DNA from: a virus
Taxonomy: Duplodnaviria; Heunggongvirae; Uroviricota; Caudoviricetes
Length of the DNA stretch: 19,618 bases
Virus record (IMG/VR): IMGVR_UViG_3300014691_000062
Strand: one strand, 5' to 3'
A model generated the notes under the pieces. The model had not been told where the DNA came from, made no database searches, and was given only the letters and a program-made list of their open reading frames with translations. Below are positions 1 through 19,618 of the stretch, one piece after another; within the stretch, counting starts at the first letter, position 1; the number at the start of each line of letters is the position of its first letter. The translations under genes and the position numbers were made by a program.

Positions 1-78
1 ATAAATCAGCCAGGCACCATACGCCAGCAAAAGCGCCCCCAGCACGCCCACCAGAGGCGCGAGAATCAGCATGATCAT
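1..78 (-). CDS. Partial ORF, hydrophobic N-terminus of a small protein (runs off the window)
   Basis: ATG at 78 with GAGGT about 5 nt upstream and 12 nt after the TerL stop; translation [26 protein letters not shown] is strongly hydrophobic. Truncated by the window edge. Confidence 0.3.
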
Positions 79-89
79 AATTACCTCAG

Positions 90-1816
90 TTAAAGCGAGC
101 GGATCCCATAGGACTCAATGTGGTCAGACAGCGTGTCTTCTTTCTCGTACAGCATGGCTCTGCCAACCGCCATAATCAGCGCAACTGCACCATCGATTTT
201 GTTTTCCGCCTGCTCTTTGACGGGCTTCACCACATCATCGTTACCCGGAATGGTTTTGCCGACCACGTTGCCGATACACCAGGTCATGATGGGATTGCCG
301 TCATGATGAAAACGTCCCGATTCANNNNNNNNNNNNNNNNNNNNNNNNNNNNNNNNNNNNNNNNNNNNNNNNNNNNNNNNNNNNNNNNNNNNNCATCAGC
401 AAGGTCATGTGACAACCCGGTCGCCCCGAAGGGGTCGATGGGTGACTCACTGACCGGGCTGATTTTGTTCGCCGCTTTGGCCTCCTCGAGGATGTAGCGA
501 TAATCCACTTCCGCACCATCGGTAACGGTCAGAACGCCCATTTCCACCCATTTCTGAAAGCGTTCGGCTGTCCGTCGATCTTCATTTTTCTCGACGCTGT
601 ACACCGTGTCATACGGTACCCAGAAACGCGGGGCCACACTGTAGTAATGCGTTTTACCGTCAATCTCGCGGGTATAAAGTCGCGCCATGCTGTTCATATC
701 CAGCTTACGCGCCAGGTCAAAGGCCAGAATGCACGGCTGCCCCTCGAACTGCTCAAGGGTCAGTGATTTATCCTCGCAGCTCTGCCAGCTCACCAGGTTG
801 AAATACGCCGAACGCGCCGACACCCAGATATTGAGGTGTTTTGTTTTAAAGACGTTTGCCAGACGGGCGTTATTTTTCGCACGCTGCTGCTGACTTAACA
901 AAAATTCGCGATAAACCGACACGCCAATATTTGGATTGGCTTTTTCCAGCACCTGCGGGTCGGTCCAGTCATCGCCTTCGTCAACGGTATAGATGATCCC
1001 GAACAGTTCATCGTTGGGTACCGAACCGTTGAGCATCTCGAGAACTTCCCGCCGCTTGTCGTAGCACGGCCCCTCAATGTTGTACCCGGCGGTGGTGATG
1101 GCCCACATCAGTGGCTGACGTCGCGCCCCCATCCCGGTAAGCATCGTGGTGTAAAGTGCATCGGTGGCATGCTCGTGATATTCATCCACCACCGCACAGT
1201 GGGGTGATGAACCATCACCGGGGTTACCGATCAGCGGCTCAAACCGCGCGCCATCCTCCGGACGGTTCATGTTTGAGGCGTTAACCTCAATCCCGAACGC
1301 TTCCGTCAGCATGGGTGTGCGTTTACACATCAGTCGCGCCGGGCGAAAGACTTCCCACGCCTGTTTCTCTGTCGTGGCACCGGAATACACTTCCGCGCCA
1401 AACTCGTTATCACAGGCAAAACAATACAGGGCGACACCGGCAGAGATTGCCGATTTGCCGTTCTTACGGGGGATTTCGGTATACACCTCCCGGAAGCGGC
1501 GCAGCCGGGTACCTTTATTGACCCAGCCAAACGCACAGCAGATCACAAAGAGCTGCCACGGCTCCAGCGTGATGGGCATCCGTTTGAATGCCCACTCACC
1601 CTTGGTATGCGGCAACAGCTGAATAAATTTGGCGGCCCGTTCAGCCAGGTCCTTGTCGAAGCGGTAACGAAACGACTTACTTTTTTCCGCCATCAGGTCA
1701 TCAAGATGGCGCTGGCAGGCCTGAATCACAAACTGGCAGGCCACAATCTTTCCGCGAACGACATCCCGGGCATACTGATTGGCAGCATTTACGTTGGGGT
1801 AAGATTTCCGGCTCAT
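90..1816 (-). CDS. Terminase large subunit (TerL), interrupted by an N-run
   Basis: 510-aa ORF 284..1816 with terminase-like ATPase/nuclease character; C-terminal continuation is ORF 90..287 (…[13 protein letters not shown]…). N-run 325..393 breaks the frame. ATG overlaps the TerS stop (ATGA). Confidence 0.8.
325..393. other. Run of 69 N (gap or masked sequence) inside TerL
   Basis: Literal n characters in the sequence. Confidence 1.
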
Positions 1817-2307
1817 GATTCGATAATTTTCAGAAACGGGTTAGTGGCTTTCTTCTGCCCCGCCAGGCCAATCAGACGCTGGCGGCTGCTGGGGTCGAGT
1901 CCGAGCATTGCCCCCGTACTGCTCATCTCGGACTCCTGTTCTTTTTTGGCGGTCAGCTCAGGATTTTTGACCATACCGCCCATTGCACCGGTGATGGTGT
2001 TGCCCTGTCTGGCAATATTTTTCACGGCACGTCGCCAGAACTCATAGGCCACACACCACCGCTCAAGCACCGCGAGGTCAGTCACGCACAGCAGGCCCTG
2101 ACCGCAGAGTTCTTTGGTTGTCAGTTGCCACATGATCGTGGCGAGAGGGAGATCTTCTTCAGCGAACCACTCCGGTGGCTCAACACCTTTGATGGGCGTA
2201 AAAACAGGTTCATCTTTATTCAGGGCTCGCTTGCCGGGGTTTCCGGCCAGCGCCTTGCGCGCCGTTGGCTTGGGGCGACGCCCGGAACGCCCCGCCGTTC
2301 CAGCCAT
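1813..2307 (-). CDS. Terminase small subunit (P27-family-like)
   Basis: Basic N-terminus, size and position immediately upstream of TerL with ATGA overlap. Preferred start is the ATG at 2307 with AGGAG 8 nt upstream; the track start at 2316 is a GTG inside that SD. Confidence 0.75.
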
Positions 2308-2432
2308 ATGCGGCACTCCTGGTTAAATTTCATTTTTCGCGGGTATAAAAAAACGATGGGGCGGGCAGTCCGGAAGACGTCAGGTCACAGGGATTTGACC
2401 CGCCCCTCCCCTCTGGCAGTGGGAACTGGTTC

Positions 2433-2783
2433 TTACTTCAGCCGTTCACGGGCCGTCTTCGCCTTATGACACGGCCAGCACAAACTCTGCAGATTACTGT
2501 CGACATCAGTGCCGCCATGCGATTTAGGGATGATGTGGTCAACGGTCTTCGCCTCACGCACCACACCAGCACGCAGACATAACTGACACAGGCCTTTGTC
2601 ACGCTTCAGGACACGCGCGCGGATACTGTCCCACTTCGAACCGTAGCCGCGCTGATGACGGGATTGTCCAGGTTTGTATTGCTTCCAGCCTTCGCTTTTG
2701 TGGCTTTCGCAGTAGCCTGAAGGGTCCGTGGTTGTAAAGCGGCAGCCGCGAACACGGCAGGCTTTTGGGGTTCGTGGGGGCAT
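2433..2783 (-). CDS. HNH endonuclease (terminase-associated)
   Basis: 116 aa with Cys-rich zinc motif and HNH-like C-terminus (…VDHIIPKSHGGTDVDSNLQSLCWPCHKAK…); GGAG SD 6 nt upstream; sits just upstream of TerS/TerL as in HK97-like cos phages. Confidence 0.85.
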   Translation of the reverse strand: MPPRTPKACRVRGCRFTTTDPSGYCESHKSEGWKQYKPGQSRHQRGYGSKWDSIRARVLKRDKGLCQLCLRAGVVREAKTVDHIIPKSHGGTDVDSNLQSLCWPCHKAKTARERLK

Positions 2784-3307
2784 ATGTACTCCAATGAAGA
2801 AACCAGCGAAATAGCTGCCTTCATTCGTAGTAAACCTTTTTCATCAACGCAGTAATGGATTCTTTGAAGAGTCGCAATCAATACAACTCACTAATGGAGA
2901 GACTTGTCTCACGCATGAGACAAATTTCCCGTTTGATTTAATGGACACTATAGAGGGACAGAATGCCTTCCTCACTCGAATCACATCAATTAAGGAGGTT
3001 CAACATGTTTCATTCCACAAGTCATCAGGCTGTAATTATGGCAGCATCAGTTTGTGCCACAGACCTTTTCCGCTTCAATTTGAGCCTGATTCATTTCTAC
3101 CTGACCGGCTCGCCTCTATCTTTTTAATCCCCGCTTTATCCAAATTGCATTGCCAGAATGCCGACAACAGACTGACATTCAAATCCTGACTACCTCCAAT
3201 AGTCTGACCGTACACCTATATAGTTTTAATTTTCATCAATCCATTTAACTATCGTTTAATTGTTGTCACATAGGATTCTGCCGTTTTTAACAATGCAGGA
3301 TAATAAG

Positions 3308-3601
3308 ATGAAAAAAATGTTGTTTTCTGCCGCTCTGGCAATGCTTATTACAGGATGTGCTCAACAGACGTTTACTGTTGGAAACAAACCGACAGCAGTA
3401 ACACCAAAGGAAACCATCACCCATCATTTCTTCGTTTCGGGAATTGGACAGCAGAAAACTGTTGATGCAGCCAAAATTTGTGGCGGCGCAGAAAATGTTG
3501 TTAAAACAGAAACCCAGCAAACATTCGTAAATGGATTGCTCGGTTTTATTACTTTAGGCATTTATACTCCGCTGGAAGCGCGGGTGTATTGCTCACAATA
3601 A
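3308..3601 (+). CDS. bor: Bor outer-membrane lipoprotein (serum-resistance lysogenic-conversion protein)
   Basis: 97 aa from the internal ATG (MKKMLFSAALAMLITGCAQQTFTV…EARVYCSQ), near-identical by recall to lambda Bor; lipobox LITGC; opposite strand to and just downstream of Rz, as in lambda and DLP12. Confidence 0.9.
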   Translation: MKKMLFSAALAMLITGCAQQTFTVGNKPTAVTPKETITHHFFVSGIGQQKTVDAAKICGGAENVVKTETQQTFVNGLLGFITLGIYTPLEARVYCSQ

Positions 3602-3611
3602 TTGCATGAGT

Positions 3612-3629
3612 TGCCCATCGATATGGGCA
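3612..3629. terminator. Hairpin between convergent bor and Rz (candidate bidirectional terminator)
   Basis: Inverted repeat tgcccat-cgat-atgggca lying between the two convergent stop codons. Confidence 0.45.
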
Positions 3630-3632
3630 GCT

Positions 3633-4116
3633 CTATCTGCACTGCTCATTAATATACTTCTGGGTTCCTTCCAGTTGTTTTTGCATAGTGATCAGCCTCT
3701 CTCTGAGAGTGAAATAATCCCGTTCAGCGGTGTCTGCCAGTCGGGGGGAGGCTGCATTATCCATGCCGGAGGCGGTGGTGGCTTCACGCACTGACTGACA
3801 GACTGCTTTGATGTGCAACCGACGACGACCAGCGGCAACATCATCACGCAGAGCATCATTTTCAGCTTTCGCATCAGCTAACTCCTTCGTGTATTTTGCA
3901 TCGAGCGCAGCGACATCACGTTGGCGCACCTGCATGTCAGTAATTGCCGCGTTCGCCAGCTTCAGTTCTCTGGCATTTTTNNNNNNNNNNNNNNNNNNNN
4001 NNNNNNNNNNNNNNNNNNNNNNNNNNNNNNNNNNNNNNNNNNNNNNNNNNAGCCAATGACATGCAGACGATGATGCAGATGAGCAGAGCGGAGATAATCG
4101 CGGTTAATCTGCTCAT
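3633..4116 (-). CDS. Rz: Rz i-spanin (inner-membrane spanin subunit), interrupted by an N-run
   Basis: C-terminal part (ORF 3633..3935) matches lambda Rz by recall; N-terminus [18 protein letters not shown] is read from the ATG at 4116, which overlaps the R stop (ATGA). N-run 3981..4050 lies inside, so the length is not a multiple of 3. Confidence 0.85.
3692..3874 (-). CDS. Rz1: Rz1 o-spanin lipoprotein, embedded in Rz in the +1 frame
   Basis: 60 aa [24 protein letters not shown]…[15 protein letters not shown]…, lipobox and proline-rich body as in lambda Rz1. Confidence 0.85.
3981..4050. other. Run of 70 N (gap or masked sequence) inside Rz
   Basis: Literal n characters in the sequence. Confidence 1.
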
Positions 4117-4589
4117 ACCTCAATCTCTCTGACCGTTCCGCCTGCTTCTTTGAATTTTGCAATCAGGCTGTCAGCCTTATGCTCGAACTGGCCATAACCA
4201 GCGCCCGGCAGTGAAGCCCAGATATTGCTGCAACGGTCGATAGCCTGACGGATATCACCGCGATCAATCATCGGTAAAGCGCCACGCTCCTTAATCTGCT
4301 GCAGTGCAACAGCGTCCTGGTTTTTCGGAGAGAAGTCTTTCAGGCCAAGCTGCTTGCGGTAGGCATCCCACCAACGGGAAAGAAGCTGGTAACGTCCAGC
4401 TGCGGTTGATTTAAGTTGCGGGTTTAGCGTGACAAGTTTGCGAGGATGATCGGAGTAATCCGTGAATAGCTCACCACCTACAATAACGTCGTAGCCGTGA
4501 TTGCGGGTTGGCTGTCGCCCGTTATCCGTTCCTTCTGACCACGCCAACATATCGAGAAAAGCTTTACGCTGGGAATTTAGTACCTGCAT
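4113..4589 (-). CDS. R: Endolysin, lambda R-type lytic transglycosylase
   Basis: 158 aa, near-identical by recall to lambda R (…QRKAFLDMLAWSEGTDNGRQ…TRNHGYDVIVGGELFTDYSDHPRK…). Confidence 0.9.
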   Translation of the reverse strand: MQVLNSQRKAFLDMLAWSEGTDNGRQPTRNHGYDVIVGGELFTDYSDHPRKLVTLNPQLKSTAAGRYQLLSRWWDAYRKQLGLKDFSPKNQDAVALQQIKERGALPMIDRGDIRQAIDRCSNIWASLPGAGYGQFEHKADSLIAKFKEAGGTVREIEV

Positions 4590-4592
4590 AAA

Positions 4593-4919
4593 TTACTCCT
4601 TAGAGCCACCAAACTTGTTACCGATTACTCGCATTGCAGCCCCACGAATAGCATCGACACCGATCAGCCCCACCCCACCACCAATGGCAACAGATAGTGA
4701 TTTAGGCCATCCGACATACTCAAGCGCGGATGCAAATGTCAGCGTCAGAGCGCCACAGAGTAAAATCTCAAGCGTTTTTCGCTTCCAGCCACCACCACCG
4801 CCAAAATAGGCAATGCGCAAGCCAGCCATAACGATCGACATAATCACTGCGCCCAGTGGTGTGTCTCCACGCCACCAGCTCTGGACCAACTCCAGCCAGG
4901 TATTTGGGTTATGAGGCAT
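4593..4919 (-). CDS. Putative holin (not lambda S-like or S21-like)
   Basis: 108 aa directly upstream of the endolysin; two to three hydrophobic segments, Gly-rich stretches and a charged C-terminus; GAGGTGAG SD upstream of the ATG. Assigned on position and topology only. Confidence 0.55.
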   Translation of the reverse strand: MPHNPNTWLELVQSWWRGDTPLGAVIMSIVMAGLRIAYFGGGGGWKRKTLEILLCGALTLTFASALEYVGWPKSLSVAIGGGVGLIGVDAIRGAAMRVIGNKFGGSKE

Positions 4920-5071
4920 TTGTAGTTATCTCTCACCTCGCTGATACAGCAGGTGCAAATTGAGGGAACATCATGTACAGCAAATTAGAAGCGGAAACGT
5001 CAAAGAAGCCGAACCAATGGATAACTGCGGAATAGACCAGGACCAACGAATCCCCAGCCCCAGAAACGACA

Positions 5072-5093
5072 AAACCCGCTCAACGGCGGGTTT
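5072..5093 (-). terminator. Intrinsic terminator-like hairpin upstream of the holin gene (tR'-like position)
   Basis: Stem aaacccgc/gcgggttt (8 bp); on the minus strand it is followed by a T-rich tract (TTTTGTCGTTTCT). Confidence 0.5.
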
Positions 5094-5209
5094 AAGCTGT
5101 GTGGCGAAGTAACCACTCTTAACAGAGTACTGTATTTTTTGCGTACGCATTAGTATTTTTTGAAGTATTATCAACACCAATTGTTCAAAACCATTAAAAG
5201 GATGTTGTT

Positions 5210-6244
5210 ATGACTGCATCAGCGACCCCCACTAATATCACTCATAAGTTTATTGTTCACATTATGAACAAGGAACAACAGGGGTTAGCCACCATTATTC
5301 CTTGTCCTTCAGAAAAACCTGTTCAGCAAGCATCAAAAGACCTCTCTAACGCACTTACTGAAAGGTACTCTGGGAGAGCAGGTAAAGGATATGGGAAATT
5401 TGAAGATGACCGCGATAGTTACCCTATGGGTAATATCGTTGATGATTATTTCGTAAATAAAACACATAGTTTTTATGATACTAGTATCCGAATGATCAAT
5501 CATTTAAAAGCCAGAGCCGATGATGAATCAATGTCTACTGGTGGTTATGTAATAATTGCCCATAATGAGGTAAATGGAAATCATTATTTGATGGTTGCAA
5601 TCCTAACTTCAGCAGTTGGCTCTTCAGTCCACGATTTTGAAATTCAAGAAAGTGAATATCTAGACATTGCTAAACTTCGAGTAGCGGGACGAATTGACTT
5701 AACTGGGCGCCAGAATGGCAAAGAGAGATATATTAGCTTTCTAAAGGGGCAAAATTCAGTAGCAGGTTATTTCAAAAAGTTTTTAGGTTGCAACGATATT
5801 CTAATTGCCAAACAAGAAACAACAAAATTACGGAATGCACTTTTAGAATTTGCTACTGAAAGAGGTTTTGAACCAGAGGCACGTGAAGAGTTCCTAAATA
5901 AGGCTCATGAAAAATTAAAAAATTTAAATCGTTCTGGTGAAACTTTCGACACTCAAATTTTTGCAAACGAGATATGGCCAACTGCTCCTGAGTTGTTAGT
6001 TGAAAAGTTAACCAATGACGATCTGGAGTTCTCTGATGGGTTCGTGCCTGATGGCAACGTTATACGTGGGCTTGTTAGTTTCAAAGGAAAGTCCAAACAT
6101 TGGTCTCTGAAATTCGAGCGTGCGGCCTTGCATGATGGCAGCGTTCTTTATGATTCAGAAAACGATAAATTGATACTTACCGAGATTCCGGATACGCTAA
6201 GATCAGAGATTTTATCAGAATTAGGTGAAGAGGATGAGCAGTAA
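5210..6244 (+). CDS. YejK/NdpA-like (NA37 family) nucleoid-associated-protein homologue, cargo gene
   Basis: 344 aa; AAGGA SD 7 nt upstream of the ATG. By-eye alignment to E. coli YejK along the length ([22 protein letters not shown] / [38 protein letters not shown]…RYISFLKGQ / YLDINHADIVARIDLT…RYLTFLKGR). AT-rich relative to the phage backbone. Confidence 0.75.
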   Translation: [344 protein letters not shown]

Positions 6245-7412
6245 AAATCAGAGAACCTTCAAAGACTTAGTGACTATTTACAAGGCCGCTACATTTGCAG
6301 GTACCCTATCTGAAGCATCACTCATTCTTTCAAACGAGGAGCTCTGTGACATCATCAACGATATCACAGAGAATCCCCATGATTTTGGCATCACCCTTGA
6401 ATCTGGCAACATTGAGTTAGGCCAAACTATAACCTTACATATAACCCCCCCCAAATTACGATTGGGGCAGCTACATTTCTCTTTTAATGAGTATTTAAAA
6501 AATCCTAAAAATAGGATAAAGGAAGCCAGTAACTTCTTTATAATCGAACTTAATTATCACAACAGGGATAAAAAGTCGCCTGCTATTATATCCAAGTACA
6601 GAGATGTTTTGAGCTTAATTACTTTATTCAAAGATTGTTCTGCTTATTTAGATGAAACAAATTTTGAATTGGTATTCGTCGAATCCAACGTACTAAAAAT
6701 TCCAGTAAATTATTCTAGCGATGATCTTATGAATGTTAATGGAGATCTGATTCATAATTTGATCGCAAACTTTGCAGAAGATACGCATAAAGATCAAAAA
6801 CTTACTATTTTAGCAAGTAGTATAAAATCATCATGTGAATCTAAAACTAAAGAAACCTCTTTTTCCTTCATGTTAAGGGATTTAGGACAACTTTATGAAA
6901 GTTATCAAAAAGGATACAAAGTATTCGTTTCTGGTTTTTCTTACGAGAAAATACTAGATCAGTTACGAGTAGCCAAAATAGAAGAGATGGGGAAAATACA
7001 TAAAGTATTCAGTGACATACAAAATCAGATATTAGGTATCCCCGTCGCAACAATTATCGTTGCGACTCAAATGAAGCAGGCTAATGGTTGGGATAGTCAA
7101 GCATTAATAAACACAGCTGTAGTGTTGGGTGCATTGTTCTTCACTATTATGATTATATTTGTTCTATTTAATCAATGGCAAACTTTAACAGCAATAAATG
7201 ATGAGTTAAATCATAAAAAACAACAAGCAGAATATAACTTCAAGGCTATTTACGAAGATATAAAGGATACATTTGATAGTTTAACCACAAGATTGCTTGT
7301 TCAGAAAGTTGTTTTTGCCTCATTAGGAATTATAGTTTTATGTGGCTTATATCTTACATTTAGATTCTACTTTTTACTTACACCTTATGCTATTACATAT
7401 TTATTTAGCTGA
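6234..7412 (+). CDS. Membrane protein with a large N-terminal soluble domain and two C-terminal transmembrane helices, cargo gene
   Basis: ORF 6225..7412 (GTG); preferred ATG at 6234 with AGGTGA SD, overlapping the upstream stop by 11 nt. Hydrophobic helices ALINTAVVLGALFFTIMIIFVLF and VVFASLGIIVLCGLYLTFRFYFLL. Very AT-rich. No family recognised. Confidence 0.75.
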   Translation: MSSKNQRTFKDLVTIYKAATFAGTLSEASLILSNEELCDIINDITENPHDFGITLESGNIELGQTITLHITPPKLRLGQLHFSFNEYLKNPKNRIKEASNFFIIELNYHNRDKKSPAIISKYRDVLSLITLFKDCSAYLDETNFELVFVESNVLKIPVNYSSDDLMNVNGDLIHNLIANFAEDTHKDQKLTILASSIKSSCESKTKETSFSFMLRDLGQLYESYQKGYKVFVSGFSYEKILDQLRVAKIEEMGKIHKVFSDIQNQILGIPVATIIVATQMKQANGWDSQALINTAVVLGALFFTIMIIFVLFNQWQTLTAINDELNHKKQQAEYNFKAIYEDIKDTFDSLTTRLLVQKVVFASLGIIVLCGLYLTFRFYFLLTPYAITYLFS

Positions 7413-7429
7413 CGGCCAATATGGCCGTC
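7411..7429. terminator. Perfect hairpin between convergent Q and the cargo cassette (candidate bidirectional terminator)
   Basis: gacggcc-aatat-ggccgtc, 7-bp GC-rich stem, in the 24-bp gap between the two convergent stop codons. Confidence 0.55.
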
Positions 7430-7436
7430 TAATAAA

Positions 7437-7784
7437 TTACCCATGTATTATATATATAACTGCATCAATAAATCCCAATGCAGCTTGCAACTTTTTTCTT
7501 ATAGTCCCATCAGAGCATTTTCTCTTCTTCGCAATAGTGCGTAATGAGATACCGATAACATAGTGAGCAATGATTAGCTCATATTCTTCAGGCCTATATT
7601 TACGCAACCGAGCCACACAACTGTCTATCATAATGCCTTCGTCATCATCACACTGAATCCGGGACTTTTTGCCATGAGGTAAAAGTCCCTTGAAGCCAGC
7701 GGCTACCGGTTGCCAGTCCACTCCGCTATTGTCTGAAGCAGCCCAAGCTCCCCAACGATCCATTACTTCATACATATCACGCAT
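7437..7784 (-). CDS. Late-gene antiterminator Q (QuuD / phage-82 type)
   Basis: 115 aa from the ATG at 7784 (track start 7799 is TTG); GGAGAAAG SD. Matches DLP12 QuuD by recall (MRD…RWGAWAA…AAGFKGL…KSR.QC.DDD…CSDG.I.K.LQ). Confidence 0.8.
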   Translation of the reverse strand: MRDMYEVMDRWGAWAASDNSGVDWQPVAAGFKGLLPHGKKSRIQCDDDEGIMIDSCVARLRKYRPEEYELIIAHYVIGISLRTIAKKRKCSDGTIRKKLQAALGFIDAVIYIIHG

Positions 7785-7801
7785 CAACTTTCTCCACAAA
7801 A

Positions 7802-8797
7802 TCAGGCCAGCACACCAATTGCCAGCGCACGATCGATAAAACGAAATATCAGCTCCAGCTGGGAGCCATACATCTCTTCAAATGCCACGGTATCCGCATG
7901 CAGCTCGTCGTGATGCTTTCTGCACAAAGGCAACACAAAGAGGTCATGCGCTTTTGTCCCCATTCCACCCTGACCATGGCCTATCAGGTGGTGGGGATCA
8001 TCAGCGGGCTTTCCACAACATGCACACGGCTGTGTCTTAACCCAGCGCGTGTACTTTTCATTAACCCAGCGGCGACGTTTTGGGCGTAACATAAAAGACT
8101 CCGGTGACTCCGGATCCACTTTCAGCGCCAGCACCTTTTTCGCCTTATCCTGGATGATGCTGGTGGCAGGAACCGAAGGAACAAGGTCACTTTCCCGGGT
8201 GACAGACGGCACAACAGGCTTCGGTAATCTCAGTGCCTTACGGGCTGCACTTTCCGGTAAGGCATCCGCCAGGTCATTACGAACCAGCCACCAGCACAGT
8301 TCCGGCATTGTCACAACGTGACTATCATCAAAACCGAGATCACGGCGCACAACAGATAACACCCAGCGGGCACAGTTATCCGTTGCCATTGATTCCAGCC
8401 GTTCCGTGAACTGGTCACGCAACTGGTTATCGCAGTGCCAGCACAGACGGATTGCGCCCGGCGCATGGCGCGTTGTGGTCATGTTTTCGCTGTGCCAGTC
8501 GGAGTGAGGCCACTGACAGCCTTTTTCACGAAGTAACCAGCTTTCAAGACATTCCACGCCACCAGCACGACGGATCACTGCCTCATTGCGGAACACGGCC
8601 CGAACGGCAGGATCATCCGCCAGCGGTTGTGATGCTGCCGGAACGGCACCACTGGCGAAAGATGAATAACGTTCCGGCTCAGGCTCCAGCAGGACACGCC
8701 CCTGCATAAACAGGGGCATCAGTTCTGAACCTGGTCTGAACAATACGATCCCCATACGCGGGGCAATTTCAGGGGTCAGTAGTGCTCTCACGGTCAC
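7802..8797 (-). CDS. DUF968-like protein with C-terminal Cys/His-rich (HNH-like) motif
   Basis: 331 aa; C-terminus …CACCGKPADDPHHLIGHGQGGMGTKAHDLFVLPLCRKHHDELH…; immediately upstream of Q as in other lambdoid nin regions. Start uncertain (GTG at 8797, or GTG at 8791 with GAGG 5 nt upstream). Confidence 0.6.
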   Translation of the reverse strand: MTVRALLTPEIAPRMGIVLFRPGSELMPLFMQGRVLLEPEPERYSSFASGAVPAASQPLADDPAVRAVFRNEAVIRRAGGVECLESWLLREKGCQWPHSDWHSENMTTTRHAPGAIRLCWHCDNQLRDQFTERLESMATDNCARWVLSVVRRDLGFDDSHVVTMPELCWWLVRNDLADALPESAARKALRLPKPVVPSVTRESDLVPSVPATSIIQDKAKKVLALKVDPESPESFMLRPKRRRWVNEKYTRWVKTQPCACCGKPADDPHHLIGHGQGGMGTKAHDLFVLPLCRKHHDELHADTVAFEEMYGSQLELIFRFIDRALAIGVLA

Positions 8798-8798
8798 C

Positions 8799-9608
8799 TC
8801 AATGAACGGTATCGAGCAGCTTTAACAGCTCAGGGAATCGGGATTCGAAGAAATGCGGCTGCGTCTCGCGCGGATTTGCGGGACTGGTGATGTTCTTGCC
8901 GAACATGCAGCCTTTCGCTGTCAGCGACCAGAATTTTTTGATGTTGTTAATCGCGGTACGGCTGTATCGTTCGCGTTGTTCAACGATCCCCAGCTTCACC
9001 ATCTGGTGATATGCCTGATTAGCCGTCAGGCGGATACCATACTGCTTCAGCAGTGCACTCAGCGACAGCGTGGGGCGACTTGAGCCATCGTGTGCATCAG
9101 CAGGAGCATCAATGGCATAGCGCGGTGCCAGATTCGGTAAGCCAACAGCCTCCTGGAGTTTCTGACAGGCCCCAAGCACTGAAGAGTTAGACAGGTTTAA
9201 CTCCCTGCGCATAAAGTCCAGCAGAATCACTCCAGCCTGCATCTTGTCAGCAGCCTGCCCGGATAATTTTTCCGGTGCGCTGGTTACCATATCGAAAGTA
9301 CGGATCACCTTCAGATGGAATGACGGGCTGATCCACATTGCATAGGCATACACCAGTTCCTTGCAGACATAAGTTCCCCGTTCATTTCCCCCATGAATCA
9401 CACTCACCGGGTCAACACCCAAATTCTGGGTGTTGGTCAATTCATGAACAAGTTCAACAGTTTGTTGGCTGGAAAGAAACTTTCCTGGCTCCTTGGTTCT
9501 GGCATTTGCACCAGATGCTACTGCTGCGCGATGCAGATCGTTCAGGCTGTAACGCCCATAAGCATCACGACGAACTTCAATACCATCAATGACCATCAGA
9601 TTATTCAT
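8799..9608 (-). CDS. KilA-N domain protein
   Basis: N-terminus MNNLMVIDGIEVRRDAYGRYSLNDLHRAA… from the ATG at 9608 with AAGGAG SD (track start 9641 is GTG and overlaps rusA). Confidence 0.6.
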   Translation of the reverse strand: MNNLMVIDGIEVRRDAYGRYSLNDLHRAAVASGANARTKEPGKFLSSQQTVELVHELTNTQNLGVDPVSVIHGGNERGTYVCKELVYAYAMWISPSFHLKVIRTFDMVTSAPEKLSGQAADKMQAGVILLDFMRRELNLSNSSVLGACQKLQEAVGLPNLAPRYAIDAPADAHDGSSRPTLSLSALLKQYGIRLTANQAYHQMVKLGIVEQRERYSRTAINNIKKFWSLTAKGCMFGKNITSPANPRETQPHFFESRFPELLKLLDTVH

Positions 9609-9627
9609 ACTTCGTTTCTCCTTTTGC

Positions 9628-10017
9628 TCAGGCAGCTGCACCCGCCGTTTTCTCGTACTTACTGATAGTGATCTCGACCTTCCCTTCCGGGATAACCGGT
9701 CCCCACTCCACCAGCATTCTTTTCACCTGACTGTCGTCTTCCCACACCCCCGCGTGGGTCAGGGCGTCAAACAGCGCCTTGTTATAGTTGTCCAGATCGC
9801 GGATCCGGTTATCCGGAGGAAACAACACGATCTCCACTGAAGCAGGTGCCGACGTTGGTTTCGGCAGACGACGTAGCTGCTCAACTATTGCTGCGCACGC
9901 CGCACTCTGGAATTTTCGCCCCGCCGCGCTTATCAGGCTCTTACCAGCAAACGCCCCTTTGTTGGGGTGTCGCCAGTACGTGTTCACGCTGGGCGGAAAA
10001 GGCAGAATCAGCTTCAT
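9628..10017 (-). CDS. rusA: RusA Holliday-junction resolvase
   Basis: 129 aa with the RusA signature (…PPSVNTYWRH…DLDNYNKALFDALTHAGVWEDDSQV…); ATGA overlap with the upstream gene. Confidence 0.85.
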   Translation of the reverse strand: MKLILPFPPSVNTYWRHPNKGAFAGKSLISAAGRKFQSAACAAIVEQLRRLPKPTSAPASVEIVLFPPDNRIRDLDNYNKALFDALTHAGVWEDDSQVKRMLVEWGPVIPEGKVEITISKYEKTAGAAA

Positions 10018-10340
10018 ACTTTCAGGCCCCTCTCATGTAACCAGTGGGCTGCACGCAGCCTGGCGTTTTCCTCACCGGCAAGCAGTGAGCGGATAATCCC
10101 GACCGCCTCGCTGTCGTCGTCCTTCACCGCGGTATGAAGCGTTATCCCCCGGGCCACGCCACGCTTTATCGTGATGACGCCTTTTTTCTCCAGCGCACGA
10201 AGATGCTCCACCGCTGCATTCACCGAACGGTATCCCAGCATGGTTGCCACCTCCTGATTGGTTGGCGGGAAACCACGTTCTTTCTGATAAGAAATCAGCA
10301 TATCCAGCACCTGCTGCTGGCATTGAGTTAACGTCGTCAT
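10014..10340 (-). CDS. LexA N-terminal DNA-binding-domain protein lacking the S24 peptidase domain
   Basis: 108 aa; first ~70 residues align with the LexA winged HTH (QQQVLDMLISYQKERGFPPTNQEVATMLGYRSVNAAVEHLRALEKKGVI vs LexA RQQEVFDLIRDH…[34 protein letters not shown]). ATGA overlaps on both sides. Confidence 0.7.
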   Translation of the reverse strand: MTTLTQCQQQVLDMLISYQKERGFPPTNQEVATMLGYRSVNAAVEHLRALEKKGVITIKRGVARGITLHTAVKDDDSEAVGIIRSLLAGEENARLRAAHWLHERGLKV

Positions 10341-10990
10341 GCCGCCATCTCCCTGACCAGTTTTTCCGCCTGCTGACGAACCTGCTCCAGAAACGCCTCA
10401 CCACATGCCTCAAGTTCATCGCGCCCGATGTAGCTGATTGCCGGTCCCTTCCAGGTCTTGTCGAAAACAGCAATAGCACCAGCGAAGAAAGCGCCTGTCG
10501 GCACCTGCTTCTCATCCTTCGGGATAAACCAGGCAGGCAGTTCAAAACCAATACGCCCGCGAATAAAAGCAATATGATCTGCATCTTCCGGCCACCACAC
10601 TTCGCTGGTGGCAGCTTTGATCAGGAAAACATAGCGCCCGCCCTTATCACGCATGGCACTGGCATGTTTCATGATGTAACGCATGCCGGTGATGTATTGC
10701 CCCTCATGCTGACTGGCGCGGCTGTATGGGGGATTACCAAAGGCAGCACCTTTTAGCTCCGCAAGACGTTCTGACCAGTCATGCGCCAGCGCGTTGTCTT
10801 CCGCCGTGTAATACGCAGCACATTTGGCGTTATCACCGTCAGTGAACAGATCCAGAACAAACGGGCCAAACAGGGTGTTAATTCCCCAGAAAATGTTGTC
10901 CGGCGTGCGCCACTGATCGCCCACTTCCTTCAGTTCATGGGCTGGTTTGTTCCGCAGTTCCACCAGCGCCTGGCAATATTTATTACTCAT
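10337..10990 (-). CDS. Phage DNA N6-adenine methyltransferase (Dam-like orphan MTase)
   Basis: NPPY motif (AFGNPPYS); preferred ATG at 10990 shares one nt with the upstream stop (TAATG); track start 11023 is GTG. Confidence 0.8.
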   Translation of the reverse strand: MSNKYCQALVELRNKPAHELKEVGDQWRTPDNIFWGINTLFGPFVLDLFTDGDNAKCAAYYTAEDNALAHDWSERLAELKGAAFGNPPYSRASQHEGQYITGMRYIMKHASAMRDKGGRYVFLIKAATSEVWWPEDADHIAFIRGRIGFELPAWFIPKDEKQVPTGAFFAGAIAVFDKTWKGPAISYIGRDELEACGEAFLEQVRQQAEKLVREMAA

Positions 10991-11478
10991 TAAGCCCCCA
11001 CGTAATTCCCTGACAGATACCACTCTTCACCCGATGCAGCGCGCTTGCTGCTTTTCTGTAAGCACTGCTCACGACGCGCCAGAAAATTGTTTCGTTCTGG
11101 CTGGGAGTGGCTTTCACGGAATGCCGCCATCCACACCGTTGCAGCACGACGGTATAGGCCCCTGGACTCCAGTTCTTCAGCCTGGCGGGTCAGGCACAAA
11201 ATCACCCGTGGATCGTTAGTGCCGACATAGAAATTGCGCACAGGTCTGGTTTCACGAACTGGTTGTGGTTCCGGCTCCTGCGCTCTCTCAGTCAGGCGCG
11301 GGAAATGTCTGCGTGTATCCCCTTCACAACGGTGAGCCACACGCCCACTCTGACGTAACTTGCTTGCTGACTGCAGAACGCGCTGCCGTGAGTAACCTGC
11401 AAAAGCATCCGCAATATCTCCGGAAGTACAGCCCGGATGGGCTTCAATGAATTTCTGAACTTCATTCAAAAGACTCAT
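10990..11478 (-). CDS. Hypothetical protein, possibly PerC-like
   Basis: About 162 aa; C-terminal …GLYRRAATVWMAAF… is reminiscent of PerC/Pch-type regulators. Weak assignment. Confidence 0.45.
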   Translation of the reverse strand: MSLLNEVQKFIEAHPGCTSGDIADAFAGYSRQRVLQSASKLRQSGRVAHRCEGDTRRHFPRLTERAQEPEPQPVRETRPVRNFYVGTNDPRVILCLTRQAEELESRGLYRRAATVWMAAFRESHSQPERNNFLARREQCLQKSSKRAASGEEWYLSGNYVGA

Positions 11479-11480
11479 GC

Positions 11481-12313
11481 TCACCCCCTGAATCCTGCCG
11501 GGATCTGGCTGTAGTCCACGTTGTCGTAACTGGATTTGAAATACGGGTCTTCGCGTTTTTCTGTGTATGTGCTGATGGACGGCGATAAGCGCAGGGAAAG
11601 CTCATCCCATTTTTCCCGCAGCTTCGACGGGCTGAGCACGTTACGGCACCAGAACGGATCGCGGCTGACGCGGCTGTACATCTCGCAGATTTGTTTGTGA
11701 GTACGACCATCCTGCACACACATCAGGCGAATTTCGTTTGCCCAGGCTGTCCAGTTCGGTTCTTTGGGACGAACCACCTCGCCGTCACATTCGGCGGCCT
11801 GCTCGTACAGGGCGATGANNNNNNNNNNTGCTGGGTTGGGAAACCGCCGGAACGAGAAGGTTTTTTATCTGACGGATCATGTTTTGATTTTACTGACGGA
11901 TCCCCGCCAGATTCTGACGGGTGAAAACCCGCTTTTTTGCCAGATTTCGACGCATCAAATTTTGACGGGTCAGATTTTGATGCGTCAGATTTTGACGGGT
12001 CAGAATCTGACAGTTGAGAAAATGCCGCTGCCTGAAGCTTCGCAACGTTAAGCTGATAAACATTCGACGCATTGCGGTTACCCTGGCGACGCGCCTTACG
12101 CGTTAACCAGCCTTCTGCTTCCAGCCGTGCGATAGCCGTTCTGACGGTACTCATCCCCGCGCCAATCTGGCGGGCAATGGTTTCAATTGATGGCCAGCAC
12201 ACACCTTCGTCATTACTGAAATCAGCCAGGCGGGCCATAATTGCCACGCTGGATAATTTCATGCCTGATGCAGCGCAACCATCCCATACATAGCCGGTTA
12301 ATTTAGTGCTCAT
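11481..12313 (-). CDS. Replication initiator (lambda O-like organisation, HTH N-domain) with the origin iterons inside the gene; interrupted by an N-run
   Basis: N-terminal HTH domain (…WPSIETIARQIGAGMSTVRTAIARLEAEGWL…), then a repetitive SKSDASKSDPSKFD linker encoded by iterons; C-terminal part is ORF 11481..11777. N-run 11819..11828 inside; GAGGT SD. Confidence 0.7.
11819..11828. other. Run of 10 N inside the replication gene
   Basis: Literal n characters in the sequence. Confidence 1.
11866..12012. repeat. Origin-like iteron array
   Basis: About 8 tandem copies of a ~12-15 bp unit built on TGACGG (cagattttgacgggt, cagattttgatgcgt, attctgacgggt, tactgacggatc …). Confidence 0.7.
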
Positions 12314-12322
12314 GACCGACCT

Positions 12323-12661
12323 CTATTTCCCTGAATTTACGACGAAACTGTTCGAGCGGGCTGAAGCACTCATGCTCATAGCCTTCGCGGAGGTAGATAA
12401 CTCGTTGTGTTTCCGGCTCCCAACGAATGACTCTGACGGGCACTCCGTAGTGATCTTTGAACCAGCGGTTAACTTGTCGCAAAGGACTGTCTCCTTCTGC
12501 CGGTTGAAATCACCCACAGCCCACTCAGCAAAGCTGTGGGTTACAATTTCCCTGTCACCTGGTACATTAACTGCATAGCAATACTCCACCTTCGCTTTTC
12601 CACCCGGTACAGGAAGCGCAATCAGTTGCGAGCGACGGTAGTGTGTTGTTAAACTGTTCAT
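12323..12661 (-). CDS. Hypothetical protein between the cII-like gene and the replication gene
   Basis: ATG at 12661 overlaps the upstream stop (ATGA), supporting translation; the C-terminal half is low-complexity, so the true extent is uncertain. Confidence 0.45.
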
Positions 12662-13266
12662 GCGTTAGTTTCTCCACAGTCACGACACGCCACGGCGCCC
12701 GGAGCTGCACACTCGCGGGCGTCATTACTTTCTGAAATGCAAAAGATTTTGTAGACCAGTGCTGCATGCTCCTGCAGCTTCGAAATTGAGAGATACAGCT
12801 CGTCGTTAATTGCTGTCTTCTCATGCGGTTCCACCACACCGTCTTCGATTGCCGAACGAATCTGTCTGGAATAACTGCCAATCTGTTCAATGACTTCCAG
12901 CAGGCGCTGGTTAATATCGGCGTTGTCCACATCCTCGACGTCAGGAAGAGACACAAAGACGCCATTTGCAGACTGCGCCACAGCGTCAGCAATGAAGTGA
13001 GTTCCACCAGCACGTTGCAAAATCATTGCCCATCCCAGCGGGAAAATCTGATCGCCATCGGCACGAAGGCGGTTAAATAATGCGTTTTCTGTTACATCCA
13101 GCCAGTCAGCTGCTTCAGCGTAACCACCCGGCAACGCTGCGATAGTTTTTCTGACAGCTTTCACGTACCACTCAGGCTGTTTTTCTACTTTCCAGTGATG
13201 CTTACCCACGGTTAGCCTCATCGTTCTGTGGTTTCTGTTAATCGATTTATCCATTAGATTTTTCAT
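12658..13266 (-). CDS. Putative CII-like / YdaT-family regulator
   Basis: Long ORF immediately downstream of a YdaS-like cro. The track start at 13323 would overlap cro by 77 nt; plausible ATGs are at 13266, 13254 and 13221. Family assignment is from position and partial recall. Confidence 0.45.
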
Positions 13267-13447
13267 AAAGCTCAGGTTTAAATGGCAACCGTCCGCAAGT
13301 TCTATATGCAGCTTCTGCTGCACGTCCTTTTGGAATTAACTGGCCCGGACGGTTTCGCCACTGATAAACGGCTTCAGTTGTTATGCCGAAAAAAGCAGCA
13401 ACTTTCTCAATACTGCCGAAGTAGCTTTCGATATCGTCAGTTGTCAT
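13247..13447 (-). CDS. cro: Cro-like repressor (YdaS-family HTH)
   Basis: 66 aa, divergent from cI across an operator region; HTH …SIEKVAAFFGITTEAVYQWRN… resembles YdaS/Cro. Confidence 0.75.
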   Translation of the reverse strand: MTTDDIESYFGSIEKVAAFFGITTEAVYQWRNRPGQLIPKGRAAEAAYRTCGRLPFKPELYEKSNG

Positions 13448-13544
13448 ACGCCCTCCAAACTAAGTTTTATTAGATGCTAATTACAAATCTATCTTTGGTC
13501 AATAAAAACTAAGATTACTTAGCAATTCAAGAAATGGTGCTCCT
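13448..13544. promoter_or_regulatory. OR-like region: divergent promoters with two operator palindromes
   Basis: CTAAGttttaTTAG at 13460..13473 and CTAAGattaCTTAG at 13509..13522 between divergent cro and cI. Confidence 0.6.
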
Positions 13545-14171
13545 ATGGAAACGGTTGGTCAGCGTATAAAAGCTCTGAGAAGAGTTACCGGAACGTCCCA
13601 GAAAGAATTGGGTAAATTTTGTGGAGTAAGCGACGTTGCTGTGGGGTACTGGGAGAAAGACATCAATACCCCTGGTGGGGAGGCACTTTCGAAATTAGCG
13701 AAGTTCTTCAATACGTCAATAGATTACATTCTTTATGGTGCTGAGTTTGAAGGCAAACTCGTCACAAACATGCGCAGAGTTCCTGTAATATCGTGGGTTC
13801 AGGCTGGGCAGTTTACTGAATGCAGGGCAGCAGAAGTGTTTAGTGAAGTGGACAAGTGGGTAGATACATCATTAAAGATTGGTGATAACTCATTTGCATT
13901 AGAGGTTAAAGGTGACTCCATGACTAACCCTAATGGCCTCCCAACAATACCAGAAGGCGCAACAGTGATTGTAGATCCAGATGCAGAACCTCGTCATGGA
14001 AAAATAGTCATCGCTCGACTTGATGGAACAAACGAAGCTACAGTAAAAAAATTAGTCATCGATGGCCCTCAAAAGTTTTTAGTGCCATTAAATCCTCGGT
14101 ATCCCAACATCCCTATCAATGGTAATTGCCTTATCATTGGTGTAGTCAAAGGAGTTCAATACGAACTCTAA
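13545..14171 (+). CDS. cI: CI-type prophage repressor (HTH plus S24 LexA-like autopeptidase domain)
   Basis: 208 aa; HTH …GTSQKELGKFCGVSDVAVGYWEKD…; S24 motifs GDSM and …ATVKKL…; overall similarity to P22 C2 / lambda CI by recall. Confidence 0.9.
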   Translation: METVGQRIKALRRVTGTSQKELGKFCGVSDVAVGYWEKDINTPGGEALSKLAKFFNTSIDYILYGAEFEGKLVTNMRRVPVISWVQAGQFTECRAAEVFSEVDKWVDTSLKIGDNSFALEVKGDSMTNPNGLPTIPEGATVIVDPDAEPRHGKIVIARLDGTNEATVKKLVIDGPQKFLVPLNPRYPNIPINGNCLIIGVVKGVQYEL

Positions 14172-14184
14172 GACCTCTCTTCTC

Positions 14185-14255
14185 TAACTAAGGCACCGAA
14201 CTAAGAAAAGTTTGGTGTTTTTTCTTGCCATAATAACTAAGTTAAGTTAGATTTT
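14185..14255 (+). promoter_or_regulatory. OL/PL-like region: operator repeats and a candidate sigma70 promoter
   Basis: CTAAG…CTAAG at 14188..14205 and CTAAGttaagTTAG at 14237..14250; TTGCCA (14225..14230), 17-nt spacer, TAGATT (14248..14253). Confidence 0.5.
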
Positions 14256-14361
14256 ATATCAAAGATAACGAACAGGCAGGACGCCCACGAAGTAGCCGCC
14301 TGGGGCATATAAAGTCTAGGGTGATTCGTTAGCAACAAAAAAGCGCCCTACAGGACGCTTA

Positions 14362-14374
14362 GCTCTTTAACAAT
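14362..14374 (+). promoter_or_regulatory. boxA-like element (rrn-type GCTCTTTAACAAT) in the early-left leader
   Basis: 13/13 identity with the E. coli rrn boxA core as I recall it; about 110 nt downstream of the putative PL and 45 nt upstream of the first early-left ORF. Confidence 0.45.
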
Positions 14375-14418
14375 CTGGTCCCCATCAACAAGTAACTGAT
14401 AACTTGAGGAGGTGTGAA

Positions 14419-14625
14419 ATGCACAAAACAGAACCCAAAATCGTCGCGCCCGGATACACAAATGAGGAAATTTACGAGTGGATGGCAAAGAAGCTGGCAG
14501 CTATAAACCAGCTTCGTGAAGTGCTGTCTTATCGACAGGAAACAATAGACTCCTTAAAAAAACTGGATCAGGAAATCACGGTTTTATCACAGGATGTTAC
14601 TTTAGATATTGTGCAGACAAATTAG
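14419..14625 (+). CDS. Small hypothetical protein in the position normally held by N
   Basis: 68 aa from the ATG at 14419 with GGAGGTG SD (track start 14404 is TTG). No arginine-rich motif, so not N-like. AT-rich. Confidence 0.5.
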   Translation: MHKTEPKIVAPGYTNEEIYEWMAKKLAAINQLREVLSYRQETIDSLKKLDQEITVLSQDVTLDIVQTN

Positions 14626-15031
14626 GATCCCATTCATTTTCGTCAAAATCATCAAAGTGATGAATTTGTGATCTCCAGTCTCGATAATCTAAAAATTTCT
14701 GGGCGGTTACGCTTATTTTATCAAGTGTGAGTTCATCCTGAATTGAAAGAAGAAGTTCATCAAATTTCATCTCATTAATCTGTTTTGGCATCCAGTGATG
14801 CTTCATCAGAATAAGGTGAACCAGAGCCTTTTTCCCATTCAACTGATTATAGGGAGTGCCGAATTTCTTCCGGTGCTCATGTAAGACAAGGTCCAGAAGA
14901 GTAAGTAATGTTGCCCTTGATTCCACTTTGCTTATTTCGACTGATGACACTACCCCACTGATTTCAATGCCCCGATACTTTCCAACATTTTCACAGTGGG
15001 ATTTGTACAGCGTGTAGATATTACCGGACAT
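14597..15031 (-). CDS. Hypothetical protein, convergent with and overlapping the preceding ORF
   Basis: 144 aa, ATG with AGGA-type SD; acidic C-terminus (…HHFDDFDENEWDPN…); AT-rich; antisense to the early-left operon. Confidence 0.55.
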   Translation of the reverse strand: MSGNIYTLYKSHCENVGKYRGIEISGVVSSVEISKVESRATLLTLLDLVLHEHRKKFGTPYNQLNGKKALVHLILMKHHWMPKQINEMKFDELLLSIQDELTLDKISVTAQKFLDYRDWRSQIHHFDDFDENEWDPNLSAQYLK

Positions 15032-15046
15032 TTCTTTTCCTTTTGC

Positions 15047-15098
15047 GTTGTTGGGGATAACCAGATTAACCGAATCCTTGTTGTTGGGGAATAACCAG
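15047..15098. repeat. Direct repeat GTTGTTGGGGATAACCAG / GTTGTTGGGGAATAACCAG upstream of the 14597..15031 gene
   Basis: Two copies (15047..15064, 15080..15098) differing by one inserted A; on the minus strand they read TTATCCCCA, one mismatch from a DnaA-box consensus. Confidence 0.5.
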
Positions 15099-15104
15099 GT
15101 CCAC

Positions 15105-15545
15105 CTCGCCTGATGTGGCTAAAAGCAGGCACATAACAGCTAAGTATTTTTAACCAGAGAGAATCCTTAGCGTTGTGGTGAATGCGGCTCAGCGCACGCG
15201 GGTTAAGGTTGAGGCTGACAGTCGACCTTCTGTGGATACCCACCCGTCTGGTGTGCAACCTTCGCCAGGCACCGGGAGGCACCCGGCACCACAACTTTAT
15301 GCTGTGTGTAGTCCTGGAGGTACCAGTTTGTACCCTTGCTTCCGGCTGGTACCGTCCTTTTTACAAAACAGAGAAGAGCATCACCGGACGACGGGCTCAT
15401 AACCCAATCCATCCGGGCGGCTGCCACCGCAGGTGTTCTTCTCTGTTTTGTGGAGAAACTAACCGCCCCTACGGGGGCATTCATGGAAATGTAATTGACT
15501 CAATAATCGCCGGACGGTGAGGGCTTCCTTTTACCCGAATTCAGC
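15105..15545. other. GC-rich, ORF-poor, self-complementary segment (candidate structured RNA or decayed remnant)
   Basis: Only short ORFs with R/P/G-rich nonsense translations in several frames; nested inverted repeats (ggtaccag…ctggtacc 15320..15353; aacagagaaga…tcttctctgtt ~15367..15446; gcccctacgggggc ~15465..15478). Confidence 0.35.
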
Positions 15546-15575
15546 GCGGTGCAGCGCATATACGTGGAGAACAAA

Positions 15576-16112
15576 ATGTCATTTATTAAAACTTTTTCCG
15601 GGAAGCATTTTTATTATGACAGGATAAATAAAGACGACATCGTTATTAACGATATCGCGGTTTCCCTTTCAAATATCTGTCGCTTTGCAGGACATCTTTC
15701 ACACTTCTACAGTGTCGCCCAACATGCGGTGCTTTGCAGCCAGCTGGTGCCGCAGGAATTTGCTTTTGAAGCTTTAATGCATGATGCAACAGAAGCATAT
15801 TGCCAGGACATCCCCGCACCACTGAAACGACTTCTTCCTGACTATAAACGTATGGAAGAAAAAATAGACGCCGTAATCCGTGAGAAATACGGGTTACCTC
15901 CTGTTATGAGCACGCCAGTGAAATATGCCGATCTCATTATGCTGGCAACCGAACGCCGCGATCTCGGGCTTGATGATGGCTCTTTCTGGCCTGTACTGGA
16001 AGGTATCACGGCAACAGAGATGTTCAAAGTGATTCCACAGGCACCGGGCCATGCCTACGGGATGTTTATGGAACGTTTTAACGAGTTATCGGAGTTACGC
16101 AAATGCGCATGA
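15576..16112 (+). CDS. HD-domain phosphohydrolase
   Basis: H…H and HD motifs (…RFAGHLSHFYSVAQHA…LMHDATEAY…); ATG at 15576 with GGAGA SD (track start 15549 is GTG). Confidence 0.75.
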   Translation: MSFIKTFSGKHFYYDRINKDDIVINDIAVSLSNICRFAGHLSHFYSVAQHAVLCSQLVPQEFAFEALMHDATEAYCQDIPAPLKRLLPDYKRMEEKIDAVIREKYGLPPVMSTPVKYADLIMLATERRDLGLDDGSFWPVLEGITATEMFKVIPQAPGHAYGMFMERFNELSELRKCA

Positions 16113-16465
16113 ATGTTTTCGAAATGGAAGGGTTTCTTCGTGGGAGATGTGTACCGCGAGATCTGAAAGTGAATGAAACAGATGCTGAATACCTGGTACG
16201 TAAATTCGATGCGCTTGAAGCTAAATGTACAGCACTGGAAAACAAAGTAATACCAGTGTCAGCTGAACTGCCGCCAGCAAATGAAAGTGTTCTGTTATTT
16301 GATGCTAATGGAGAAGGCTGGCTGATTGGCTGGCGTTCTCTCTGGTACACCTGGGGACAAAAAGAAACCGGAGAATGGCAGTGGACATTTCAGGTCGGGG
16401 ACCTTGAAAACGTCAATATCACTCACTGGGCAGTAATGCCAAAAGCACCGGAGGCTGGAGCATAA
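16103..16465 (+). CDS. DUF551-like phage protein
   Basis: 120 aa, Trp-rich C-terminal half (…GWLIGWRSLWYTWGQKETGEWQW…); GGAG SD; start overlaps the upstream stop. Confidence 0.55.
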   Translation: MRMNVFEMEGFLRGRCVPRDLKVNETDAEYLVRKFDALEAKCTALENKVIPVSAELPPANESVLLFDANGEGWLIGWRSLWYTWGQKETGEWQWTFQVGDLENVNITHWAVMPKAPEAGA

Positions 16466-16770
16466 TGACCACTTTTACCGACAAAGAACTGATTAAAGAA
16501 ATTAAAGAGCGTATCAGCAGCCTTGACGTGCGAGACGATATTGAGCGCCGTGCTTATGAAATCGCACTCCTATCTCTGGAAGTAGAACCAGATGAACGCG
16601 AAGCTTATGAATTATTCATGGAAAAGCGTTTCGGTGACTTAGTAGATCGTCGGAGAGCAAAAAACGGCGATAACGAATACATGGCATGGGATATGACTCT
16701 CGGTTGGATCGTCTGGCAGCAACGAGCTGGTATCCATTTTTCAACAATGTCACAACAAGAGGTGAAATAA
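16465..16770 (+). CDS. Hypothetical early-region (ea-type) phage protein
   Basis: 101 aa; TAATG overlap with the upstream gene and ATGA-type overlap with xis. Confidence 0.55.
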   Translation: MTTFTDKELIKEIKERISSLDVRDDIERRAYEIALLSLEVEPDEREAYELFMEKRFGDLVDRRRAKNGDNEYMAWDMTLGWIVWQQRAGIHFSTMSQQEVK

Positions 16771-17120
16771 TGGAGCCATACAGCCTCACACTCGATGAGG
16801 CCTGTCATTTTCTCAAGATATCCAGACCGACTGCCATTAACTGGATACGCACAGGGCGTCTTCAGGCAACACGTAAAGATCCCACTAAGAATAAATCTCC
16901 TTACCTCACAACACGACAAGCCTGCATTGCGGCTCTTCAGTCTCCGCTGCATACTGTCCAGGTGAGCGCGGGTGATGGCATAACAGAGGAAAGAAAATGT
17001 CACTCTTCCGCAGAGGTGAAATATGGTACGCCAGTTTCACATTGCCGAACGGTAAAAGATTTAAACAGTCTCTTGGAACAAAGGACAAAAGGCAGGCGAC
17101 AGAACTCCATGACAAGCTAA
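16770..17120 (+). CDS. xis: Excisionase (P22-type Xis)
   Basis: 116 aa from the ATG at 16770 ([33 protein letters not shown]…); HTH and position immediately upstream of int. The ORF overlaps the int start by 124 nt, so the true C-terminus may differ. Confidence 0.8.
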
Positions 17121-18160
17121 AGGCTGAAGCATGGCGGGTCAGCAAACTTGGTGAAATACCTGATATAACGTTCGAGGAAGCTTGTGTCAGGTGGCTTGAA
17201 GAGAAAGCACATAAAAAATCACTGGACGATGACAAAAGCCGGATCGGATTCTGGCTTCAACATTTCGCAGGAATGCAACTAAGAGACATTACTGAATCAA
17301 AAATTTATTCAGCAATGCAGAAAATGACGAACCGGCGTCATGAGGAAAACTGGAAACTCAGGGCAGAAGCATGCAGAAAAAAAGGGAAACCTGTTCCAGA
17401 ATACACGCCAAAACCAGCGTCCGTTGCAACGAAGGCTACGCATCTTTCATTTATAAAGGCCCTACTAAGAGCCGCAGAGCGTGAATGGAAAATGCTGGAT
17501 AAGGCACCAATTATTAAAGTGCCTCAACCAAAGAATAAACGGATCCGCTGGCTGGAGCCCCATGAAGCACAAAGGCTGATTGATGAATGTCCGGAGCCAT
17601 TAAAGTCTGTTGTTGAATTTGCACTGGCAACAGGCTTAAGACGCTCGAACATCATCAACCTTGAATGGCAACAAATAGATATGCAGCGCCGGGTGGCATG
17701 GATAAACCCGGAAGAGAGTAAATCAAACCGCGCAATTGGCGTTGCGCTGAATGATACTGCATGTCGCGTATTGAAAAAACAAATCGGGAATCATCACCGT
17801 TGGGTATTTGTGTACAAGGAAAGCTGTACCAAACCAGACGGAACGAAAGCGCCAACAGTAAGGAAGATGCGGTATGACGCAAACACAGCCTGGAAAGCGG
17901 CGCTGAGACGGGCTGGTATTGATGATTTCAGATTTCACGACTTGAGACACACCTGGGCAAGTTGGCTGGTTCAAGCCGGAGTCCCGTTGTCAGTGTTACA
18001 GGAAATGGGAGGCTGGGAGTCTATCGAAATGGTTCGTCGATATGCTCACCTTGCACCTAATCACCTTACCGAACACGCACGGCAAATAGACTCGATCCTG
18101 AACCCATCGGTCCCAAATTTGTCCCAGTCAAAAAATAAGGAAGGTACTAATGATGTGTAA
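16997..18160 (+). CDS. int: Tyrosine site-specific integrase (P22-type Int)
   Basis: 387 aa; catalytic region …[16 protein letters not shown]…MVRRYAHL…; high similarity to P22 Int by recall; ends 14 bp before the 3' end of thrW. Confidence 0.95.
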
Positions 18161-18250
18161 CTTATTGATTTTAATGGTGCCGATAATAGGAGTCGAACCT
18201 ACGACCTTCGCATTACGAATGCGCTGCTCTACCAACTGAGCTATATCGGC
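18161..18250. other. Putative attL (core expected to overlap the 3' part of thrW)
   Basis: Junction between the int stop and the tRNA; P22-type integrases are known to target the 3' end of thrW. Exact core boundaries cannot be set without attR or attB. Confidence 0.45.
18175..18250 (-). tRNA. thrW: tRNA-Thr (anticodon CGU)
   Basis: 76-nt minus-strand sequence GCCGATATAGCTCAGTTGGTAGAGCAGCGCATTCGTAATGCGAAGGTCGTAGGTTCGACTCCTATTATCGGCACCA: cloverleaf, CGT anticodon, encoded CCA end. Confidence 0.95.
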
Positions 18251-18364
18251 CCTGAAAGGACATGTTCACGAACGTGAATCACGGTGGACAAGGTTAAAAC
18301 TAACCGGGCGATGCGTCAATGGCCTTGTGAATCAAATGGCTACTTTTGCATCACCCGGTTTTAT

Positions 18365-19618
18365 TTACGCACGAATGGTGTAATCACCAATGCCGATCCA
18401 CTTGTAAGTGGTCAGTGCTTCCAGCCCCATTGGGCCACGCGCGTGGAGTTTTTGTGTGCTTACCGCCACTTCCGCACCCAGACCAAACTGGCCGCCGTCG
18501 GTAAAACGCGTAGAGGCGTTAACGTAAACAGCGGACGAATCCACTTCGTTAACAAAACGCTGGGCGTTGCGCATATCGCGGGTCAGGATCGCATCGGAGT
18601 GTTGTGTGCCGTGTTCACGAATATGGGCGATGGCATCGTCAAGATCGCTGATGATTTTGGCGTTCAAATCTAATGACAGAAACTCATCGTCATACTCTTC
18701 GGCTTTAACAGCAACCACCTTCGCAGGGCCTGCCTGCAACTGCGCCAGTGCAGCTGCATCTGCGTGTAATGTCACGCCGCTTTCCGCCATTTGTTTGCTT
18801 AATGCGGGCAGGAAGCTATCGGCGATGTTTTTATTCACCAGCAACGTTTCAACCGTATTACATGTGCTCGGACGCTGAGTTTTCGCGTTGACGATCACTT
18901 TTAATGCTTCAGCGATCTCTACACTTTCATCAACGTAAATATGGCATACGCCTATACCACCTGTGATCACCGGGATTGTCGACTGTTCACGGCACAGTTT
19001 ATGCAAACCAGCGCCACCACGCGGGATCAGCATGTCGATGTATTTATCCATACGCAGCATTTCACTGACCAGCGCACGGTCAGGATTATCAATCGCCTGC
19101 ACGGCACCCGCCGGTAAGCCGCAGGATTTCAGGGCGTCCTGAATCACCGCCACCGTTGCAGCGTTAGTGCGACACGTTTCTTTGCCACCGCGCAGGATCA
19201 CCGCATTACCGGTTTTCAGGCACAGCGAAGCGACATCAACCGTCACGTTCGGGCGCGCTTCATAAATCACGCCAATAACCCCCAGCGGTACGCGACGACG
19301 CTCAAGACGCAGGCCGCTGTCCAGTACGCTGCCATCGATTACCTGCCCCACCGGATCGGCGAGGTTACACACCTGGCGCACATCATCGGCAATGCCTTTC
19401 AGCCGTGCGGGCGTCAGTGCCAGACGGTCAAGCATCGCTTCGCCAAGGCCATTGGCACGCGCGTCAGCAACATCCTGGGCGTTAGCGTTGAGGATGATTT
19501 CGCTTTGTGCTTCCAGTTCATCGGCGATTTTTTCCAGCACGCGATTTTTTTCGCGGCTGGAGAGTTGCGCTAATTTATACGAGGCTTGCTTCGCGGCAAT
19601 GCCCATTTGTTCCAGCAT
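18365..19618 (-). CDS. proA: Gamma-glutamyl phosphate reductase
   Basis: Complete 417-aa ORF, start codon at the window edge; matches E. coli ProA by recall ([21 protein letters not shown]…). Confidence 0.95.

Follow-up and report, generated by a model that had tools for sequence, protein, structure and literature searches.

According to our in silico analysis, the locus corresponds to the region for late control and lysis in a mosaic lambdoid prophage of E. coli. In the window (the whole stretch of 19,618 nucleotides that was analyzed), the genes of a late antiterminator Q, of a predicted holin and of the endolysin R are carried by the minus strand, and a two-gene cargo cassette of opposite orientation separates Q from the holin gene (Table 1).

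Table 1. Features of the late-control and lysis region, in window coordinates
Feature	Position	Strand	Remarks
Endolysin R, lambda-type, 158 aa	4113..4589	minus	94% protein identity with lambda R
108-aa ORF, predicted lambda S-family class I holin	4593..4919	minus	one start codon; allele of the SfII/SfV type; ends 4 nt before the endolysin start (4589)
Leader hairpin CACCUGCUG-UAU-CAGCGAGGUG	4934..4955	minus	just upstream of the holin ribosome-binding region
Predicted tR'-like intrinsic terminator	5061..5093	minus	8-bp stem 5093..5072 and T-rich tail 5071..5061
Near-invariant 33-nt block GTTAAGAGTGGTTACTTCGCCACACAGCTTAAA	5091..5123	minus	putative discriminator and initial transcribed region
Candidate sigma-dependent pause elements	5121..5115; 5099..5094	minus	TAAGAG/AAGAGT; CAGCTT
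Best candidate -10 hexamer TACTCT	5124..5129	minus	predicted start near A5117
Alternative -10 register TACAGT	5129..5134	minus	puts TAAGAG at +2..+7, as in phage 21
Candidate Q-binding element TGCGTACGCA	5140..5149	minus	core GCGTACGC (5141..5148)
A-tract, possible proximal UP-element	5156..5161	minus	about -45..-40 of the predicted start; left edge of the module
Two-gene cargo cassette, opposite strand	5210..7412	plus	ORFs 5210..6244 and 6225..7412
GC-rich hairpin ACGGCCA-ATA-TGGCCGT	7413..7429		in the 24-bp gap between the convergent cargo and Q stops
Late antiterminator Q, 120 aa, Q21/Q933W family	7437..7799	minus	PF06530, E 5e-45

The holin and the lysis cassette

An earlier note on this DNA had described the product of the holin-position gene as a Gly-rich membrane protein unrelated to lambda S. 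It is indeed a small membrane protein, encoded by an allele other than that of lambda S, but it is not unrelated. The ORF matches the holin family PF05106 over its full length and far above the curated cutoff (E 5.7e-25; 88.1 bits for a cutoff of 23.8), with residues 3-102 of 108 aligned to positions 5-99 of the 99 of the model. It also matches phrog_126 holin/anti-holin (E 1e-36), and its alignment with lambda S is collinear end to end (24% identity across 104 aa, E 4e-6). PGAP names the protein "phage holin, lambda family". At the DNA level, the gene is 93% identical to SfII S, and the same allele carries the annotation holin S in SfII, SfIV, and SfV. Together with the family HMMs, the earlier note had proposed TM prediction as a check; the hydropathy profile showed three peaks collinear with lambda S, at about residues 21-40, 49-68, and 74-92, and the C-terminal tail is basic (RGAAMRVIGNKFGGSKE; 4 basic residues and 1 acidic).

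The protein thus shares with lambda S (S105/S107, PF05106) its family, its length (108 versus 107 aa), the three hydrophobic segments, the basic tail and the place directly upstream of R, where it heads the lysis cassette with its stop at 4593. It differs by its low identity, its higher Gly content (18% versus 10%) and its start, which is the equivalent of S105 Met3. The ORF begins with MPHNPN, aligned to lambda Met3-Pro4, and no lambda-like dual-start motif was found in it. The ATG is preceded, at 9 nt, by an in-frame TAA, which precludes an S107-type extension or antiholin. The dual start is a feature of lambda S, not of all PF05106 members. Low identity, Gly content and the single start are what a new holin class, or a protein other than a holin, might have presented; this reading is nevertheless scarcely credible and, as far as family membership goes, already refuted by the two family matches, the pairwise alignment with its collinear hydrophobic segments and the annotation of the same allele in the Sf phages. 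Judged by its sequence, the 108-aa protein is an ordinary, distant class I holin of the lambda S family, which would act in lysis.

The genes that follow were said in the earlier note to be lambda-like, and the protein identities with the lambda counterparts (R 94%, Rz1 97%, and Bor 92%) bear this out. In a blastn comparison, DNA homology to lambda (91-94%) starts at window position 4571, just within R, which places the mosaic joint at the S/R boundary. Rz contains a masked run of N at 3981-4050.

A conserved module upstream of the holin

Upstream of the holin gene, we found a module of about 100 bp (about 5165-5061, minus strand), which is present in 137 related loci and has 69 sequence variants there. 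It consists of a TAnnnT hexamer, an 8-9-bp GC element, a 33-nt near-invariant block and a hairpin followed by a T-run. Of 5426 complete E. coli genomes, 834 carry the module, and K-12 (DLP12) and some Stx2 phages are among the carriers. The sequence that follows it is the head of the late operon, namely the holin gene in the window and in SfII, and methylase-tRNAs-stx2 in Stx2a_1447. A search of Rfam with positions 4800-5400 (E <= 1) matched no family, and a full-text literature search for the invariant sequence found no paper. The module is without annotation in the records examined.

At the downstream end of the module, the terminator scan detected the hairpin AAACCCGC-CGTTGA-GCGGGTTT (5093..5072, minus strand), followed by TGTCGTTTCT, with a predicted RNA fold of -19.6 kcal/mol (z = -2.1). 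The scan is not significant by itself (4 sites versus 2.7 +/- 1.9 in shuffles). A GC-rich hairpin with a U-run is however kept at this position in nearly all 69 variants, and in several of them it is swapped for an unrelated sequence of the same design. It is this conservation, and not the scan statistics, that leads us to count the hairpin as real, and both the scan and the conserved design agree with the late-strand terminator that the earlier note had placed at 5072..5093. The hairpin and T-run lie about 25-50 nt past the predicted start and ahead of the late genes; on these sequence grounds, we identify them as the putative tR' terminator of a compact late promoter unit. The second hairpin, in the leader of the holin gene, is also found upstream of the unrelated DLP12 holin gene essD with changed stem bases, according to RNA folds and leader alignment, and may be functional.

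The TAnnnT hexamer has an invariant A2 and an invariant T6 (both 69/69), T1 is kept in 55/69 variants, and the three inner positions vary freely. Invariance of A2 and T6 around free inner positions is the signature of a -10 element, which makes TACTCT (5129-5124) the best candidate -10 in the window. The A-tract is kept in at least 70% of the variants, whereas the DNA beyond it, on the upstream side, differs with the cargo. The -35 is poor, since CTAATG, set off by an 18-nt spacer, matches TTGACA at 2/6 positions, and a consensus promoter scan of 4500-7900 reported no sigma-70 promoter within 5094-5209 and missed TACTCT. The DLP12 promoter essDp is reportedly RpoE-dependent; no RpoE-type -35/-10 motifs were seen by eye in the module of the window.

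A second -10 register, TACAGT, reproduces the geometry of phage 21, with 7 nt between -10 and TAAG. It was demoted, as its A2 and its T6 are each kept in 55/69 variants, so that the key A is absent in 14/69 and the key T in 14/69. The 33-nt block, which occurs once in the window, is conserved at 95% or more in most of its columns among the 69 variants. Within it, AAGAGT-GG-TTACTTCGC is similar to AACGAT-GGG-TTAATTCGC, the pause module of lambda pR', and TAAGAG resembles TAAGCT, the SDPE of phage 21. With the -10 at 5129-5124, the invariant TAAGAG/AAGAGT would stand at -4..+3, unlike the pause elements of phage 21 and lambda. As two -10 registers compete, the choice between TAAGAG/AAGAGT and CAGCTT as the putative pause element depends on the start site (5123-5116).

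Q, the cargo slot and the position of pR'

The cargo cassette has a GC content of 35%, versus about 50% in the phage backbone. Its first product (344 aa) is NA37/NdpA-like (PF04245, E 8e-69), and the second (395 aa) has hydrophobic C-terminal segments and gave nothing in the Pfam search. The two proteins correspond to phrog_3767 and phrog_5023, and PADLOC returned no match for either. Among 113 loci, including DLP12 of K-12 (quuD-nmpC-essD), we found 23 unrelated classes of AT-rich cassettes between Q and the module (GC 0.30-0.46), with the main ORFs all on the opposite strand. Some of these cassettes match the PADLOC candidate families PDC-S60 Metallophos-STAND, PDC-S33 RelA/SpoT, and PDC-M53A, and no validated defence system was matched among the cassettes tested. 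Among the occupants of the slot are two different NdpA-like (NA37) two-gene pairs, neither of which matches a known defence system.

The distance from the Q stop to the invariant block is 2313 nt in the window, and the module lies 1.3-3.7 kb from Q in 76 of the 80 closest relatives of this Q. The situation differs in phages devoid of cargo. In PhiR49_2, the sequence corresponding to 5161->5071 of the window (85%) is a 90-bp segment that opens with the stop codon of Q, and in 22 cargo-free loci with a PhiR49_2-type Q, the distance from this stop to the start of the invariant block is 27-38 nt. The module is the only DNA common to the 23 unrelated insert classes (113 loci). Upstream of it, the sequences are unrelated between cargo classes and are Q coding sequence in cargo-free phages, so a promoter shared by the whole family can only be inside the module.

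The earlier note had left two alternatives for pR', either next to Q or displaced to within 5094..5209. The first corresponds to the canonical position in lambda and phage 21 and would have a Q-modified polymerase crossing the 2.2-kb cargo antisense, with the hairpin at 5093-5072 as the first terminator overridden. An 11/12 promoter-like match on the late strand (TTGCCA-18-TATAAT, 7181..7152) could be taken in its favor. This match was rejected: it is cargo-class-specific and lies in an AT-rich coding region, where promoter-like matches are fewer than in shuffles (6 versus 9.9). Moreover, only 24 bp extend from the Q stop to the convergent cargo stop, and they are filled by the hairpin at 7413..7429, which lacks a T-run and escaped the terminator scan. 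Of the 11 classes examined, 9 have convergent cargo genes that end 13-56 nt from the Q stop or overlap it, which leaves no room there for a promoter/terminator unit of about 90 bp. As nothing is conserved beside Q between the 23 cargo classes, while the module holds both the element specific for the Q type and the conserved -10-like hexamer, we consider a Q-adjacent pR' highly improbable. The comparative data support instead the displaced position.

Q belongs to the Q21/Q933W family, as named in 10.1101/651190, and its direct match to the Q21 structures 6P18/6JNX is weak (E 4e-4). Across 45 distinct Q/module contexts covering many cargo classes, the 8-9-bp GC element of the module follows the helix-turn-helix type of Q. 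The core GCGTACGC accompanies Q proteins with ...ISLRTIAKKRKCSDGTIRK... in 20/20 contexts, and GCGGTCCGC those with ...ISKRKIAK.RKKDEKLIRIE... in 22/24, the other 2 being one base off; ACGTACGT is found with QuuD of DLP12. The Q21-type direct repeat (TGAGCA twice, 8 bp apart) is absent from all three cores, which can be read as palindromic or as an ACGC/CGC repeat of 6-7 bp. Present as a single copy in the window and located between -35 and -10, the GC element is a candidate Q site, specific for the Q allele.

The DLP12 prophage (quuD - nmpC - essD rrrD rzpD/rzoD borD), a comparison proposed in the earlier note, presents the same arrangement. A Q-family gene and an opposite-strand cargo, the porin gene nmpC, precede the module, which lies between nmpC and essD, about 120 nt upstream of the holin (88% identity over 77 bp), and the lysis cassette and bor come after it. 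Cargo and holin class (essD, 71 aa, S21-like) are different, and QuuD is 45% identical to the Q of the window, with its own GC element. PMC7918800, with the references it gives, places Q(DLP12)-responsive regulation of the lysis cassette upstream of essD. The essDp +1 that we derived from its primers ("-121 to +650" reporter fragment) falls about 325 nt upstream of the module; the reverse primer has 2 mismatches, which makes this mapping approximate.

That published numbering would suit a module devoid of promoter and serving only as an insulating terminator, possibly with a small-RNA gene or a Q-loading site, the late start lying further upstream in DNA specific to each cassette, as essDp does in DLP12, or the late genes being reached by read-through from the early operon. 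The weak -35 and the silence of the consensus scan would also be accounted for, and the invariant TAnnnT could then be a sigma-dependent pause element instead of a -10. The mapped essDp site lies in nmpC-proximal DNA that is absent from other phages. However, the sequences upstream of the module are, as described above, unrelated between cargo classes or coding for Q. If TAnnnT were a pause element, a -10 would be needed 12-13 nt upstream; that placement was rejected, as most variants have CAAAAA there. In addition, loading of Q21-family proteins requires a promoter-proximal, sigma-containing complex (10.1101/651190, PMC6606751). We therefore hold a terminator-only module to be unlikely, though less so than a pR' beside Q.

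The proposed late switch and related systems

Family memberships, conservation, positions and covariation, which are what we observed, support placing pR' within 5094-5165, with putative promoter activity, start site, pausing and Q binding. We regard as probable the full explanation in which the module is a late promoter/terminator unit split from Q by the cargo, with a lambda S-family holin downstream. This short Q of the Q21 family would be produced from the early-right operon and would find its target 2.3 kb from its own gene, in the module directly upstream of the holin. There, the A-tract, the weak -35, the Q-allele-specific GC element and the -10 TACTCT would be followed by a start near 5117-5122, the near-invariant initial transcribed block and the intrinsic terminator (5093-5061). 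Without Q, RNA polymerase would terminate after about 55 nt and yield only a short RNA. Q bound to the GC element would be loaded onto the promoter-proximal polymerase and allow read-through of the terminator, which would go on into the holin gene, R, Rz/Rz1 and then the terminase genes. The 2.2-kb AT-rich cassette would occupy a recurrent slot between the Q stop and pR'. Since it lies upstream of pR' and points away from it, the late transcript would not cross the cargo, and the problem of antisense traversal would disappear.

Phage 21, the solved Q21 prototype, has a comparable organization. Its Q is in the same Pfam family (PF06530), and it has a compact unit (~90-100 bp) in which a promoter with the Q site placed between its -35 and -10 is followed by a TAAG-type -10-like element and, about 50 nt past the start, by a terminator. 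The -35 of phage 21 lies 7 nt after the Q stop and is followed by the QBE, with the start at 42 nt and the terminator end at 91 nt after the Q stop. In the cargo-free relatives of our phage, the unit likewise comes right after the Q stop, with nearly equal spacings. In contrast, the unit of the window lies 2.3 kb from Q and has no DNA homology to pR'21, its -35 is weak whereas that of phage 21 is TTGACA, its Q is shorter (120 versus 162 aa) and only weakly similar, and a palindrome or ACGC repeat takes the place of the two TGAGCA direct repeats as candidate Q site.

In Stx and other lambdoid phages, the interval from Q to the lysis genes is a known location for accessory genes. The stx genes have the late orientation, are located past pR' and are co-expressed with the late genes, as in Stx2a_1447, where they follow the module. 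Conversely, the slot cassettes precede pR' and have the opposite orientation, and would thus be uncoupled from late transcription. Like the defence hotspots of P2 and P4 prophages (Rousset 2022, Vassallo 2022), the slot has a fixed place between conserved phage features and hosts many unrelated AT-rich cassettes of one to three genes; it belongs to another phage group and lies between an antiterminator gene and its promoter. Our literature searches for a Q-to-holin hotspot did not find the slot described. Somewhat short of probable, in our opinion, is the broader proposal that, in this branch of lambdoid phages with Q21-family proteins, the Q-stop/pR' junction is a dedicated, previously undescribed accessory or anti-phage slot, filled by at least 23 unrelated cassettes, with Q acting from kilobases away and recognizing a palindromic GC element.

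If this proposal is true, the slot lets a prophage carry cargo expressed in the lysogen and insulated from the strong late transcript. It would also mean that Q is able to act on a target that is kilobases away from the gene that encodes it, and that the Q proteins of this branch recognize a palindromic GC element, not the direct repeats of Q21. The component parts are of known kinds, and the chief by-product of this work is the variable cargo slot that separates Q from its promoter; this slot may be a compact place to seek new prophage-borne defence genes. The way in which Q type and GC element vary together gives testable predictions on DNA recognition by short Q21-family proteins. Finally, the module would provide a simple marker of the start of the late operon, and so of the genes that are, or are not, co-expressed with lysis or toxin genes.

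Gene order and the lysis cassette

The window comes from a lambdoid E. coli prophage; 16 of 5426 complete E. coli genomes carry its Q-cargo-holin stretch with 97.6-99.9% identity. Q belongs to the Q21/Q933W family (10.1101/651190). The two cargo ORFs have a GC content of 35%, against about 50% in the remaining window, and no Pfam match was obtained for the second. The DUF968/YdfU gene lies directly upstream of Q, likewise in SfII, cdtI and Stx2a_1447. Masked bases (N runs at 325-393, 3981-4050 and 11819-11828) interrupt the large terminase and Rz genes, so both proteins are only partly readable.

Features of the window, in late-strand order
Feature	Position	Strand	Remarks
DUF968/YdfU-type gene	7802-8797	minus	first in order, then Q; HNH-like C-terminus
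Q	7437-7799	minus	PF06530
GC-rich hairpin	7413-7429		ACGGCCA-ATA-TGGCCGT
Second cargo ORF	6225-7412	plus	between Q and the 108-aa ORF
Promoter-like site	7152-7181	minus	TTGCCA-18-TATAAT, 11/12
NA37/NdpA-like protein ORF	5210-6244	plus	E 8e-69
Alternative -10 register	5134-5129	minus	TACAGT
Candidate -10	5129-5124	minus	TACTCT; conservation in 69 variants; predicts start near A5117
Invariant AAGAGT-GG-TTACTTCGC	5115-5101	minus	
Terminator hairpin	5093-5072	minus	T-rich tail
Leader TTCCCTCAATTTGCACC...GCGAGGTG	4934-4955	minus	just upstream of holin ribosome-binding region
108-aa ORF (holin)	4919-4593	minus	far downstream of Q
R	4589-4113	minus	after the 108-aa ORF; then Rz/Rz1
bor		plus	beyond Rz/Rz1, ahead of HNH gene and terminase genes (minus)
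HNH endonuclease gene	2433-2783	minus	just upstream of small terminase gene

An earlier note on this DNA had taken the 108-aa protein to be unrelated to lambda S, which our searches contradict. The protein matches PF05106 (Phage_holin_3_1, 'Lysis protein S') with 88 bits over residues 3-102 and phrog_126 'holin/anti-holin' with an E of 1e-36, is labeled 'phage holin, lambda family' by PGAP, and aligns by BLASTP with lambda S over 104 residues at 24% identity (E 4e-6) with no rearrangement. Its hydropathy profile has three peaks at the places of lambda's three transmembrane segments, with a basic tail after them, and in the Shigella phages SfII, SfIV and SfV the gene annotated as S is this allele, at 90-93% DNA identity. 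These matches point to a lambda-family class I holin, a known kind, whose sequence has diverged from lambda S beyond by-eye recognition. Unlike lambda S, it has no dual start: its first residue corresponds to Met3 of S105 and an in-frame TAA lies 9 nt upstream, which precludes an S107 antiholin of the lambda type. The description of R, Rz1 and Bor as near-identical to lambda was fair (94%, 97% and 92%); the mosaic joint with lambda-like DNA lies at 4571, just inside R.

The leader ahead of the holin is also kept upstream of essD, the unrelated holin of DLP12 (about 4862-4885 of the DLP12 locus L088). It folds as a hairpin, with an inner stem GCUG/CAGC in the window versus CGC/GCG in DLP12, and may control holin translation.

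A conserved module ahead of the holin

The terminator scan picked up the late-strand hairpin of the earlier note, together with its T-rich tail; it folds as expected and, taken alone, is not remarkable. On comparison with phage genomes, several showed two separate matches to the window, one to Q and one to a short stretch from 5071, with differing DNA between them. In PhiR49_2, the window's 5161->5071 aligns to 90 bp beginning at the Q stop codon. The same stretch is 1.5-2.3 kb from Q in SfII, Stx2a_1447, phage cdtI and Klebsiella phage Kp4865-4, where the two are separated by differing pairs of opposite-strand ORFs. Of the 5426 complete E. coli genomes, 834 have this ~100-bp module, a putative late promoter/terminator unit, in as many as 3 copies each, and no annotation of it was found in the records examined.

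We compared 69 distinct module variants from 137 loci. Directly 5' of the invariant GTTAAGAGTGG stands a TAnnnT hexamer with A2 and T6 retained in 69/69 variants, T1 in 55/69 and no constraint on the inner positions, a pattern that would be expected of a -10 element. Upstream lie an A-run, an 8-9-bp GC element, a weak -35 and an additional A-tract at about -45. Most positions of the 33-nt downstream block GTTAAGAGTGGTTACTTCGCCACACAGCTTAAA are conserved to at least 95%. The block runs into the terminator, whose usual stem, CCCGC/GCGGG, gives way in several variants to another GC-rich hairpin with a U-run after it.

The module equals the phage 21 unit in size and, in cargo-free relatives, in position. 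According to the annotation of OL657228, the phage 21 pR' -35 begins 7 nt past the Q stop, two Q-binding subsites lie between the -35 and the -10, the start site is 42 nt past the stop, the pause element TAAGCT occupies +2..+7 and the terminator ends 91 nt past the stop. An account of these subsites and what they do is given in 10.1101/651190 and PMC6606751.

Start site, Q pairing and placement of the late promoter

The consensus promoter scan calls no promoter in the module, whose -35 is poor, and two registers compete for the -10. Conservation favours TACTCT. This register puts the invariant TAAGAG/AAGAGT at about -4..+3, so that it cannot be the pause element, and the only nAnnnT of the transcript is then CAGCTT at +19..+24. 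The TACAGT register, shifted 5 nt upstream, has exactly the spacing of phage 21, with TAAGAG at +2..+7, and aligns the module's AAGAGT-GG-TTACTTCGC with the similar initial transcribed region of lambda pR', AACGAT-GGG-TTAATTCGC (pause element, GGG, pause site; 44,588-44,606, or 789-807 of the lambda region L007); its key A is missing in 14/69 variants, as is its key T in 14/69. Lambda Q and the window Q belong to different families despite this likeness. Because the registers compete, we give the start as 5123-5116 and choose no single pause element.

The GC element occurs once in the window. Q proteins with the window-type helix-turn-helix (...ISLRTIAKKRKCSDGTIRK...) are accompanied by GCGTACGC in 20/20 contexts, and those with ...ISKRKIAK.RKKDEKLIRIE... 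by GCGGTCCGC in 22/24, the other 2 being one base off; DLP12 QuuD, 45% identical to the window Q, is found with ACGTACGT (one context). Since many unrelated cassettes separate Q from the GC element, recombination has repeatedly changed the intervening DNA while the pairing was kept. Such pairing would be expected of a Q protein and its DNA site, for which the GC element is a candidate.

The K-12 cryptic prophage DLP12 shares the window's layout: quuD, opposite-strand nmpC, the module (88% identity over 77 bp) and essD. Its lysis operon is described in PMC7918800, with citation of Toba 2013 and Rueggeberg 2015, as controlled by a Q-type antiterminator and RpoE. When the reporter primers of that study ('-121 to +650') are mapped, its published +1 falls close to the start of nmpC and about 325 nt upstream of the module. 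This agrees with a late promoter on the holin side of the cargo but disagrees with its exact placement in the module, and we count it as evidence against that placement; the DNA there is specific to DLP12, so this site cannot be the family-wide promoter.

The earlier note had left two positions for pR', next to Q or displaced toward the holin. We favour the displaced promoter with fairly good confidence. Late transcripts then need not traverse the cargo antisense, as the first position demanded; transcripts reading through from the early operon beyond Q would still cross it. Each component is of a known kind: the holin is class I and of the lambda family, the antiterminator belongs to the Q21 family, and the late control element would be a compact pR'/tR' unit.

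The interval between Q and the module

Two sets of 80 IMG/VR loci were surveyed, with the window Q and the PhiR49_2 Q as queries. The module lies 1.3-3.7 kb downstream of the Q stop in 76 of the 80 closest relatives of the window Q; in the other 4, the sequence downstream of Q is too short to reach it. For a PhiR49_2-type Q (at least 92% identity), the module was found at 22 loci, and in these the invariant block begins 27-38 nt past the Q stop, with no insert. The 113 loci with an insert fall into 23 unrelated clusters, all with main ORFs opposite in strand to Q and a GC of 0.30-0.46. When representative inserts were compared all against all, the classes had no DNA in common except the ~90-120-bp module, which lies at the late-gene end. 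In 9 of 11 classes examined, the convergent cargo gene either overlaps the Q stop or stops 13-56 nt short of it. The gap between Q stop and module is a recurrent insertion slot, its AT-rich cassettes lying on the opposite strand and holding one to three genes each (loci L008-L168).

In the window, Q and the second cargo gene converge, and the 24 bp that part their stop codons are filled by a GC-rich hairpin. With a T-run on neither side, it may act as a weak terminator in both directions or stabilise RNA 3' ends. The near-consensus promoter-like site in the second cargo ORF has probably arisen by chance in AT-rich sequence, but it could drive antisense transcription of the cargo.

Cassettes in the slot match three PADLOC candidate families, PDC-S60 (Metallophos-STAND, 1060 aa), PDC-S33 (RelA/SpoT) and PDC-M53A, and include two different NA37-containing pairs. 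The window cargo, for which PADLOC gave no match, joins the NdpA/NA37-like protein to a 395-aa partner with C-terminal hydrophobic segments. An unrelated class of 23 loci (L021, 6352-8744) pairs an NA37 protein of 391 aa with a ~400-aa partner. We found no description of the slot in the searchable literature, which is not proof of newness. The NA37 pairs may form a system of two genes, so far undescribed, that is based on the fold of a nucleoid-associated protein, and the insertion slot between Q and pR', a by-product of this analysis, deserves a separate look.

Follow-up and report, generated by a model that had tools for sequence, protein, structure and literature searches.

Phage lambda carries a two-protein abortive system as a prophage, RexA/RexB, in which a cytoplasmic sensor activates an inner-membrane partner and the membrane potential collapses. 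Rex is a functional analogue only of the locus described here; it lies in the immunity region, our cassette at the Q/lysis junction. Closer in architecture are two systems that join a YejK-like protein to a membrane protein. DS-1 pairs a YejK-domain protein with a membrane protein and was validated in the DefensePredictor study; it protects MG1655 when cloned there, by 7.6 logs against Bas1, 2.7 logs against Bas26 and 1.7 logs against Bas3 and T3 (DeWeirdt, Mahoney & Laub, Science 2026, PMC13092281). In type II PANGU, breakdown of the host genome by a phage frees a nucleoid-bound sensor, which goes on to engage a membrane effector, and both Pag1A and Pag2A were shown to coat the host chromosome (Li et al., April 2026, bioRxiv 10.64898/2026.04.06.716658). 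The type II system of E. coli consists of Pag2A and Pag2B; in PANGU-Ecu both genes are required, Pag2A relocalises and binds the N-terminal acidic domain of Pag2B with a KD of 19 nM, the phenotype is abortive, and escape mutants of T4 map to denA (EndoII) (same preprint). The reported targets of PANGU, T4 and Bas34, differ from the screen profile of DS-1. PANGU is the only mechanistic model at hand for the architecture of a YejK-like protein with a membrane partner.

We analysed a 19,618-nucleotide stretch of Caudoviricetes DNA (hereafter, the window), in which two genes, A and B, form a cassette next to the Q antiterminator gene. We put at roughly 60% the probability that these two genes, carried by a prophage, make up an anti-phage module of the DS-1/type II PANGU class, working by the mechanism outlined in the last section.

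A low-GC cassette between Q and the lysis genes

Both genes of the cassette (Table 1) are intact, and their products are 100% identical to WP_000127202.1 and WP_052516676.1 of E. coli 50EVA. For gene B we used the RefSeq start, the ATG at window position 6234; it overlaps the TAA of gene A by 11 nt (ATGAGCAGTAA) and is preceded at 5 nt by an AGGTG Shine-Dalgarno sequence. The neighbouring Q, holin and GH24 lysozyme genes are all on the other strand, and the minus strand of the cassette interval also encodes the last codons of Q. The GC content of 5160-7464 is 35.2% versus 50.5% and 49.7% in the flanks, and GC3 is 30% versus 52-55% in the lysozyme and DUF968 genes. When the window was compared by blastn with sister prophages that carry other cargo (L061, which holds DS-1, and L119, L120 and L121), homology ended at 5159-5162 on the left and restarted at 7449-7467 on the right. 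An earlier reading of this DNA from its letters alone (the sequence-only reading) had described a gene pair, more AT-rich than the phage backbone, that occupies the slot separating Q from the lysis genes and runs opposite to the late operon; this was confirmed, and the two genes are intact, overlapping and on the plus strand. The low GC and the homology breaks also support its proposal that the genes are separately acquired cargo in the Q-to-lysis slot.

Table 1. Positions of the cassette, its parts and its neighbours in the window.
Feature	Position	Strand	Description
GH24 lysozyme	4113..4589	-	same side as holin
Holin	4593..4919	-	flanks cassette on the side away from Q
Phage-backbone element (context)	5066..5159	-	conserved; minus-strand terminator hairpin 5093..5072, invariant GTTAAGAGTGGTTAC
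Whole exchangeable cargo cassette	5160..7464	+	2305 bp, comprising a 5' region of its own, both genes and a 3' hairpin
Cassette-specific leader	5160..5209	+	candidate -10 TATTAT (5166-5171), Shine-Dalgarno AAGGA (5198-5202)
Gene A	5210..6244	+	ATG start, 344 aa, NA37 / YejK-like, putative DNA-bound sensor (WP_000127202.1)
Gene B	6234..7412 (ORF 6225/6234..7412)	+	392-aa membrane partner, putative effector (WP_052516676.1)
B residues 1-215	6234..6878	+	predicted cytoplasmic alpha/beta N-terminal domain, mildly acidic; AF2 pLDDT about 90
B residues 217-281	6882..7076	+	long juxtamembrane helix with the family's most conserved motif
B residues 288-380	7095..7373	+	two predicted transmembrane helices (288-312, 356-380) linked by a helical hairpin
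Perfect 8-bp hairpin	7411..7429	.	between convergent stop codons of B and Q
Q antiterminator (context, outside the system)	7437..7784	-	PF06530 E 5e-45; RefSeq 'antiterminator Q family protein'

Upstream of gene A, GAAGTATTATC and AAAAGGA are conserved among loci whose A proteins are 77-89% identical, and we infer that the leader may carry the cassette promoter. A consensus scan found no full sigma-70 consensus for the cassette, so expression in lysogens is presumed. The best sites of the scan, antisense sigma-70 sites inside gene B, were dismissed as chance, 6 being found against 10.1 expected in shuffles.

Of the two hairpins thought to bracket the cassette, the one at 7411-7429 is a perfect stem inside it, while the one at 5072-5093 turned out to be backbone. 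The former folds as plus-strand RNA with a dG of -16.3 kcal/mol (z -4.5; equalled by 0/200 shuffles) and as minus-strand RNA with -15.2 kcal/mol (z -3.6); since a clean U-run is absent on both strands, its role as a terminator is putative. The hairpin at 5072-5093 is terminator-like, but its stem is followed by a T-run on the minus strand only and it belongs to an element that directly follows Q in prophages without cargo, which rules out that it terminates or brackets the cassette. The backbone element containing it also holds a TAnnnT hexamer and the palindrome TGCGTACGCA (5140-5149). This element lies beside all other cargo alleles at 85-91% identity, directly follows the Q stop codon at two empty sites (L122, L123) and is present in 834/5426 E. 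coli genomes; it is likely to comprise the late promoter, the Q site and tR'. An Rfam search of the region returned no RNA family.

Relationship of the two proteins to YejK, DS-1 and PANGU

Protein A matches Pfam NA37 (PF04245) with an E-value of 8e-69 and 232.9 bits against a gathering cut-off of 24.6, residues 15-330 covering model positions 1-324 of 325, and it matches phrog_3767 over its full length (E 4e-80; 3.8e-80 unrounded). The profile search thus upholds the assignment of the first protein to the NA37/YejK family along its length, which had been made by eye. E. coli YejK/NdpA (PDB 9be2, E 1.7e-19; NCBIfam NF001557) shares the domain with A over the full length and is a nearer relative of A than of DS-1A. 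Because A scores 164.8 bits with NF001557, below the 341-bit equivalog cut-off, it is not a YejK orthologue; judged by these scores, it is a YejK paralogue on mobile DNA, distinct from the housekeeping orthologue. YejK itself is a stand-alone chromosomal gene, whereas A is low-GC prophage cargo coupled to a membrane partner.

Protein B matches phrog_5023 over its full length (E 9e-80; 9.4e-80 unrounded), a family that carries no assigned function. Its description as a protein of no recognisable family is therefore right for Pfam, where no family was hit, and for PADLOC, but not for phrog_5023 nor, weakly, for NCBIfam DS1_2_antiphage (70.4 bits). That the second gene encodes a membrane protein agrees with the two transmembrane helices predicted in its C-terminal part, where the Kyte-Doolittle maxima are 2.76 and 2.26 and the AF2 model (pLDDT 82) has helices at 288-335 and 340-382. 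The juxtamembrane helix, with the motif GY..F..FSY.K...Q...AK.EE.GKIHK.FSDIQNQILGIPVAT..VATQ.K, contains most of the invariant columns of the B-family alignment and aligns to the stretch that is best conserved among DS-1B proteins. Residues 1-215 have a net charge of -5 (family means: -8.9 for B and -8.0 for DS-1B); the acidic N-terminal domain is conserved across both partner families and is a candidate docking domain for A. Neither a solved nor a viral structural relative was found for this domain, and a PDB sequence search with the B-family profile returned nothing.

With the DS-1 proteins (WP_000355468.1 and WP_000150292.1; NCBIfam NF053868 and NF053869), BLASTP aligned A to DS-1A at 25% identity over 197 aa (E 3e-10) and B to DS-1B at 28% over 104 aa (E 3e-7), and hhalign of the B family (alignment A1) with the DS-1B family (A2) gave 98.5% probability (E 2e-15) over 344 aligned columns, matching the two partner families from end to end. 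By these alignments A and B are distant homologues of the DS-1 proteins. With NCBIfam scores of 56.2 bits for A (DS1_1_antiphage, cut-off 330) and of 70.4 bits for B against a cut-off of 315, however, the pair is not a DS-1 equivalog. The two systems share their gene order, an NA37/YejK-domain protein tightly linked to a following partner of roughly 400 aa, and in both the partner begins with an acidic domain, continues with a conserved juxtamembrane helix and ends in transmembrane helices. They differ in that DS-1A has an N-terminal zinc-ribbon (CxxC...CxxC) with the NA37 domain from residue 42, whereas in A this domain begins at residue 15 and the Cys motif is missing. DS-1 is proven by experiment, and the likeness of the cassette to it is homology at only about 25-28% identity over part of the length.

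PADLOC-DB v2 (2023) returned no family for A or B at E <= 1. The exact A protein already bears the label "predicted novel defense gene" in DefensePredictor, with log-odds of 9.1; for a homologue from another genus, 41% identical to it, the log-odds reach 11.7. The suggestion that this might be an undescribed defence system had been made subject to there being no match to a characterised one; as such a match exists, the claim to novelty largely falls. Curated models (PADLOC 2023, NCBIfam DS-1 equivalogs) miss most of the superfamily, of which a partner profile recovers 1121 clusters at 50% identity.

Type II PANGU resembles the cassette in being a bicistronic unit of a YejK-like protein and a transmembrane partner, a likeness drawn from its published description. 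PANGU operons were defined by a gap under 40 bp and a transmembrane partner; the cassette has an 11-nt overlap and two predicted helices. The N-terminal domain of the PANGU partner is a highly acidic DNA mimic (DMK); that of B, an alpha/beta domain predicted with high confidence, is only mildly acidic. Prophages are mentioned 0 times in the PANGU preprint, whereas the cassette family occurs mainly as cargo of prophages, at their Q/lysis junction. In view of the experiments on the homologous DS-1 and on type II PANGU with its equal architecture, the idea of a defence module made of a DNA-binding sensor and a membrane effector gains support, but a module of this kind has already been described.

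Co-inheritance of the pair and cargo exchange after Q

Gene A lies directly upstream of B, usually overlapping it, at 42/45 genomic and 37/39 viral loci, and all 19 viral loci that were found through A carry B too. Pairwise identities of A and B are correlated in a mirror-tree comparison (r = 0.94; Mantel 0/2000). Co-conservation of the pair elsewhere, as the sequence-only reading anticipated, is thus borne out, and supports the pair as a conserved functional unit. Apparent cases of B without A in Cupriavidus proved to be 208-aa C-terminal remnants of B.

The cassette could be inert, hitch-hiking cargo that is silent or decaying in this lineage. The promoter scan described above would fit, AT-rich DNA is likely to be silenced by H-NS, and the cassette is rare, occurring in 16/5426 complete E. 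coli genomes, with truncated B remnants elsewhere. However, in 16/16 of these genomes the two reading frames are unbroken, with conservation of at least 99%, the exact B protein occurs in 581 blocks of the assembly collection, and the cassette is kept even in a degraded prophage remnant (L051). The start-stop overlap and the Shine-Dalgarno sequences are moreover conserved among homologues that are 28-88% identical, and we regard inertness as hardly credible.

In unrelated temperate phages the pair recurs beside Q or holin genes. Such a position raises the alternative that the pair works for its own phage: it might organise or silence DNA of the prophage or the host, or time lysis or late expression, with any anti-phage effect being incidental. 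Among 25 non-redundant viral loci, Q (12, with 1 further Antiterm and 2 DUF1133) and holins (11) are frequent neighbours; B is a small membrane protein, like holins and antiholins; and in a Mu-like prophage the pair immediately precedes holin and SLT genes and points the same way. This co-orientation with lysis genes in Mu-like prophages leaves room for a phage-intrinsic role. On the other hand, the lambdoid pair stands on the strand opposite to the late operon, and the slot is dispensable, with empty sites and unrelated cargoes at the same breakpoint. Copies of the pair are also known from DNA that is not prophage, where restriction-modification and Abi-type genes are neighbours, and DS-1 cloned alone protects a phage-free host (PMC13092281). 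A role in the service of the phage therefore seems very unlikely to us. At other loci the neighbours include methylases, a restriction endonuclease, AAA_21/15 and SLATT; low GC, a prophage hotspot and defence-type neighbours together form a signature of mobile cargo.

At a single breakpoint, with the stop codon of Q on one side and the conserved late-promoter-like element on the other, at least five alternative cargoes are found, as well as the empty sites. Three of the cargoes are deeply diverged NA37 plus membrane-protein pairs (that of the window, DS-1 and the ZY22049 type), mutually 22-28% identical. DS-1 and the third pair occupy the identical insertion point within flanks that are 89-93% identical; DS-1 does so with the same Q type and orientation (flanks 89-91% identical). 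PADLOC returned nothing on the alternative cargo proteins. The co-inheritance of the pair, its recurrence next to Q and holin genes and the exchange of cargo at one breakpoint are new here, and nucleoid-sensor pairs would be typical cargo of prophages, always entering at the same exact spot after Q and before the late promoter. This seems to be discussed neither in PMC13092281 nor in bioRxiv 10.64898/2026.04.06.716658.

Proposed function of the cassette

An anti-phage defence function is, by analogy with the described systems, likely, and the cassette is a real defence-type cassette whose function is deduced from its relatives. For the specific sensing and effector logic of PANGU to hold in this subfamily, we see an even to slightly better than even chance. 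In this mechanism the lysogen would express the pair from the leader of the cassette and A, as its family membership suggests, would coat the host chromosome, while B is predicted to sit in the inner membrane via its two C-terminal helices with the acidic alpha/beta domain in the cytoplasm. When a lytic phage fragments the chromosome, A would lose its DNA platform, diffuse and bind the N-terminal domain of B, as Pag2A does in PANGU-Ecu. B would then damage membrane integrity or energisation and the infection would be aborted, a step that is conjectural for Pag2B too. The cargo would not be set off by the temperate lambdoid phage that carries it, as long as this phage leaves host DNA undegraded. 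Speaking against this reading, A scores higher with housekeeping YejK (165 bits) than with DS-1A (56 bits), and the mechanism comes from one preprint (bioRxiv 10.64898/2026.04.06.716658).

Lysogens might also be protected in another way, with B as a superinfection-exclusion or injection-blocking protein and A as its regulator, or with A sensing a specific protein or the DNA of the phage instead of the loss of host DNA; in that case infected cells would live on. We hold this to be improbable. PANGU-Ecu, which has the same architecture, is abortive and is escaped by loss of T4 EndoII, not by structural or injection changes, and the strict co-evolution of A and B together with the conserved acidic N-terminal domain would fit a switch by direct A-B docking.

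It is also conceivable, if unlikely, that the three pairs at the hotspot are alleles in the course of diversification, which differ in their triggers or in how they resist phage counter-defence. The cassette subfamily might then work differently from the published model, since its NA37 protein is closest to host YejK and has no zinc-ribbon: the pair might mix with or monitor host YejK, or sense events other than bulk genome degradation, and its position back-to-back with the Q-dependent late promoter might tie its expression to the lytic switch of the prophage.

If the cassette of the window is active, the class in which a nucleoid protein serves as infection sensor would gain a third, very divergent E. 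coli lineage. The hotspot amounts to a natural swap experiment, in which at least five cargoes, or none, stand between identical kinds of flank; it would allow the specificity of three 25%-identical sensor-effector pairs to be compared in an isogenic prophage, and lets its other unknown cargoes be mined for defence functions. DS-1 is the commoner of the two systems, being present in 106/5426 E. coli genomes versus 16/5426 for the cassette.

A coupled gene pair in an E. coli prophage

The window holds an integrated E. coli prophage of lambdoid (HK97/e14-like) type, in which terminase, HNH and lysis genes are followed by Q, then by replication and immunity genes, and finally by the integrase beside tRNA-Thr. 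Two intact genes, A and B, lie on the plus strand between Q and the holin, and all surrounding genes, including the nearby lysozyme and spanin genes, are on the minus strand. RefSeq gene calls coincide exactly with both. The start ATG of B overlaps the stop of A by 11 nt (ATGAGCAGTAA) and is preceded by an AGGTG Shine-Dalgarno sequence. The GC content of the cassette is 35.2% versus about 50% on either side (GC3: 30% versus 52-55%). ORFs, RefSeq annotation and GC content bear out the AT-rich, opposite-strand, two-gene cassette that the sequence-only reading had placed between Q and the holin. Both hairpins described there are present, but the one at 5072-5093 lies on the minus strand and is a feature of the late operon. 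Inside B and antisense to it we also observed a near-consensus sigma-70 site (TTGCCA-18-TATAAT, 11/12), which may be a chance product of AT-rich DNA because shuffled controls contain more promoter-like sites than the region as a whole.

Table. Positions of features in the window and in related loci.
Feature	Position	Strand	Remark
Gene A	window 5210-6244	+	intact, 344 codons; WP_000127202.1 "nucleoid-associated protein"
Gene B	window 6234-7412	+	intact, 392 codons; WP_052516676.1 "hypothetical protein"
Q	window 7437-7784	-
Holin	window 4593-4919	-
Left-flank element	window 5066-5159	-	~95 nt; also in L061, L119-L123
Palindrome TGCGTACGCA	window 5140-5149
Palindrome TGCGGACCGCA	L122 and L123, about 3270-3285		empty sites
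Candidate start signal TATTAT	window 5166-5171		conserved
Sigma-70-like site	window 7181-7152	-	inside gene B
DS-1 cargo	L061 3501-5893		same insertion point
Third NA37 (382 aa) + membrane protein (408 aa)	L120 1576-3947		strain ZY22049; WP_120130707.1 / WP_046657265.1
87-aa + 247-aa (C-terminal transmembrane) pair, unrelated	L119 2944-3947		PEC122
Three-gene cargo	L121 3455-5182		strain 23713; TIGR04255 protein first, then two hypotheticals
Klebsiella pair	L059 3991-6200
208-aa B halves	L040-L042 6004-6630		Cupriavidus
Bor/Iss-family gene	window 3260-3601	+	PF06291, E 2e-30
cI-like repressor	window 13545-14171
144-aa ORF	window 14597-15031	-
Tyrosine integrase	window 16997-18160	+
tRNA-Thr(CGU)	window 18175-18250	-

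Relationship of A and B to DS-1 and type II PANGU

By Pfam, A is an NA37 protein along its full length (E 8e-69, covering positions 1-324 of the 325 in the model); it also matches phrog_3767 and the YejK structure PDB 9be2 (E 2e-19); these matches confirm its earlier assignment to the YejK/NA37 family. Orthology to YejK itself was ruled out, with 165 bits against a cut-off of 341. DefensePredictor predicts the exact A to be a "predicted novel defense gene" (Table S10, mean log-odds 9.14) and gives a homologue in a different genus, 41% identical, a predicted score of 11.7 (PMC13092281).

Protein B matches phrog_5023 (E 9e-80); it has no Pfam family, no PADLOC match and no relative by PDB sequence search. 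Exhaustive searching with the B-family profile yielded 1121 clusters at 50% identity, 304 of them at E <= 1e-30. In an AlphaFold2 model from 17 homologues (pLDDT 82), residues 1-215 form a confidently predicted alpha/beta N-terminal domain and residues 217-279 a predicted long helix bearing the most conserved motif of the family, while strongly hydrophobic segments (288-312 and 356-380) lie within two long predicted helices. Fold searches gave nothing specific.

DS-1, an anti-phage pair of an NA37 and a membrane protein, comes from DefensePredictor (Science 2026, PMC13092281), where the YejK domain is named among domains newly validated in defence. It consists of WP_000355468.1 (DS-1A, zinc-ribbon plus NA37, 391 aa) followed by WP_000150292.1 (DS-1B, 404 aa) and in the screen table reduces plating of Bas1 by 7.6 logs, Bas26 by 2.7, Bas3 and T3 by 1.7, and T5 and T7 by about 1 (PMC13092281). 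NCBIfam returned weak matches of A to DS1_1_antiphage ("nucleoid-associated anti-phage protein") and of B to DS1_2_antiphage, both far below the DS-1 equivalog thresholds. By BLASTP, A is 25% identical to DS-1A (E 3e-10) and B 28% identical to DS-1B (E 3e-7), and profile-profile comparison, using family alignments built for both partner proteins, matched the B and DS-1B families over 344 columns (98.5% probability, E 2e-15). Thus both A and B are homologous to DS-1 components, and this full-length homology is added by the present analysis. N-terminal domains are consistently acidic in the B family and likewise in the DS-1B family (mean net charge -8.9 and -8.0), although that of the window's own B is only -5.

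PANGU was defined in a 2026 preprint (10.64898/2026.04.06.716658), its type II comprising the YejK-like Pag2A and the transmembrane effector Pag2B, whose N-terminal domain is described as an acidic DNA mimic. For one E. coli example the preprint reports that both genes are needed, that the phenotype is abortive and that T4 escapes by loss of EndoII (denA); Pag2A-GFP leaves the nucleoid upon infection and Pag2A has an affinity of 19 nM for the N-terminal domain of Pag2B, the mode of Pag2B action being left open by its authors. We compared the cassette with type II PANGU by this published description, not by sequence. The proposal of a possibly undescribed defence module was largely right in its functional intuition but not in its novelty: the kind was described in 2025-2026 (DS-1, PANGU), and judged by homology and architecture the cassette, which is real, is a divergent new member of it.

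Linkage, genomic surroundings and proposed mechanism

When one genome per species was scanned with a pattern, 45 loci with B relatives came to light, spread over Alpha-, Beta- and Gammaproteobacteria. In 42 of these the gene just upstream, on the same strand, encodes an A relative and nearly always overlaps or abuts B; the three exceptions without A are 208-aa remnants. Such 208-aa genes in Cupriavidus contain only the C-terminal half of the B family, with the conserved helix and transmembrane helices and no NA37 gene; they are probably truncated, a stand-alone membrane module being conceivable. The pair is kept in 37 of 39 IMG/VR loci, and every one of the 19 viral loci retrieved by searching with A also has B. 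Across 65 distinct pairs, pairwise identities among A proteins track those among B proteins (r = 0.94, Mantel 0/2000), which indicates that they are inherited together and do not swap partners. A and B are a unit.

The assembly collection records exact B in 581 blocks; in the ten placements listed out of these, the order is always Q, B and A, holin, in mosaic prophages with differing immunity regions plus one degraded remnant. In another lambdoid phage, a 78%-identical Salmonella pair has Q on one side and, on the other, a holin and lysozyme that differ from those here. The Klebsiella pair (39% identical) lies in a Mu-like prophage, with a D12 methyltransferase on one side and holin and SLT genes directly downstream, and is read in the direction of the late genes; how the pair is oriented to late transcription therefore varies across phage types. 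Taking the closest two genes to either side of the pair in 25 non-redundant viral loci, we counted 12 Q-type antiterminators (plus one Antiterm and two DUF1133), 10 DUF968, 11 holins and 5 lysozyme/SLT genes, and this strong link of the family to prophages, Q and lysis genes is likewise new here. Beside these counts a phage-intrinsic role near the lysis switch has to be weighed, which we consider unlikely; neighbours in a broader genome set are mixed, with phage late genes, DNA methylases, a restriction endonuclease, AAA_21/15, SLATT_6 and integrases.

The best-supported model is that of DS-1 and type II PANGU, for which our analysis contributes homology, architecture, linkage, co-evolution and genomic behaviour, and whose biochemical steps are borrowed from one preprint (10.64898/2026.04.06.716658). 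A would act as a sentinel on the nucleoid and B as a latent effector in the membrane; when phage nucleases destroy the chromosome, A would dock on the N-terminal domain of B. That the pair protects in some other way, for instance by exclusion or in answer to a specific trigger, is much less probable, and that it is inert cargo seems to us very improbable.

Insertion point and late-promoter-like element

Of 5426 complete E. coli genomes, 106 carry DS-1 and 16 this cassette. DS-1, too, follows a Q gene of this kind and is oriented as the cassette is. Aligned with the DS-1 locus, the window is homologous at 5071-5159 (89%) and from 7465 onwards (91%), the cassettes being interchanged between. Three further cargoes share these breakpoints. 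The pair of strain ZY22049 likewise scores below the DS-1 thresholds and shares 22-24% identity with that of the window; the 87-aa plus 247-aa pair and the TIGR04255 cargo have no PADLOC or NCBIfam defence match and may be unknown systems. In two cargo-free prophages the left-flank element directly follows the Q stop codon. The precise insertion point, the allelic series and the empty site are additions of this work.

The left-flank element, present in 834 of the 5426 genomes, combines a minus-strand terminator hairpin, an invariant GTTAAGAGTGGTTAC, a variable TAnnnT hexamer and a 10-bp palindrome. In its form TGCGTACGCA the palindrome occurs once per locus in 39 loci (about one expected by chance). 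It differs symmetrically by Q variant, TGCGTACGCA accompanying the 115-aa Q and TGCGGACCGCA the 123-126-aa Q, as would be expected of a cognate protein-binding site. Conservation and position lead us to infer that the element comprises a Q-dependent late promoter, its Q site, a pause-inducing element and tR'. On this reading cargo separates Q from its promoter, the cassette would not be traversed by late transcripts, and the candidate start signals of the cassette would stand back-to-back with this promoter.

Elsewhere in the prophage, the integrase adjoins the tRNA-Thr(CGU) gene, probably the attachment site. The Bor/Iss-family lipoprotein gene occupies the classical bor slot, downstream of the lysis genes and on the opposite strand to them; its DNA is low in GC (~40%), and sister prophages carry other genes there. 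The 144-aa ORF beside the cI-like repressor has no Pfam match and lies in a GC patch of ~39%; ORFs at its position differ among sister prophages, and it may be a further cargo gene, of the immunity region.

Follow-up and report, generated by a model that had tools for sequence, protein, structure and literature searches.

A two-gene prophage cassette encoding an NA37 protein and a membrane protein with two hydrophobic C-terminal helices, a likely anti-phage system of the DS-1 and type II PANGU kind

In the window analysed here, i.e., the whole stretch of 19,618 nucleotides, a cassette of two genes (Table 1) occupies a cargo slot of variable content in a lambdoid prophage; the slot is flanked by the Q antiterminator and the holin, and the cassette is located on the strand opposite to the late genes. 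The first gene codes for a nucleoid-associated protein (NAP) with an NA37 domain and the second for a membrane protein. In sibling prophages, the same slot contains DUF262, HEPN and methyltransferase genes, TIGR04255 together with two hypothetical genes, or two hypothetical genes. The GC content of the cassette is 0.31-0.39, as compared to about 0.52-0.55 in the flanks, in line with the AT-richness that had been noted in an earlier, sequence-only reading of this DNA.

Table 1. Coordinates of the genes, protein segments and RNA structure in the two-gene cassette (positions in the window; aa, residues of the membrane protein).
Feature	Position	Strand	Remarks
NA37 gene	5210..6244	+	YejK/NdpA-like nucleoid-associated protein with NA37 domain, 344 aa; proposed sensor/partner of the membrane protein
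Translational-coupling junction	6223..6244	+	AGGTGA Shine-Dalgarno at 6223-6228, ATG at 6234, NA37 stop at 6242-6244; read from the sequence
Membrane-protein gene	6234..7412	+	392 aa; distant DS-1B homologue, Pag2B-like effector by architecture
N-terminal alpha/beta domain, aa 1-216	6234..6881	+	Predicted cytoplasmic; proposed NA37-binding domain
Juxtamembrane "stalk" helix and conserved hydrophobic motif ILGIPVATIIVATQMK, aa 217-289	6882..7100	+	Most conserved part
Hydrophobic helix 1, aa 290-312, ALINTAVVLGALFFTIMIIFVLF	7101..7169	+	Kyte-Doolittle maximum 2.76
Polar linker, aa 313-358	7170..7307	+	46 residues; 6 K/R, 7 D/E
Hydrophobic helix 2, aa 359-382, VVFASLGIIVLCGLYLTFRFYFLL	7308..7379	+	Kyte-Doolittle maximum 2.26
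GC-rich stem-loop, core GACGGCC-N-GGCCGTC	7411..7430		Separates the membrane-protein gene from Q, which is convergent and 24 nt away

The same DNA is represented in RefSeq by WP_052516676.1, a "hypothetical protein" of 392 residues that starts at the ATG at position 6234. A GTG at position 6225 was given as an alternative start by the ORF finder; the ATG was preferred because the Shine-Dalgarno motif is located 6 nt upstream of it and because the RefSeq start is identical. The ATG lies within the final 11 nt of the NA37 gene, and the overlap with the 3' end of the YejK-like gene that had been described previously was thus recovered. Relatives of the membrane-protein gene likewise abut or overlap their NA37 genes, with gaps of -44 to +3 nt as estimated with a longest-ORF caller. 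Downstream of the cassette, the stem-loop has an RNA folding energy of -16.3 kcal/mol (z = -4.5), which was equalled by none of 200 shuffled sequences, and it probably serves as a transcription stop or insulator for both the membrane-protein gene and Q. It was missed by a consensus terminator scan because it has no T-run. With a strong hairpin separating it from Q and its genes on the opposite strand, the cassette is not part of late transcription. No sigma-70-like site was identified in a promoter scan of the plus strand upstream of position 5210.

The membrane protein matches phrog_5023 (E = 9.4e-80), a family to which no function has been assigned. No domain was identified in a Pfam search, in which the sole match was YbhQ (E = 0.05; 14 bits, as compared to a cut-off of 27.4), and a sequence search of the PDB with the family profile gave nothing at E <= 1. 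Nor was there a clear match to housekeeping transporters or sensors, which according to the sequence-only reading would speak against an effector; beside YbhQ the best candidate was ProW (E = 0.035), and both are far below the cut-off.

We scored hydrophobic segments by the Kyte-Doolittle scale in windows of 19 residues. The two strongly hydrophobic C-terminal helices that had been proposed were both recovered, at residues 290-312 and 359-382, and two separate windows with scores of at least 2.2 were obtained in just 27 of 5,000 shuffled versions of the protein. At least two such segments are present in 233 of 236 full-length relatives. Structure prediction, which had been suggested as a check of the membrane helices, places both segments within long helices at residues 288-335 and 340-382 (AlphaFold2, mean pLDDT 81). 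In the prediction, both membrane helices continue into the linker, which forms a helical hairpin across the membrane from the N-terminal domain. It had been described as an amphipathic linker of roughly 50 residues; its length is 46 residues, and it is clearly amphipathic only in its second half (about residues 329-355), where the hydrophobic moment is 0.38-0.48 as compared to a mean of 0.23 for the protein.

The N-terminal domain was confidently predicted as a separate unit (pLDDT 93.8), and we found no known fold relative of it. The N-terminal part is soluble, as proposed, and its description as K/E/N-rich is roughly right, the composition being rich in L, I, S, K, N and E. The domain in the window protein has a net charge of -5 and a pI of 5.7, values that are common among cytoplasmic proteins; across the family, 99% of the domains carry a negative net charge, with a median of -8.5. 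The segments of the protein differ in their degree of conservation. The N-terminal domain is the fastest-evolving part (mean pairwise identity 0.32), while the stalk region, with a helix predicted at residues 217-277, has a mean pairwise identity of 0.57 and a series of invariant residues that extends from G227 to Q279. The mean pairwise identity is 0.47 in helix 1, which has invariant residues at N293 and G299 and two more at its end (N313 and Q314), and the linker contains the invariant residues E324, F347, R353 and Q357. Helix 2 is poorly conserved although it is hydrophobic (mean pairwise identity 0.29). The combination of a conserved stalk and first helix with a variable N-terminal domain fits a fixed effector core joined to a partner-binding domain that co-evolves with its partner.

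The NA37 protein, for which the same DNA is annotated as WP_000127202.1, was assigned to phrog_3767 and matches Pfam PF04245 over residues 15-330 (E = 8.3e-69). It also matches the structure of YejK (PDB 9be2; E = 1.7e-19), to which it aligns over residues 93-334 with the C-terminal dimerisation region included, and its score to the NCBIfam YejK equivalog (NF001557) is 164.8 bits, below the cut-off of 341. WP_000127202.1 is listed as a "Predicted novel defense gene" with a log-odds score of 9.14 in Table S10 of the DefensePredictor study (Science 2026, PMC13092281). The E. coli YejK/NdpA protein forms a ring clamp on double-stranded DNA, has six pore residues that are required for DNA binding, and modulates gyrase and topoisomerase IV (PMC11229321). 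Both proteins contain a full-length NA37 domain, but the gene in the window is rare, AT-rich and prophage-borne and shares an operon with a membrane-protein gene, unlike the conserved chromosomal yejK. Moreover, only one of the six pore residues is kept: R173, R176 and K177 in YejK correspond to Q, a gap and S, and R276, R280 and K284 to G, R and S. The first position of the first triad is R in most of the clade, and other conserved basic residues are found in the window protein (K179, K189, R157, R161 and R286). Since five of the six pore residues that YejK requires for DNA binding are missing, retention of this protein on the nucleoid is not assured.

The family formed by homologs of the membrane protein is located mostly in prophages and, at an identity threshold of 50%, comprises at least 1,144 clusters. 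The cassette itself was found in 16 of 5,426 complete E. coli genomes. An NA37 gene was located directly upstream and on the same strand in all 74 loci with a full-length relative that were examined (37 in genomes and 37 on viral contigs), and the pairwise divergence of the membrane proteins correlates with that of the NA37 proteins (r = 0.94). These results show that the pair is inherited as a unit across the family loci examined. Neighbors of the relatives include genes for Q antiterminators, holins, integrases, Mu portal/gp27/F proteins, restriction endonucleases, methyltransferases and MqsR, with Holin_2-3 and Phage_antitermQ at 4 loci each. Short ORFs in Cupriavidus (L042-L044) were considered as an independent module and rejected; they cover only the C-terminal half, have no NA37 gene and look like remnants truncated at the 5' end.

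We compared the cassette to DS-1 (DefensePredictor system 1, id D390), a two-gene system of E. coli composed of DS-1A (WP_000355468.1) and DS-1B (WP_000150292.1), with sequences and gene order taken from Tables S6 and S8 of the original study (DeWeirdt, Mahoney & Laub, Science 2026, PMC13092281). DS-1 blocks phages, also when cloned alone on a plasmid, and reduces plating by 7.6 logs for Bas1, 2.7 for Bas26, 1.7 for Bas3 and T3, and 1.0 for T5 (PMC13092281). The membrane protein matches the NCBIfam model DS1_2_antiphage (NF053869) with 70.4 bits (E = 1.5e-19; residues 83-330 aligned to profile positions 36-287 of 337), and the NA37 protein matches DS1_1_antiphage (NF053868) with 56.2 bits (E = 2.8e-15), neither of which reaches the respective equivalog cut-off of 315 and 330. 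BLASTP matches to the DS-1 proteins covered 104 residues at 28% identity (E = 3e-7) and 197 residues at 25% identity (E = 3e-10). A comparison of the family profile with DS-1B by hhalign yielded 279 collinear columns (probability 94.5%; E = 8e-8), with the stalk region being the segment that aligns best, and a search with DS-1B as the sole query against a pool of family proteins and locus ORFs gave 339 hits (best E = 6.6e-17). By these sequence comparisons, both cassette proteins are remote but significant homologues of the two DS-1 proteins.

In both the cassette and DS-1, which are from E. coli accessory DNA, an NA37/YejK-like gene precedes a gene for a protein of about 400 residues that is soluble in its N-terminal part and carries a C-terminal pair of hydrophobic helices with a polar linker between them. 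The identity to the DS-1 proteins is, however, only about 25-28%. DS-1A has an N-terminal, cysteine-rich zinc-ribbon extension of about 40 residues (MDITCLECG...CDKCG), which is absent from the window NA37 protein, where the domain starts at residue 15, and the hydrophobic helices of DS-1B are weaker, with a Kyte-Doolittle maximum of 1.56 as compared to 2.76 in the window protein. DS-1 is also backed by plaque data.

The second system to which the cassette was compared, by description rather than by sequence, is type II PANGU, which consists of Pag2A and Pag2B (Li et al., bioRxiv 10.64898/2026.04.06.716658, April 2026). In that system, an NAP is paired with a protein that binds it through an N-terminal domain and has a TM domain at the C-terminus; this partner is called the effector. 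Each of the two genes is required, neither is toxic alone, and the outcome is abortive infection, with growth arrest at high MOI (10.64898/2026.04.06.716658). Pag2A-GFP is located on the nucleoid before infection and departs from it upon infection with T4, mutants of T4 in the host-DNA nuclease gene denA escape the system, and the N-terminal domain of Pag2B binds Pag2A with a Kd of 19 nM (10.64898/2026.04.06.716658). More generally, PANGU NAPs are paired with many effector types; in type II, it is an acidic, DNA-mimicking (DMK) N-terminal domain of the partner that binds the NAP (10.64898/2026.04.06.716658). The NAP of type I PANGU switches on an enzymatic toxin (toxSAS), and an NAP that is dead for DNA binding leads to constitutive toxicity; the DNA contact in Pag1A is made by K200, R203 and K204, which are equivalent to R173, R176 and K177 in YejK (10.64898/2026.04.06.716658).

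Like type II PANGU, the cassette is a bicistronic combination of a YejK-like NAP and a partner with a C-terminal transmembrane domain. Type II PANGU is likewise found in E. coli and is spread across phyla, and its proposed logic places the sensor on the nucleoid and the effector at the membrane. There are differences, too. The N-terminal domain in the window protein is just mildly acidic, so that the case for a DNA mimic is weak, and the window NAP lacks the basic triad for DNA contact of Pag1A and YejK. Also, the PANGU operons were chosen for their location near known defense genes, whereas the cassette is prophage cargo that adjoins the lysis genes.

Taken together, homology and architecture suggest that the two genes are probably a prophage-borne system against phages, of the DS-1 or type II PANGU kind, with the membrane protein as its effector. 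The sequence-only reading had proposed the protein, from its architecture, as a candidate effector of the abortive-infection type in a two-gene cargo cassette, and that proposal is now supported by the homology to DS-1, the architecture of type II PANGU and the pairing with NA37 at all 74 loci with a full-length relative. No family in PADLOC v2 (2023) matched either cassette protein, a result that is uninformative because the library is older than the papers on DS-1 and PANGU.

By analogy to the PANGU relatives, an NA37 dimer would be held on the chromosomal DNA of the uninfected cell and would come free once that DNA is degraded by an infecting phage; the freed protein would then bind the cytoplasmic N-terminal domain of the membrane protein (residues 1-216). 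For the steps thereafter, we infer from the architecture of the protein that a binding signal may pass via the stalk helix and the IPVAT motif (residues 217-289) to the two-helix hairpin, which would oligomerise or rearrange and make the inner membrane leaky or depolarised. The infected cell would thereby be stopped before phage progeny are made, as in abortive infection, and both the lysogen and its prophage would gain protection from superinfecting lytic phages.

Other explanations were weighed against this one. The protein might hold the NA37 clamp at the inner membrane, so that incoming phage DNA is trapped or blocked and the cell survives. Prophage membrane proteins are often superinfection-exclusion factors, which counts in favor of such a role, and proteins of the YejK type act as ring clamps on double-stranded DNA. 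In the PANGU relative, the clamp is bound by the large cytoplasmic domain of a membrane-anchored partner, and the 7.6-log block of Bas1 by DS-1 exceeds that of many abortive systems in plaque assays. However, the type II PANGU system that has been studied is abortive and is escaped via denA rather than via injection proteins, Pag2A-GFP is on the nucleoid and not at the membrane before infection, and most of the DNA-contact residues of YejK are missing in the window NA37 protein; we consider exclusion at the membrane to be unlikely. A reversal of the roles, with the membrane protein sensing envelope events or phage proteins and NA37 acting as the effector on DNA or topoisomerases, seems quite unlikely. 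It would agree with the modulation of gyrase and topoisomerase IV by E. coli YejK, and with an N-terminal domain that has no known fold relative and evolves fastest, as is expected of a surface under phage pressure. The PANGU preprint also considers PagB, in one sentence, as a possible sensor (10.64898/2026.04.06.716658). Yet the NAP of type I PANGU, which is of the same kind, is clearly the sensor, and its DNA-binding-dead form makes that system constitutively toxic; the pairing of NAPs with many effector types fits a constant sensor with swappable effectors, and the stalk and first membrane helix are the conserved core of the membrane protein. Kiwa is likewise a two-gene defense system with a membrane protein (KwaA) and a DNA-binding protein (KwaB), but its division of labor is opposite to the one suggested for the cassette, since KwaA is the sensor and KwaB the effector. 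A large cytoplasmic domain is missing from KwaA, which is polytopic, and the Kiwa models in PADLOC v2 matched neither cassette protein.

Since the cassette adjoins the lysis genes, we also considered a lytic function of the phage itself, e.g., a holin-like or lysis-timing protein with a partner that reports on the state of the DNA. A two-helix hairpin is the topology of class II holins. In prophages that are unrelated, the pair is found beside lysis genes: here it is flanked by Q and the holin, and in Mu-like prophages a holin/transglycosylase or VanY-like gene follows it directly in the same orientation. Nevertheless, such a function is very unlikely. The prophage already has a complete set of holin, endolysin and Rz genes, and some relatives are found outside recognisable prophages, e.g., next to methyltransferases. 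The holin reading was rejected mainly on four grounds: the strand, opposite to the late operon and closed off from Q by a strong hairpin; the size, since a protein of 392 residues with a cytoplasmic part of 290 residues is unlike holins; the content of the slot, filled by unrelated defense-type cargo in sibling prophages; and the activity of DS-1 on its own. That an ordinary, non-defensive membrane protein, such as a housekeeping transporter, sensor or anchor, is in the prophage by chance is essentially refuted. Channels of the CorA/Mrs2 type also combine a cytoplasmic domain and a stalk helix with two C-terminal TM helices; the GMN signature between the TM helices together with a specific structural match, by which such a channel would be recognised, was not found.

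Within the defensive interpretation, there is a small chance that this clade departs from the PANGU model, either as a gated inner-membrane channel of unseen fold that is run by the NA37 clamp or as a membrane exclusion device that captures incoming DNA. Such a departure is proposed because five of the six pore residues of YejK, including the triad equivalent to that of Pag1A, have been lost. A gated channel is suggested by the stalk and first helix being the most conserved parts, and by the invariant polar residues N293, N313, Q314, E324, R353 and Q357 on the far side of the membrane; the clamp could in that case read another signal than release from the nucleoid, such as phage DNA ends or a phage protein.

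The pairing of a YejK-type protein with a membrane protein entered the literature in 2025-2026 in the form of DS-1 and type II PANGU (PMC13092281; 10.64898/2026.04.06.716658). A membrane effector encoded in the cassette would be a sensible extension of this freshly described kind of system and overturns nothing. The cassette shows that the pair family has a large and very divergent branch, carried as temperate-phage cargo in many proteobacteria, and the slot between Q and the lysis genes that it occupies here is the same slot that holds toxins or other defense genes in related prophages. For annotation, its value lies in a gene that is labelled as a hypothetical protein, has no Pfam family and belongs to a PHROG with no function. 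For the mechanism, the branch, with its stronger membrane helices, highly conserved stalk and an NAP without the canonical DNA-contact triad, provides a clean comparison for how membrane partners act across the class.

Both proteins of the cassette, the NA37 (YejK-like) protein and the membrane protein, were matched by models for DS-1, a two-gene anti-phage system of E. coli. This pair (DefensePredictor system 1, working id D390; DeWeirdt, Mahoney & Laub, Science 2026; PMC13092281) consists of the YejK-domain protein WP_000355468.1 (DS-1A) and the 404-aa hypothetical protein WP_000150292.1 (DS-1B). On a low-copy plasmid with its native promoter it lowers phage plating, with -log(EOP) values of 7.6 for Bas1, 2.7 for Bas26, 1.7 for Bas3 and T3, 1.0 for T5 and 0.9 for T7 (Table S7), and neither mutants nor a mechanism are given in that paper (PMC13092281). 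The NCBIfam model DS1_1_antiphage matched the NA37 protein (E 2.8e-15, 56 bits against a cut-off of 330) and DS1_2_antiphage the membrane protein (E 1.5e-19, 70 against 315 bits); neither reached the equivalog level, by a wide margin. The membrane protein showed 28% identity to DS-1B over 104 residues (E 3e-7), and the NA37 protein 25% identity to DS-1A over 197 residues (E 3e-10). A profile of 30 members of the membrane-protein family matched DS-1B with a probability of 94.5% (E 8e-8) in a collinear alignment of 279 columns (aa 63-358 against 61-366), and a search of the pool of family proteins and locus ORFs with DS-1B as the only query recovered 339 sequences (best E 6.6e-17). The family-profile, BLAST-type and NCBIfam matches show that both proteins are true but distant relatives of this validated anti-phage pair. 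Like DS-1B, the membrane protein begins with some 280 soluble residues, followed by two hydrophobic helices with a polar stretch between them. Unlike DS-1, the cassette has stronger membrane helices and an NA37 protein without the zinc-ribbon extension of DS-1A, at an identity of only about 25-28%; its NA37 protein also has an altered DNA-contact triad.

The two hydrophobic stretches quoted in the sequence-only reading were found at aa 290-312 and 359-382, with Kyte-Doolittle maxima of 2.76 and 2.26, respectively (19-residue window). Shuffling the protein 5,000 times produced two distinct windows of 2.2 or more in only 27 cases. By the same test, 184 of 236 full-length relatives have two hydrophobic segments and 47 have three. 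The structure prediction proposed by that reading was run with AlphaFold2 from 30 homologues (mean pLDDT 81) and placed both stretches inside long helices (288-335 and 340-382), preceded by an alpha/beta region that ends near aa 180, helices up to 215 and a single long helix at 217-277. Given the extent of the two C-terminal helices, the linker is predicted to prolong both membrane helices and so to form a helical hairpin at the far membrane face. This linker had been described as amphipathic and roughly 50 residues long; it is present, but comprises 46 residues and is clearly amphipathic in its second half only, and the K/E/N-rich composition ascribed to the soluble part needed a small correction.

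Mean pairwise identity was 0.32 in the N-domain (aa 1-216), 0.57 in the stalk helix with the ILGIPVATIIVATQMK motif (aa 216-290), 0.47 in the first membrane helix, 0.37 in the linker and 0.29 in the second helix. Polar residues of the linker and of the membrane-helix ends are invariant (N293, N313, Q314, E324, R353, Q357). This regional conservation, together with the invariant residues, suggests that the C-terminal module is more than a passive anchor. The N-domain of the window copy has a net charge of -5 and a pI of 5.7, and the charge is negative in 99% of the family members (median -8.5); a reading of the window N-domain as a "DNA mimic" is weakly supported.

In the PANGU defence systems, a YejK-like nucleoid-associated protein (NAP) serves as the infection sensor (Li et al., April 2026, bioRxiv 10.64898/2026.04.06.716658). 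Type I systems combine the NAP with a toxSAS enzyme, and type II systems combine the NAP Pag2A with the transmembrane effector Pag2B, built of a "DMK" domain that binds the NAP at the N-terminus and a TM domain at the C-terminus (Li et al., 2026). By its described layout, type II resembles the window cassette in joining a YejK-like NAP to a partner with a TM domain. The E. coli type II system studied requires both genes, each of which is non-toxic alone, and gives growth and phage-yield curves of the abortive-infection type; escape mutations of T4 fall in denA, whose nuclease initiates host-DNA breakdown (Li et al., 2026). Upon infection, Pag2A-GFP leaves the nucleoid, and the Pag2B N-domain on its own has a Kd of 19 nM for Pag2A (Li et al., 2026). 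A type I system with a DNA-binding-dead NAP is constitutively toxic, and the activation of Pag2B by Pag2A "remains to be determined" according to the authors (Li et al., 2026).

The NA37 protein of the window is a full-length NA37/YejK-NdpA domain (Pfam E 8.3e-69; phrog_3767; YejK structure PDB 9be2, E 1.7e-19). A score of 164.8 bits, where the YejK equivalog demands 341, rules it out as the housekeeping protein. An identical protein, WP_000127202.1, is listed as "Predicted novel defense gene" with a log-odds of 9.14 (DefensePredictor Table S10). DNA binding by E. coli YejK depends on the pore residues R173/R176/K177 and R276/R280/K284 (PMC11229321), and the type I NAP Pag1A uses K200/R203/K204, spaced as in the YejK triad (Li et al., 2026). 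In the alignment, the window protein has Q/gap/S at the first set (aa 173-190 region) and G/R/S at the second (aa 280-296 region), a pattern that belongs to the enterobacterial branch. An arginine at the first triad position is kept in most of the wider clade, and by most of the beta- and deltaproteobacterial relatives; other basic residues (K179, K189, R157, R161) are conserved. Judged from these alignments, DNA binding by the window protein is still plausible, and its retention on the nucleoid is less than certain.

The profile of the membrane-protein family, run against 1.84 billion representatives, matched 1,144 clusters at E <= 0.001, of which 785 passed 1e-10 and 325 passed 1e-30; nearly all are 380-420 aa long. 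No Pfam domain was found in its members, which are named "hypothetical" or "phage-related membrane protein" in their sources and correspond to phrog_5023, of unknown function. An NA37 gene lies directly 5' of the full-length relative, on the same strand and abutting or overlapping it, at all 37 genome loci (Gamma-, Beta-, Delta- and Alphaproteobacteria and two other phyla), and likewise on 37 of 37 IMG/VR viral contigs. Pairwise divergences of the two proteins correlate with r = 0.94. Among these loci and contigs the pairing is obligate.

Incomplete forms were also observed. In three Cupriavidus genomes (about 6004-6630 in each locus), a 208-aa ORF matches the C-terminal half only (aa 191-386); it has no NA37 gene nearby, adjoins nitrilase-like and MFS transporter genes, is plasmid-borne in one copy, and looks like a conserved 5'-truncated remnant. 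In Xenorhabdus budapestensis (3211-5017 of the locus), the NA37 gene is in two pieces of 247 and 97 aa, about 770 bp apart, with an intact membrane-protein gene 3' of it, which suggests insertion into or decay of the partner gene. Shortened membrane proteins of 267 aa (P0020) and 257 aa (P0032) are 99% and 83% identical to the window protein, cover about two thirds of it and are found in numerous E. coli and Salmonella entries (30 and 42 member sequences, respectively), suggesting frequent truncation or mis-annotation.

The window belongs to a lambdoid (e14-like) E. coli prophage. E. coli 50EVA carries DNA 100% identical to 5100-7450, flanked on one side by genes annotated as terminase, HNH endonuclease, Iss/Bor lipoprotein, Rz, lysozyme and lambda-family holin, and on the other by Q antiterminator, DUF968, KilA-N, RusA, repressor genes and integrase. 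The cassette is very AT-rich, as had been noted, with a GC content of 0.31-0.39 against about 0.52-0.55 in the flanks. The ORF finder gave a GTG at 6225 as the start of the membrane-protein gene; the ATG at 6234 has AGGTGA 6 nt 5' of it and is also the RefSeq start (WP_052516676.1). This ATG lies within the final 11 nt of the NA37 gene, in agreement with the overlap reported previously, and because of it the two genes are probably translationally coupled. The 24-nt gap to the convergent Q gene is filled by a strong stem-loop (-16.3 kcal/mol, z = -4.5). A promoter scan of the window recognised none upstream of 5210.

Genes of the cassette and its borders in the window, and content of the corresponding slot in three sibling prophages
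Feature	Position	Strand	Remarks
Holin	4593-4919	-	One border of cassette
NA37 gene	5210-6244	+	344 aa; strand opposite holin and Q
Membrane-protein gene	6234-7412	+	392 aa; strand opposite holin and Q
Q antiterminator	7437-7799	-	Other border of cassette, convergent with membrane-protein gene
Sibling prophage slot			DUF262 and MAE_28990-type HEPN nuclease (opposite Q), cytosine methyltransferase (Q strand)
Sibling prophage slot		Opposite Q	TIGR04255 and two hypothetical genes
Sibling prophage slot		Opposite Q	Two hypothetical genes, 927 and 549 nt

An intrinsic-terminator-like hairpin, AAACCCGCCGTTGAGCGGGTTT with a T-rich tail, is located at 5072-5093 (-) on the late-gene strand between cassette and holin, in a position like that of lambda tR'. 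If it is the tR' equivalent, the late promoter and Q-utilisation site would lie in 5094-5209, and the cargo would be inserted between the Q gene and the target promoter of Q. A Bor/Iss-type lipoprotein gene (MKKMLFSAALAMLITGC...) at 3308-3601 (+), just 3' of the lysis genes and annotated "increased serum survival lipoprotein Iss" in the matching RefSeq genome, is a second lysogenic-conversion gene of the same prophage.

We consider it probable that the cassette is a prophage-borne defence pair of the DS-1/type II PANGU-like kind, in which the NA37 protein would report the loss of intact host DNA and the 392-aa membrane effector would then arrest the infected cell. The last step, in our own view, may be permeabilisation or depolarisation via the conserved stalk and helical hairpin. 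Among the phages blocked by DS-1 are T7/T3-, T5- and T1-like groups, all known for breaking down host DNA. This fits a trigger by host-DNA loss, although T1 and T5 are insensitive to the two PANGU systems of the preprint (Li et al., 2026). The proposal of a membrane effector in a cargo cassette, made from architecture alone, was essentially right, given the DS-1 homology and the PANGU-like layout.

Exclusion of incoming DNA at the membrane is an unlikely alternative role for the pair, and a swap of roles, with the membrane protein as sensor and the NAP as effector, is decidedly unlikely. A lysis-related function serving the phage itself would account for the pair being found repeatedly next to lysis genes; it is nevertheless very unlikely, since the cassette is on the opposite strand, a hairpin insulates it from Q, the content of the slot is variable and DS-1 is active when cloned alone. 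That the protein is an ordinary housekeeping membrane protein is extremely improbable.

Among the two nearest genes on each side at the genome loci, the commonest domains were HTH, Q antiterminator, holin, integrase, Mu portal/gp27/F, restriction endonuclease, methyltransferase and toxin, and at several loci the pair sits in a Mu-like prophage, immediately 5' of the lysis genes. Among complete E. coli genomes, 631 carry the Q+DUF968 module of this type of prophage (at least 80% coverage), and only 16 carry the cassette. As judged from 4920-7436 and its counterparts in the sibling prophages, the gap between Q and holin serves this prophage family as a hotspot for variable cargo and defence genes, most of them opposite the late-gene strand, and the uncharacterised slot genes of the siblings are themselves candidate defence genes. 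The probable defence pair is of a kind already known, but described only very recently, and by its sequence the window cassette appears to be a strongly diverged member of a large prophage-associated branch.

Follow-up and report, generated by a model that had tools for sequence, protein, structure and literature searches.

The N-terminal winged helix of Escherichia coli LexA (TIGR00498; PDB 1LEA, 1JHH, 3JSO) has a homolog in a prophage-encoded protein of 108 residues. Its gene was found in a stretch of 19,618 nucleotides—hereafter called the window—which covers the early, lysis, and packaging regions of a prophage that adjoins tRNA-Thr/proA in E. coli. Unlike E. coli LexA, the 108-residue protein bears neither the S24 peptidase/dimerization domain nor the Ser119/Lys156 dyad nor the RecA-docking surface. 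The place of the LexA C-terminal domain is taken by a two-helix hairpin, and only a nonconserved remnant is left of the Ala-Gly cleavage site.

The one characterized truncated phage homolog of LexA is gp6 of GIL01, a tectivirus of the Gram-positive Bacillus; gp6 comprises 66 residues (PMC6182141). It activates the late promoter P3 by binding GaCACAnnTGTGaC at position −43.5 (PMC6182141). Both proteins are phage encoded, consist essentially of LexA's DNA-binding domain, and originate from an early region; GIL01 is, like the prophage described here, a temperate phage with SOS-linked biology. By description, the 108-residue protein is a truncated phage LexA homolog of the gp6 type that carries an extra helical tail of 40 residues. 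The two sequences, however, give no BLASTP alignment at E ≤ 100 and share only the Pfam domain, so that they are independent captures of the LexA fold. In addition, gp6 lacks the C-terminal hairpin, recognizes a palindrome of its own, and activates transcription. Its helix 3 matches that of E. coli LexA—which is not the LexA of its own host—at 4 of 12 positions.

Noncleavable LexA(Ind−) mutants (such as G85D and S119A; PDB 1JHF, 1JHH) might offer a functional likeness, as a RecA-proof protein would hold the SOS regulon closed. These mutants keep the whole C-terminal domain and the dimer interface, whereas the 108-residue protein has neither. Other modulators of the SOS response that belong to mobile elements are PsiB, which is carried by plasmids, and DinI. 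A further mobile-element modulator is gp7 of GIL01 (PMC6182141). All of these share a proposed outcome, in which the SOS response of the host is dampened or reshaped to the advantage of a mobile element. Yet, gp7, PsiB, and DinI are unrelated in sequence and make protein–protein contacts with LexA or RecA, whereas the 108-residue protein would act through direct occupation of operators.

Fold and DNA-reading residues

The open reading frame of 108 codons starts with ATG and extends over 10014..10340 on the minus strand (327 bp). The initial annotation had proposed a LexA winged helix within the first ~70 residues and the absence of the S24 autocleavage domain, and both parts are borne out. The Pfam model LexA_DNA_bind (PF01726) matches residues 1–65 over all of its 65 positions (E = 2.9e-19; 69 bits, the cutoff being 23.7), placing the protein in this family and not in an unrelated helix–turn–helix family. 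The lexA model TIGR00498 reaches 70.8 bits against an equivalog cutoff of 110.95, with residues 1–91 matching positions 1–91 of 203; hence, only the N-terminal half of LexA is present. A BLASTP comparison with E. coli LexA yields an alignment of 90 residues with 43% identity (E = 1e-21). Peptidase_S24 (PF00717) gives no match to the 108-residue protein, whose reading frame ends at residue 108, where rusA begins. Three marks of a LexA repressor proper are missing: the equivalog score, the S24 domain with its Ser/Lys dyad, and a conserved Ala-Gly autocleavage site.

The AlphaFold2 (AF2) model (pLDDT 82) displays three helices and a two-stranded wing. Foldseek superimposes it onto chain B of the E. 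coli LexA–DNA complex 3JSO with an rmsd of 1.0 Å over 68 residues at 50% identity. The winged helix–turn–helix occupies residues 1–68 (10137..10340, minus strand) and is composed of helices at residues 6–22, 28–35, and 40–52 and of strands at residues 56–58 and 66–68. It is followed by a linker (residues 71–75), which is modeled with low confidence, and by a predicted two-helix hairpin at residues 75–103 (10032..10118, minus strand) with helices at residues 75–87 and 93–103. Its length and hydrophobic pattern are kept in relatives down to ~40% identity. Residues 70–108 belong to no Pfam family and produce only a subthreshold match to NIL; likewise, the Foldseek search against the PDB matched the winged helix and not the C-terminal tail. 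The hairpin could possibly serve as a substitute dimerization element. That there is a hairpin at all had not been noticed in the initial annotation.

Just where LexA is cleaved, the alignment pairs A88-G89 with A84-G85 of LexA (LLAGEE versus VAAGEP). We considered whether this is a retained cleavage site that would make the protein a substrate in trans for S24 proteases. This was rejected, as the motif is not conserved—G89 is an asparagine in several close relatives (Citrobacter variants), and distant relatives miss the Ala-Gly motif altogether—and as the segment is predicted to be helical. A role within a defense system was discarded as well; the PADLOC match is marginal only and of the winged helix–turn–helix type.

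The recognition helix SVNAAVEHLRAL (residues 39–50; 10191..10226, minus strand) is the part that stands closest to E. coli LexA: 9 of its 12 positions are identical (75%), compared with 46% in the remaining domain. In LexA, the DNA-contacting residues of helix III are S39, N41, A42, E44, and E45 (PMC3091678). Four of these five contacts—S39, N41, A42, and E45—are retained, while E44 is replaced by valine; position 44 is nonacidic throughout the tail-bearing family. The wing KRGVARGIT (residues 59–67; 10140..10166, minus strand) shares G61, R64, G65, and I66 with its LexA counterpart VSGASRGIR. Helix 3 drifts in several branches of the family. Two relatives, P0134 and P0143, retain 5 and 8 of the 12 LexA residues, respectively, and N41 is a tyrosine in P0143. 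Such diverged helices suggest that specificity drifts in some branches of the family.

The spacing of the LexA half-sites is reportedly set by wing–wing contacts and not by the C-terminal domain, so that a domain-only protein could keep the N8 spacing if two copies were held together. LexA binds DNA only when dimerized (PMC3159453); for holding two copies of the 108-residue protein together, the conserved hairpin would be the obvious candidate.

Gene position, expression, and spread

The gene sits in a tightly packed row of minus-strand genes. Upstream lies a gene for a phage Dam-type N6-adenine methyltransferase (10337..11023, minus strand; PF05869, E = 1.1e-45), whose stop codon shares a 4-nt ATGA (10337–10340) with the start codon of the LexA-like gene. 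A Shine–Dalgarno sequence, AGGGAG (10349..10354, minus strand), is located 8 nt 5′ of the ATG and within the 3′ end of the methyltransferase gene. At the other end, a second ATGA (10014–10017) joins the stop codon to the start of the gene for the RusA Holliday-junction resolvase (9628..10017, minus strand; PF05866). Translational coupling of the gene to its two neighbors had been claimed from the start: the overlaps are there, and the coupling itself is what they suggest. On the far side of the methyltransferase gene, a PerC-like (YfdN) gene (10990..11484, minus strand; PF06069 and the RefSeq annotation of a sister prophage) is the upstream link in a chain of overlapping genes running from PerC-like via Dam and the LexA-like gene to RusA. 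Downstream of rusA follow a KilA-N domain protein (8799..9641, minus strand; PF04383), a DUF968/HNH-like protein (7802..8797, minus strand; PF06147, E = 8e-81), and the antiterminator Q (7437..7799, minus strand; PF06530), which marks the end of a nin-type region.

Read along the minus strand, the entire series comprises CII-like, replication, PerC-like, Dam, LexA-like, RusA, KilA-N, DUF968, and Q, in this order, after which come the lysis genes and the terminase. With the replication genes on one side and Q on the other, all on the same strand, the gene holds a nin-type position, as the initial annotation had it. The sister prophage of strain Z0117EC0116 contains a 1.6-kb stretch that is 99.9% identical and has the same setting. 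The window further encodes a CI repressor composed of HTH_3 (PF01381) and Peptidase_S24 (PF00717) domains (13545..14171, plus strand). This CI is the RecA-cleavable switch of the prophage. Since the prophage has its own S24-type CI, its immunity does not depend on the LexA-like protein.

A promoter scan detected no promoter near the LexA-like gene. The promoter predicted 5′ of dam in the record of phage SfV is a weak one, and the window holds a still more degraded version of it. As the gene is part of the early-right operon—chained through overlapping codons—and has no convincing promoter of its own, its expression is expected after CI inactivation or infection. Tuning of the host SOS response had been suggested for this protein; in an uninduced lysogen, this is hence unlikely. 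The protein more likely acts in induced or infected cells, at the time when host LexA undergoes cleavage.

As an object, the gene is not new and was already annotated. RefSeq names its product "LexA family transcriptional regulator" (WP_000210164 and relatives), and it belongs to PHROG 362 ("transcriptional repressor"; E = 1.4e-59, residues 1–108 against profile positions 1–106 of 106); both labels are assigned by homology. It is orf42 of SfV and is also found in SfII, SfIV, mEp460, the cdtI phage, and many Stx2/Stx2c phages, with 100% identical proteins in several phages and genomes. In total, 2233 of 5426 complete E. coli genomes (~41%) carry the gene, with up to four copies per genome. Neither this high frequency nor the existing annotation had been mentioned when the gene was first described from the window. 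Farther relatives reside in phages and prophages of Citrobacter, Salmonella, Hafnia, Klebsiella, Edwardsiella, and Proteus. Down to ~40% identity, these keep the domain, the tail, the length, and the genomic position. A scan of genome contigs with one alignment of the family returned only chromosomal lexA of Halomonas and similar bacteria. Over 51 alleles, dN/dS amounts to ~0.05, which indicates purifying selection on the gene; since these alleles had been picked by high protein identity, dN is biased toward low values.

In nearly every lineage examined, rusA follows directly downstream. The conserved module reads LexA-like, RusA, often KilA-N or Rha/ANT, DUF968, and an antiterminator of either the Q type or the P22 gp24 type. 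The preceding gene frequently encodes a DNA methyltransferase, whose family differs between lineages (Dam, C5, or D12 type), although this neighbor is inconstant and is sometimes a replication protein or a set of small ORFs. Exceptions on the RusA side are Edwardsiella phage EPP-1 and Klebsiella ST846, in which the gene stands apart from RusA or RusA is missing. A full-text literature search found no functional or experimental study of this enterobacterial family. It is an uncharacterized addition to the small class of phage-encoded truncated LexA homologs, distinguished by the conserved helical tail and by a recognition helix that is still near to that of host LexA.

SOS boxes in the prophage and in related phages

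The 19.6-kb window contains no exact CTGT-N8-ACAG. Sites with one mismatch occur nine times versus 6.75 expected, which is chance level. The best score with a position weight matrix—built on 20 E. coli SOS boxes—is 11.3 compared with a mean shuffle maximum of 10.9 and lies within the shuffle range. The sister prophage does not bear an SOS box in its early region or in its structural region either. CTGT/ACAG palindromes at other spacings were found neither in regulatory regions nor conserved between loci. Of the action on phage promoters that was put forward in the initial annotation, the variant through SOS boxes hence fails for this prophage. Any SOS-box target of this copy would have to lie in trans, as there is no such box in the window or in the sister prophage.

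A different picture emerges for other phages with nearly the same protein. Strong canonical SOS boxes—with scores that equal those of the best operators in E. coli—are present in 41 of 80 viral loci whose protein is at least 98% identical, amounting to 52 boxes. They fall into at least three separate modules: inside a cI gene of 230 codons, between rusA and kilA-N, and in the first codons of a methyltransferase gene beyond Q. Two phage boxes read TACTGTTTTTACATACAGTA and TACTGTATTTATGAACAGTG. Among 80 control loci, which were centered on a lambda-type ninG, cover a comparable region, and do not encode the LexA-like protein, a single one has a box, and a weak one. Likewise, the LexA-like gene is present in all 13 GenBank phage records with the box-bearing cI of 230 codons and in all 5 with a box upstream of kilA-N; in SfIV-type phages, the kilA-N gene has its own SOS box upstream. 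This enrichment is confounded by lineage, as the boxes and the gene are drawn from one pool of related phages.

In more distant phages, the gene itself might come under SOS control. In EPP-1 and in the loci L008, L171, and L174, the transcription unit to which the LexA-like gene belongs starts from a promoter with a strong SOS box lying across it; in L008, this promoter comes after an intrinsic terminator. Autoregulation through these upstream boxes was considered for the distant relatives. This idea is weakened by P0134 and P0143, where the diverged recognition helices SQNTVFIHLRSL and SPYAAYEHLRSL stand behind perfect SOS boxes, and control by host LexA explains those boxes better. Phage Eeyore points in the same direction: it has a box inside cI and accessory genes of the DinI and UmuD type with boxes, but no LexA-like gene. 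The boxes are hence first of all sites for host LexA. The class of boxes that covers the start of the methyltransferase gene beyond Q has the late promoter region on one side and the lysis genes on the other and is, thus, on the path of late transcription. There, a repressor that cannot be removed seems counterproductive for the phage.

Possible functions of the truncated LexA homolog

We favor, at a probability of roughly 40%, that the protein is a RecA-insensitive surrogate of LexA that acts on SOS boxes in trans. Expressed with delayed-early timing from the rightward early operon, it would appear only once the S24-type CI is inactivated, or upon infection. Its recognition helix would still read a CTGT-type half-site, and two copies—joined by the hairpin and by wing contacts—might sit on an SOS-box-like palindrome. 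Without an S24 domain and a RecA-docking surface, the protein should not be removable by activated RecA and could therefore re-close SOS-box promoters while host LexA is destroyed. Such promoters might belong to the host chromosome, to mobile elements residing in the same cell, and, in the case of sister phages, to the phage genome. The initial annotation had already proposed that SOS boxes could be occupied by this protein, which RecA would not cleave; judged from the sequence, this is plausible but unproven. Support comes from the likeness of helix 3 to LexA and from the SOS-box-rich phages that carry near-identical genes. In addition, the conserved hairpin, the low dN/dS, the spread over 2233 of 5426 genomes, and the SOS-box promoters of relatives are in favor of a LexA surrogate. 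Against it stand the missing SOS box in this prophage, the E44V replacement, the diverged helices of relatives, the boxes of Eeyore, the lineage confounding, and the box class in the late region. The gp6 precedent, too, is an activator with its own operator.

This precedent leads to a second reading: a LexA fold that was captured by the phage and retuned to a non-SOS phage operator. Such a transcription factor would act, positively or negatively, on a phage promoter such as one for late or accessory genes or for the methyltransferase–RusA–DUF968 genes. Besides gp6 itself, whose operator lies at P3 (PMC6182141), the replacement of E44, the drift of helix 3 in several branches, the lack of an SOS box in the window, and the early-operon position upstream of Q—which resembles that of gp6—agree with it. 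Nevertheless, no candidate operator was found in the window, and helix 3 is much nearer to host LexA than that of gp6 (9 versus 4 of 12 positions). Furthermore, the gene stays at least 95% identical while the surrounding immunity, replication, and post-Q modules vary, and such constancy is awkward for a factor tied to a single cis site of the phage. A retuned factor is the main rival of the LexA surrogate, though on the unlikely side. The gene neighborhood might instead suggest that the protein is no transcription factor but a DNA-binding accessory of the adjoining DNA-transaction genes, for instance, a subunit that controls or targets the methyltransferase, RusA, or DUF968. Nearly all lineages, down to ~40% identity, have RusA as the next gene downstream, and the gene just upstream is frequently a methyltransferase (Dam, C5, or D12 type), with overlapping start and stop codons. 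The variable upstream neighbor, the loose or missing RusA in EPP-1 and ST846, and Eeyore—which retains the methyltransferase, Ant, DUF968, and Q without the LexA-like gene—render this improbable; moreover, LexA-type winged helices are not known in any role other than that of sequence-specific transcription factors. That RusA is adjacent would be explained equally well if a shutdown of the LexA-controlled ruvAB genes made a phage resolvase useful.

The DNA-reading residues that speak for a LexA surrogate would also serve a protein with the opposite effect, which binds SOS boxes weakly or without blocking RNA polymerase, displaces LexA, and thereby raises SOS expression or prophage induction. 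Without the C-terminal dimerization domain of LexA, binding could indeed be weaker and nonrepressive. However, SOS boxes overlap core promoter elements, so that repression is expected from any occupant, the conserved hairpin speaks for a stable oligomer, and such a competitor has no precedent; we regard it as very improbable. The protein looks like a LexA that was cut shortly past the cleavage-site region, and one might, hence, take the gene for a decaying, functionless remnant of a captured lexA. This is already contradicted by the conservation data and deserves next to no credence: dN/dS is low even when the biased sampling of the 51 alleles is kept in mind, the reading frame is intact in the 2233 E. 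coli genomes, relatives at ~40% identity keep length, tail, and position, and the gene has a good Shine–Dalgarno sequence and overlapping codons.

Structurally, there is nothing surprising about the protein; the gene, on the other hand, is extremely common and touches on SOS and Stx-phage biology. If it does occupy SOS boxes, many lysogens of E. coli, Shigella, and Stx phages would switch the SOS response off again during induction, with a bearing on mutagenesis, on antibiotic-triggered induction of Stx phages, on colicin release, and on which co-resident prophage wins. As a tool, the protein would then be a natural LexA(Ind−) reagent. The broad version of this idea, that a RecA-proof stand-in for LexA is supplied by prophages in ~41% of complete E. 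coli genomes and re-silences the SOS regulon after induction, is rather doubtful. If true, the silenced set would include SulA, the error-prone polymerases, genes for colicins and toxins, antirepressors that rival prophages produce in response to SOS, and ruvAB. A lack of ruvAB would then explain why RusA travels with the LexA-like gene. It would also mean an unrecognized and widespread layer of phage control over the DNA-damage response and over the competition of co-resident prophages. Should it rather resemble gp6, the LexA DNA-binding domain would have been captured and retuned independently in Gram-negative prophages of the siphovirus and myovirus types and in Gram-positive tectiviruses. 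Either way, a very common gene bears a name that is based on homology only.

Gene chain around the LexA-domain gene

On the minus strand of the window, the genes for a PerC-like protein, Dam, the LexA DNA-binding-domain (LexA-DBD) protein, and RusA form a four-gene chain (9628–11484). At both the Dam/LexA-DBD and the LexA-DBD/RusA junction, a 4-nt ATGA is common to the two genes. The PerC-like and Dam genes overlap by 34 nt in the window if the longest-ORF start is used and by 1 base according to the RefSeq coordinates of the sister prophage from E. coli strain Z0117EC0116. This arrangement suggests that the four products are tightly co-expressed.

SOS boxes and possible SOS-controlled units in related loci

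Perfect SOS boxes (TACTGTTTTTACATACAGTA or TACTGTTTTTATATACAGTA) lie within the coding sequence of 230-aa CI-type repressors, e.g., at 546–565 of locus L149, and score 25.8 to 27.2 with a position weight matrix built from 20 E. coli SOS boxes. They are positioned in the region that separates the HTH from the S24 part of the repressor. The cI-internal box is also seen in L090, L095, L166, and others, with cI of the SfII, mEp460, and Stx2a_1447 type, and phage Eeyore carries a similar box within its cI.

In the SfIV/PhiR49_1 type, another SOS box, TACTGTATTTATGAACAGTG, occupies the 150-bp gap from rusA to the KilA-N gene (L149 5765–5784), which suggests that the KilA-N gene—encoding a possible antirepressor—is under LexA control there. 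This box is absent from the window, where the rusA and KilA-N genes abut. The box TACTGTAAAAATAAACAGTG covers codons 3 to 9 of an N6/N4 DNA methyltransferase gene in L166 (8921–8940) and SfV (34170–34189); this gene, with Q on one side and the holin gene on the other, lies in the path of late transcription.

In locus L174 (4242–4597), two neighboring SOS boxes with scores of 26.1 and 17.6 precede a 95-aa ORF that matches RecA_C (PF21096), followed by a 77-aa ORF and a LexA-DBD gene. This might be one LexA-controlled unit with fragments of both SOS regulators in a phage. The DinI-like and UmuD-like accessory genes of phage Eeyore (locus L258, 1666–2493) are flanked by SOS boxes with scores of 24.1 and 19.2, which shows that host LexA control is in wide use by this phage group, even without the LexA-DBD gene.

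A candidate trans target and putative tandem LexA domains

The good SOS box AACTGTATAAAACAACAGTT (score 20.0) at 3013–3032 of locus L260 in the sister genome is an example of a candidate trans target present in the same cell. It belongs to another mobile element, at a distance of about 20 kb from the sister prophage, and its neighbors are genes for ejection proteins and a primase-like gene (TOPRIM/DUF927).

In the representative library, the profile matches two separate stretches in many short proteins of 140 to 250 aa (P0128, P0129, P0135, P0138, P0139, P0141, and others). These appear to be tandem LexA DNA-binding domains lacking an S24 domain, apparently another route to placing two domains at one operator.

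Sequence gaps and the region between Q and holin

In the window, bases given as N (masked or not sequenced) break up the region of the terminase large subunit (325–393), the Rz/endolysin region (3981–4050), and the replication-protein ORF (11819–11828), the last being split into 11481–11777 and 11723–12313.

The interval that separates Q from the holin gene holds two oppositely oriented, plus-strand genes (5210–7412). The 395-aa product of one has no match in Pfam or PADLOC; the other encodes a homologue of the 37-kDa nucleoid-associated protein (PF04245, E = 8e-69). The cargo at this position differs in the sister prophage, where it belongs to the TIGR04255 family. A sigma-70-like match (11/12) at 7181–7152 on the minus strand of the window may be the late promoter.

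What the first reader, a model, noticed from the sequence alone, without database searches (positions are those of the whole stretch)
10990..12661. Replication module with in-gene iterons but no recognisable helicase loader
The initiator has a lambda-O-like organisation, with the iteron array (11866..12012) embedded in the coding sequence and encoding a repetitive S/K/D linker. The downstream gene, however, is a 162-aa protein of uncertain family rather than a P, DnaC or DnaB homologue, and the upstream 112-aa ORF is also unassigned. The 10-nt N-run sits beside the iterons, so the copy number is uncertain.
Basis: partly seen in the sequence, partly recalled or inferred. Interest (0 to 1): 0.4.

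Follow-up and report, generated by a model that had tools for sequence, protein, structure and literature searches.

The report
Loader-less phage origin with DnaT-like tail
This is the replication origin and initiator gene of a very common SfII/e14-type E. coli prophage that encodes no helicase loader of its own, a known but unexplained arrangement, and its initiator ends in the same short tail as the host restart protein DnaT, which suggests it borrows the host DnaB-DnaC helicase-loading machinery.

Summary
A minus-strand initiator gene (12313..11481, broken by a 10-N scaffold gap) carries 7-8 copies of a 10-bp palindromic iteron inside the part that encodes its disordered S/K/D linker. No P, DnaC or DnaB homologue is present in the window or in the complete genome of phage SfII (97.8% identical).

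Three details need correction:
- The 162-aa protein is YfdN: a winged-helix domain plus a PerC domain, not a loader.
- The 112-aa ORF is YmfM, 97% identical to the K-12 cell-division inhibitor. A DUF4222 gene overlaps it in another frame.
- The gap does not touch the iterons. It replaces about 120 nt (40 codons) of the C-terminal domain.

The module occurs in 2800 of 5426 complete E. coli genomes. "O-only" lambdoid modules are already described as not understood (Zheng et al. 2025), so the element is already known.

New here: the initiator combines an HTH_36 N-domain, a true lambda-O C-domain (E 3e-25) and the tail ...IPAGFRG. That tail matches the C-terminus of host DnaT (IPPGFRG). It also matches unrelated phage initiators that sit next to phage dnaC genes. 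It is never found next to P. My best model, which is inferred, is that the tail docks host DnaB-DnaC.

The parts
11481..12313 (-). Replication initiator gene (O-like; 313 aa in complete relatives), interrupted by the scaffold gap
   Evidence: Translations. The complete 313-aa protein comes from L001. PHROG 391 'replication initiation O-like', E 9e-135. Pfam HTH_36, 42.9 bits.
12020..12313 (-). Codes for the N-terminal winged-helix (HTH_36) origin-binding domain, aa 1-98
   Evidence: Pfam HTH_36 E 4e-11. The AF2 model shows H-H-H-H-beta-beta with pLDDT 75-87. Foldseek finds MarR/ArsR-type winged helices. There is no match to Pfam Phage_rep_O, which lambda O hits at 5.7e-36.
11867..12017 (.). 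Iteron array (putative origin). Seven copies of TGAYGSRTCA with at most 1 mismatch at 11870, 11894, 11915, 11948, 11963, 11978 and 11993, plus a weak eighth at 12008. The last five are spaced 15 bp apart. The array codes for the disordered S/K/D linker.
   Evidence: Identical in L001, and in L002 apart from two substitutions. AF2 pLDDT is below 50 for aa 103-155. Relatives that share the N-domain have 3-9 copies at the same gene position (one locus with a diverged, 34%-identical N-domain has 1). Relatives with a different N-domain have 0.
11820..11829 (.). 10-N scaffold gap, standing for about 120 nt (40 codons) of the start of the C-terminal domain
   Evidence: Alignments with L001, L002 and L088. 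The matching stretch is 1960 nt in L001 against 1851 nt in the window.
11830..11852 (.). 23 nt next to the gap that differ from all relatives (about 8 mismatches and 1 indel); probably a low-quality contig end
11580..11819 (-). Codes for the part of the lambda-O-type C-terminal domain that is present in the window (aa about 202-280 of 313)
   Evidence: BLASTP against lambda O, E 3e-25, 31% over 211 aa. hhalign probability 99.6%, E 7.8e-25. AF2 pLDDT 80-92. The domain matches 2558 representatives of 50%-identity clusters.
11484..11516 (-). Codes for the C-terminal tail DYSQIPAGFRG (DnaT-type tail motif IPxGFRG-COOH)
   Evidence: Translation. G310 and R312 are invariant, and P308 and F311 are at least 90% conserved, in 33 homologues. 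E. coli DnaT ends ...PDSQIPPGFRG. 106 of 107 DnaT orthologues keep IPxGFRG. Covariation with the partner gene.
10990..11478 (-). yfdN: a 162-aa protein with a winged-helix domain plus a PerC domain, probably a transcription regulator and not a loader
   Evidence: Pfam PerC 36.3 bits against cut-off 22.6. PHROG 1324 'transcriptional activator', E 1e-77. AF2 shows wHTH 1-60, a disordered stretch 63-83 and three helices 90-148. Foldseek against PDB returns mainly winged-helix regulators. BLASTP against lambda P gives E 0.2.
12323..12661 (-). ymfM ORF (112 aa). Its ATG overlaps the ymfL stop codon (ATGA).
   Evidence: 97% identical to K-12 e14 YmfM, 'cell division inhibitor'. PHROG 1170, E 4e-70.
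12303..12482 (-). DUF4222 gene (59 aa, TTG start, AAGGAG 8 nt upstream). It lies in the -1 frame inside ymfM and overlaps the initiator start by 11 nt.
   Evidence: Pfam DUF4222 67.3 bits against cut-off 27. Annotated by PGAP in L001. Substitutions among relatives fall 220/172/705 on its codon positions 1/2/3.
12658..13323 (-). ymfL, a CII-like regulator upstream of the module
   Evidence: Pfam Phage_CP76 E 1e-13. NCBIfam YmfL equivalog E 2e-49.
10337..11023 (-). Phage Dam (N6-adenine) methyltransferase, immediately downstream of yfdN
   Evidence: Pfam Dam E 1e-45. A Dam gene is the commonest downstream neighbour of such initiators, in 24 of 80 downstream ORFs.

Best explanation
The region is the early-right replication module of an SfII/SfIV/e14-type lambdoid prophage integrated at tRNA-Thr next to proA. 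It is of the 'initiator-only' (O-only) kind.

Shown:
- One 313-aa initiator is built from three pieces: an HTH_36 winged-helix N-domain, a disordered linker and a folded C-domain homologous to the C-domain of lambda O.
- The DNA that encodes the linker holds 7-8 palindromic 10-bp iterons.
- The iterons co-vary with the N-domain across relatives.
- No P, DnaC-like or DnaB-like gene follows the initiator.
- The flanking genes are regulators or accessory genes: ymfL/CII-like, ymfM, DUF4222, yfdN/PerC and dam.

Inferred:
- Initiator dimers bind the iterons through the N-domain and form an O-some-like complex inside their own gene.
- Helicase delivery needs no phage loader because the protein ends in the tail ...DYSQIPAGFRG-COOH. 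This is the same short motif that ends the host primosomal protein DnaT, whose gene sits directly upstream of dnaC.
- The same motif ends at least five differently beginning classes of phage initiator whenever they are followed by a phage dnaC homologue. At least two of these classes (YdaU/DUF1376 and HTH_36) belong to different families.
- The tail is therefore proposed to dock the DnaB6-DnaC6 complex, most likely through DnaC. Phages of this type would use the host's DnaC in place of a P protein.
- Where the DNA first unwinds is not resolved, because no strongly AT-rich block is present.
For: Identity of the element:
- 99.7% identical to closed E. coli genomes and 97.8% to phage SfII. Present in 2800 of 5426 complete E. 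coli genomes.

Initiator architecture:
-.
- C-domain homology to lambda O.

Iterons:
-. Identical in a closed genome.
- 3-9 copies in relatives that share the N-domain, 1 in a locus with a diverged N-domain, and 0 in relatives with a different N-domain.

No loader:
- Pfam scan of 80 downstream ORFs, tblastn with P, DnaC, DnaB and DnaT, and the whole SfII genome.
- Such O-only phages are isolated, viable phages, and the class is recognised in the literature (PMC12315714).

Tail:
- Conserved in 33 homologues: G310 and R312 invariant, P308 and F311 at least 90%.
- Sample chosen by N-domain, 77 initiators: 49 have a GFRx tail (48 with no loader, 1 with a DnaC-like gene); 8 have a lambda-like W/acidic tail and all 8 have P. 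Fisher 5e-11, not corrected for phylogeny.
- Sample chosen by DnaC-like genes: 73 of 74 upstream ORFs end IPPGFRG, across at least 5 differently beginning initiator classes, among them Rac YdaU/DUF1376.
- Sample chosen by P: all 73 recovered upstream ORFs end NTDWIYGV[DE]L.
- Sample chosen by tail: of 120 ORFs ending PDxxIPPGFRG, 60 are followed by a DnaC-like gene, 56 by no loader, 4 have too little flank to tell, and 0 by P or DnaB. The same initiator type occurs with and without a phage dnaC.
- DnaT ends PDSQIPPGFRG, and 106 of 107 orthologues keep IPxGFRG with x variable.
- The literature states that how DnaT recruits DnaB/DnaC is unknown and that dnaT-dnaC interact genetically (PMC13377028).
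Against: - No binding of any kind was tested. The iteron-protein and tail-DnaC contacts are inferences.
- The DnaC-sampled and P-sampled sets hold closely related loaders (at least 79% and at least 97% identical). The tail and the loader gene are adjacent, so their linkage could partly reflect inheritance as one recombination block.
- The latest structural work proposes the DnaT N-terminal domain, not the tail, as the DnaB/DnaC recruiter.
- Our tail (IPAGFRG, preceded by DYS) is a variant of the DnaT form (IPPGFRG, preceded by PDS).
- A third loader-less tail class (RWNxIWK...) exists that the model does not explain.
- No DnaA box and no AT-rich unwinding element (lowest GC 0.43 in 60-nt windows) was found, so the opening step is unexplained.
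Confidence: 0.5

Rival explanations
1. The DnaT-type tail binds a host factor other than DnaC: DnaB itself, PriA or PriB, SSB, or another replisome part. Alternatively, replication of these phages is mainly recombination- or restart-dependent, and the initiator only feeds the PriA-type primosome rather than loading DnaB-DnaC at an origin.
For: - The partner of DnaT residues 154-179 is unknown.
- The O-only phage LLS grows better with RecBCD and is rich in Chi sites (PMC12315714).
- Initiators that carry a full DnaT C-domain exist.
- The window has no DnaA boxes and no AT-rich element.
Against: - The tail tracks the type of phage loader. It occurs with DnaC-like genes or with no loader, and never with P or DnaB. 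That pattern is expected for a contact with the loader and not for a contact with a factor common to all routes.
- A clear iteron origin is present and co-varies with the DNA-binding domain.
Confidence: 0.25
2. YfdN, the 162-aa protein just downstream, is a new kind of helicase loader or adaptor that replaces P.
For: - It occupies the position of P, with only 2 nt between the initiator stop codon and its ATG.
- PerC-like genes follow the initiator in 20 of 80 downstream ORFs scanned.
- Fused initiator-PerC ORFs appear in some assemblies (P0001).
Against: - It is a PerC-family member above the curated cut-off, with a winged-helix N-domain. Foldseek returns mainly DNA-binding regulators and no P, DnaC, DnaI or DciA.
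- It shows no similarity to P.
- In L060 a P gene sits between the initiator and a PerC-like gene, so the two are not alternatives.
- Most loader-less initiators are followed directly by a methyltransferase and have no PerC gene.
Confidence: 0.05
3. The module is incomplete. P was lost, and the prophage is replication-defective or depends on a P or DnaC-like protein supplied by another resident lambdoid prophage.
For: - The C-domain is of the lambda-O type, and relatives with a 69-74% identical C-domain are followed by P.
- E. coli strains often carry several lambdoid prophages: the match occurs at a median of 2 places per genome.
- K-12 e14 and CPS-53 are defective relatives.
Against: - Plaque-forming or inducible phages (SfII, SfIV, vB_Eco isolates, Kati, PhiR49) carry the same module with no loader.
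- The initiator ORF is intact and conserved in thousands of genomes.
- The initiators paired with P have a different tail, so this one is not simply a P-type O that lost its partner.
Confidence: 0.07
4. The repeats are only a low-complexity coding linker with no origin function.
For: The repeats encode a disordered S/K/D-rich linker. No binding data exist.
Against: - The conserved unit is a DNA palindrome (TGAC-NN-GTCA). Its half-sites are kept while the encoded residue between D and S varies (P, A or T).
- Copy number varies between relatives, as it does for iterons.
- The array is present only where the N-domain is of the same family.
- The position in the gene matches that of ori-lambda.
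Confidence: 0.05

Closest known systems
Phage lambda O / ori-lambda / P module
   Same: - The origin consists of palindromic iterons inside the initiator gene, between a DNA-binding N-domain and a C-domain.
- The C-domain is homologous (E 3e-25).
- The position is the same, after cro and a CII-like gene in the early-right operon.
   Different: - The N-domain is HTH_36, not Phage_rep_O.
- There are 7-8 ten-bp iterons, five of them at 15-bp spacing, instead of four 18-19-bp iterons, and there is no AT-rich block.
- There is no P gene.
- The tail is IPAGFRG instead of NTDWIYGVDL.
O-only lambdoid replication modules (phage LLS and 34 of 314 lambdoid phages; Zheng, Casjens et al., Genome Res 2025, PMC12315714)
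   Same: A single O-homologue gene with no helicase or loader. This window fits that description exactly.
   Different: I did not test whether the LLS O protein has the same domains or tail. That paper offers no mechanism.
E. coli DnaT-DnaC (replication restart primosome)
   Same: The C-terminal tail is the same, xxIPxGFRG-COOH. A tail-bearing protein encoded directly upstream of a dnaC-type gene is the arrangement seen in the phage relatives.
   Different: - Our protein has no DnaT DNA-binding domain (PF17948 does not match).
- It finds its site through iterons, not through PriA/PriB.
- No dnaC gene follows it.
Rac prophage YdaU-YdaV and other lambdoid 'initiator + DnaC-type loader' modules
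   Same: The initiator ends in IPPGFRG. Some of these initiators (the type starting MSSKLHGLVWEGCAF) belong to the same HTH_36 + lambda-O-C-domain family at 57-60% identity.
   Different: They encode their own DnaC homologue. YdaU has an unrelated DUF1376 N-domain.
DopC/DopE, domesticated lambda O/P-like genes (Brezellec et al. 2017, PMC5509034)
   Same: An HTH_36 O-like protein joined to DnaT-derived C-terminal sequence.
   Different: DopC carries the DnaT C-domain, has no iterons, is paired with a P-like DopE and is chromosomal. Ours keeps the lambda-O C-domain, has iterons and has no partner.

Membership tests
Lambda O family (Pfam Phage_rep_O, PF04492) | N-terminal Phage_rep_O DNA-binding domain | tested here: not met
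   No PF04492 match even at E<=1. Lambda O itself scores 123 bits, E 5.7e-36. tblastn with the lambda O N-terminus finds nothing.
Lambda O family | C-terminal domain homologous to that of lambda O | tested here: met
   BLASTP E 3e-25. hhalign probability 99.6%, 40% identity over 102 columns.
Lambda O family | Iteron origin inside the initiator gene | tested here: met
   Binding itself was not tested.
Lambda O family | Partner P gene immediately downstream | tested here: not met
   The downstream gene is a PerC-family gene. There is no P by tblastn or Pfam in the window, L001 or SfII.
HTH_36 replication initiators (PF13730; PHROG 391) | HTH_36 domain above the Pfam cut-off and a full-length match to PHROG 391 | tested here: met
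   42.9 bits against cut-off 25. PHROG 391 E 9e-135, residues 1-313 against 1-298 of 298.
O-only lambdoid replication module | O homologue present, and no helicase or helicase loader anywhere in the phage genome | tested here: met
   Window and L001 annotation. Complete SfII genome. Pfam on the window ORFs.
PerC family (PF06069), for the 162-aa protein | PerC domain above the gathering score | tested here: met
   36.3 bits against 22.6, aa 98-149. RefSeq names it yfdN, 'PerC family transcriptional regulator'.
Helicase loaders (lambda P PF06992; DnaC/IstB PF01695), for the 162-aa protein | Sequence or fold similarity to P or to an AAA+ loader | tested here: not met
   No Pfam match. BLASTP against P gives E 0.2. 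Foldseek against PDB returns mainly winged-helix regulators among the top 50 and no loader.
YmfM (e14 cell-division inhibitor), for the 112-aa ORF | Near-identity to K-12 b1148 | tested here: met
   109 of 112 residues identical. Function is known from the literature only. The coding status of the C-terminal half is doubtful.
DnaT (PF17948) | DnaT three-helix ssDNA-binding domain | tested here: not met
   The initiator has no PF17948 match. DnaT itself scores 75 bits. Only the terminal motif is shared.
DnaT-type tail (motif defined here) | Protein ends in IPxGFR[G/S], preceded by an acidic or polar stretch | tested here: met
   ...NVDYSQIPAGFRG-stop. The motif itself is defined. Its function is not testable with these tools.

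The most novel reading that the evidence does not exclude
The seven-residue C-terminal tail IPxGFRG is a portable docking motif for DnaC-type helicase loaders. Three groups of proteins share it:
- host DnaT;
- phage initiators of several unrelated families that sit upstream of phage dnaC genes;
- the loader-less 'O-only' initiators such as this one.

If this is right, it explains two open points at once: how O-only lambdoid phages load DnaB (by mimicking DnaT and taking the host DnaB-DnaC complex), and how DnaT hands DnaB/DnaC to the restart primosome. It also suggests that the dnaT-dnaC operon and the phage 'initiator-dnaC' modules have a common origin.
Probability: 0.4. Interest if true: 0.7.

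Novelty: already known. Interest (0 to 1): 0.42.

Why it matters
The element itself is ordinary. It is one of the commonest E. coli and Shigella prophage modules and it is already annotated.

It does belong to a class, lambdoid phages that have an O gene but no loader or helicase, whose replication is explicitly described as not understood. The comparison made here gives a concrete, cheap test: mutate or transplant a 7-residue tail.

The same test bears on an open question in host biology, namely how DnaT recruits DnaB/DnaC during replication restart.

The analysis also shows that the annotated 'YmfM' cell-division inhibitor ORF contains a better-conserved DUF4222 gene in another frame. This matters for interpreting the published over-expression phenotype.

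Tried and rejected
- **Foldseek of the full-length initiator model against PDB** returned only winged-helix hits for the N-domain. No separate model of the C-domain was made, because the two structure jobs went to the initiator and to YfdN. Sequence and profile comparison with lambda O answered the question instead.
- **Pfam, NCBIfam and PDB sequence searches of the C-domain** gave nothing. PHROG labels such as 'DnaD-like helicase loader' and 'primosomal protein' were treated as leads only. 'Primosomal protein' is explained by the DnaT-like tail and by relatives with a DnaT C-domain.
- **Literature search for 'initiator-solo'** found nothing. I recall this term from Weigel & Seitz 2006, FEMS Microbiol Rev, but that recollection is unverified.
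- **Viral-contig scan with the initiator alignment** returned only 97-99% identical copies and added no diversity.
- **The idea that DUF4222 is reached from ymfM by a -1 frameshift** was dropped. The DUF4222 ORF has its own AAGGAG 8 nt before a TTG start (read), and PGAP calls it as a separate gene.
- **DnaA-box search** (TTWTNCACA) found 0 in the window. A plasmid-like, DnaA-assisted origin is therefore not supported.
- **PADLOC** gave no defence-system hit for YfdN, DUF4222 or the two ORFs at 5210-7412.
- **A search for the exact 23 nt next to the gap** in other genomes found only diverged matches.
Full report
**What is in the window**

All genes of the finding are on the minus strand. The window is 99.7% identical over 10900-12750 to closed E. 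coli chromosomes and 97.8% identical to Shigella phage SfII. The same stretch occurs in 2800 of 5426 complete E. coli genomes and in 65 phage records.

In strain Z0117EC0116 (L001) the prophage lies between a P27-family terminase and tRNA-Thr/proA. The window shows the same layout, with tRNA-Thr(cgt) at 18175-18250.

The gene order in the direction of transcription is:
- cro, then ymfL (CII-like, 13323..12658);
- ymfM (12661..12323) with an overlapping DUF4222 ORF (12482..12303);
- the initiator (12313..11481);
- yfdN (11478..10990);
- dam, a LexA-DNA-binding-domain protein, rusA, a KilA-N gene, a DUF968 gene and Q.

**Check of the observation**

The repeat array is real.
- Tandem Repeats Finder reports a 15-nt unit x4.3, or a 30-nt unit x2.1, at 11941-12004.
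- The repeat finder extends the family back to 11867.
- The core is the imperfect 10-bp palindrome TGAYGSRTCA. Seven sites with at most 1 mismatch fall within 11870-12002.
- The whole window holds 32 strand-matches against 8.8 +/- 3.6 expected, and none of 200 shuffles reached that number.
- On the coding strand each core reads xxT-GAC-NNN-TCA, which translates as S-D-x-S. This is why the linker reads SDPSKSDASKS.

The array is identical in L001, and in SfII apart from two substitutions, so it is not an assembly artefact.

The N-run at 11820-11829 lies 37 nt beyond the outermost iteron. It stands for about 120 nt, or 40 codons: 161 + 112 + 40 = 313 aa, the length of the complete protein. The missing DNA encodes the start of the C-terminal domain and contains no iteron. 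The 23 nt at 11830-11852 match no relative cleanly and look like a poor contig end.

**The flanking ORFs**

*The 162-aa protein.* It is YfdN.
- It matches Pfam PerC at 36.3 bits against a cut-off of 22.6, over residues 98-149, and PHROG 1324 'transcriptional activator'.
- AlphaFold2 gives a winged helix (1-60), a disordered spacer and a three-helix PerC domain.
- Foldseek against PDB returns mainly winged-helix regulators and no P, DnaC, DnaI or DciA.
- BLASTP against lambda P is insignificant.

*The 112-aa ORF.* It is 97% identical to K-12 e14 YmfM, which is annotated as a cell-division inhibitor (bioRxiv 10.1101/2020.11.19.390815).
- Its 3' half is overlapped in the -1 frame by a 59-aa DUF4222 ORF (Pfam E 8.6e-19), which RefSeq annotates instead.
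- Among diverged relatives, DNA similarity usually starts at the DUF4222 start codon.
- Substitutions in the overlap fall 220/172/705 on DUF4222 codon positions 1/2/3. DUF4222 is therefore the frame under purifying selection.
- The ymfM frame nevertheless stays open in the 16 diverged gapless relatives.

**The initiator**

The complete protein (313 aa) has four parts.
- *N-domain.* It has an HTH_36 N-domain and matches PHROG 391 'replication initiation O-like' end to end.
- *Structure.* AlphaFold2 with 33 homologues shows a winged-helix domain (1-98), a disordered linker (103-155, pLDDT below 50), a confident helical C-domain (about 165-280, pLDDT 80-92) and a disordered tail.
- *Relation to lambda O.* The N-domain does not match Pfam Phage_rep_O, which lambda O hits at 5.7e-36. 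The C-domain is homologous to the lambda O C-domain: BLASTP E 3e-25 and hhalign probability 99.6%.
- *Spread of the C-domain.* It is widespread, with 2558 representatives of 50%-identity clusters.

In 37 related loci, the 33 that share the N-domain carry 3-9 copies of the palindromic core at the same place in the gene. One locus with a diverged (34%-identical) N-domain has 1 copy. The three loci whose N-domain is of another family have none. Copy number differs between relatives. Both patterns are what one expects of iterons recognised by the N-domain. Binding itself is inferred.

**No loader**

Pfam scans of 80 ORFs downstream of related initiators gave Dam 24, PerC 20, Phage_lambda_P 8 and IstB/DnaC-like 2. 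tblastn with P, DnaC, DnaB and DnaT agreed.

The window, L001 and the whole 41.5-kb SfII genome have no helicase, primase or loader.

PerC-like genes are not a substitute for P. In L060 a P gene sits between the initiator and a PerC-like gene.

The literature already records this arrangement. [quoted passage not shown]

**What distinguishes loader-less initiators**

The last 10-15 residues of the initiators sort by partner gene, independently of which C-domain they carry.

| Sample | Size | Result |
|---|---|---|
| Chosen by N-domain | 77 initiators | 49 end in ...IPxGFR[G/S] (48 with no loader, 1 with a DnaC-like gene). 8 end in a lambda-like W/acidic tail (HWNSPEAWENTL, NTDWIDGIENDL; lambda itself NTDWIYGVDL), and all 8 are followed by P. 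16 end in RWNxIWK..., with no loader. |
| Chosen by DnaC-like genes | 74 upstream ORFs | 73 end IPPGFRG. They span at least five differently beginning initiator classes, among them Rac YdaU (DUF1376) and a 57-60% identical member of our own family. |
| Chosen by P | 73 upstream ORFs | All end NTDWIYGV[DE]L. |
| Chosen by tail (PDxxIPPGFRG-stop) | 120 ORFs | 60 are followed by a DnaC-like gene, 56 by none of DnaC, P or DnaB, 4 have too little flank, and 0 by P or DnaB. The same initiator type occurs with and without a phage dnaC. |

For the first sample, Fisher's exact test gives 5e-11 without correction for phylogeny.

E. coli DnaT, whose gene lies immediately upstream of dnaC, ends ...VSEPDSQIPPGFRG. 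Of 107 DnaT orthologues, 106 keep IPxGFRG with x variable. The window's initiator ends ...DYSQIPAGFRG, and the motif is conserved in its family: G310 and R312 are invariant, and P308 and F311 are at least 90% conserved.

**Mechanism proposed**

Shown:
- the three-part initiator architecture;
- the in-gene iterons and their covariation with the N-domain;
- the absence of any loader gene;
- the DnaT-type tail and its association with DnaC-type loaders or with no loader.

Inferred:
- The initiator binds the iterons as dimers and forms an O-some-like complex.
- The tail docks DnaB6-DnaC6, most likely through DnaC.
- This phage therefore uses the host loader and needs no P.

Recent structural work states that how DnaT recruits DnaB/DnaC 'remains unknown' and favours the DnaT N-domain (PMC13377028). 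DnaT residues 154-179 have no assigned structure or role (PMC4132743). No paper in the library contains the motif. Combinations of HTH_36 O-like proteins with DnaT C-terminal sequence have been noted before, for DopC (PMC5509034).

Weak points:
- No binding was tested.
- The loader-sampled sets are phylogenetically narrow, and the tail is physically linked to the loader gene.
- A third loader-less tail class is unexplained.
- No DnaA box and no AT-rich unwinding block marks the opening site.

**Verdict**

The finding is real, but the element is a known and very common one, and its lack of a loader is a described, unexplained class.

The useful outcome is a specific, testable hypothesis, DnaT-tail mimicry. 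It would connect O-only phage replication with the open question of how DnaT recruits DnaB/DnaC.

Noticed in passing
window 12303-12661 (minus strand): The annotated 112-aa ymfM ORF contains a 59-aa DUF4222 gene in the -1 frame, with its own AAGGAG and a TTG start. Substitutions among relatives fall 220/172/705 on DUF4222 codon positions 1/2/3, so the C-terminal half of 'YmfM' is not the conserved frame. Even so, the ymfM frame stays open in the 16 diverged gapless relatives. The published ymfM over-expression clones would also carry DUF4222, so which product causes filamentation is open.
   Followed up: partly
window 11830-11852: The 23 nt directly next to the N-run differ from every relative by about 8 mismatches and 1 indel, while both sides beyond are nearly identical. 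This is probably a low-quality contig end joined by an arbitrary 10-N spacer.
   Followed up: partly
loci L016, L019-L024, L037, L054, L055, L062, L065, L069, L070, L074, L075, L079 (initiator C-termini): A third class of initiator tail (...RKAWAGIWQQAAEQ... / ...RWNxIWKExxQR...) in Providencia, Proteus, Yersinia, Rahnella and Buttiauxella relatives is also followed by methyltransferases and by no loader. The DnaT-tail model does not cover these.
   Followed up: no
loci L025-L058 (about 290-aa initiators), for example L039 942-1115 and L045 4697-4870: Many relatives share only the N-domain and iterons. They carry a different C-domain that gives weak DnaT hits (29-30% identity). These look like a fusion of an origin-binding domain with the DnaT C-domain and tail, again with no loader gene downstream.
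   Followed up: partly
window 5210-7412 (plus strand, between Q and the holin): Two opposite-strand cargo ORFs lie here: a 344-aa NA37/YejK-like nucleoid-associated protein (Pfam E 8e-69) and a 395-aa protein with no family. L001 and SfII carry different genes at this position. PADLOC gives no hit.
   Followed up: partly
window 10014-10340 (minus strand): A 108-aa protein consists only of a LexA DNA-binding domain (Pfam E 3e-19) and lacks the S24 self-cleavage domain. It may be a non-cleavable protein that binds SOS boxes.
   Followed up: no
window 15549-16112 (plus strand): An HD-domain ORF lies in the early-left region; its match to the YfbR-like 5'-deoxynucleotidase family is sub-threshold (24.7 bits against a cut-off of 25.9). 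L001 annotates yfdR, and K-12 YfdR is reported to bind DnaA and inhibit oriC initiation (PMC4776307, title and abstract seen). Correspondence between this ORF and yfdR was not checked. If it holds, the prophage may also act on host replication.
   Followed up: no
window 11918-11941 (plus strand): A terminator-like hairpin followed by a T-run (CGGGTGAAAACCCG CTTTTTTGCC) sits inside the iteron array, antisense to the initiator gene. Other short A/T tracts flank the array, but there is no long AT-rich block.
   Followed up: no

Follow-up and report, generated by a model that had tools for sequence, protein, structure and literature searches.

A phage 186 CII-family regulator and a conserved inverted repeat present in two copies in the immunity region of a lambdoid Escherichia coli prophage

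Related regulatory systems

Lambda CII is an unstable activator made from PR, and it acts over the −35 region of a promoter that has no −35 hexamer. This promoter, pRE, is located at the 5′ end of cII and is transcribed antisense through cro into cI (PMC7708051 and general knowledge). The lambda protein has 97 amino acids and binds a direct repeat, TTGC-N6-TTGC.

The CII protein of phage 186 (CP76; Pfam PF06892; structures 6VLI, 6VPE and 6VMH) is the experimentally studied member of its family and is an activator with a single target promoter, pE (PMC7708051). It is rapidly degraded via a C-terminal degron (FtsH, RseP), whereas a truncated form, CII145, is stable, and the cII mutations V36E/Q37S are located in the helix-turn-helix (HTH) (PMC7708051). 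The annotated CII site, ATGTTTG-N13-CAAACAT, overlaps the cII start codon, and pE, which reads leftward, lies downstream of the site. The genes are ordered apl, cII and fil, where fil encodes a cell-division inhibitor.

In Rac and CP-933P, a Cro-like YdaS gene is followed by a larger DNA-binding regulator, YdaT, and the pair is divergent from the repressor; for CP-933P, this arrangement and the YdaT operator TTGATTN6AATCAA are reported in PMC9986795.

The defective e14 element of Escherichia coli K-12 has the genes ymfT (croE), ymfL and ymfM. Here ymfM encodes an SOS-inducible cell-division inhibitor whose expression leads to filamentation; expression of e14 ymfL from pBAD24 causes no filamentation, and the filamentation activity maps to ymfM (bioRxiv 10.1101/2020.11.19.390815). 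A literature search found no study of YmfL function, DNA binding, promoters or role in lysogeny.

Gene order and context of the locus

The window, i.e. the whole stretch of 19,618 nucleotides that was analysed, shows 100% identity to an E. coli prophage at thrW/proA. Its immunity region is largely ordinary, of a type found in a common E. coli prophage, and the genes have existing family names. The CI-like repressor gene (13545–14171, plus strand; 208 aa) is divergent from cro and encodes an HTH_3 domain and an S24 LexA-type autopeptidase (Pfam HTH_3, 41.8 bits; Peptidase_S24, 96.7 bits); identical records label it LexA family protein or repressor cI. On the minus strand are cro (13247–13447; 66 aa, with an ATG start and a GGAGGG ribosome site), ymfL (12658–13209; 183 aa) and a ymfM orthologue (12323–12661; 112 aa) whose start overlaps the ymfL stop codon (ATGA). 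The preliminary description had proposed a lysis–lysogeny switch with a pair of genes in the Cro and CII positions, and the divergent S24-peptidase repressor bears this out. The order lytic repressor followed by CII-family gene, divergent from an immunity repressor, is seen in the window and in related loci (59 and 54 distinct loci examined), and the divergent gene is an S24-type repressor in 46 of the 54.

The cI–cro intergenic region (13460–13522) probably functions as an operator/promoter region. It has two related 14-bp palindromes, CTAAG-N4-CTTAG (13509–13522) and CTAAG-N4-ATTAG (13460–13473), which were found both as a direct repeat family and as inverted repeats. A putative PR-like promoter for cro can be recognized on the minus strand, with TTGACC at 13502–13497, a 17-nt spacer and TAGCAT ending at 13474.

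In K-12 e14, ymfL and ymfM are orthologous to those of the window, with YmfL about 95–96% and YmfM (PHROG 1170) 97% identical. e14 also has both of the predicted sites described below, the same gene order and a divergent LexA-type repressor. Its cro and cI alleles are of other immunity types, and the megablast similarity stops near 13233. Whereas e14 is defective, the prophage identical to the window looks complete, with integrase, terminase, portal, capsid and lysis genes; the identical ymfL gene is also found in isolated phages. Of 5426 complete E. coli genomes, 2710 contain ymfL-like DNA, an example being e14 of K-12. A PADLOC search found no defence or toxin–antitoxin family for YmfM or DUF4222.

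The Cro protein

The cro product was initially said to resemble the YdaS-type HTH. This is so only distantly: Cro scores 19.5 bits with Pfam YdaS_toxin (PF15943), below the cut-off of 30, and 42.8 bits with P22_Cro (PF14549), above the cut-off of 30.2, with 55 of 60 profile positions covered. Rac YdaS passes both models, which shows that they overlap. Cro, an HTH protein, belongs to the P22 Cro/YdaS cluster, and with respect to YdaS it is a relative and not a member by the curated threshold. The closest solved structures are those of phage N15 Cro (2HIN; E 9e-5) and P22 Cro (1RZS), and RefSeq labels the product ‘Cro/CI family transcriptional regulator’. The gene upstream of ymfL varies: among 59 distinct loci, YdaS_toxin is matched in 43, P22_Cro in 29, HTH_3 in nine and lambda Cro in one.

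YmfL is a 186 CII-family protein

YmfL has a score of 167.1 bits with the NCBIfam equivalog model NF041471 (cut-off 90) and 51.6 bits with PF06892 (Phage_CP76; gathering score 26) over profile positions 5–141 of 146; 186 CII itself scores 163.6 bits on PF06892. The protein falls in PHROG 101, ‘CII-like transcriptional activator’, and RefSeq labels the identical protein ‘protein YmfL’. When a profile built from 58 members of the family is aligned with 186 CII by hhalign, the probability is 87% (E 4e-6) over 110 columns, the HTH among them, and the best matches of a YmfL-family profile search are the PDB entries ‘Regulatory protein CII’ 6VLI/6VMH (E 2.3e-4). The AF2 model of YmfL (pLDDT 88, pTM 0.72) compared with the PDB by Foldseek has 186 CII chains at all of ranks 1–8 (6VLI/6VPE/6VMH; probability 1.0, E 2e-4 to 8e-2), with TM-scores of only 0.35–0.68. 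The two proteins are about 15% identical, and neither a pairwise BLAST of YmfL against 186 CII nor phmmer against PDB sequences gives a match. The homology rests on profiles and fold. These also tell 186 CII and YdaT apart as relatives of YmfL, since pairwise BLAST is silent on both.

It is nearly certain that YmfL is a member of the 186 CII family. The gene product had been described as much longer than lambda CII, and this puzzle is removed by its membership in the 186 family, in which a CII of 169 aa is ordinary. The HMM search that had been suggested with the YdaT and CII families settles on PF06892 and NF041471; lambda CII (PF05269) and YdaT_toxin (PF06254) have no match to YmfL at E ≤ 0.01.

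In the model, YmfL has an N-terminal HTH, two long C-terminal helices and a probably disordered tail. 186 CII has the same layout, with its N-terminal HTH followed by long helices and by a C-terminal tail of low confidence that is probably flexible. The predicted recognition helix of YmfL spans residues 41–48, and 186 CII V36/Q37 align with YmfL E41/N42 at the start of this helix. The YmfL tail (residues 157–183) is of low confidence, with pLDDT about 60, and the members of the YmfL subfamily have it in conserved form. As in 186 CII, it may be a protease degron that gives a short-lived activator.

The start of ymfL had been considered ambiguous, with a protein of about 200 aa that may overlap cro. 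The raw open frame does extend back to GTG 13323 (221 aa), and ATG codons at 13266 (202 aa) and 13254 (198 aa) would overlap cro; however, several observations point to GTG 13209, which is preceded by a GAGG ribosome site (13216–13219). RefSeq and GenBank start the identical gene here, homologues from many genera have their aligned N-termini at this codon, and GTG is found at this position in 69 of 72 distinct homologous loci, with a GG-rich ribosome site before it. An alternative ATG, at 13221 in the window, is missing in phage SfII. The upstream ATGs are outside the conserved ymfL module, since megablast similarity to other prophages ends near 13233. Judged from these alignments, the ymfL start is GTG 13209, 37 nt past the cro stop codon, and there is no overlap with cro. 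The annotation of K-12 YmfL, with an ATG start and 189 aa (UniProt length), would be corrected accordingly if this is true.

A conserved inverted repeat in two copies

A conserved composite DNA element, present in two copies, is newly described here. The inverted repeat AACCACAG-N16-GTGGGT is invariant at the ymfL start, and a second copy lies within ymfM. On the strand opposite to these genes, each copy of the repeat is followed by a −10-like hexamer, TAnnnT, exactly 22 nt on.

Site 1 (13204–13260, plus strand) covers the ymfL start codon and ribosome site. The distal half-site, ACCCACGG, is at 13204–13211 and the proximal half-site, CTGTGGTT, at 13226–13233; the −10-like TAGATT is at 13255–13260, with the 22-nt gap counted from CTGTGGT. 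The conserved repeat and hexamer predict a promoter, P1, that would be the analogue of pRE and pE, with a start near 13265–13267, antisense to cro and toward cI. CCACA is found 22 nt before the GTG start in 64 of 72 distinct loci and at 23 nt in four more; within the 64, ACCACA is invariant and the next base is G in 61. TAnnnT occurs at a gap of 22 ± 1 nt in 39 of 40 sequence clusters, and at nearly every other offset in 0–4. Relative to the cro stop codon the hexamer ranges from −36 to +15, such that across loci it is within cro, on the cro stop codon or past cro, in different frames. Site 1 scores with a position weight matrix (PWM) are 36.3–40.2, compared with a maximum of 11–13.5 for shuffled sequences. 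In loci with a gene inserted between cro and ymfL, site 1 remains adjacent to cro and not to ymfL.

Site 2 (12512–12568, plus strand) is inside ymfM, and the promoter predicted from it, P2, would be antisense to all of ymfL. The half-sites ACCCACAG (distal, 12512–12519) and CTGTGGGT (proximal, 12534–12541) form a perfect 8-bp inverted repeat with a 14-bp spacer, followed by the −10-like TACATT (12563–12568) and a CAT initiator, with a predicted start near 12575. With the PWM trained on site 1 alone, site 2 is the second-best match in the window (21.4 versus a shuffle maximum of 13.5), and the equivalent place is the best match other than site 1 in 61 of 68 loci. All nine clusters have TAnnnT at the 22-nt gap, with a conserved CAT 7 nt further on, the canonical +1 distance.

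The element is invariant with fixed spacing across the Enterobacterales, where flanks and the type of cro differ. Homologues only 24–31% identical, located in other kinds of genetic element, retain AACCACA(T) or AACCAC-N18-GTGGGG, with TAnnnT at the same gap. The motif accompanies PF06892 genes even where the cro, cI and replication modules are unrelated and the proteins are as little as 24% identical. It is missing in one distant PF06892 homologue (L084) and in 186 itself. No third site near int or Q, which would be an analogue of lambda pI or paQ, was found in the window or in a 30-kb stretch of the prophage; the second site is found only within ymfM.

It should be pointed out that coding sequence extends over both half-sites of site 2 (N-H-S codons) and over some of the distal half-site of site 1 (V-G codons), and both types of ymfM read the site 2 motif as N-H-S. 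Part of the motif conservation could therefore be at the protein level.

A generic sigma-70 scan calls neither P1 nor P2, because neither has a −35 hexamer. The promoter scan did flag a plus-strand site at 13052–13081, inside ymfL and away from any conserved element. At the RNA level, site 2 of the window forms a strong hairpin (−22.8 kcal/mol, z −5.4; z −3.6 for the other strand); the fold of site 1 is no better than that of shuffled sequences (z −0.5), and a search of Rfam gave no family match at the sites. There is also a weak terminator-like hairpin on the plus strand at 13307–13322, which could end P1 transcripts ahead of cI. The DnaA box has the consensus TTATNCACA. A reading of TAACCACA as a DnaA box was rejected, as the critical T at the fourth position is missing in both halves.

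Comparison with 186 and lambda

The order cro, ymfL, ymfM is the same as apl, cII, fil of 186. The known 186 site and the predicted YmfL site are both inverted repeats whose half-sites are separated by about two helical turns. Each is on the 5′ end of the regulator's own gene and upstream of a promoter, predicted in the case of YmfL, that is directed back toward cI. The two differ in their half-sites (AACCAC/GTGGGT predicted for YmfL, ATGTTTG/CAAACAT for 186), in core spacing (22 bp versus 20 bp) and in the position of the site centre relative to the −10 hexamer, which is near −48 for YmfL and about −36 for 186, i.e. about 12 bp further upstream. Two promoters are predicted for YmfL, as opposed to the single pE of 186. 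The contexts differ as well, being lambdoid for YmfL, with Cro, S24 CI and an O-like replication gene, and P2-like for 186, with Apl and 186 CI. With respect to lambda CII and pRE, as well as P22 C1, YmfL occupies the same logical slot and the proposed mechanism is alike, although lambda CII is unrelated to YmfL in sequence.

Proposed mechanism and alternatives

The best overall explanation, and one that we consider probable, is that YmfL activates two promoters, counterparts of pRE and pE, that would read antisense in the direction of cI. The interval is the early operon that reads rightward in the immunity region of a lambdoid E. coli prophage, and from the PR-like promoter cro would be transcribed first and ymfL next. 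YmfL would bind the inverted repeat AACCAC-N18-GTGGGT, in which about two helical turns separate the CCAC and GTGG cores. It would do so at site 1, which spans the start codon of ymfL, and at site 2 within ymfM, and would there activate two promoters on the opposite strand that have no −35 hexamer. In each, the TAnnnT −10 element follows the proximal half-site at exactly 22 nt. If the hexamer is taken as −12 to −7, the half-sites would be at about −41/−34 and −63/−56. Transcription from P1 would begin within the 3′ end of cro, cross that gene in the antisense direction and enter cI; it would prime repressor synthesis and oppose Cro, as do lambda pRE and 186 pE. Transcription from P2 would begin inside ymfM and cross ymfL, again antisense. 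Besides contributing to cI transcription, it could lower the expression of ymfL and ymfM and reduce rightward readthrough to the replication genes. A broader proposal is that YmfL-type CII proteins control a previously undescribed tandem pair of antisense promoters via one invariant operator, with P2 feeding back on ymfL. This is put forward tentatively, its chances being slightly below even.

Two other readings concern the protein itself, and both seem very improbable. The first is a YdaS/YdaT-type module, a kind of pair that the preliminary description had mentioned, with the long protein as a YdaT homologue and a possible toxin–antitoxin-like role. The position is as in Rac (racR, ydaS, ydaT), where the gene of a larger regulator comes after a small gene for a YdaS-like HTH protein. 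In other genomes, the Cro proteins paired with ymfL mostly match YdaS_toxin, many of them being YdaS-family proteins as in Rac, and RefSeq calls the e14 partner ymfT a ‘YdaS family’ protein. YmfL itself shows no likeness to YdaT by HMM, profile or fold. Apart from the missing PF06254 match, BLAST against Rac YdaT gives no signal (E 11), hhalign of the YmfL profile with YdaT gives a probability of 0.9%, and no YdaT chain is among the top 50 fold matches headed by 186 CII, though 8BT1 and 3C4R are in the PDB library. The YdaT operator is unlike the conserved motif. Nothing points to a toxin–antitoxin role: PADLOC has no match for YmfL, and e14 ymfL, as noted, does not cause filamentation when expressed. 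Even less credible is that the CII-position frame is a decaying pseudogene or mis-called frame of a cryptic prophage, which is brought to mind by the K-12 namesake in defective e14 and by a stretch of N in the window's neighbouring replication gene. A frameshift, raised earlier as a sign of a pseudogene, is not found in ymfL relative to its homologues. The frame is intact, and its product has 95–99% identity over the full length to YmfL of other E. coli, with near-identical full-length copies numbering hundreds to thousands in databases. The family is maintained at 41–94% identity (best tblastn segment) over many Enterobacterales genera with invariant HTH residues, and the gene is present in the apparently complete prophage and in isolated phages.

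Two further readings accept the element and differ on its role; each is unlikely, to about the same degree. YmfL might bind both sites as a repressor or roadblock that autoregulates its translation start or blocks PR readthrough into ymfM and the replication genes. Site 1 is over the ymfL start and ribosome site and site 2 is in the next gene of the PR transcript, and YdaT, in the same slot of CP-933P, is called a DNA-binding ‘CII repressor’ equivalent (PMC9986795). Yet a roadblock needs no −10-like hexamer, and TAnnnT on the opposite strand is fixed at 22 nt in 39/40 and 9/9 clusters, with CAT at the canonical +1 distance in site 2. In addition, site 1 keeps with cro rather than ymfL upon gene insertion, and the studied 186 CII is an activator (PMC7708051). 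Alternatively, the element could be read by another factor of host or phage, or act as an RNA hairpin in translation or stability, with the targets of YmfL elsewhere. The link between protein and motif is one of co-occurrence only, either RNA strand of site 2 can fold into a stable hairpin, CCAC could pair with the GTG start in site 1, and both L084 and 186 CII are without the motif. An RNA role is at odds with the poor folding of site 1 and the lack of an Rfam match; also, stem positions are invariant and do not covary, and an RNA model leaves the antisense-strand TAnnnT at a fixed distance unexplained. As for another factor, the DnaA box fails at its critical T, and the motif travels with PF06892 genes across unrelated modules to 24% identity.

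Significance

Control of the tandem pair of antisense promoters by YmfL, if true, would mean that commitment to lysogeny feeds back on its own activator and shuts off a division inhibitor and the replication genes. It would also make YmfL and its operator a portable and predictable pair, since the operator is kept down to 24% identity. The ‘toxin YdaS/YdaT’ style of naming for the Cro and CII slots would be corrected as well. Comparative analysis supplies a concrete candidate operator and two candidate target promoters for YmfL, a very common protein. If confirmed, these predictions would place a 186-type CII at work inside lambdoid switches, and would tie the choice of lysogeny to antisense regulation of ymfM, the division inhibitor gene of the e14 type.

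Organization of the immunity region

The stretch from 12300 to 14200 (1.9 kb) is 100% identical to a prophage of E. coli Z0117EC0116, which is integrated beside tRNA-Thr and proA and carries integrase, terminase, portal, capsid and lysis genes; phage vB_EcoM-689R6 is 99.9% identical to the same region. The prophage concerned is lambdoid, apparently intact and of the SfII/SfV/e14 group, and this stretch is its immunity region. A 208-aa repressor gene with HTH and S24-peptidase domains (13545–14171, plus strand) is divergent from cro (13247–13447, minus strand, 66 aa), and cro is followed by the long CII-position gene ymfL, whose frame is open from 13323 to 12658 on the minus strand. Downstream of ymfL are a ymfM-type ORF of 112 aa (12323–12661, minus) and, overlapping it in another frame, a 59-aa ORF with a TTG start (12303–12482, minus; DUF4222, 67 bits), and then an O-like replication gene. 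Further downstream is a YfdN-like PerC-family activator of 164 aa (10990–11484, minus), and a 228-aa ORF (10337–11023, minus) corresponds to the gene that, in the identical prophage, is annotated as an N6-adenine methyltransferase.

A run of 10 N at 11819–11828, within a repeat-rich region (DPSKSDASKSDPSKFDASKS) of the replication gene, breaks this gene into ORFs at 11723–12313 and 11481–11777. The run stands for about 119 nt, as the otherwise identical gene of NZ_CP098192 is 942 nt long and the one here 833 nt. The cI-cro intergenic region (13457–13522) has two related 17-mers, AAACTAAGTTTTATTAG and AAACTAAGATTACTTAG, which contain CTAAG-N4-CTTAG-type palindromes and lie on either side of a PR-like promoter on the minus strand (TTGACC, 17 nt, TAGCAT). 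These are probably CI/Cro operators.

Annotation differs for 12303–12661: the 112-aa ORF is annotated in SfII, and only the 59-aa ORF in RefSeq and in the record of 689R6. ymfM-type ORFs of other genera often have just 63–78 aa, and the DUF4222 frame is well conserved, with up to 46 of 59 residues identical. Thus the C-terminal half of the e14-type YmfM may result from read-through of the alternative frame of DUF4222.

Identity of Cro and YmfL

The preliminary description of Cro as YdaS-like is loosely right, but it is not the best assignment. Cro passes the Pfam P22_Cro model (42.8 bits, cut-off 30.2) and is under the cut-off of 30 for YdaS_toxin (19.5 bits); N15 Cro and P22 Cro are its closest relatives of solved structure. 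The two models overlap, since Rac YdaS passes both.

YmfL matches the NCBIfam equivalog NF041471 (167 bits, cut-off 90), PHROG 101, described as a ‘CII-like transcriptional activator’, and Pfam PF06892 Phage_CP76 (51.6 bits, cut-off 26). The CII protein of phage 186 (169 aa) belongs to PF06892, with a score of 163.6 bits. Pairwise BLAST detects no similarity between YmfL and 186 CII. A 58-sequence profile aligns with 186 CII over 110 columns that include the helix-turn-helix (87% probability, E 4e-6) and has ‘Regulatory protein CII’ as its top PDB match, and the top eight Foldseek matches of the AlphaFold model of YmfL (pLDDT 88) are 186 CII crystal structures. The family link is therefore supported by profile alignment, PDB profile match and predicted fold. 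YmfL has no match to PF05269, the lambda CII family.

A YdaS/YdaT-type reading of the pair is contradicted at each level of comparison, and a toxin-antitoxin role is unlikely. YmfL has no PF06254 match, its BLAST E value with YdaT is 11 and the profile probability 0.9%, and YdaT chains are absent from its fold matches, although 8BT1 and 3C4R were in the library searched. YmfL thus has no relationship to YdaT, and there is no sign of a toxin. The length that drew attention to the gene is real but no longer puzzling: near 180 aa is normal in the PF06892 family, and ymfL is an intact gene of 183 codons, not a frameshifted pseudogene. The pair consists of a Cro of the P22-Cro/YdaS cluster and a 186-type CII.

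Start of ymfL

The ymfL frame is open to GTG 13323, and ATG codons at 13266 and 13254 would create the suspected overlap with cro. Similarity to other prophages stops near 13233, however, and GTG 13209 is the start of the identical gene in RefSeq and GenBank. The N-termini of homologues from many genera align at this codon, which is GTG after a GG-rich ribosome site in 69 of 72 distinct loci; SfII has no ATG at the position of 13221 and keeps the GTG. These five lines place the start of the 183-aa protein 37 nt after the cro stop. In K-12 e14, an ATG open frame of ymfL (L003, the e14 locus, 2859–3428) encodes 189 aa, and RefSeq now places the start at a GTG four codons further on (185 aa), which is the codon favoured by the comparative data.

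A conserved composite element

Alignment of DNA upstream of ymfL reveals an invariant motif, AACCACAG, and variable DNA everywhere 5′ of it. The distance from CCACA to the GTG start is 22 nt in 64 of 72 loci and 23 nt in four; (T)AACC precedes the GTG and GG follows it. The element, AACCACAG-N16-GTGGGT, is an imperfect inverted repeat in which the CCAC and GTGG cores have a spacing of 22 bp. Exactly 22 nt after CTGTGGT, the opposite strand carries a TAnnnT hexamer. When flanks of this site 1 were clustered at 60% identity, the hexamer was at 21–23 nt in 39 of 40 clusters; nearly all other offsets had 0–4 clusters, the exception being the offset abutting the motif (12). The hexamer falls within cro, on its stop codon or past it (−36 to +15 of the stop, in different frames), so cro coding constraints do not explain it.

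Most loci have a second copy of the whole arrangement, site 2, in the ymfM-type gene 105–134 nt beyond the ymfL stop. This copy is present in 52 distinct sequences; nine of nine clusters have TAnnnT at the 22-nt gap, and a CAT is conserved where the +1 would canonically lie. A weight matrix trained on site 1 only, with ribosome-site columns left out, scores site 2 highest after site 1 in the window (21.4, against a shuffle maximum of 13.5), and in 61 of 68 loci it selects the equivalent position. No further copy is present in the window or in a 30-kb prophage stretch.

On the plus strand, site 1 has its distal half-site ACCCACGG at 13204–13211, its proximal half-site CTGTGGTT at 13226–13233 and a −10-like hexamer, TAGATT, at 13255–13260; the start of this predicted promoter, P1, would be at about 13265–13267. 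The corresponding plus-strand features of site 2 are ACCCACAG (12512–12519), CTGTGGGT (12534–12541) and TACATT (12563–12568), with a predicted P2 start at about 12575.

PF06892 homologues only 24–31% identical to YmfL (loci L083, 1222–1285; L085, about 1440–1500; L087, 35–95) keep AACCACA(T) or AACCAC-N18-GTGGGG, and the antisense TAnnnT again follows after 22 nt. These genes lie in different settings, among them a P2/186-like one with Ogr_Delta and an element that carries a primase. The half-site and hexamer arrangement is absent from another distant homologue (locus L084) and from phage 186, whose CII site is ATGTTTG-N13-CAAACAT.

Distribution

DNA similar to ymfL is found in 2710 of 5426 complete E. 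coli genomes, and 76 loci were retrieved from many Enterobacterales genera. In the 59 distinct loci examined, the gene upstream of ymfL encodes a small HTH protein, matching YdaS_toxin in 43, P22_Cro in 29, HTH_3 in nine and lambda Cro in one, where a single locus may match more than one model. The divergent gene encodes an S24 repressor in 46 of 54 loci. YmfL thus sits in the CII position, and the cro/cI immunity modules in front of it are interchangeable.

Three loci, from Phytobacter (L013, 2648–3085), Izhakiella (L016, 2232–2768) and Symbiopectobacterium (L079, 2543–2812), have an extra gene between cro and ymfL, to which the conserved GTG-GGT-AA start and site 1 now belong. Here site 1 stays next to cro, and ymfL starts with ATG after a different leader that contains a hairpin.

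The K-12 e14 orthologues are ymfK, ymfT, ymfL and ymfM, and the 112-aa ORF is 97% identical to YmfM. YmfM is an SOS-inducible division inhibitor, and expression of ymfL gave no filamentation (bioRxiv 10.1101/2020.11.19.390815). Phage 186 has a parallel order, apl, cII and fil, with fil likewise a division inhibitor.

Proposed function and alternatives

The best-supported reading takes sites 1 and 2 as two plus-strand promoters that depend on an activator and lack a −35 hexamer. The predicted binding positions of YmfL are about −41/−34 and −63/−56. P1 would be transcribed antisense through cro toward cI, a role parallel to that of lambda pRE and 186 pE, and the 186 CII site is also on the cII start codon. 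P2 would start in ymfM and read antisense through ymfL. In the profile alignment, E41/N42 of YmfL, the first residues of model helix 41–48, correspond to V36 and Q37 of 186 CII, the HTH residues mutated in 186 cII− (PMC7708051); N46, R47, L48 and R49 are invariant within the YmfL subfamily. The low-confidence tail of YmfL (157–183) may be a counterpart of the 186 CII degron, removal of which stabilizes 186 CII (PMC7708051). A terminator-like hairpin (13307–13332, plus strand; TGCAGC-TTCT-GCTGCA, then a T-rich tail) lies antisense within cro, some 45 nt past the point where P1 is predicted to start. If it is functional, P1 would yield a short anti-cro RNA and not cI mRNA.

YmfL might instead act at the same sites as a repressor or roadblock, but this does not explain the fixed −10-like hexamers. 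A role of the element at the RNA level is unsupported for site 1, which has a fold z of −0.5 and no Rfam match; the RNA of site 2, a strong palindrome, would fold. The N-H-S and V-G codons of YmfM could also account for part of the conservation of site 2, but these residues are almost the only ones common to both YmfM types in that segment.

The locus adds a near-identical new member to a family that has a name but is uncharacterized, and with two activator-dependent promoters as the favoured reading, the sharply conserved candidate operator/promoter pair makes the function of YmfL directly testable.

Follow-up and report, generated by a model that had tools for sequence, protein, structure and literature searches.

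We propose that the immunity region of this E. coli prophage is a lambdoid switch that is built like the immC region of phage P22 but that has an operator sequence of its own, a reading to which we give a probability of about 0.86. In the proposal, the operator is 14 bp long and has the form CTAAG-N4-CTTAG, with two 5-bp half-sites placed around four central bases, and the CI homologue is predicted to bind to copies of it on either side of cI. A family of operators for CI at these places had already been put forward in the sequence-only reading of the region, and it is now supported by the confinement of the motif to the flanks of cI, the conservation footprint, the covariation of the half-site with the recognition helix and the P22-like geometry. 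In the following, the window means the whole stretch of 19,618 nucleotides (19.6 kb) that was analysed.

The operators belong to an E. coli prophage of the SfV/e14/mEp460 kind, whose early region the window carries. Over positions 13200-14450 the DNA is 99.4% identical to that of phage vB_EcoM-689R6, 94% identical to that of mEp460_4F5 and 77% identical to that of phage LLS, at least 80% of this interval is present in 513 of 5,426 complete E. coli genomes, and orthologues of cI are spread over about ten enterobacterial genera. The gene cI (13545..14171, plus strand) and the gene cro (13247..13447, minus strand) are divergent and are separated by a gap of 97 bp, and a single operator family, with three copies in OR and two in OL, overlaps PR, the cI-proximal promoter region and PL, which is the arrangement of a lambdoid CI/Cro immunity region. 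The product of cro, the lytic repressor, has 66 aa and matches the Pfam family P22_Cro (E 4.4e-11), with the Cro of N15 (2hin) as the nearest solved structure; the gene is kept in the orthologous loci, where its helix EAVYQWR is conserved, and a CII/CP76-like (YmfL) gene sits beyond it.

The product of cI has 208 aa and consists, by Pfam, of an HTH_3 DNA-binding domain and an S24 autocleavage domain (Peptidase_S24, PF00717, E 9e-28). Its residues 3-65 match the structures 3jxb, 2r1j and 1adr of the P22 C2 repressor (phmmer against PDB, E 1.9e-10), with 27 of 63-64 residues of the N-terminal domain being identical to those of C2, and the region of its recognition helix, at aa 27-39, reads GVSDVAVGYWEKD. 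The C-terminal domain matches that of lambda CI (E about 1e-27), and Ala87-Gly88, Ser125 and Lys168 align with the QAG, GNSM and KKL motifs of lambda CI, respectively. With its Ala-Gly site and Ser/Lys dyad, the protein is thus a self-cleaving repressor of the S24 kind as judged from its sequence, with cleavage predicted.

The pattern CTAAGNNNNNTTAG matches at only three places in the 19.6 kb, 13460-13473, 13509-13522 and 14237-14250, all of which flank cI. The chance expectation in the window is 0.10, so that the exact pattern is 30-fold above expectation, and the observed count was reached in none of 200 shuffles. In the 43.5-kb complete record of vB_EcoM-689R6 the same three places are the sole matches to CTAAG-N5-TTAG, where 0.16 are expected. 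The search for the motif elsewhere in the prophage that had been suggested for the earlier proposal thus finds the matches confined to the flanks of cI, in the window as well as in the 43.5-kb relative. When two mismatches are allowed, the relaxed pattern is at chance level in the window, with 6 matches found versus 5.0 expected, and the scan with a position weight matrix (PWM) gives 4 sites with scores of at least 10 bits versus 0.96 expected; note that the PWM takes in the AT-rich centres of the sites and that the mid-range scores are therefore near chance. Two further matches, at 15140-15153 and 17279-17292, were considered as operators and rejected, as they are chance-level matches outside promoters. 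The two intergenic regions contain no further repeated palindrome, and no family of Rfam was found for the operator regions.

Between cro and cI, the promoter PR is read on the minus strand as TTGACC, a spacer of 17 bp and TAGCAT, with the -35 at 13497..13502 and the -10 at 13474..13479, as found by the promoter scan. It is conserved in the orthologues, which have TAATAT as the -10, with the columns of the -35 and the -10 being 0.93 and 0.89 conserved, respectively. OR1 (13460..13473), with the sequence CTAAGTTTTATTAG, is an exact match to the motif that adjoins the -10 of PR and covers the predicted start of PR (about 13467), thus standing relative to PR as does the cro-proximal site of P22. 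Its PWM score is 19.5 bits and its half-site columns are 0.93 conserved among 19 orthologues. OR3 (13509..13522), with the sequence CTAAGATTACTTAG, is an exact match too, being a perfect palindrome that adjoins cI; it scores 20.8 bits, and among the 19 orthologues its half-site columns are 0.98 conserved and its central AT is invariant. OR3 overlaps both of the candidate -10 hexamers of PRM, TAAGAT at 13510-13515 and TAGCAA at 13520-13525, neither of which fits the lambda geometry cleanly. It would thus overlie PRM and hence would control the transcription of cI.

In the middle of OR there is a third site, OR2 (13484..13497), which was missing from the first list of sites. It has the sequence CAAATCTATCTTTG, a weak symmetric variant in which the second position of each half has A in place of T, and it fills the spacer of PR, with one base common to the -35. 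It lies midway between its OR neighbours, at centre-to-centre distances of 24 and 25 bp. Since OR2 alone scores just 6.1 bits, its status as an operator is derived from its conserved position and from the analogy with P22. In the orthologues the site appears as the full-consensus CTAATCTTTATTAG in Rahnella and with a CTTAG half in mEp460. The arrangement of the sites into an OR-like and an OL-like set, as suggested earlier, is therefore supported for both sets, with the correction that OR has three sites rather than two.

On the other side of cI, the promoter PL (14225..14253, plus strand) was found by the promoter scan as the -35 TTGCCA (14225-14230), a 17-bp spacer and the -10 TAGATT (14248-14253), and in the orthologues the hexamers TTGACC or TTGACA and TAGATT stand at the same place. 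The transcribed leader of PL is homologous to the PL leader of P22. OL1 (14237..14250), with the sequence CTAAGTTAAGTTAG, is an exact match to the motif with a PWM score of 20.7 bits, is identical in nearly all orthologues, and occupies the same place as the OL site that P22 has in its PL spacer. It fills the spacer of PL and extends over the first three bases of the -10, so the suggestion that the last site overlies a candidate PL of the form TTGCCA-N17-TAGATT holds in full. Upstream of PL there is the intrinsic terminator of cI (14194..14223, plus strand), which consists of the stem CACCGAAC/GTTTGGTG and a following run of T6, with a fold energy of -15.1 kcal/mol (z -3.6). In LLS and other orthologues the stem is preserved by compensatory changes, and in SfV a terminator is annotated at the corresponding place. 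The top and the loop of the terminator hairpin contain a further, probable operator, OL2 (14201..14214), with the sequence CTAAGAAAAGTTTG, which is 36 bp from OL1 centre to centre and ends 10 bp upstream of the -35 of PL; its PWM score of 11.9 bits is the fourth best in the window.

The conservation of the sites was studied with one genome scan that gave 79 loci with genes for relatives of the repressor. The alignment comprised 19 orthologous OR regions, those of the window, of two phages and of prophages in other genera, with the genera being Escherichia, Enterobacter, Kosakonia, Kluyvera, Serratia, Rahnella, Yersinia, Rouxiella, Providencia and Proteus and with the CI identity going from 94% down to 63%. 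The OR sites hold their position in the 19 orthologues while the flanking DNA diverges. The mean frequency of the top base in the 19 loci is 0.90 in the half-sites, 0.75 in the central N4, 0.89-0.93 in the hexamers of PR and 0.59 in the other intergenic positions. By contrast, 80 viral contigs with an identical CI show variation that is too small to inform; the few differences among them leave the half-sites of OR1, OR3 and OL1, the three strong sites, untouched, and one is in the right half of OL2.

Across the 79 loci with cI homologues, a different recognition helix goes along with a different half-site, in the same 5+4+5 frame throughout. The helix SDV[AST]VGYW, that of the present repressor group, goes with the half-site CTAAG, and the P22-like helix SH[VA]A[IV]SQW of Photorhabdus and Xenorhabdus goes with TTAAG. 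Similarly, NRVTVTGW in Morganella and Proteus goes with GTAGG/GTAAG, while in Pseudomonas SQVTIQHL goes with ATAAC and EQPVISQL with ATAAG. This comparative evidence supports the earlier suggestion that the sites define the likely immunity specificity of the prophage. Note also that the helix of Cro co-varies with the sites as that of CI does, and because both co-vary with the sites, the comparative data cannot assign each site to CI or to Cro.

We now compare the region with immunity regions that are known. The P22 repressor reads six symmetric sites, in which it contacts the outer bases but not the four in the centre (PMC4267663). The geometry of the P22 immC was read here from a P22-type phage, in which ATTAAAGAACACTTAAAT, ACTAAAGGAATCTTTAGT and ATTTAAGATGACTTAACT lie between cro and c2, with centres 23 and 25 bp apart versus 24 and 25 bp here. 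In both OR regions the middle site is in the PR spacer at the -35 (TTGACT in P22) and the cro-proximal site adjoins the -10. The middle site of P22 has the same change of T to A in both halves (TTAAG to TAAAG, giving TAAAG..CTTTA) as OR2 here (CTAAG to CAAAT/CAAAG), and OR3 of P22, like OR3 here, contains TAAGAT. In the OL of P22 one site is in the PL spacer and the next is 35 bp upstream, versus 36 bp here. The inner bases AAG..CTT and the 5+4+5 frame are common to the two operators, with the frame present at all strong sites here. By contrast, the outer base is different, with TTAAG..CTTAA in P22 versus CTAAG here, and in helix 3 (SNVAISQW in P22 versus SDVAVGYW here) three of the eight compared positions differ, N to D, S to G and Q to Y. 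Because the half-site is CTAAG rather than TTAAG and the helix residues differ, the present phage does not belong to the P22 immunity group, and its repressor is, as its predicted half-site and its helix indicate, a relative of P22 C2 with its own specificity. The comparison with known immunity groups that the sequence-only reading had recommended thus gives a layout near-identical to that of P22 immC with a different half-site, as well as different repeats in SfV. Other differences from P22 are that a third OL site was not found here, whereas P22 has OL1-3; that c2 of P22 starts directly after OR3, whereas here there is a gap of about 20 nt with a GGTG Shine-Dalgarno-like box before cI; that OL2 is here fused with the cI terminator; that there is no homologue of N (gp24) after PL; and that the backbone is SfV/e14-like, with Mu-like tail genes.

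With lambda the region shares the homologous C-terminal domain of CI, a tripartite OR between divergent cI and cro with a spacing of about 24 bp between centres, and an operator-bearing PL downstream of cI. By contrast, the lambda operators (of the TATCACCGC type) are 17 bp long, versus 14 bp here, and a different N-terminal domain recognises them. Moreover, rexA and rexB separate cI from OL in lambda, where the OL-OR distance is 2.4 kb versus about 0.75 kb here. The phages SfV, SfIV and e14 (ymfK/ymfT) have the same order of a ymfL-like cII, cro, cI, terminator and PL, and they have the PL leader element and the backbone in common with the present phage, whereas their cI, cro and repeats are unrelated in sequence, the repeats being of the TGTACC..ATACA type and standing at the same positions in SfV. 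Because cI, cro and the repeats are unrelated, these phages are expected to be heteroimmune to the present one. mEp460_4F5 and LLS, on the other hand, carry the same immunity module (94% and 77% DNA identity, respectively, over cro-cI), show no difference in kind, and have a recognition helix and operator half-sites identical to those of the present phage. Because the helix and the half-sites are the same, LLS, mEp460_4F5 and the present prophage are predicted to be homoimmune.

It remains to weigh the other explanations of the palindromes, of which two concern the OL side. According to one, 14201-14214 is the top of the terminator hairpin and nothing else, so that OL would have OL1 as its single site. 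The 14 bp indeed lie wholly within a well-formed terminator with a T6 tail, and since a hairpin top is palindromic by necessity, part of the symmetry of OL2 is explained by the terminator; in addition, the right half GTTTG is off the consensus, and the PWM matches of at least 10 bits are near chance. What is hard to reconcile with this explanation is that 12 orthologues all have CTAAG, in the loop, and GTTTG unchanged, with compensating variation at the centre and in the lower stem, the opposite of what a plain terminator demands. Moreover, the spacing from OL2 to OL1 is fixed at 34-36 bp among the orthologues, the P22 counterpart stands 35 bp upstream of the site in the PL spacer, and at the place of OL2 the orthologues of Yersinia (Y. 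proxima) and Providencia show the full consensus but no hairpin. On balance, a terminator with no operator in it seems unlikely, and OL2 is quite probably a true operator, to which binding is predicted from the sequence comparison. According to the other explanation, the 18-bp stretch 14188-14205, CTAAGGCACCGAACTAAG, of the form CTAAG-N8-CTAAG, is an operator or a pair of half-sites, for example an OL3. It does contain two exact CTAAG words 13 bp apart, and a CTAAG upstream of the hairpin is also found in LLS and two Enterobacter orthologues. However, the two words are direct rather than inverted, no right half follows the one at 14188 (CTAAG-GCAC-CGAAC), the spacing of the words differs by one base in LLS, and in most orthologues the word at 14188 is CTAAC, ATAAC, AAAAC or CGAAC; the stretch is the 5' arm of the terminator, together with its loop. 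We consider such a role very improbable, and 14188-14205, with its direct repeats, its place in the terminator arm and its poor conservation, was rejected as an operator. Thus, while the earlier proposal had four partial palindromes of 14 bp flanking cI, those at 13460-13473, 13509-13522 and 14237-14250 stand and the one at 14188-14205, which is 18 bp long with direct words, does not.

Two more explanations concern the family as a whole. Cro, or another regulator, for example the CII-like YmfL, could be the main or sole reader of the sites, with CI binding elsewhere. The helix of Cro co-varies with the sites as does that of CI, which would be consistent with this, as the comparison cannot separate the two proteins. 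Against it, neither intergenic region offers an alternative repeated palindrome to which CI could bind, and the 5+4+5 geometry and the inner bases AAG/CTT match those of the operators of P22 C2, which is homologous to the N-terminal domain of CI. Moreover, the CI helix and the CTAAG sites are retained at some Rouxiella loci where no Cro-like ORF was detected by the scan. To our knowledge, CI and Cro share operators in every lambdoid phage that has been studied, and we give the explanation that leaves CI out even less weight than an operator at 14188-14205. Least probable of all, to the point that we would hardly entertain it, is that the palindromes have no binding function and stem from chance or from the composition of the AT-rich promoter DNA. 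The regions are AT-rich, and with two mismatches the matches are as many as chance gives; but the exact pattern is far in excess of expectation and occurs only at the flanks of cI, the half-sites are conserved over about ten genera amid diverging DNA, and the half-site tracks the helix of the repressor. We thus retain the reading of a P22-like switch with CTAAG operators.

Based on the P22 and lambda paradigms, from which the preference of each protein for each site, the cooperativity, the position of PRM and the inducibility are here transferred, the switch would be expected to work as follows. Dimers of CI would read the 14-bp sites via the helix-turn-helix domain that resembles that of P22 C2, and adjacent dimers would cooperate via the lambda-like C-terminal domain. 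CI at OR1 and OR2 would shut off PR and, with it, cro and the early rightward operon, while OR3 would either limit the transcription of cI, giving negative autoregulation, or serve as the first target of Cro, which is expected at the same sites as CI. CI at OL1 would block PL, with OL2 probably aiding OL1 via cooperative binding. Upon SOS, activated RecA would lead to the self-cleavage of CI at Ala87-Gly88 and then to the induction of the prophage.

A 2025 paper on phage LLS (PMC12315714) places the CI and Cro of LLS closest to the proteins of mEp460_4F5, names the P22 repressor, with 47% identity, as the closest one of known specificity, and describes the operator specificity of the LLS/mEp460 group as unknown and likely novel. 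A full-text literature search for six operator strings gave no paper, and a literature search on mEp460 gave nothing on its immunity. The predicted CTAAG-N4-CTTAG specificity is thus previously undescribed for this repressor group, while the lambdoid design itself is classic and the concept of lambdoid switches is unchanged by these operators. The list of sites, three in OR and two in OL, is a prediction for the whole LLS/mEp460 repressor group, and for a repressor module that is common in E. coli a candidate specificity is now concrete. The region also offers a natural case for shifts in helix-turn-helix specificity, as it has the P22-like architecture with one outer operator base changed.

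Two further ideas are offered jointly and tentatively, as their being both right seems to us possible but rather doubtful. One is that OL2 and the cI terminator are the same 14 bp, which would be doubly selected, as an RNA hairpin and as repressor-binding DNA; if this is true, repressor at OL2 could affect the read-through from cI into the PL operon. The other is that the family would present a natural one-base switch of specificity relative to P22, TTAAG to CTAAG, tied to the three residues of helix 3.

Finally, we note an element at 14274-14329, just downstream of PL, which is conserved in many heteroimmune phages and forms a hairpin with strong covariation. Each of its five pairs has changes in both partners, 96.5% of the cells are paired, and the covariation score is 0.340 versus 0.100 in shuffles, with the slid controls collapsing. 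For this PL leader no Rfam family and, in the literature search, no paper was found, and on the PR side there is no second copy of the element or of an STnc100-like stretch. The element may merit more attention than the operators themselves.

At the start of the transcript predicted from the promoter PL, which lies downstream of the repressor gene cI, there is a conserved element at 14274-14329 (+ strand), aligned here over loci L001, L003, L009, L010, L026, L029, L033 and L166-L170 (alignment A1). In order, it consists of the invariant sequence GGCAGGACGCCCACGAAGTAGCC, a hairpin with a 5-bp stem (14299-14303 pairing with 14316-14320, + strand) and a conserved 12-nt loop, GGCRTAYGAAGW, and then ATGATTCG. 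It is noted that phages and prophages of unrelated immunity carry the element, directly 3' of PL, the carriers being SfV, SfIV, Pantoea AH07, Yersinia YeP1, SPN3UB, ZF40, mEp237 and prophages of Photorhabdus and Xenorhabdus. In alignment A1, two-sided changes occur at all five stem pairs, giving at least six versions of the stem, with 96.5% of cells paired, and the covariation score is 0.340 versus 0.100 for shuffled alignments, with none of 500 shuffles reaching 0.340; the slid controls score at most 0.07. The element is a candidate cis-acting leader RNA. The PL leader of P22 has a related sequence, CAGCAGGACGCTGGTAGCC. An Rfam search with the element matched no family, and a literature search for its sequence found no paper containing it.

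The element lies within a block (14260-15095) that is missing from LLS, a relative with the same immunity module, and from some Enterobacter orthologues, in all of which PL adjoins sequence homologous to that from 15098 onward. The block also contains an ORF of 68 aa (14419-14625, + strand) and one of 144 aa (14597-15031, - strand), neither of which was matched in a Pfam search, and it looks like a moron-type insertion into the early left operon. Between the leader element and these ORFs is a further hairpin, GCGCCCTACAGGACGC (within 14341-14373), which is followed on the - strand by a T-run, and this would make it a minus-strand terminator for the 144-aa gene. Directly 3' of this hairpin on the + strand is the boxA-like word AGCTCTTTAACAA, resembling the boxA of P22 nutL, where the sequence is CGCTCTTTAAC. 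No boxB-like hairpin follows AGCTCTTTAACAA, and an N-like gene is absent.

Beyond the block there is a GC-rich stretch of 450 bp (15098-15548, + strand) with no credible ORF, the homologue of which directly follows PL in LLS and in Enterobacter prophages. Its part 15142-15364 matches the sRNA family STnc100 (RF02076) in Rfam at 38.4 bits (E 1.9e-6), which is sub-threshold, the gathering score of the family being 47. The stretch also contains an 18-nt inverted repeat (15363-80 with 15434-51). In the LLS paper (PMC12315714), the lack of an N homologue prompted speculation about put-like RNA antitermination.

Further along the window, an integrase gene (16997-18160, + strand) abuts a tRNA-Thr(CGT) gene (18175-18250, - strand), and therefore the prophage end is placed at the thrW tRNA gene. 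By contrast, in the record of the near-identical phage vB_EcoM-689R6 the end adjoins icd, and therefore one immunity module is combined with differing integration modules. Note also that bases are masked or unresolved (N) in three stretches of the window (325-393, 3981-4050 and 11819-11828), the last of which interrupts the O-like replication gene (11723-12313), the translation reading XXXX there.

Finally, the cI relatives of shared fold from other genera (L026-L084) make up a natural series in which at least five helix/half-site pairs share a single 5+4+5 frame, the half-sites being CTAAG, TTAAG, GTAGG/GTAAG, ATAAC and ATAAG. Such a series could be used as a data set on the recognition code of P22 C2-like domains.

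Follow-up and report, generated by a model that had tools for sequence, protein, structure and literature searches.

Lambdoid phages provide, in the expression of their early genes, the textbook example of processive antitermination, and we know of no early antitermination mechanism for the large SfV/e14/ST64B-type group, which has been published as lacking N. We describe here the early-left leader of a prophage contained in a window of 19,618 nucleotides (the window being the whole stretch of DNA that was analysed), and compare it with the closest described systems.

The rrn leader antiterminator is composed of boxB, boxA and boxC and acts with NusB, NusE, NusA, NusG, SuhB and S4. The window resembles it in that a hairpin stands 1–3 nt before boxA, boxA itself is identical to that of rrnH at 13/13 positions, no phage protein is needed, and Rho resistance on untranslated RNA is the expected outcome. 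It differs in that the window lacks the boxC-like UGUGUGGG (CTGGATATCC in most copies of the element), the hairpin is built as a terminator for the other strand, boxA lies in a protein-coding phage operon, and NusB-NusE binding is here a prediction. The nutL sites of lambda and P22, which act with N, likewise place boxA in a repressor-controlled early-left leader, but the window is without N or Nun, a conserved 3' boxB, and nutR.

Stand-alone boxA elements are found upstream of CRISPR arrays, where boxA alone shields the untranslated array RNA from Rho (PMC7665894), and in the suhB 5' UTR, where it promotes Rho termination rather than antitermination (PMC5725501). Both are like the window in having a consensus boxA, no N, and a sense-untranslated stretch beyond; the window differs in that its boxA belongs to a prophage operon and is coupled to an opposite-strand terminator and convergent genes, and its effect could be either antitermination, as in CRISPR arrays, or repression, as in suhB. 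Finally, the put RNAs of HK022 and HK639 are, like the leader RNA described below as R1, structured RNAs, ∼70 nt in length, from the 5' end of the PL transcript in N-less lambdoid phages, with no universal protein partner. Antitermination by put works through the beta' zinc-binding domain of RNA polymerase and requires no protein factor. They differ from R1 in fold, in giving no covariance-model match, and in being present as putL plus putR, whereas R1 is a single copy.

Prophage context and the early-left operon

The window element is a lambdoid prophage of the SfV/SfIV/e14 type that lacks N; it is integrated at thrW, beside proA, and the window holds its early and lysis half. Its immunity region is near-identical to that of prophages in many E. 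coli genomes, and its relatives include the Shigella phages SfIV, SfV and SfII and the coliphages vB_EcoM-689R6 and Kati. The genes and gene-free stretches referred to in the text are:

7437-7799, minus strand: Q-family antiterminator gene
13247-13447, minus strand: cro
13545-14171, plus strand: ORF for a cI-like LexA-family (S24) repressor, in the same orientation as the early-left transcript and annotated, both in near-identical genomes and in phages, as cI or LexA family protein
14419-14625, plus strand: first gene of the PL operon, 68 aa, phrog_1744 (function unknown), with a strong Shine-Dalgarno sequence, GAGGAGG
14597-15031, minus strand: convergent gene of the ECs1072 family, phrog_5286 (function unknown), with a 29-nt overlap with the 68-aa gene
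14626-15548, plus strand: stretch of the PL transcript without an intact plus-strand gene, from the annotations of near-identical genomes
15549-18160, plus strand: distal PL-operon genes dependent on read-through, namely yfdR (5'-deoxynucleotidase), a DUF551 protein gene, yfdT, and the excisionase and integrase genes
18178-18250: tRNA-Thr
18365-19618: proA

The early-left genes on the plus strand are thus the 68-aa ORF, yfdR, the DUF551 protein gene, yfdT, xis and int; the minus strand carries, besides cro and the Q gene, a CII-like ymfL, replication genes, lysis genes and terminase. The 68-aa and ECs1072-family proteins are listed in the SfIV genome paper as unique to SfIV and of no known function (PMC3851460). 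Differences between copies of the 68-aa gene are mostly synonymous, and the converging, overlapping pair recurs, diverged in sequence, in one further locus (L143). The closest full-length relative also has yfdP and yfdQ, which the window is without. Two plus-strand genes (5210-7412), for a nucleoid-associated protein and a hypothetical protein, stand between the Q gene and the lysis genes, where they oppose late transcription and form another convergent accessory-gene slot. Masked bases (runs of N) interrupt the gene for the terminase large subunit (325-393), the lysis region (3981-4050) and an early-right gene (11819-11828).

Two elements lie between the repressor gene and the leader:

14194-14224, plus strand: intrinsic terminator 3' of the repressor gene, CACCGAAC...GTTTGGTG then TTTTTTC, read from the sequence, the stem also appearing in the cmscan alignment
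14225-14253, plus strand: PL-like sigma-70 promoter, TTGCCA-17 nt-TAGATT, from a promoter scan; an operator-like repeat at 14235-14252 overlaps it

In SfV a terminator is annotated at the place equivalent to 14194-14224, and homologous leaders carry TTGACA-17-TACATT or CATAAT at equal distance. The PL transcript is predicted to start at ∼14260. The repeat AACTAAG-N6-TTAG is present at the PL-like promoter and twice in the cro-cI intergenic region (13458-13475 and 13502-13522), as expected for operators serving both PL and PR/PRM; with a spacing of N6 or N7, the listed operator-like repeats are these two together with 14199-14224 and 14235-14252. The promoter-like site and its operator repeats lie ∼100 nt 5' of boxA on the same strand, and the order of repressor gene, terminator, consensus-like promoter and leader is also found in SfV, ST64B, ZF40, YeP1, AH07, phiNP and several uncultivated viral contigs. 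An earlier note on this DNA had placed boxA in the PL leader, and the shared operator repeats and the recurring layout support early-left transcription under repressor control from the predicted start.

boxA, its hairpin and the convergent genes

The leader contains two adjoining elements on opposite strands:

14330-14360, minus strand: intrinsic terminator for convergent transcription, with hairpin 14360-14341 AAGCGTCC TGTA GGGCGCTT followed by TTTTTGTTGCT, from a terminator scan
14362-14374, plus strand: rrn-type boxA GCTCTTTAACAAT, identical at 13/13 positions to the rrnH leader boxA and conserved in the PL leaders of many phages

All 13 bases of GCTCTTTAACAAT agree with the E. coli K-12 rrnH leader boxA ACTGCTCTTTAACAATTTATC, and 14362-14372 is an exact fit to GYTCTTTAANA (rrn GCUCUUUAACAA), the consensus derived from functional boxA elements (PMC5725501). 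Alignment with rrn leaders thus upholds the earlier description of the element as rrn-type. It is the sole exact copy in the window, which holds no second perfect match to the consensus either. The Kd of NusB:NusE for rrnG boxA is 5–8 nM, and that of NusB alone for lambda nut boxA is ∼1.5 µM (PMC2800207). A consensus boxA 3 bp upstream of a prophage cII gene appears in a supplementary table of a published study (PMC5725501), so that an rrn-consensus boxA is not in itself unusual among lambdoid phages.

boxA and the hairpin recur together as a module of ∼55 nt, made up of an A-run, the hairpin, one variable base, GCTCTTTAA(C/A/G/T)AAT and usually CTGGATATCC. It was found in over 120 viral contigs, in representatives of 22 Enterobacterales species and, with a 70-nt query spanning the module, in 804 of 5426 complete E. 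coli genomes (∼15%); because the copies share descent, these conservation counts are not fully independent. The genera of the 22 species are Escherichia, Shigella, Enterobacter, Citrobacter, Kosakonia, Raoultella, Buttiauxella, Atlantibacter, Scandinavium, Mangrovibacter, Pseudescherichia, Symbiopectobacterium and Sodalis, plus one Enterobacteriaceae isolate. An additional leader-type copy is in a record titled Chryseobacterium, and three other matches have no hairpin context and look like chance. Wherever upstream sequence is available, the module lies 60–700 nt 3' of a repressor gene, terminator and promoter. Its loops and spacer base vary freely; GYTCTTTAANA is retained by 17 of 18 boxA-like sequences in a set of copies that was fetched by the hairpin alone, and the variable base is the N of the consensus. 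In two contexts (L138 and L218) boxA is kept in a leader that has no hairpin. We found no description in the literature searched of boxA in N-less lambdoid phages, of the module, or of the e14 and SfV leaders.

The element is short (13 nt), AT-rich and in non-coding DNA, and could in principle be a chance resemblance to boxA or a functionless neutral relic, but we consider this highly improbable. The earlier note had raised the prospect of a match within chance expectation for this composition; this did not apply, since any match occurred in only one of 200 dinucleotide-preserving shuffles. In ∼1.3 Mb of related prophage contigs, fetched via R1 regardless of boxA, 21 of 25 consensus boxA motifs are on the PL strand no more than 400 nt after R1, and the remaining four are at about the chance level (by our own estimate ∼5). 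Also against it are the persistence of boxA in the 22 species representatives despite variable loops and spacers, and the coincidence of the varying base with the degenerate consensus position. On these sequence comparisons 14362-14374 is a genuine, conserved boxA, rightly placed for a role on the PL transcript of an N-less phage.

The other parts of known boxA-containing antiterminators were looked for as well. The search for N and Nun homologues that the earlier note had suggested gave nothing: no N or Nun family member is present among ten early ORFs by PHROGs and Pfam comparison, the sole antiterminator found being Q, and a scan of all six frames of the window gave no plausible arginine-rich N-like ORF, only out-of-frame or internal artefacts. 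The absence of an N gene, which that note had claimed, agrees with the SfIV genome paper, in which SfIV, SfII and SfV are without N, cII and cIII (PMC3851460); the mEp immunity-I phages, with the N-like Gp17, are a different group (PMC11893012). As the note had also proposed, there is no boxB, in that no conserved stem-loop lies 3' of boxA. A hairpin at 14390-14407 was considered as a boxB and rejected; it overlaps the ribosome-binding site of the 68-aa gene and is missing from other contexts of the module. No nutR was found in the window, and the cro-ymfL gap of 37 bp leaves no space for one. The rrnH leader has TCTGTGTGGG 12 nt after boxA; a boxC-like UGUGUGGG was not found 3' of boxA in the window, which has TCTGGTCCCCATCAAC, nor in most relatives, which have TCTGGATATCC. 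We note that in most module copies boxA is followed by CTGGATATCC, containing the palindrome GGATATCC, and that the window has CTGGTCCCC instead at 14375-14384.

The hairpin (aagcg...cgctt at 14342-14359) forms 8 pairs over 14341-14360, and in the terminator scan it scores better on the minus than on the plus strand. The minus-strand RNA has 8 uninterrupted pairs including a U.G, whereas the plus-strand hairpin has a C.A mismatch at that position, reaches only −7.5 kcal/mol and is followed by AGCUCUUUAAC. On the minus strand the stem is followed by the U-run of TTTTTGTTGCT and is 3' of a gene on the same strand, the convergent gene ending 237 nt upstream of it; in a Klebsiella phage copy the minus-strand loop is a stable UUCG tetraloop. 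The earlier observation that a weak hairpin precedes boxA is therefore correct as to its presence and its weakness in the PL direction, but it is not a weak boxB analogue; judged by these features, it is a minus-strand intrinsic terminator for convergent genes. The stem is a generic one, since 76 of 93 copies in viral contigs fetched by the hairpin pattern alone have no boxA, and the notion that boxA is a mere part of the terminator was rejected on this count.

The downstream contexts of the module support the same reading of the hairpin. Thirty-eight unique contexts were compared, 36 with the hairpin and two, within coding sequence, without it; the controls were 71 leaders with R1 but without the module. 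A minus-strand ORF of 60 aa or more, with its end no further than 700 nt away, is present in 36/36 hairpin contexts and in 45/71 controls (Fisher p = 6e-6), and the convergent ORF is the first ORF downstream in 24/36 and 24/71, respectively (p = 0.002), although this ORF-based test is a heuristic one. In those 24 the ORF ends ∼0–165 nt from boxA, usually within 30 nt. The convergent ORFs belong to at least seven unrelated families, several of which match PHROG families of unknown function (E 1e-33 to 1e-90). The occurrence of a convergent ORF in all 36 contexts indicates that the module marks a boundary between the PL leader and a convergent accessory-gene slot. In the window, a transcript of the ECs1072-family gene would run antisense through the 68-aa gene and end at the hairpin.

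These contexts bear on the possibility that boxA acts negatively, as in suhB, with bound Nus factors repressing translation of the 68-aa gene, promoting Rho termination and damping early-left expression. In the window, 45 nt separate the end of boxA from the start codon of the 68-aa gene, a distance inside the 50-bp range used for calling suhB-like targets (PMC5725501). However, in 24 of the 36 module contexts boxA is followed by a convergent stop codon and no plus-strand gene, so that start-codon repression cannot be its general function, and curbing xis and int expression from PL would hinder excision; we regard a suhB-like role as improbable.

Beyond the 68-aa gene, the PL transcript crosses 14626-15548, the first 400 nt of which are antisense to the convergent gene. 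An ORF at 15182-15520 within it matches a gene annotated as frameshifted in near-identical genomes, and a segment at ∼14896-14960 is C-rich and G-poor in composition. The terminator predictions for this PL operon include no strong one of the intrinsic type on the plus strand. With no intact plus-strand gene, a C-rich, G-poor patch and no strong intrinsic terminator, Rho would be the obvious hazard to the transcript, a case that rests on the missing plus-strand gene and this single patch.

R1, a structured RNA in the PL leader

Upstream of the hairpin the leader contains a second conserved element, R1:

14263-14334, plus strand: R1, structured leader RNA of 72 nt, ∼8 nt after the predicted PL start, scoring 82.4 bits with the covariance model
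14268-14272 with 14325-14329, plus strand: P1, the closing helix
14274-14296, plus strand: invariant 23-nt core AGGCAGGACGCCCACGAAGUAGC
14275-14277 with 14283-14285, plus strand: putative P2, a possible helix of 3 bp that never varies
14299-14303 with 14316-14320, plus strand: P3, an internal hairpin

Comparison of the leader by blastn shows a segment of 40–65 nt that is conserved in phages of Escherichia, Shigella, Salmonella, Klebsiella, Citrobacter, Pantoea, Yersinia and Pectobacterium, and no annotated feature lies beneath these phage matches. We collected 123 distinct copies and aligned 45, from which a consensus structure was derived with RNAalifold and pairs were counted. In the alignment 97.9% of cells are paired, 9 of the 13 pairs are changed on both sides, and 141 cells show such changes; none of 500 shuffles attained these values, and structures slid by 1–3 columns pair in only 23–46% of cells. 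P1 occurs as GCGAA/UUCGC, CCACC/GGUGG and GUCAUC/GAUGAC, and P3 in many variants. The fold of the whole leader (14255-14420) is no more stable than that of shuffled sequences (z = 0.32), and the structure of R1 is demonstrated through covariation instead. An Rfam scan of the whole window at gathering thresholds found only tRNA-Thr, and a permissive scan of 14170-14650 gave chance-level matches only.

R1 follows the predicted PL start in SfV, ST64B, ZF40, YeP1, AH07, phiNP, mEp237 and e14. Of 5426 complete E. coli genomes, at least 1398 (at least 26%) carry it, with no annotation under the best matches among the genome records listed. The E. coli K-12 prophage e14 has an intact, unannotated R1 between ymfK and ymfJ (L269:7109-7181; NC_000913 1202108-1202180), and Rac has a degenerate R1 plus a second motif, E2, between racR and ydaG, also unannotated (L268:10480-10600). 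E2 (...AACGUUCCGC-hairpin-...AAGGGCA; L013:2565-2615 and L012:2455-2500) follows R1 in mEp237-type leaders and has a covarying hairpin (CGCCAG/CUGGCG vs CGCUGG/CCAGCG); it precedes the boxA module in Klebsiella phage Kp4882-1 and is not in the window. In ST64B (L006:2566-3197) and phiNP (L011) a GC-rich non-coding stretch of 650–800 nt separates R1 from the first early-left gene, and in some contigs (such as L144) a stretch of this kind ends in the hairpin-boxA module.

R1 and boxA overlap only partly in distribution. R1 is upstream of boxA on the same strand in 74 of 93 loci fetched by the module pattern, and boxA is present in only ∼12% of unique R1 leaders, 88% being without it. The covariance model detects one copy of R1 in the window and none in the PR operon. 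No arginine-rich N-like gene follows R1 in any of 88 unique leaders, and no protein of the window always accompanies it, the best being ymfL at 40 of 81 loci. An invariant core across very different phages, with no constant window protein, points to a host partner.

By covariance-model and structure comparison R1 is not a member of the put family. The model gave no match to the HK022 and HK639 put loci at E values up to 10, and the closing helix with internal hairpins is unlike the two tandem stem-loops of put. Two short strings shared with put, CGAAC-GGC and CAGGAUGA, were examined as signs of homology and rejected, as they stand in different structural contexts. We found no description of an R1-type RNA, although the literature on put-like RNAs was only partly covered and an earlier mention is possible. 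The earlier note, which had allowed for an antitermination factor encoded elsewhere, overlooked R1, which is a serious candidate for that factor, in cis.

It may be that R1 alone is the processive antiterminator and modifies RNA polymerase without a protein, as put does, with boxA auxiliary or dispensable and perhaps carried along with the cassette of terminator and convergent gene. Several of the above findings favor this: the position of R1 in N-less phages from many genera, ∼8 nt beyond the predicted PL start, its covarying helices and invariant core, the lack of a following N-like gene or a constant protein, and the majority of R1 leaders that have no boxA. SfV, moreover, has R1 and no boxA, yet there is an annotated intrinsic terminator within its PL operon, and put-type antitermination has been suggested for N-less ST64B relatives by the authors of the phage LLS study (PMC12315714). 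On the other side are the difference from put in covariance model and fold, the presence of a single copy per element with none in the PR operon, and the failure of hitch-hiking to explain either the exact boxA consensus amid varying loop, spacer and flanks or the persistence of boxA without the hairpin. We consider it rather unlikely that R1 acts alone with boxA a passenger. Equally doubtful is an RNA-only "nut site" formed by R1 and boxA with no phage protein, in which R1, unrelated in sequence to put, would represent a new class of polymerase-modifying RNA replacing N-boxB, and boxA would add the host Nus complex.

A phage or host protein that has gone unrecognised for want of similarity to N could also act at R1 and boxA as a nut-like site, given that boxA stands in the PL leader where lambda nutL lies and that the two elements share a transcript in those 74 loci. 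This is distinctly unlikely, since none of the window's proteins accompanies R1 at more than about half of the loci, the constancy of the core among widely different phages argues for a host partner, and there is no second, nutR-like site. R1 is probably a cis-acting RNA that works on host machinery and possibly a put-like N substitute; it is a stronger candidate than boxA for a general replacement of N among these phages.

Proposed function of the composite leader

The best explanation overall, to which we give about an even chance, is a composite leader in which a Nus complex loaded at boxA gives the PL transcript resistance to Rho. Given a boxA and no N or Nun, boxB or nutR, use of Nus factors independently of N is the most economical reading. 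In the proposed sequence of events the minus-strand hairpin would stop transcription of the convergent accessory genes before it reaches PL and enters the repressor gene antisense. After induction, a polymerase starting at PL would pass the hairpin, which is weak in that direction, and the nascent boxA, one base 3' of it, would recruit NusB-NusE and with them NusA, NusG and SuhB, in the way known from rrn operons and CRISPR leaders. Modified in this manner, the complex would resist Rho over ∼900 nt that hold no intact plus-strand gene and are in good part antisense to the convergent gene, and so could reach yfdR, xis and int. Nus-factor binding, Rho resistance and any role of R1 are inferred from sequence, and boxA could be redundant if R1 is itself the antiterminator.

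Under the composite model, the terminator would insulate the repressor gene from accessory-gene transcription in the lysogen, and boxA would guard PL transcription from Rho as it crosses the convergent slot antisense after induction. Antitermination that depends on boxA and not on N is already known; what is new is a boxA of this kind in a phage early operon, coupled to a terminator for the opposite strand. With the module in ∼15% of E. coli genomes and R1 in at least 26%, including the tractable K-12 prophage e14, both ideas are directly testable. If the composite model is true, N-independent, boxA-driven antitermination would extend from rRNA and CRISPR arrays to phages; if the RNA-only reading is true, N-less lambdoid prophages, including e14 of K-12, would achieve processive early antitermination without a phage protein.

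Follow-up and report, generated by a model that had tools for sequence, protein, structure and literature searches.

Two small genes that converge close to the repressor of a lambdoid prophage, here called S and L, very probably make up a single two-gene module that is conserved and mobile in temperate enterobacterial phages, a conclusion that we draw with high confidence from comparative sequence analysis. The window, by which we mean the whole stretch of 19,618 nucleotides that was analysed, is an SfIV / e14 / CPS-53-like lambdoid prophage whose integration site is tRNA-Thr (thrW). Our best explanation of the module, which we put forward tentatively, is that L would be made in the lysogen, that S would be its antagonist during lytic growth and that antisense transcription would keep the two mutually exclusive, with L belonging to the exclusion or abortive-infection kind of protein. 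Both protein families are already catalogued as hypothetical, and the S and L ORFs have already been noted in SfIV; the convergent pairing of the two, its strand logic and the anatomy of the slot that holds them were not found in the searchable literature. The features that the argument needs are, in window coordinates:

13545-14171, plus strand: cI-type repressor (HTH_3 and Peptidase_S24), which sets the immunity region 5' of the S-L module
14190-14225, plus strand: intrinsic terminator of the cI transcript, a 13-bp hairpin (-15.1 kcal/mol, z -4.0) followed by UUUUUU
14199-14253, plus strand: OL/PL, with two operator-like repeats (14199-14217 and 14235-14253) and the promoter (14225-14253)
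14267-14378: conserved left flank of the slot (the PL leader), common to prophages with other repressors and other cargo
14335-14360, minus strand: intrinsic terminator upstream of S, the probable 3' end of the L (cargo) transcript, with its hairpin at 14341-14360
14419-14625, plus strand: S, a 68-aa YdfC-family protein and the first gene on the PL transcript
14597-15031, minus strand: L, a 144-aa ECs1072-family protein, antisense to the PL operon, predicted to be soluble and all-helical
15032-15135, minus strand: leader and promoter region of L, with repeats and a conserved promoter-like element
15047-15476: conserved right flank of the slot (GC 0.54), set by blastn breakpoints
15142-15364, plus strand: STnc100/PasD-like RNA element, inside the right flank
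16997-18160: integrase
18178-18250: tRNA-Thr (thrW)

The repressor matches PF00717 (E 9e-28) and PF01381 (E 1e-10) in Pfam and is labelled a LexA family protein in the annotation of identical E. coli prophages, and the cro and cII-like genes lie on the strand opposite to it. The original prediction had placed a putative PL/OL just upstream of the gene pair, and this call is sound, because the sigma-70-like promoter TTGCCA-17-TAGATT found there by the promoter scan overlaps the operator-like repeat AACTAAGnnnnGTTAGA at 14235-14253, one of the two copies returned by the direct-repeat search, and because the ACTAAG....CTTAG core of these repeats recurs twice in the cI-cro intergenic region (from 13461 and from 13509). 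The sole hairpin in the PL leader is that of the minus-strand terminator. A P4-like RNA-mediated termination immunity at PL, an idea that reportedly goes back to the work of Roberts and colleagues on SfV in 2007, was considered and dropped, with Rfam giving no C4- or CI-type RNA in the window; in the SfV record, the "immunity region" label sits on a PR-side ORF.

The predicted pair is present as described, with the 3' ends of S and L overlapping by 29 bp (14597-14625) in both the ORF list and the sequence. S begins about 160 nt downstream of PL, in an ORF (14404-14625) that gives 73 aa from a TTG and 68 aa from the ATG at 14419, and it has a strong Shine-Dalgarno sequence (GAGGAGG, 14406-14412); L has a ribosome-binding site (AAGGA) 8 nt ahead of its ATG. 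The pair had also been called AT-rich compared with its flanks. The GC content of the cassette (14379-15046) is 0.40, with 0.41 for S and 0.39 for L, against 0.48 for the window, 0.54 for the right flank and 0.43 for cI, so that the claim holds for the window and the downstream flank, while with respect to cI the difference is slight. At the 3' overlap, TAGGATCCCA (14623-14632) is one base off the palindrome TGGGATCCCA, which in other S-L pairs (8 of 13 loci) encodes W-D-P in both proteins; in many pairs a perfect copy forms the centre of the overlap and covers W134, the sole invariant residue of the L family. Given the plus-strand reading TAG GAT CCC A in the window, S stops one codon earlier here than in the palindrome pairs.

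The statement that neither protein matches a known family turned out to be wrong in a narrow sense, since YdfC and the ECs1072 entries of NCBIfam and PHROGs do match; these are families without an assigned function, and the combined searches of S and L against Pfam, NCBIfam, PHROGs and PADLOC returned only names of that sort. By full-length sequence similarity, S is a YdfC homologue: it matches phrog_1744 in PHROGs (E 4.8e-34), it is 38-39% identical to YdfC along its full length (38% over 66 of its 68 residues, E 9e-17), and a tblastn search with S matched annotated ydfC in 19 phage records. Like ydfC, to which no function is assigned (PMC5069750), S is promoter-proximal in a repressor-adjacent early operon and on the same strand as that operon. 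Its N-terminal motif, EPxIVxPxYTxxEIxxWM, is followed by a coiled-coil-like helix; P6 and W21 are invariant in the S family alignment (A4), and the motif common to both S subgroups is EPxΦΦxPxΦ(T/S)xx(E/D)ΦxxW followed by an amphipathic helix. When the A4 profile was run against the PDB, only designed coiled coils were returned, via the C-terminal half, a similarity that is compositional. Many E. coli variants of S, and one from E. albertii, are altered after about residue 48. The absence of an arginine-rich motif that had been remarked on for this ORF is borne out by its composition, with only two arginines in 68 residues and a pI of 4.97, and an acidic protein with two arginines is not N- or Nun-like; neither S nor L matched any N-type model in Pfam or NCBIfam. 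The PADLOC-DB v2 defence models likewise gave zero families at E <= 1 for both proteins.

L is a full-length member of the NCBIfam entry NF033230, "ECs1072 family phage-associated protein", with 157.8 bits against a cut-off of 70 and an alignment to model positions 2-142 of 142, and it also matches phrog_5286 in PHROGs (E 1.5e-90). An exhaustive search with the L profile retrieved only 76 representative clusters, all of them stand-alone proteins of about 145-155 aa from Enterobacterales. Judging from these matches, neither S nor L is a chance ORF. The name-giver of the family, ECs1072 of the Sakai Sp4 prophage (now ECs_5703), is a distant member that is antisense to its own operon and was picked up solely by the family profile (E 6.5e-13), a direct BLASTP comparison of L with it being negative. 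Remote homology and structure prediction named both families and yielded a confident, all-helical AlphaFold (AF2) model of L (pLDDT 94.7, pTM 0.89); they gave L neither a significant structural neighbour nor a match in the PDB, where profiles A1 and A2 had zero sequence matches, nor one in Pfam or PADLOC, and no DNA-binding fold was detected in it. With a GRAVY of -0.47, a pI of 6.4 and 5 arginines in 144 residues, L looks soluble and helical and has no catalytic motif that could be recognised, which makes the binding of a partner its probable mode of action.

We initially assumed that S and L were independent genes, because L homologues were found elsewhere, and this assumption was overturned after the ORF facing L in a Serratia prophage was seen to look YdfC-like. 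With a search profile made of YdfC-type and sb50-type proteins, an S-like ORF was found convergent with L in 13 of 14 diverse loci sampled from Escherichia, Salmonella, Klebsiella, Serratia, Yersinia, Pectobacterium, Proteus, Morganella and Pantoea, in which L is 22-72% identical to that of the window; elsewhere in the same 14 loci, the matches of this profile were confined to true ydfC genes. The two groups of S proteins are related to each other by profile-profile comparison (W68/YdfC versus sb50/GP45/Serratia, probability 87%, E 4e-6), 11 of the 13 pairs share 29-317 nt at their 3' ends, and the L-L and S-S similarity matrices are correlated (Mantel r 0.84, p 2e-4). A convergent S was also present in 87 of the 88 IMG/VR loci of L with enough flanking sequence, a count that covers two subfamilies only and includes near-duplicates. 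A contig scan with profile A1 gave 3 loci only, and a scan of viral sequences with the Pantoea L protein gave none.

The pairing is also kept when the module moves. L sits between Q and the holin gene in ST64B and in a Klebsiella phage, and between cII and O in Sakai Sp4, while S is carried by the PL operon in the window, by the Q-dependent late region in ST64B, Klebsiella and Serratia, by the Cox early operon in P2-like Pantoea prophages, and by the PR operon in Sakai Sp4, where the S-like match is marginal (E 4e-3). Across these four contexts, one strand rule holds without exception, with S co-directional with the lytic operon and L antisense to it. The retention of the convergent pairing across homologues as distant as 22-35% protein identity and across four genomic contexts argues that S and L are functionally linked. 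The dependence is not absolute, given that YdfC occurs without an ECs1072-family partner in Qin-type phages, that one L locus (L015) lacks S, and that there are the S variants altered after about residue 48.

In the prophages closest to the window, the module occupies a precisely bounded slot beside the repressor. By blastn, the flanks of this slot are much commoner than the cassette, with matches in 2815 of the 5426 complete E. coli genomes as against 401 for flanks and cassette together, and the left breakpoints fall at 14330/14333 or at 14376-14387 in the related loci L005-L012. For cargo on the minus strand, the left breakpoint (14376-14387) lies just outside the minus-strand terminator and the right one (15038-15047) just upstream of the ribosome-binding site of the cargo, positions from which it follows that the slot offers minus-strand genes a common upstream region and a common terminator. 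Between the same flanks, other prophages carry a minus-strand ORF of 171, 164 or 167 aa; SfV, identical to SfIV in cI and cro, carries a 91-aa plus-strand ORF (orf33), and e14 of K-12 carries ymfJ (plus) and ymfI (minus), which are also convergent and overlapping and have been called an excludon from RNA-seq (PMC12288877). Four of the relatives with identical flanks (L006, L008, L009 and L012) have no plus-strand ORF at all in the slot, so that in this phage group the site gives no reason to expect an N-type protein. The alternative cargo proteins are unrelated to each other, to S and to L, and YmfJ and YmfI were ruled out by comparison as homologues of S and L. We also observed that a BRCT protein neighbouring slot cargo matches the candidate defence model PDC-S48, the sole such match.

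The variable presence of S-L among collinear phages, with other cargo between the same flanks in L005-L012 and L018, together with the terminator of its own on the minus strand and a GC content of 0.40 in a window of 0.48, are the marks of a moron, and the pair is an exchangeable insert at a hot spot close to cI, since unrelated cargo takes its place between the same flanks in sister prophages, a number of which even share the repressor. The suggestion that this region is such a hot spot is thereby supported. Inside the right flank, the RNA element at 15142-15364 is probably a divergent relative of STnc100/PasD, to judge from its sequence (Rfam STnc100, RF02076, full model, 38.4 bits, E 2e-6, against a gathering score of 47, which it does not reach). 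Inverted repeats (14372-14392 and 15045-15067) flank the cassette. An invertible cassette was rejected, all 401 full-length E. coli matches being collinear, and a duplication within the 5'UTR accounts better for the right-hand repeats than inversion does, with the tandem duplication CTGGTTAT(T)CCCCAACAAC found by the repeat search in the L 5'UTR at 15045-15063 and 15078-15097.

The predicted transcripts of the two genes overlap far beyond their coding regions. The minus-strand terminator (8-bp stem, -11.5 kcal/mol, followed by UUUUUU), whose plus-strand version is weak and has no U tract, is kept in relatives whose minus-strand cargo stops about 20 nt away. As the sole good terminator for L lies beyond S, the L mRNA would bear a 3'UTR of about 255 nt antisense to the whole of S and its ribosome-binding site. 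In the other direction, the PL transcript must cross all of L antisense to reach the early-left genes, xis and int. In ST64B and Serratia, the corresponding predicted terminator stands upstream of L; in ST64B, which mirrors the window, the L transcript would end at a terminator 45 nt past the L stop, within S, and S has a good promoter upstream and a terminator on its own strand just upstream of the L start. In each arrangement, the predicted placement of the terminators makes one transcript antisense over the entire partner gene.

Upstream of L, the window, Serratia, Yersinia, Pectobacterium and Proteus, thus five genera, share an element of the form GTGCCTG-N-CCACCTCAGGCGGYGGTGG-TATCTT, which in the window reads GTGCCTG-N7-CCACATCAGGCGAGGTGG (hairpin part 15101-15118) and in which CCACCTCAGGCGGTGGTGG separates the -35 from the extended -10. 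The element reads as a promoter in the other four genera, where a spacer of 16 nt, with an inverted repeat in it, lies between the -35 and a TGn-extended -10. In the window, the spacing is about 22 nt instead of 16 nt and the scan gave no sigma-70 match, relaxed thresholds included, so that expression of L in the lysogen of the window is putative. For the Sakai homologue ECs1072, a regulated signal in uninduced culture is on record (PMC2241611).

These observations can be joined in the following mechanism. In the lysogen, cI would repress PL and S would be absent, while L would be transcribed from its own conserved promoter-like element into an mRNA whose long 3'UTR spans S and the S ribosome-binding site. 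Upon induction or infection, PL, or a late promoter in the phages of that type, would drive S and at the same time read antisense through L, which may silence L, as in an excludon, through transcriptional interference or duplex RNA; any L protein made beforehand would be counteracted by the S protein. L may thus be an accessory protein that the lysogen makes for exclusion or abortive infection, and S a self-immunity factor that permits the development of the resident phage; to judge from genomic position, such a defence role with built-in self-immunity is plausible. What points in this direction is the occupation of repressor-proximal and Q-holin moron sites, the variable presence, the low GC content and the SieB gene that adjoins L in a Yersinia prophage. 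A stronger form of the same idea, which we regard as doubtful, is that L blocks or aborts superinfecting phages and is disarmed in lytic growth by S together with the antisense excludon switch, in which case the module would be a widespread, unrecognised prophage system; in a variant of this, L could neutralise the YdfC-type proteins of incoming Qin-like phages.

Also rather unlikely, in our estimate, is a regulatory or host-takeover module with no defence role, in which S would be the effector, made early or late and acting on a host or phage process, and L its lysogen-side brake or regulator, possibly autoregulated via the inverted repeat in its promoter, so that the pair would tune the commitment to lysis or lysogeny or the timing of induction. 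The evidence from architecture is identical for this reading and for an exclusion protein with a lytic antagonist, and the occurrence of S alone in Qin-type early operons suggests that it has a function of its own; the inverted repeat within the spacer of the promoter element conserved upstream of L and the lack of any defence-family match for S or L also agree with it. On the other hand, the module is dispensable, as other cargo replaces it in sister prophages whose repressor and flanks are the same, it occupies classical moron sites including the Q-holin site, and no DNA-binding fold was detected in L.

Less probable still is the toxin-antitoxin logic that had been proposed for a convergent overlapping pair, according to which L would be constitutively toxic, S and/or an antisense RNA would be the antidote, and the prophage would be stabilised by addiction. 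The tight, conserved pairing of a small with a larger protein and the overlapping antisense transcripts would suit it, and type I systems do occur in prophage early regions, RalR/RalA of Rac being an example. In its classical forms, however, the fit is poor. The promoters that serve S, whether PL, late or early lytic ones, are silent in the lysogen, which means that the antidote would be missing when L is made, and L persists beside a truncated S or without S. A type I system has a small hydrophobic toxin and a non-coding antisense RNA, whereas L has 144 residues and is hydrophilic, and its partner is a protein; a type II system is a co-directional, autoregulated operon with homology to known families, whereas these genes are convergent and have no toxin-antitoxin match in Pfam or PADLOC.

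We consider it improbable that S and L are unrelated neighbours, S being an ordinary early gene and L a single-gene moron, with the overlap reflecting tight packing and the co-occurrence mere linkage. Linkage can indeed explain that the pair is found together in 422 or 423 of the 5426 complete E. coli genomes, as these copies are at least 95% identical in nucleotides, and both YdfC without L and the L locus without S are in line with independence; linkage does not account for a pairing that survives 22-35% identity and relocation to four operons of lambdoid and P2-like phages without any change in its convergent geometry, nor for the co-divergence of S and L. Finally, a functional equivalent of lambda N or HK022 Nun, which had been expected at this place on the PL transcript, has in its favour only that S is the first ORF after PL, and it is very improbable, for S is acidic with no arginine-rich motif and no homology to the N family in Pfam, is dispensable in sister prophages, has no plus-strand counterpart in the slot of the four same-flank relatives, and has homologues in late (Q-holin), P2-like early and PR operons.

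The module opens a first way to the function of two orphan families, of which one, YdfC, is a "y-gene" of E. coli K-12 in the well-studied dicBF operon, while the other, ECs1072, is found in about 8% of complete E. coli genomes and in prophages of Shigella, Salmonella, Klebsiella, Yersinia, Serratia, Proteus and Pantoea. The two families appear to belong together, with their expression presumably wired to the opposite states of the phage, lytic for S and lysogenic for L. The slot itself, being precisely defined by a common promoter-side flank and a terminator, can be mined for more lysogen-expressed cargo. Should L prove to act in defence or exclusion, the module would add a new and compact case of prophage defence with built-in self-immunity.

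Among known systems, the nearest relative of S is YdfC of the Qin-type dicA-ydfABC-dicF-dicB operon, which it resembles in size and in its promoter-proximal place in a repressor-adjacent early operon; the Qin-type YdfC has no ECs1072-family partner, unlike S here and in most lineages, which is locked in convergent overlap with L. For L, full-length membership in NF033230/phrog_5286 is what the databases already provide, the NF033230 entry being a "hypothetical equivalog" that is silent on any partner gene, and the pairing with S is the addition made here. With P22 SieB/Esc and BTP1 BstA/aba, the module shares the combination of a repressor-proximal, lysogen-made determinant with an element that spares the phage's own development, the defence role of L being putative. 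Self-immunity is provided in SieB/Esc by an internal in-frame product (Esc) and in BstA by a DNA element (aba), whereas the proposed antagonist in S-L is a separate convergent protein gene together with antisense transcription, and there is no sequence or fold similarity between these systems and S or L. The type I toxin-antitoxin systems of prophages, such as RalR/RalA and hok/sok, also have two antisense-overlapping transcripts in a prophage early region, from which the present module differs in that S and L are both protein-coding, that L is no small hydrophobic peptide and that the supposed antidote gene stands under a repressed lytic promoter. The closest likeness in architecture is to the excludons, such as ymfI-ymfJ of e14 in the same slot and lambda oop-cII, in which convergent genes have overlapping 3' regions and terminators that make the mRNAs mutually antisense; in the window, too, the ORFs overlap and the terminators imply long antisense 3'UTRs, with the transcripts predicted from sequence. 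The e14 genes are unrelated in sequence to S and L, and, beyond the local overlap of transcripts that defines an excludon, both partners of the S-L module are conserved, co-diverging proteins.

The same cassette slot next to the repressor, between the flanks 14267-14378 and 15047-15100, is filled by at least six alternative and mutually unrelated cargoes in the related prophage loci (L005-L012 and L018), the cargoes in this slot including the following.

Cargoes of the repressor-adjacent slot
171-aa ORF, minus strand
164-aa ORF, minus strand
167-aa ORF, minus strand
91-aa ORF, plus strand, SfV orf33
ymfJ/ymfI of e14
S-L pair of the window (S, the 68-aa YdfC-family ORF; L, the 144-aa ECs1072-family ORF)

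In e14 of the K-12 type, ymfJ (+) and ymfI (-) occupy this slot (L005 2593-3180) as a convergent pair with a 63-bp overlap, a layout like that of S and L, although the sequences are unrelated. The convergent architecture recurs in this slot with different genes. Beside one of the slot cargoes lies a BRCT protein that matches the PADLOC candidate PDC-S48.

Imperfect inverted repeats lie exactly on both edges of the cassette in the window, at 14372-14392 on the left versus 15045-15067 and 15077-15097 on the right, with the right-hand copies being a tandemly duplicated segment of the L 5'UTR, CTGGTTAT(T)CCCCAACAAC. Through these repeats the 5'UTR of the L mRNA could pair with its 3'UTR, or the cassette could be bracketed within the PL transcript; no cassette copies in inverted orientation were seen. 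The PL strand also carries the following element.

14700-14725, plus strand: weak terminator-like hairpin with a T-run, about 75 nt past the S stop and within the antisense of L

This hairpin might attenuate PL read-through, and it mirrors the terminator of ST64B, where the L transcript ends inside S.

In public phage records, the annotation of both genes has gaps: the L gene is without annotation in ST64B (L003 3281-3715, plus strand) and in Klebsiella phage KPP5665-2 (L004), and the SfIV record (L002) omits the 68-aa S gene and lists a doubtful ORF-35 instead. The 119-aa sb50 of ST64B is probably an over-extended call of an S gene of about 85 aa. In a Yersinia prophage (L022 4327-4821), the repressor and the L gene are separated by a SieB-family superinfection exclusion gene that shares the strand of L.

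About 1.3 kb of SfIV, with the yfdP- and yfdQ-like genes (SfIV orf34/orf33; L002 3556-2263), is missing from the window, and because the window/SfIV homology blocks meet at 15465-15476 with a 12-bp overlap, the yfdR-like HD-domain gene (15549-16112) comes next after the right flank. The window holds 149 N bases, and the translation of the replication-region ORF 11723-12313 shows XXXX at ~11,8xx-11,9xx, hence a short masked or unresolved stretch there.

The right flank contains one further element.

15142-15364, plus strand: STnc100-like element, a GC-rich non-coding stretch inside the conserved block 15047-15476

Against Rfam STnc100 it scores 38.4 bits (E 2e-6, whole model covered), below the gathering threshold of 47, and it is probably a member of the STnc100/PasD prophage sRNA group, which is treated in bioRxiv 10.64898/2026.05.13.724894. 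The segment 15315-15468 of the conserved block was found in 2815 of the 5426 complete E. coli genomes; the STnc100-like stretch is given as a frameshifted pseudogene in the PGAP annotation and as ymfH in that of K-12. The element lies on the PL strand, and its placement there is similar to that of dicF, downstream of ydfC, in Qin.
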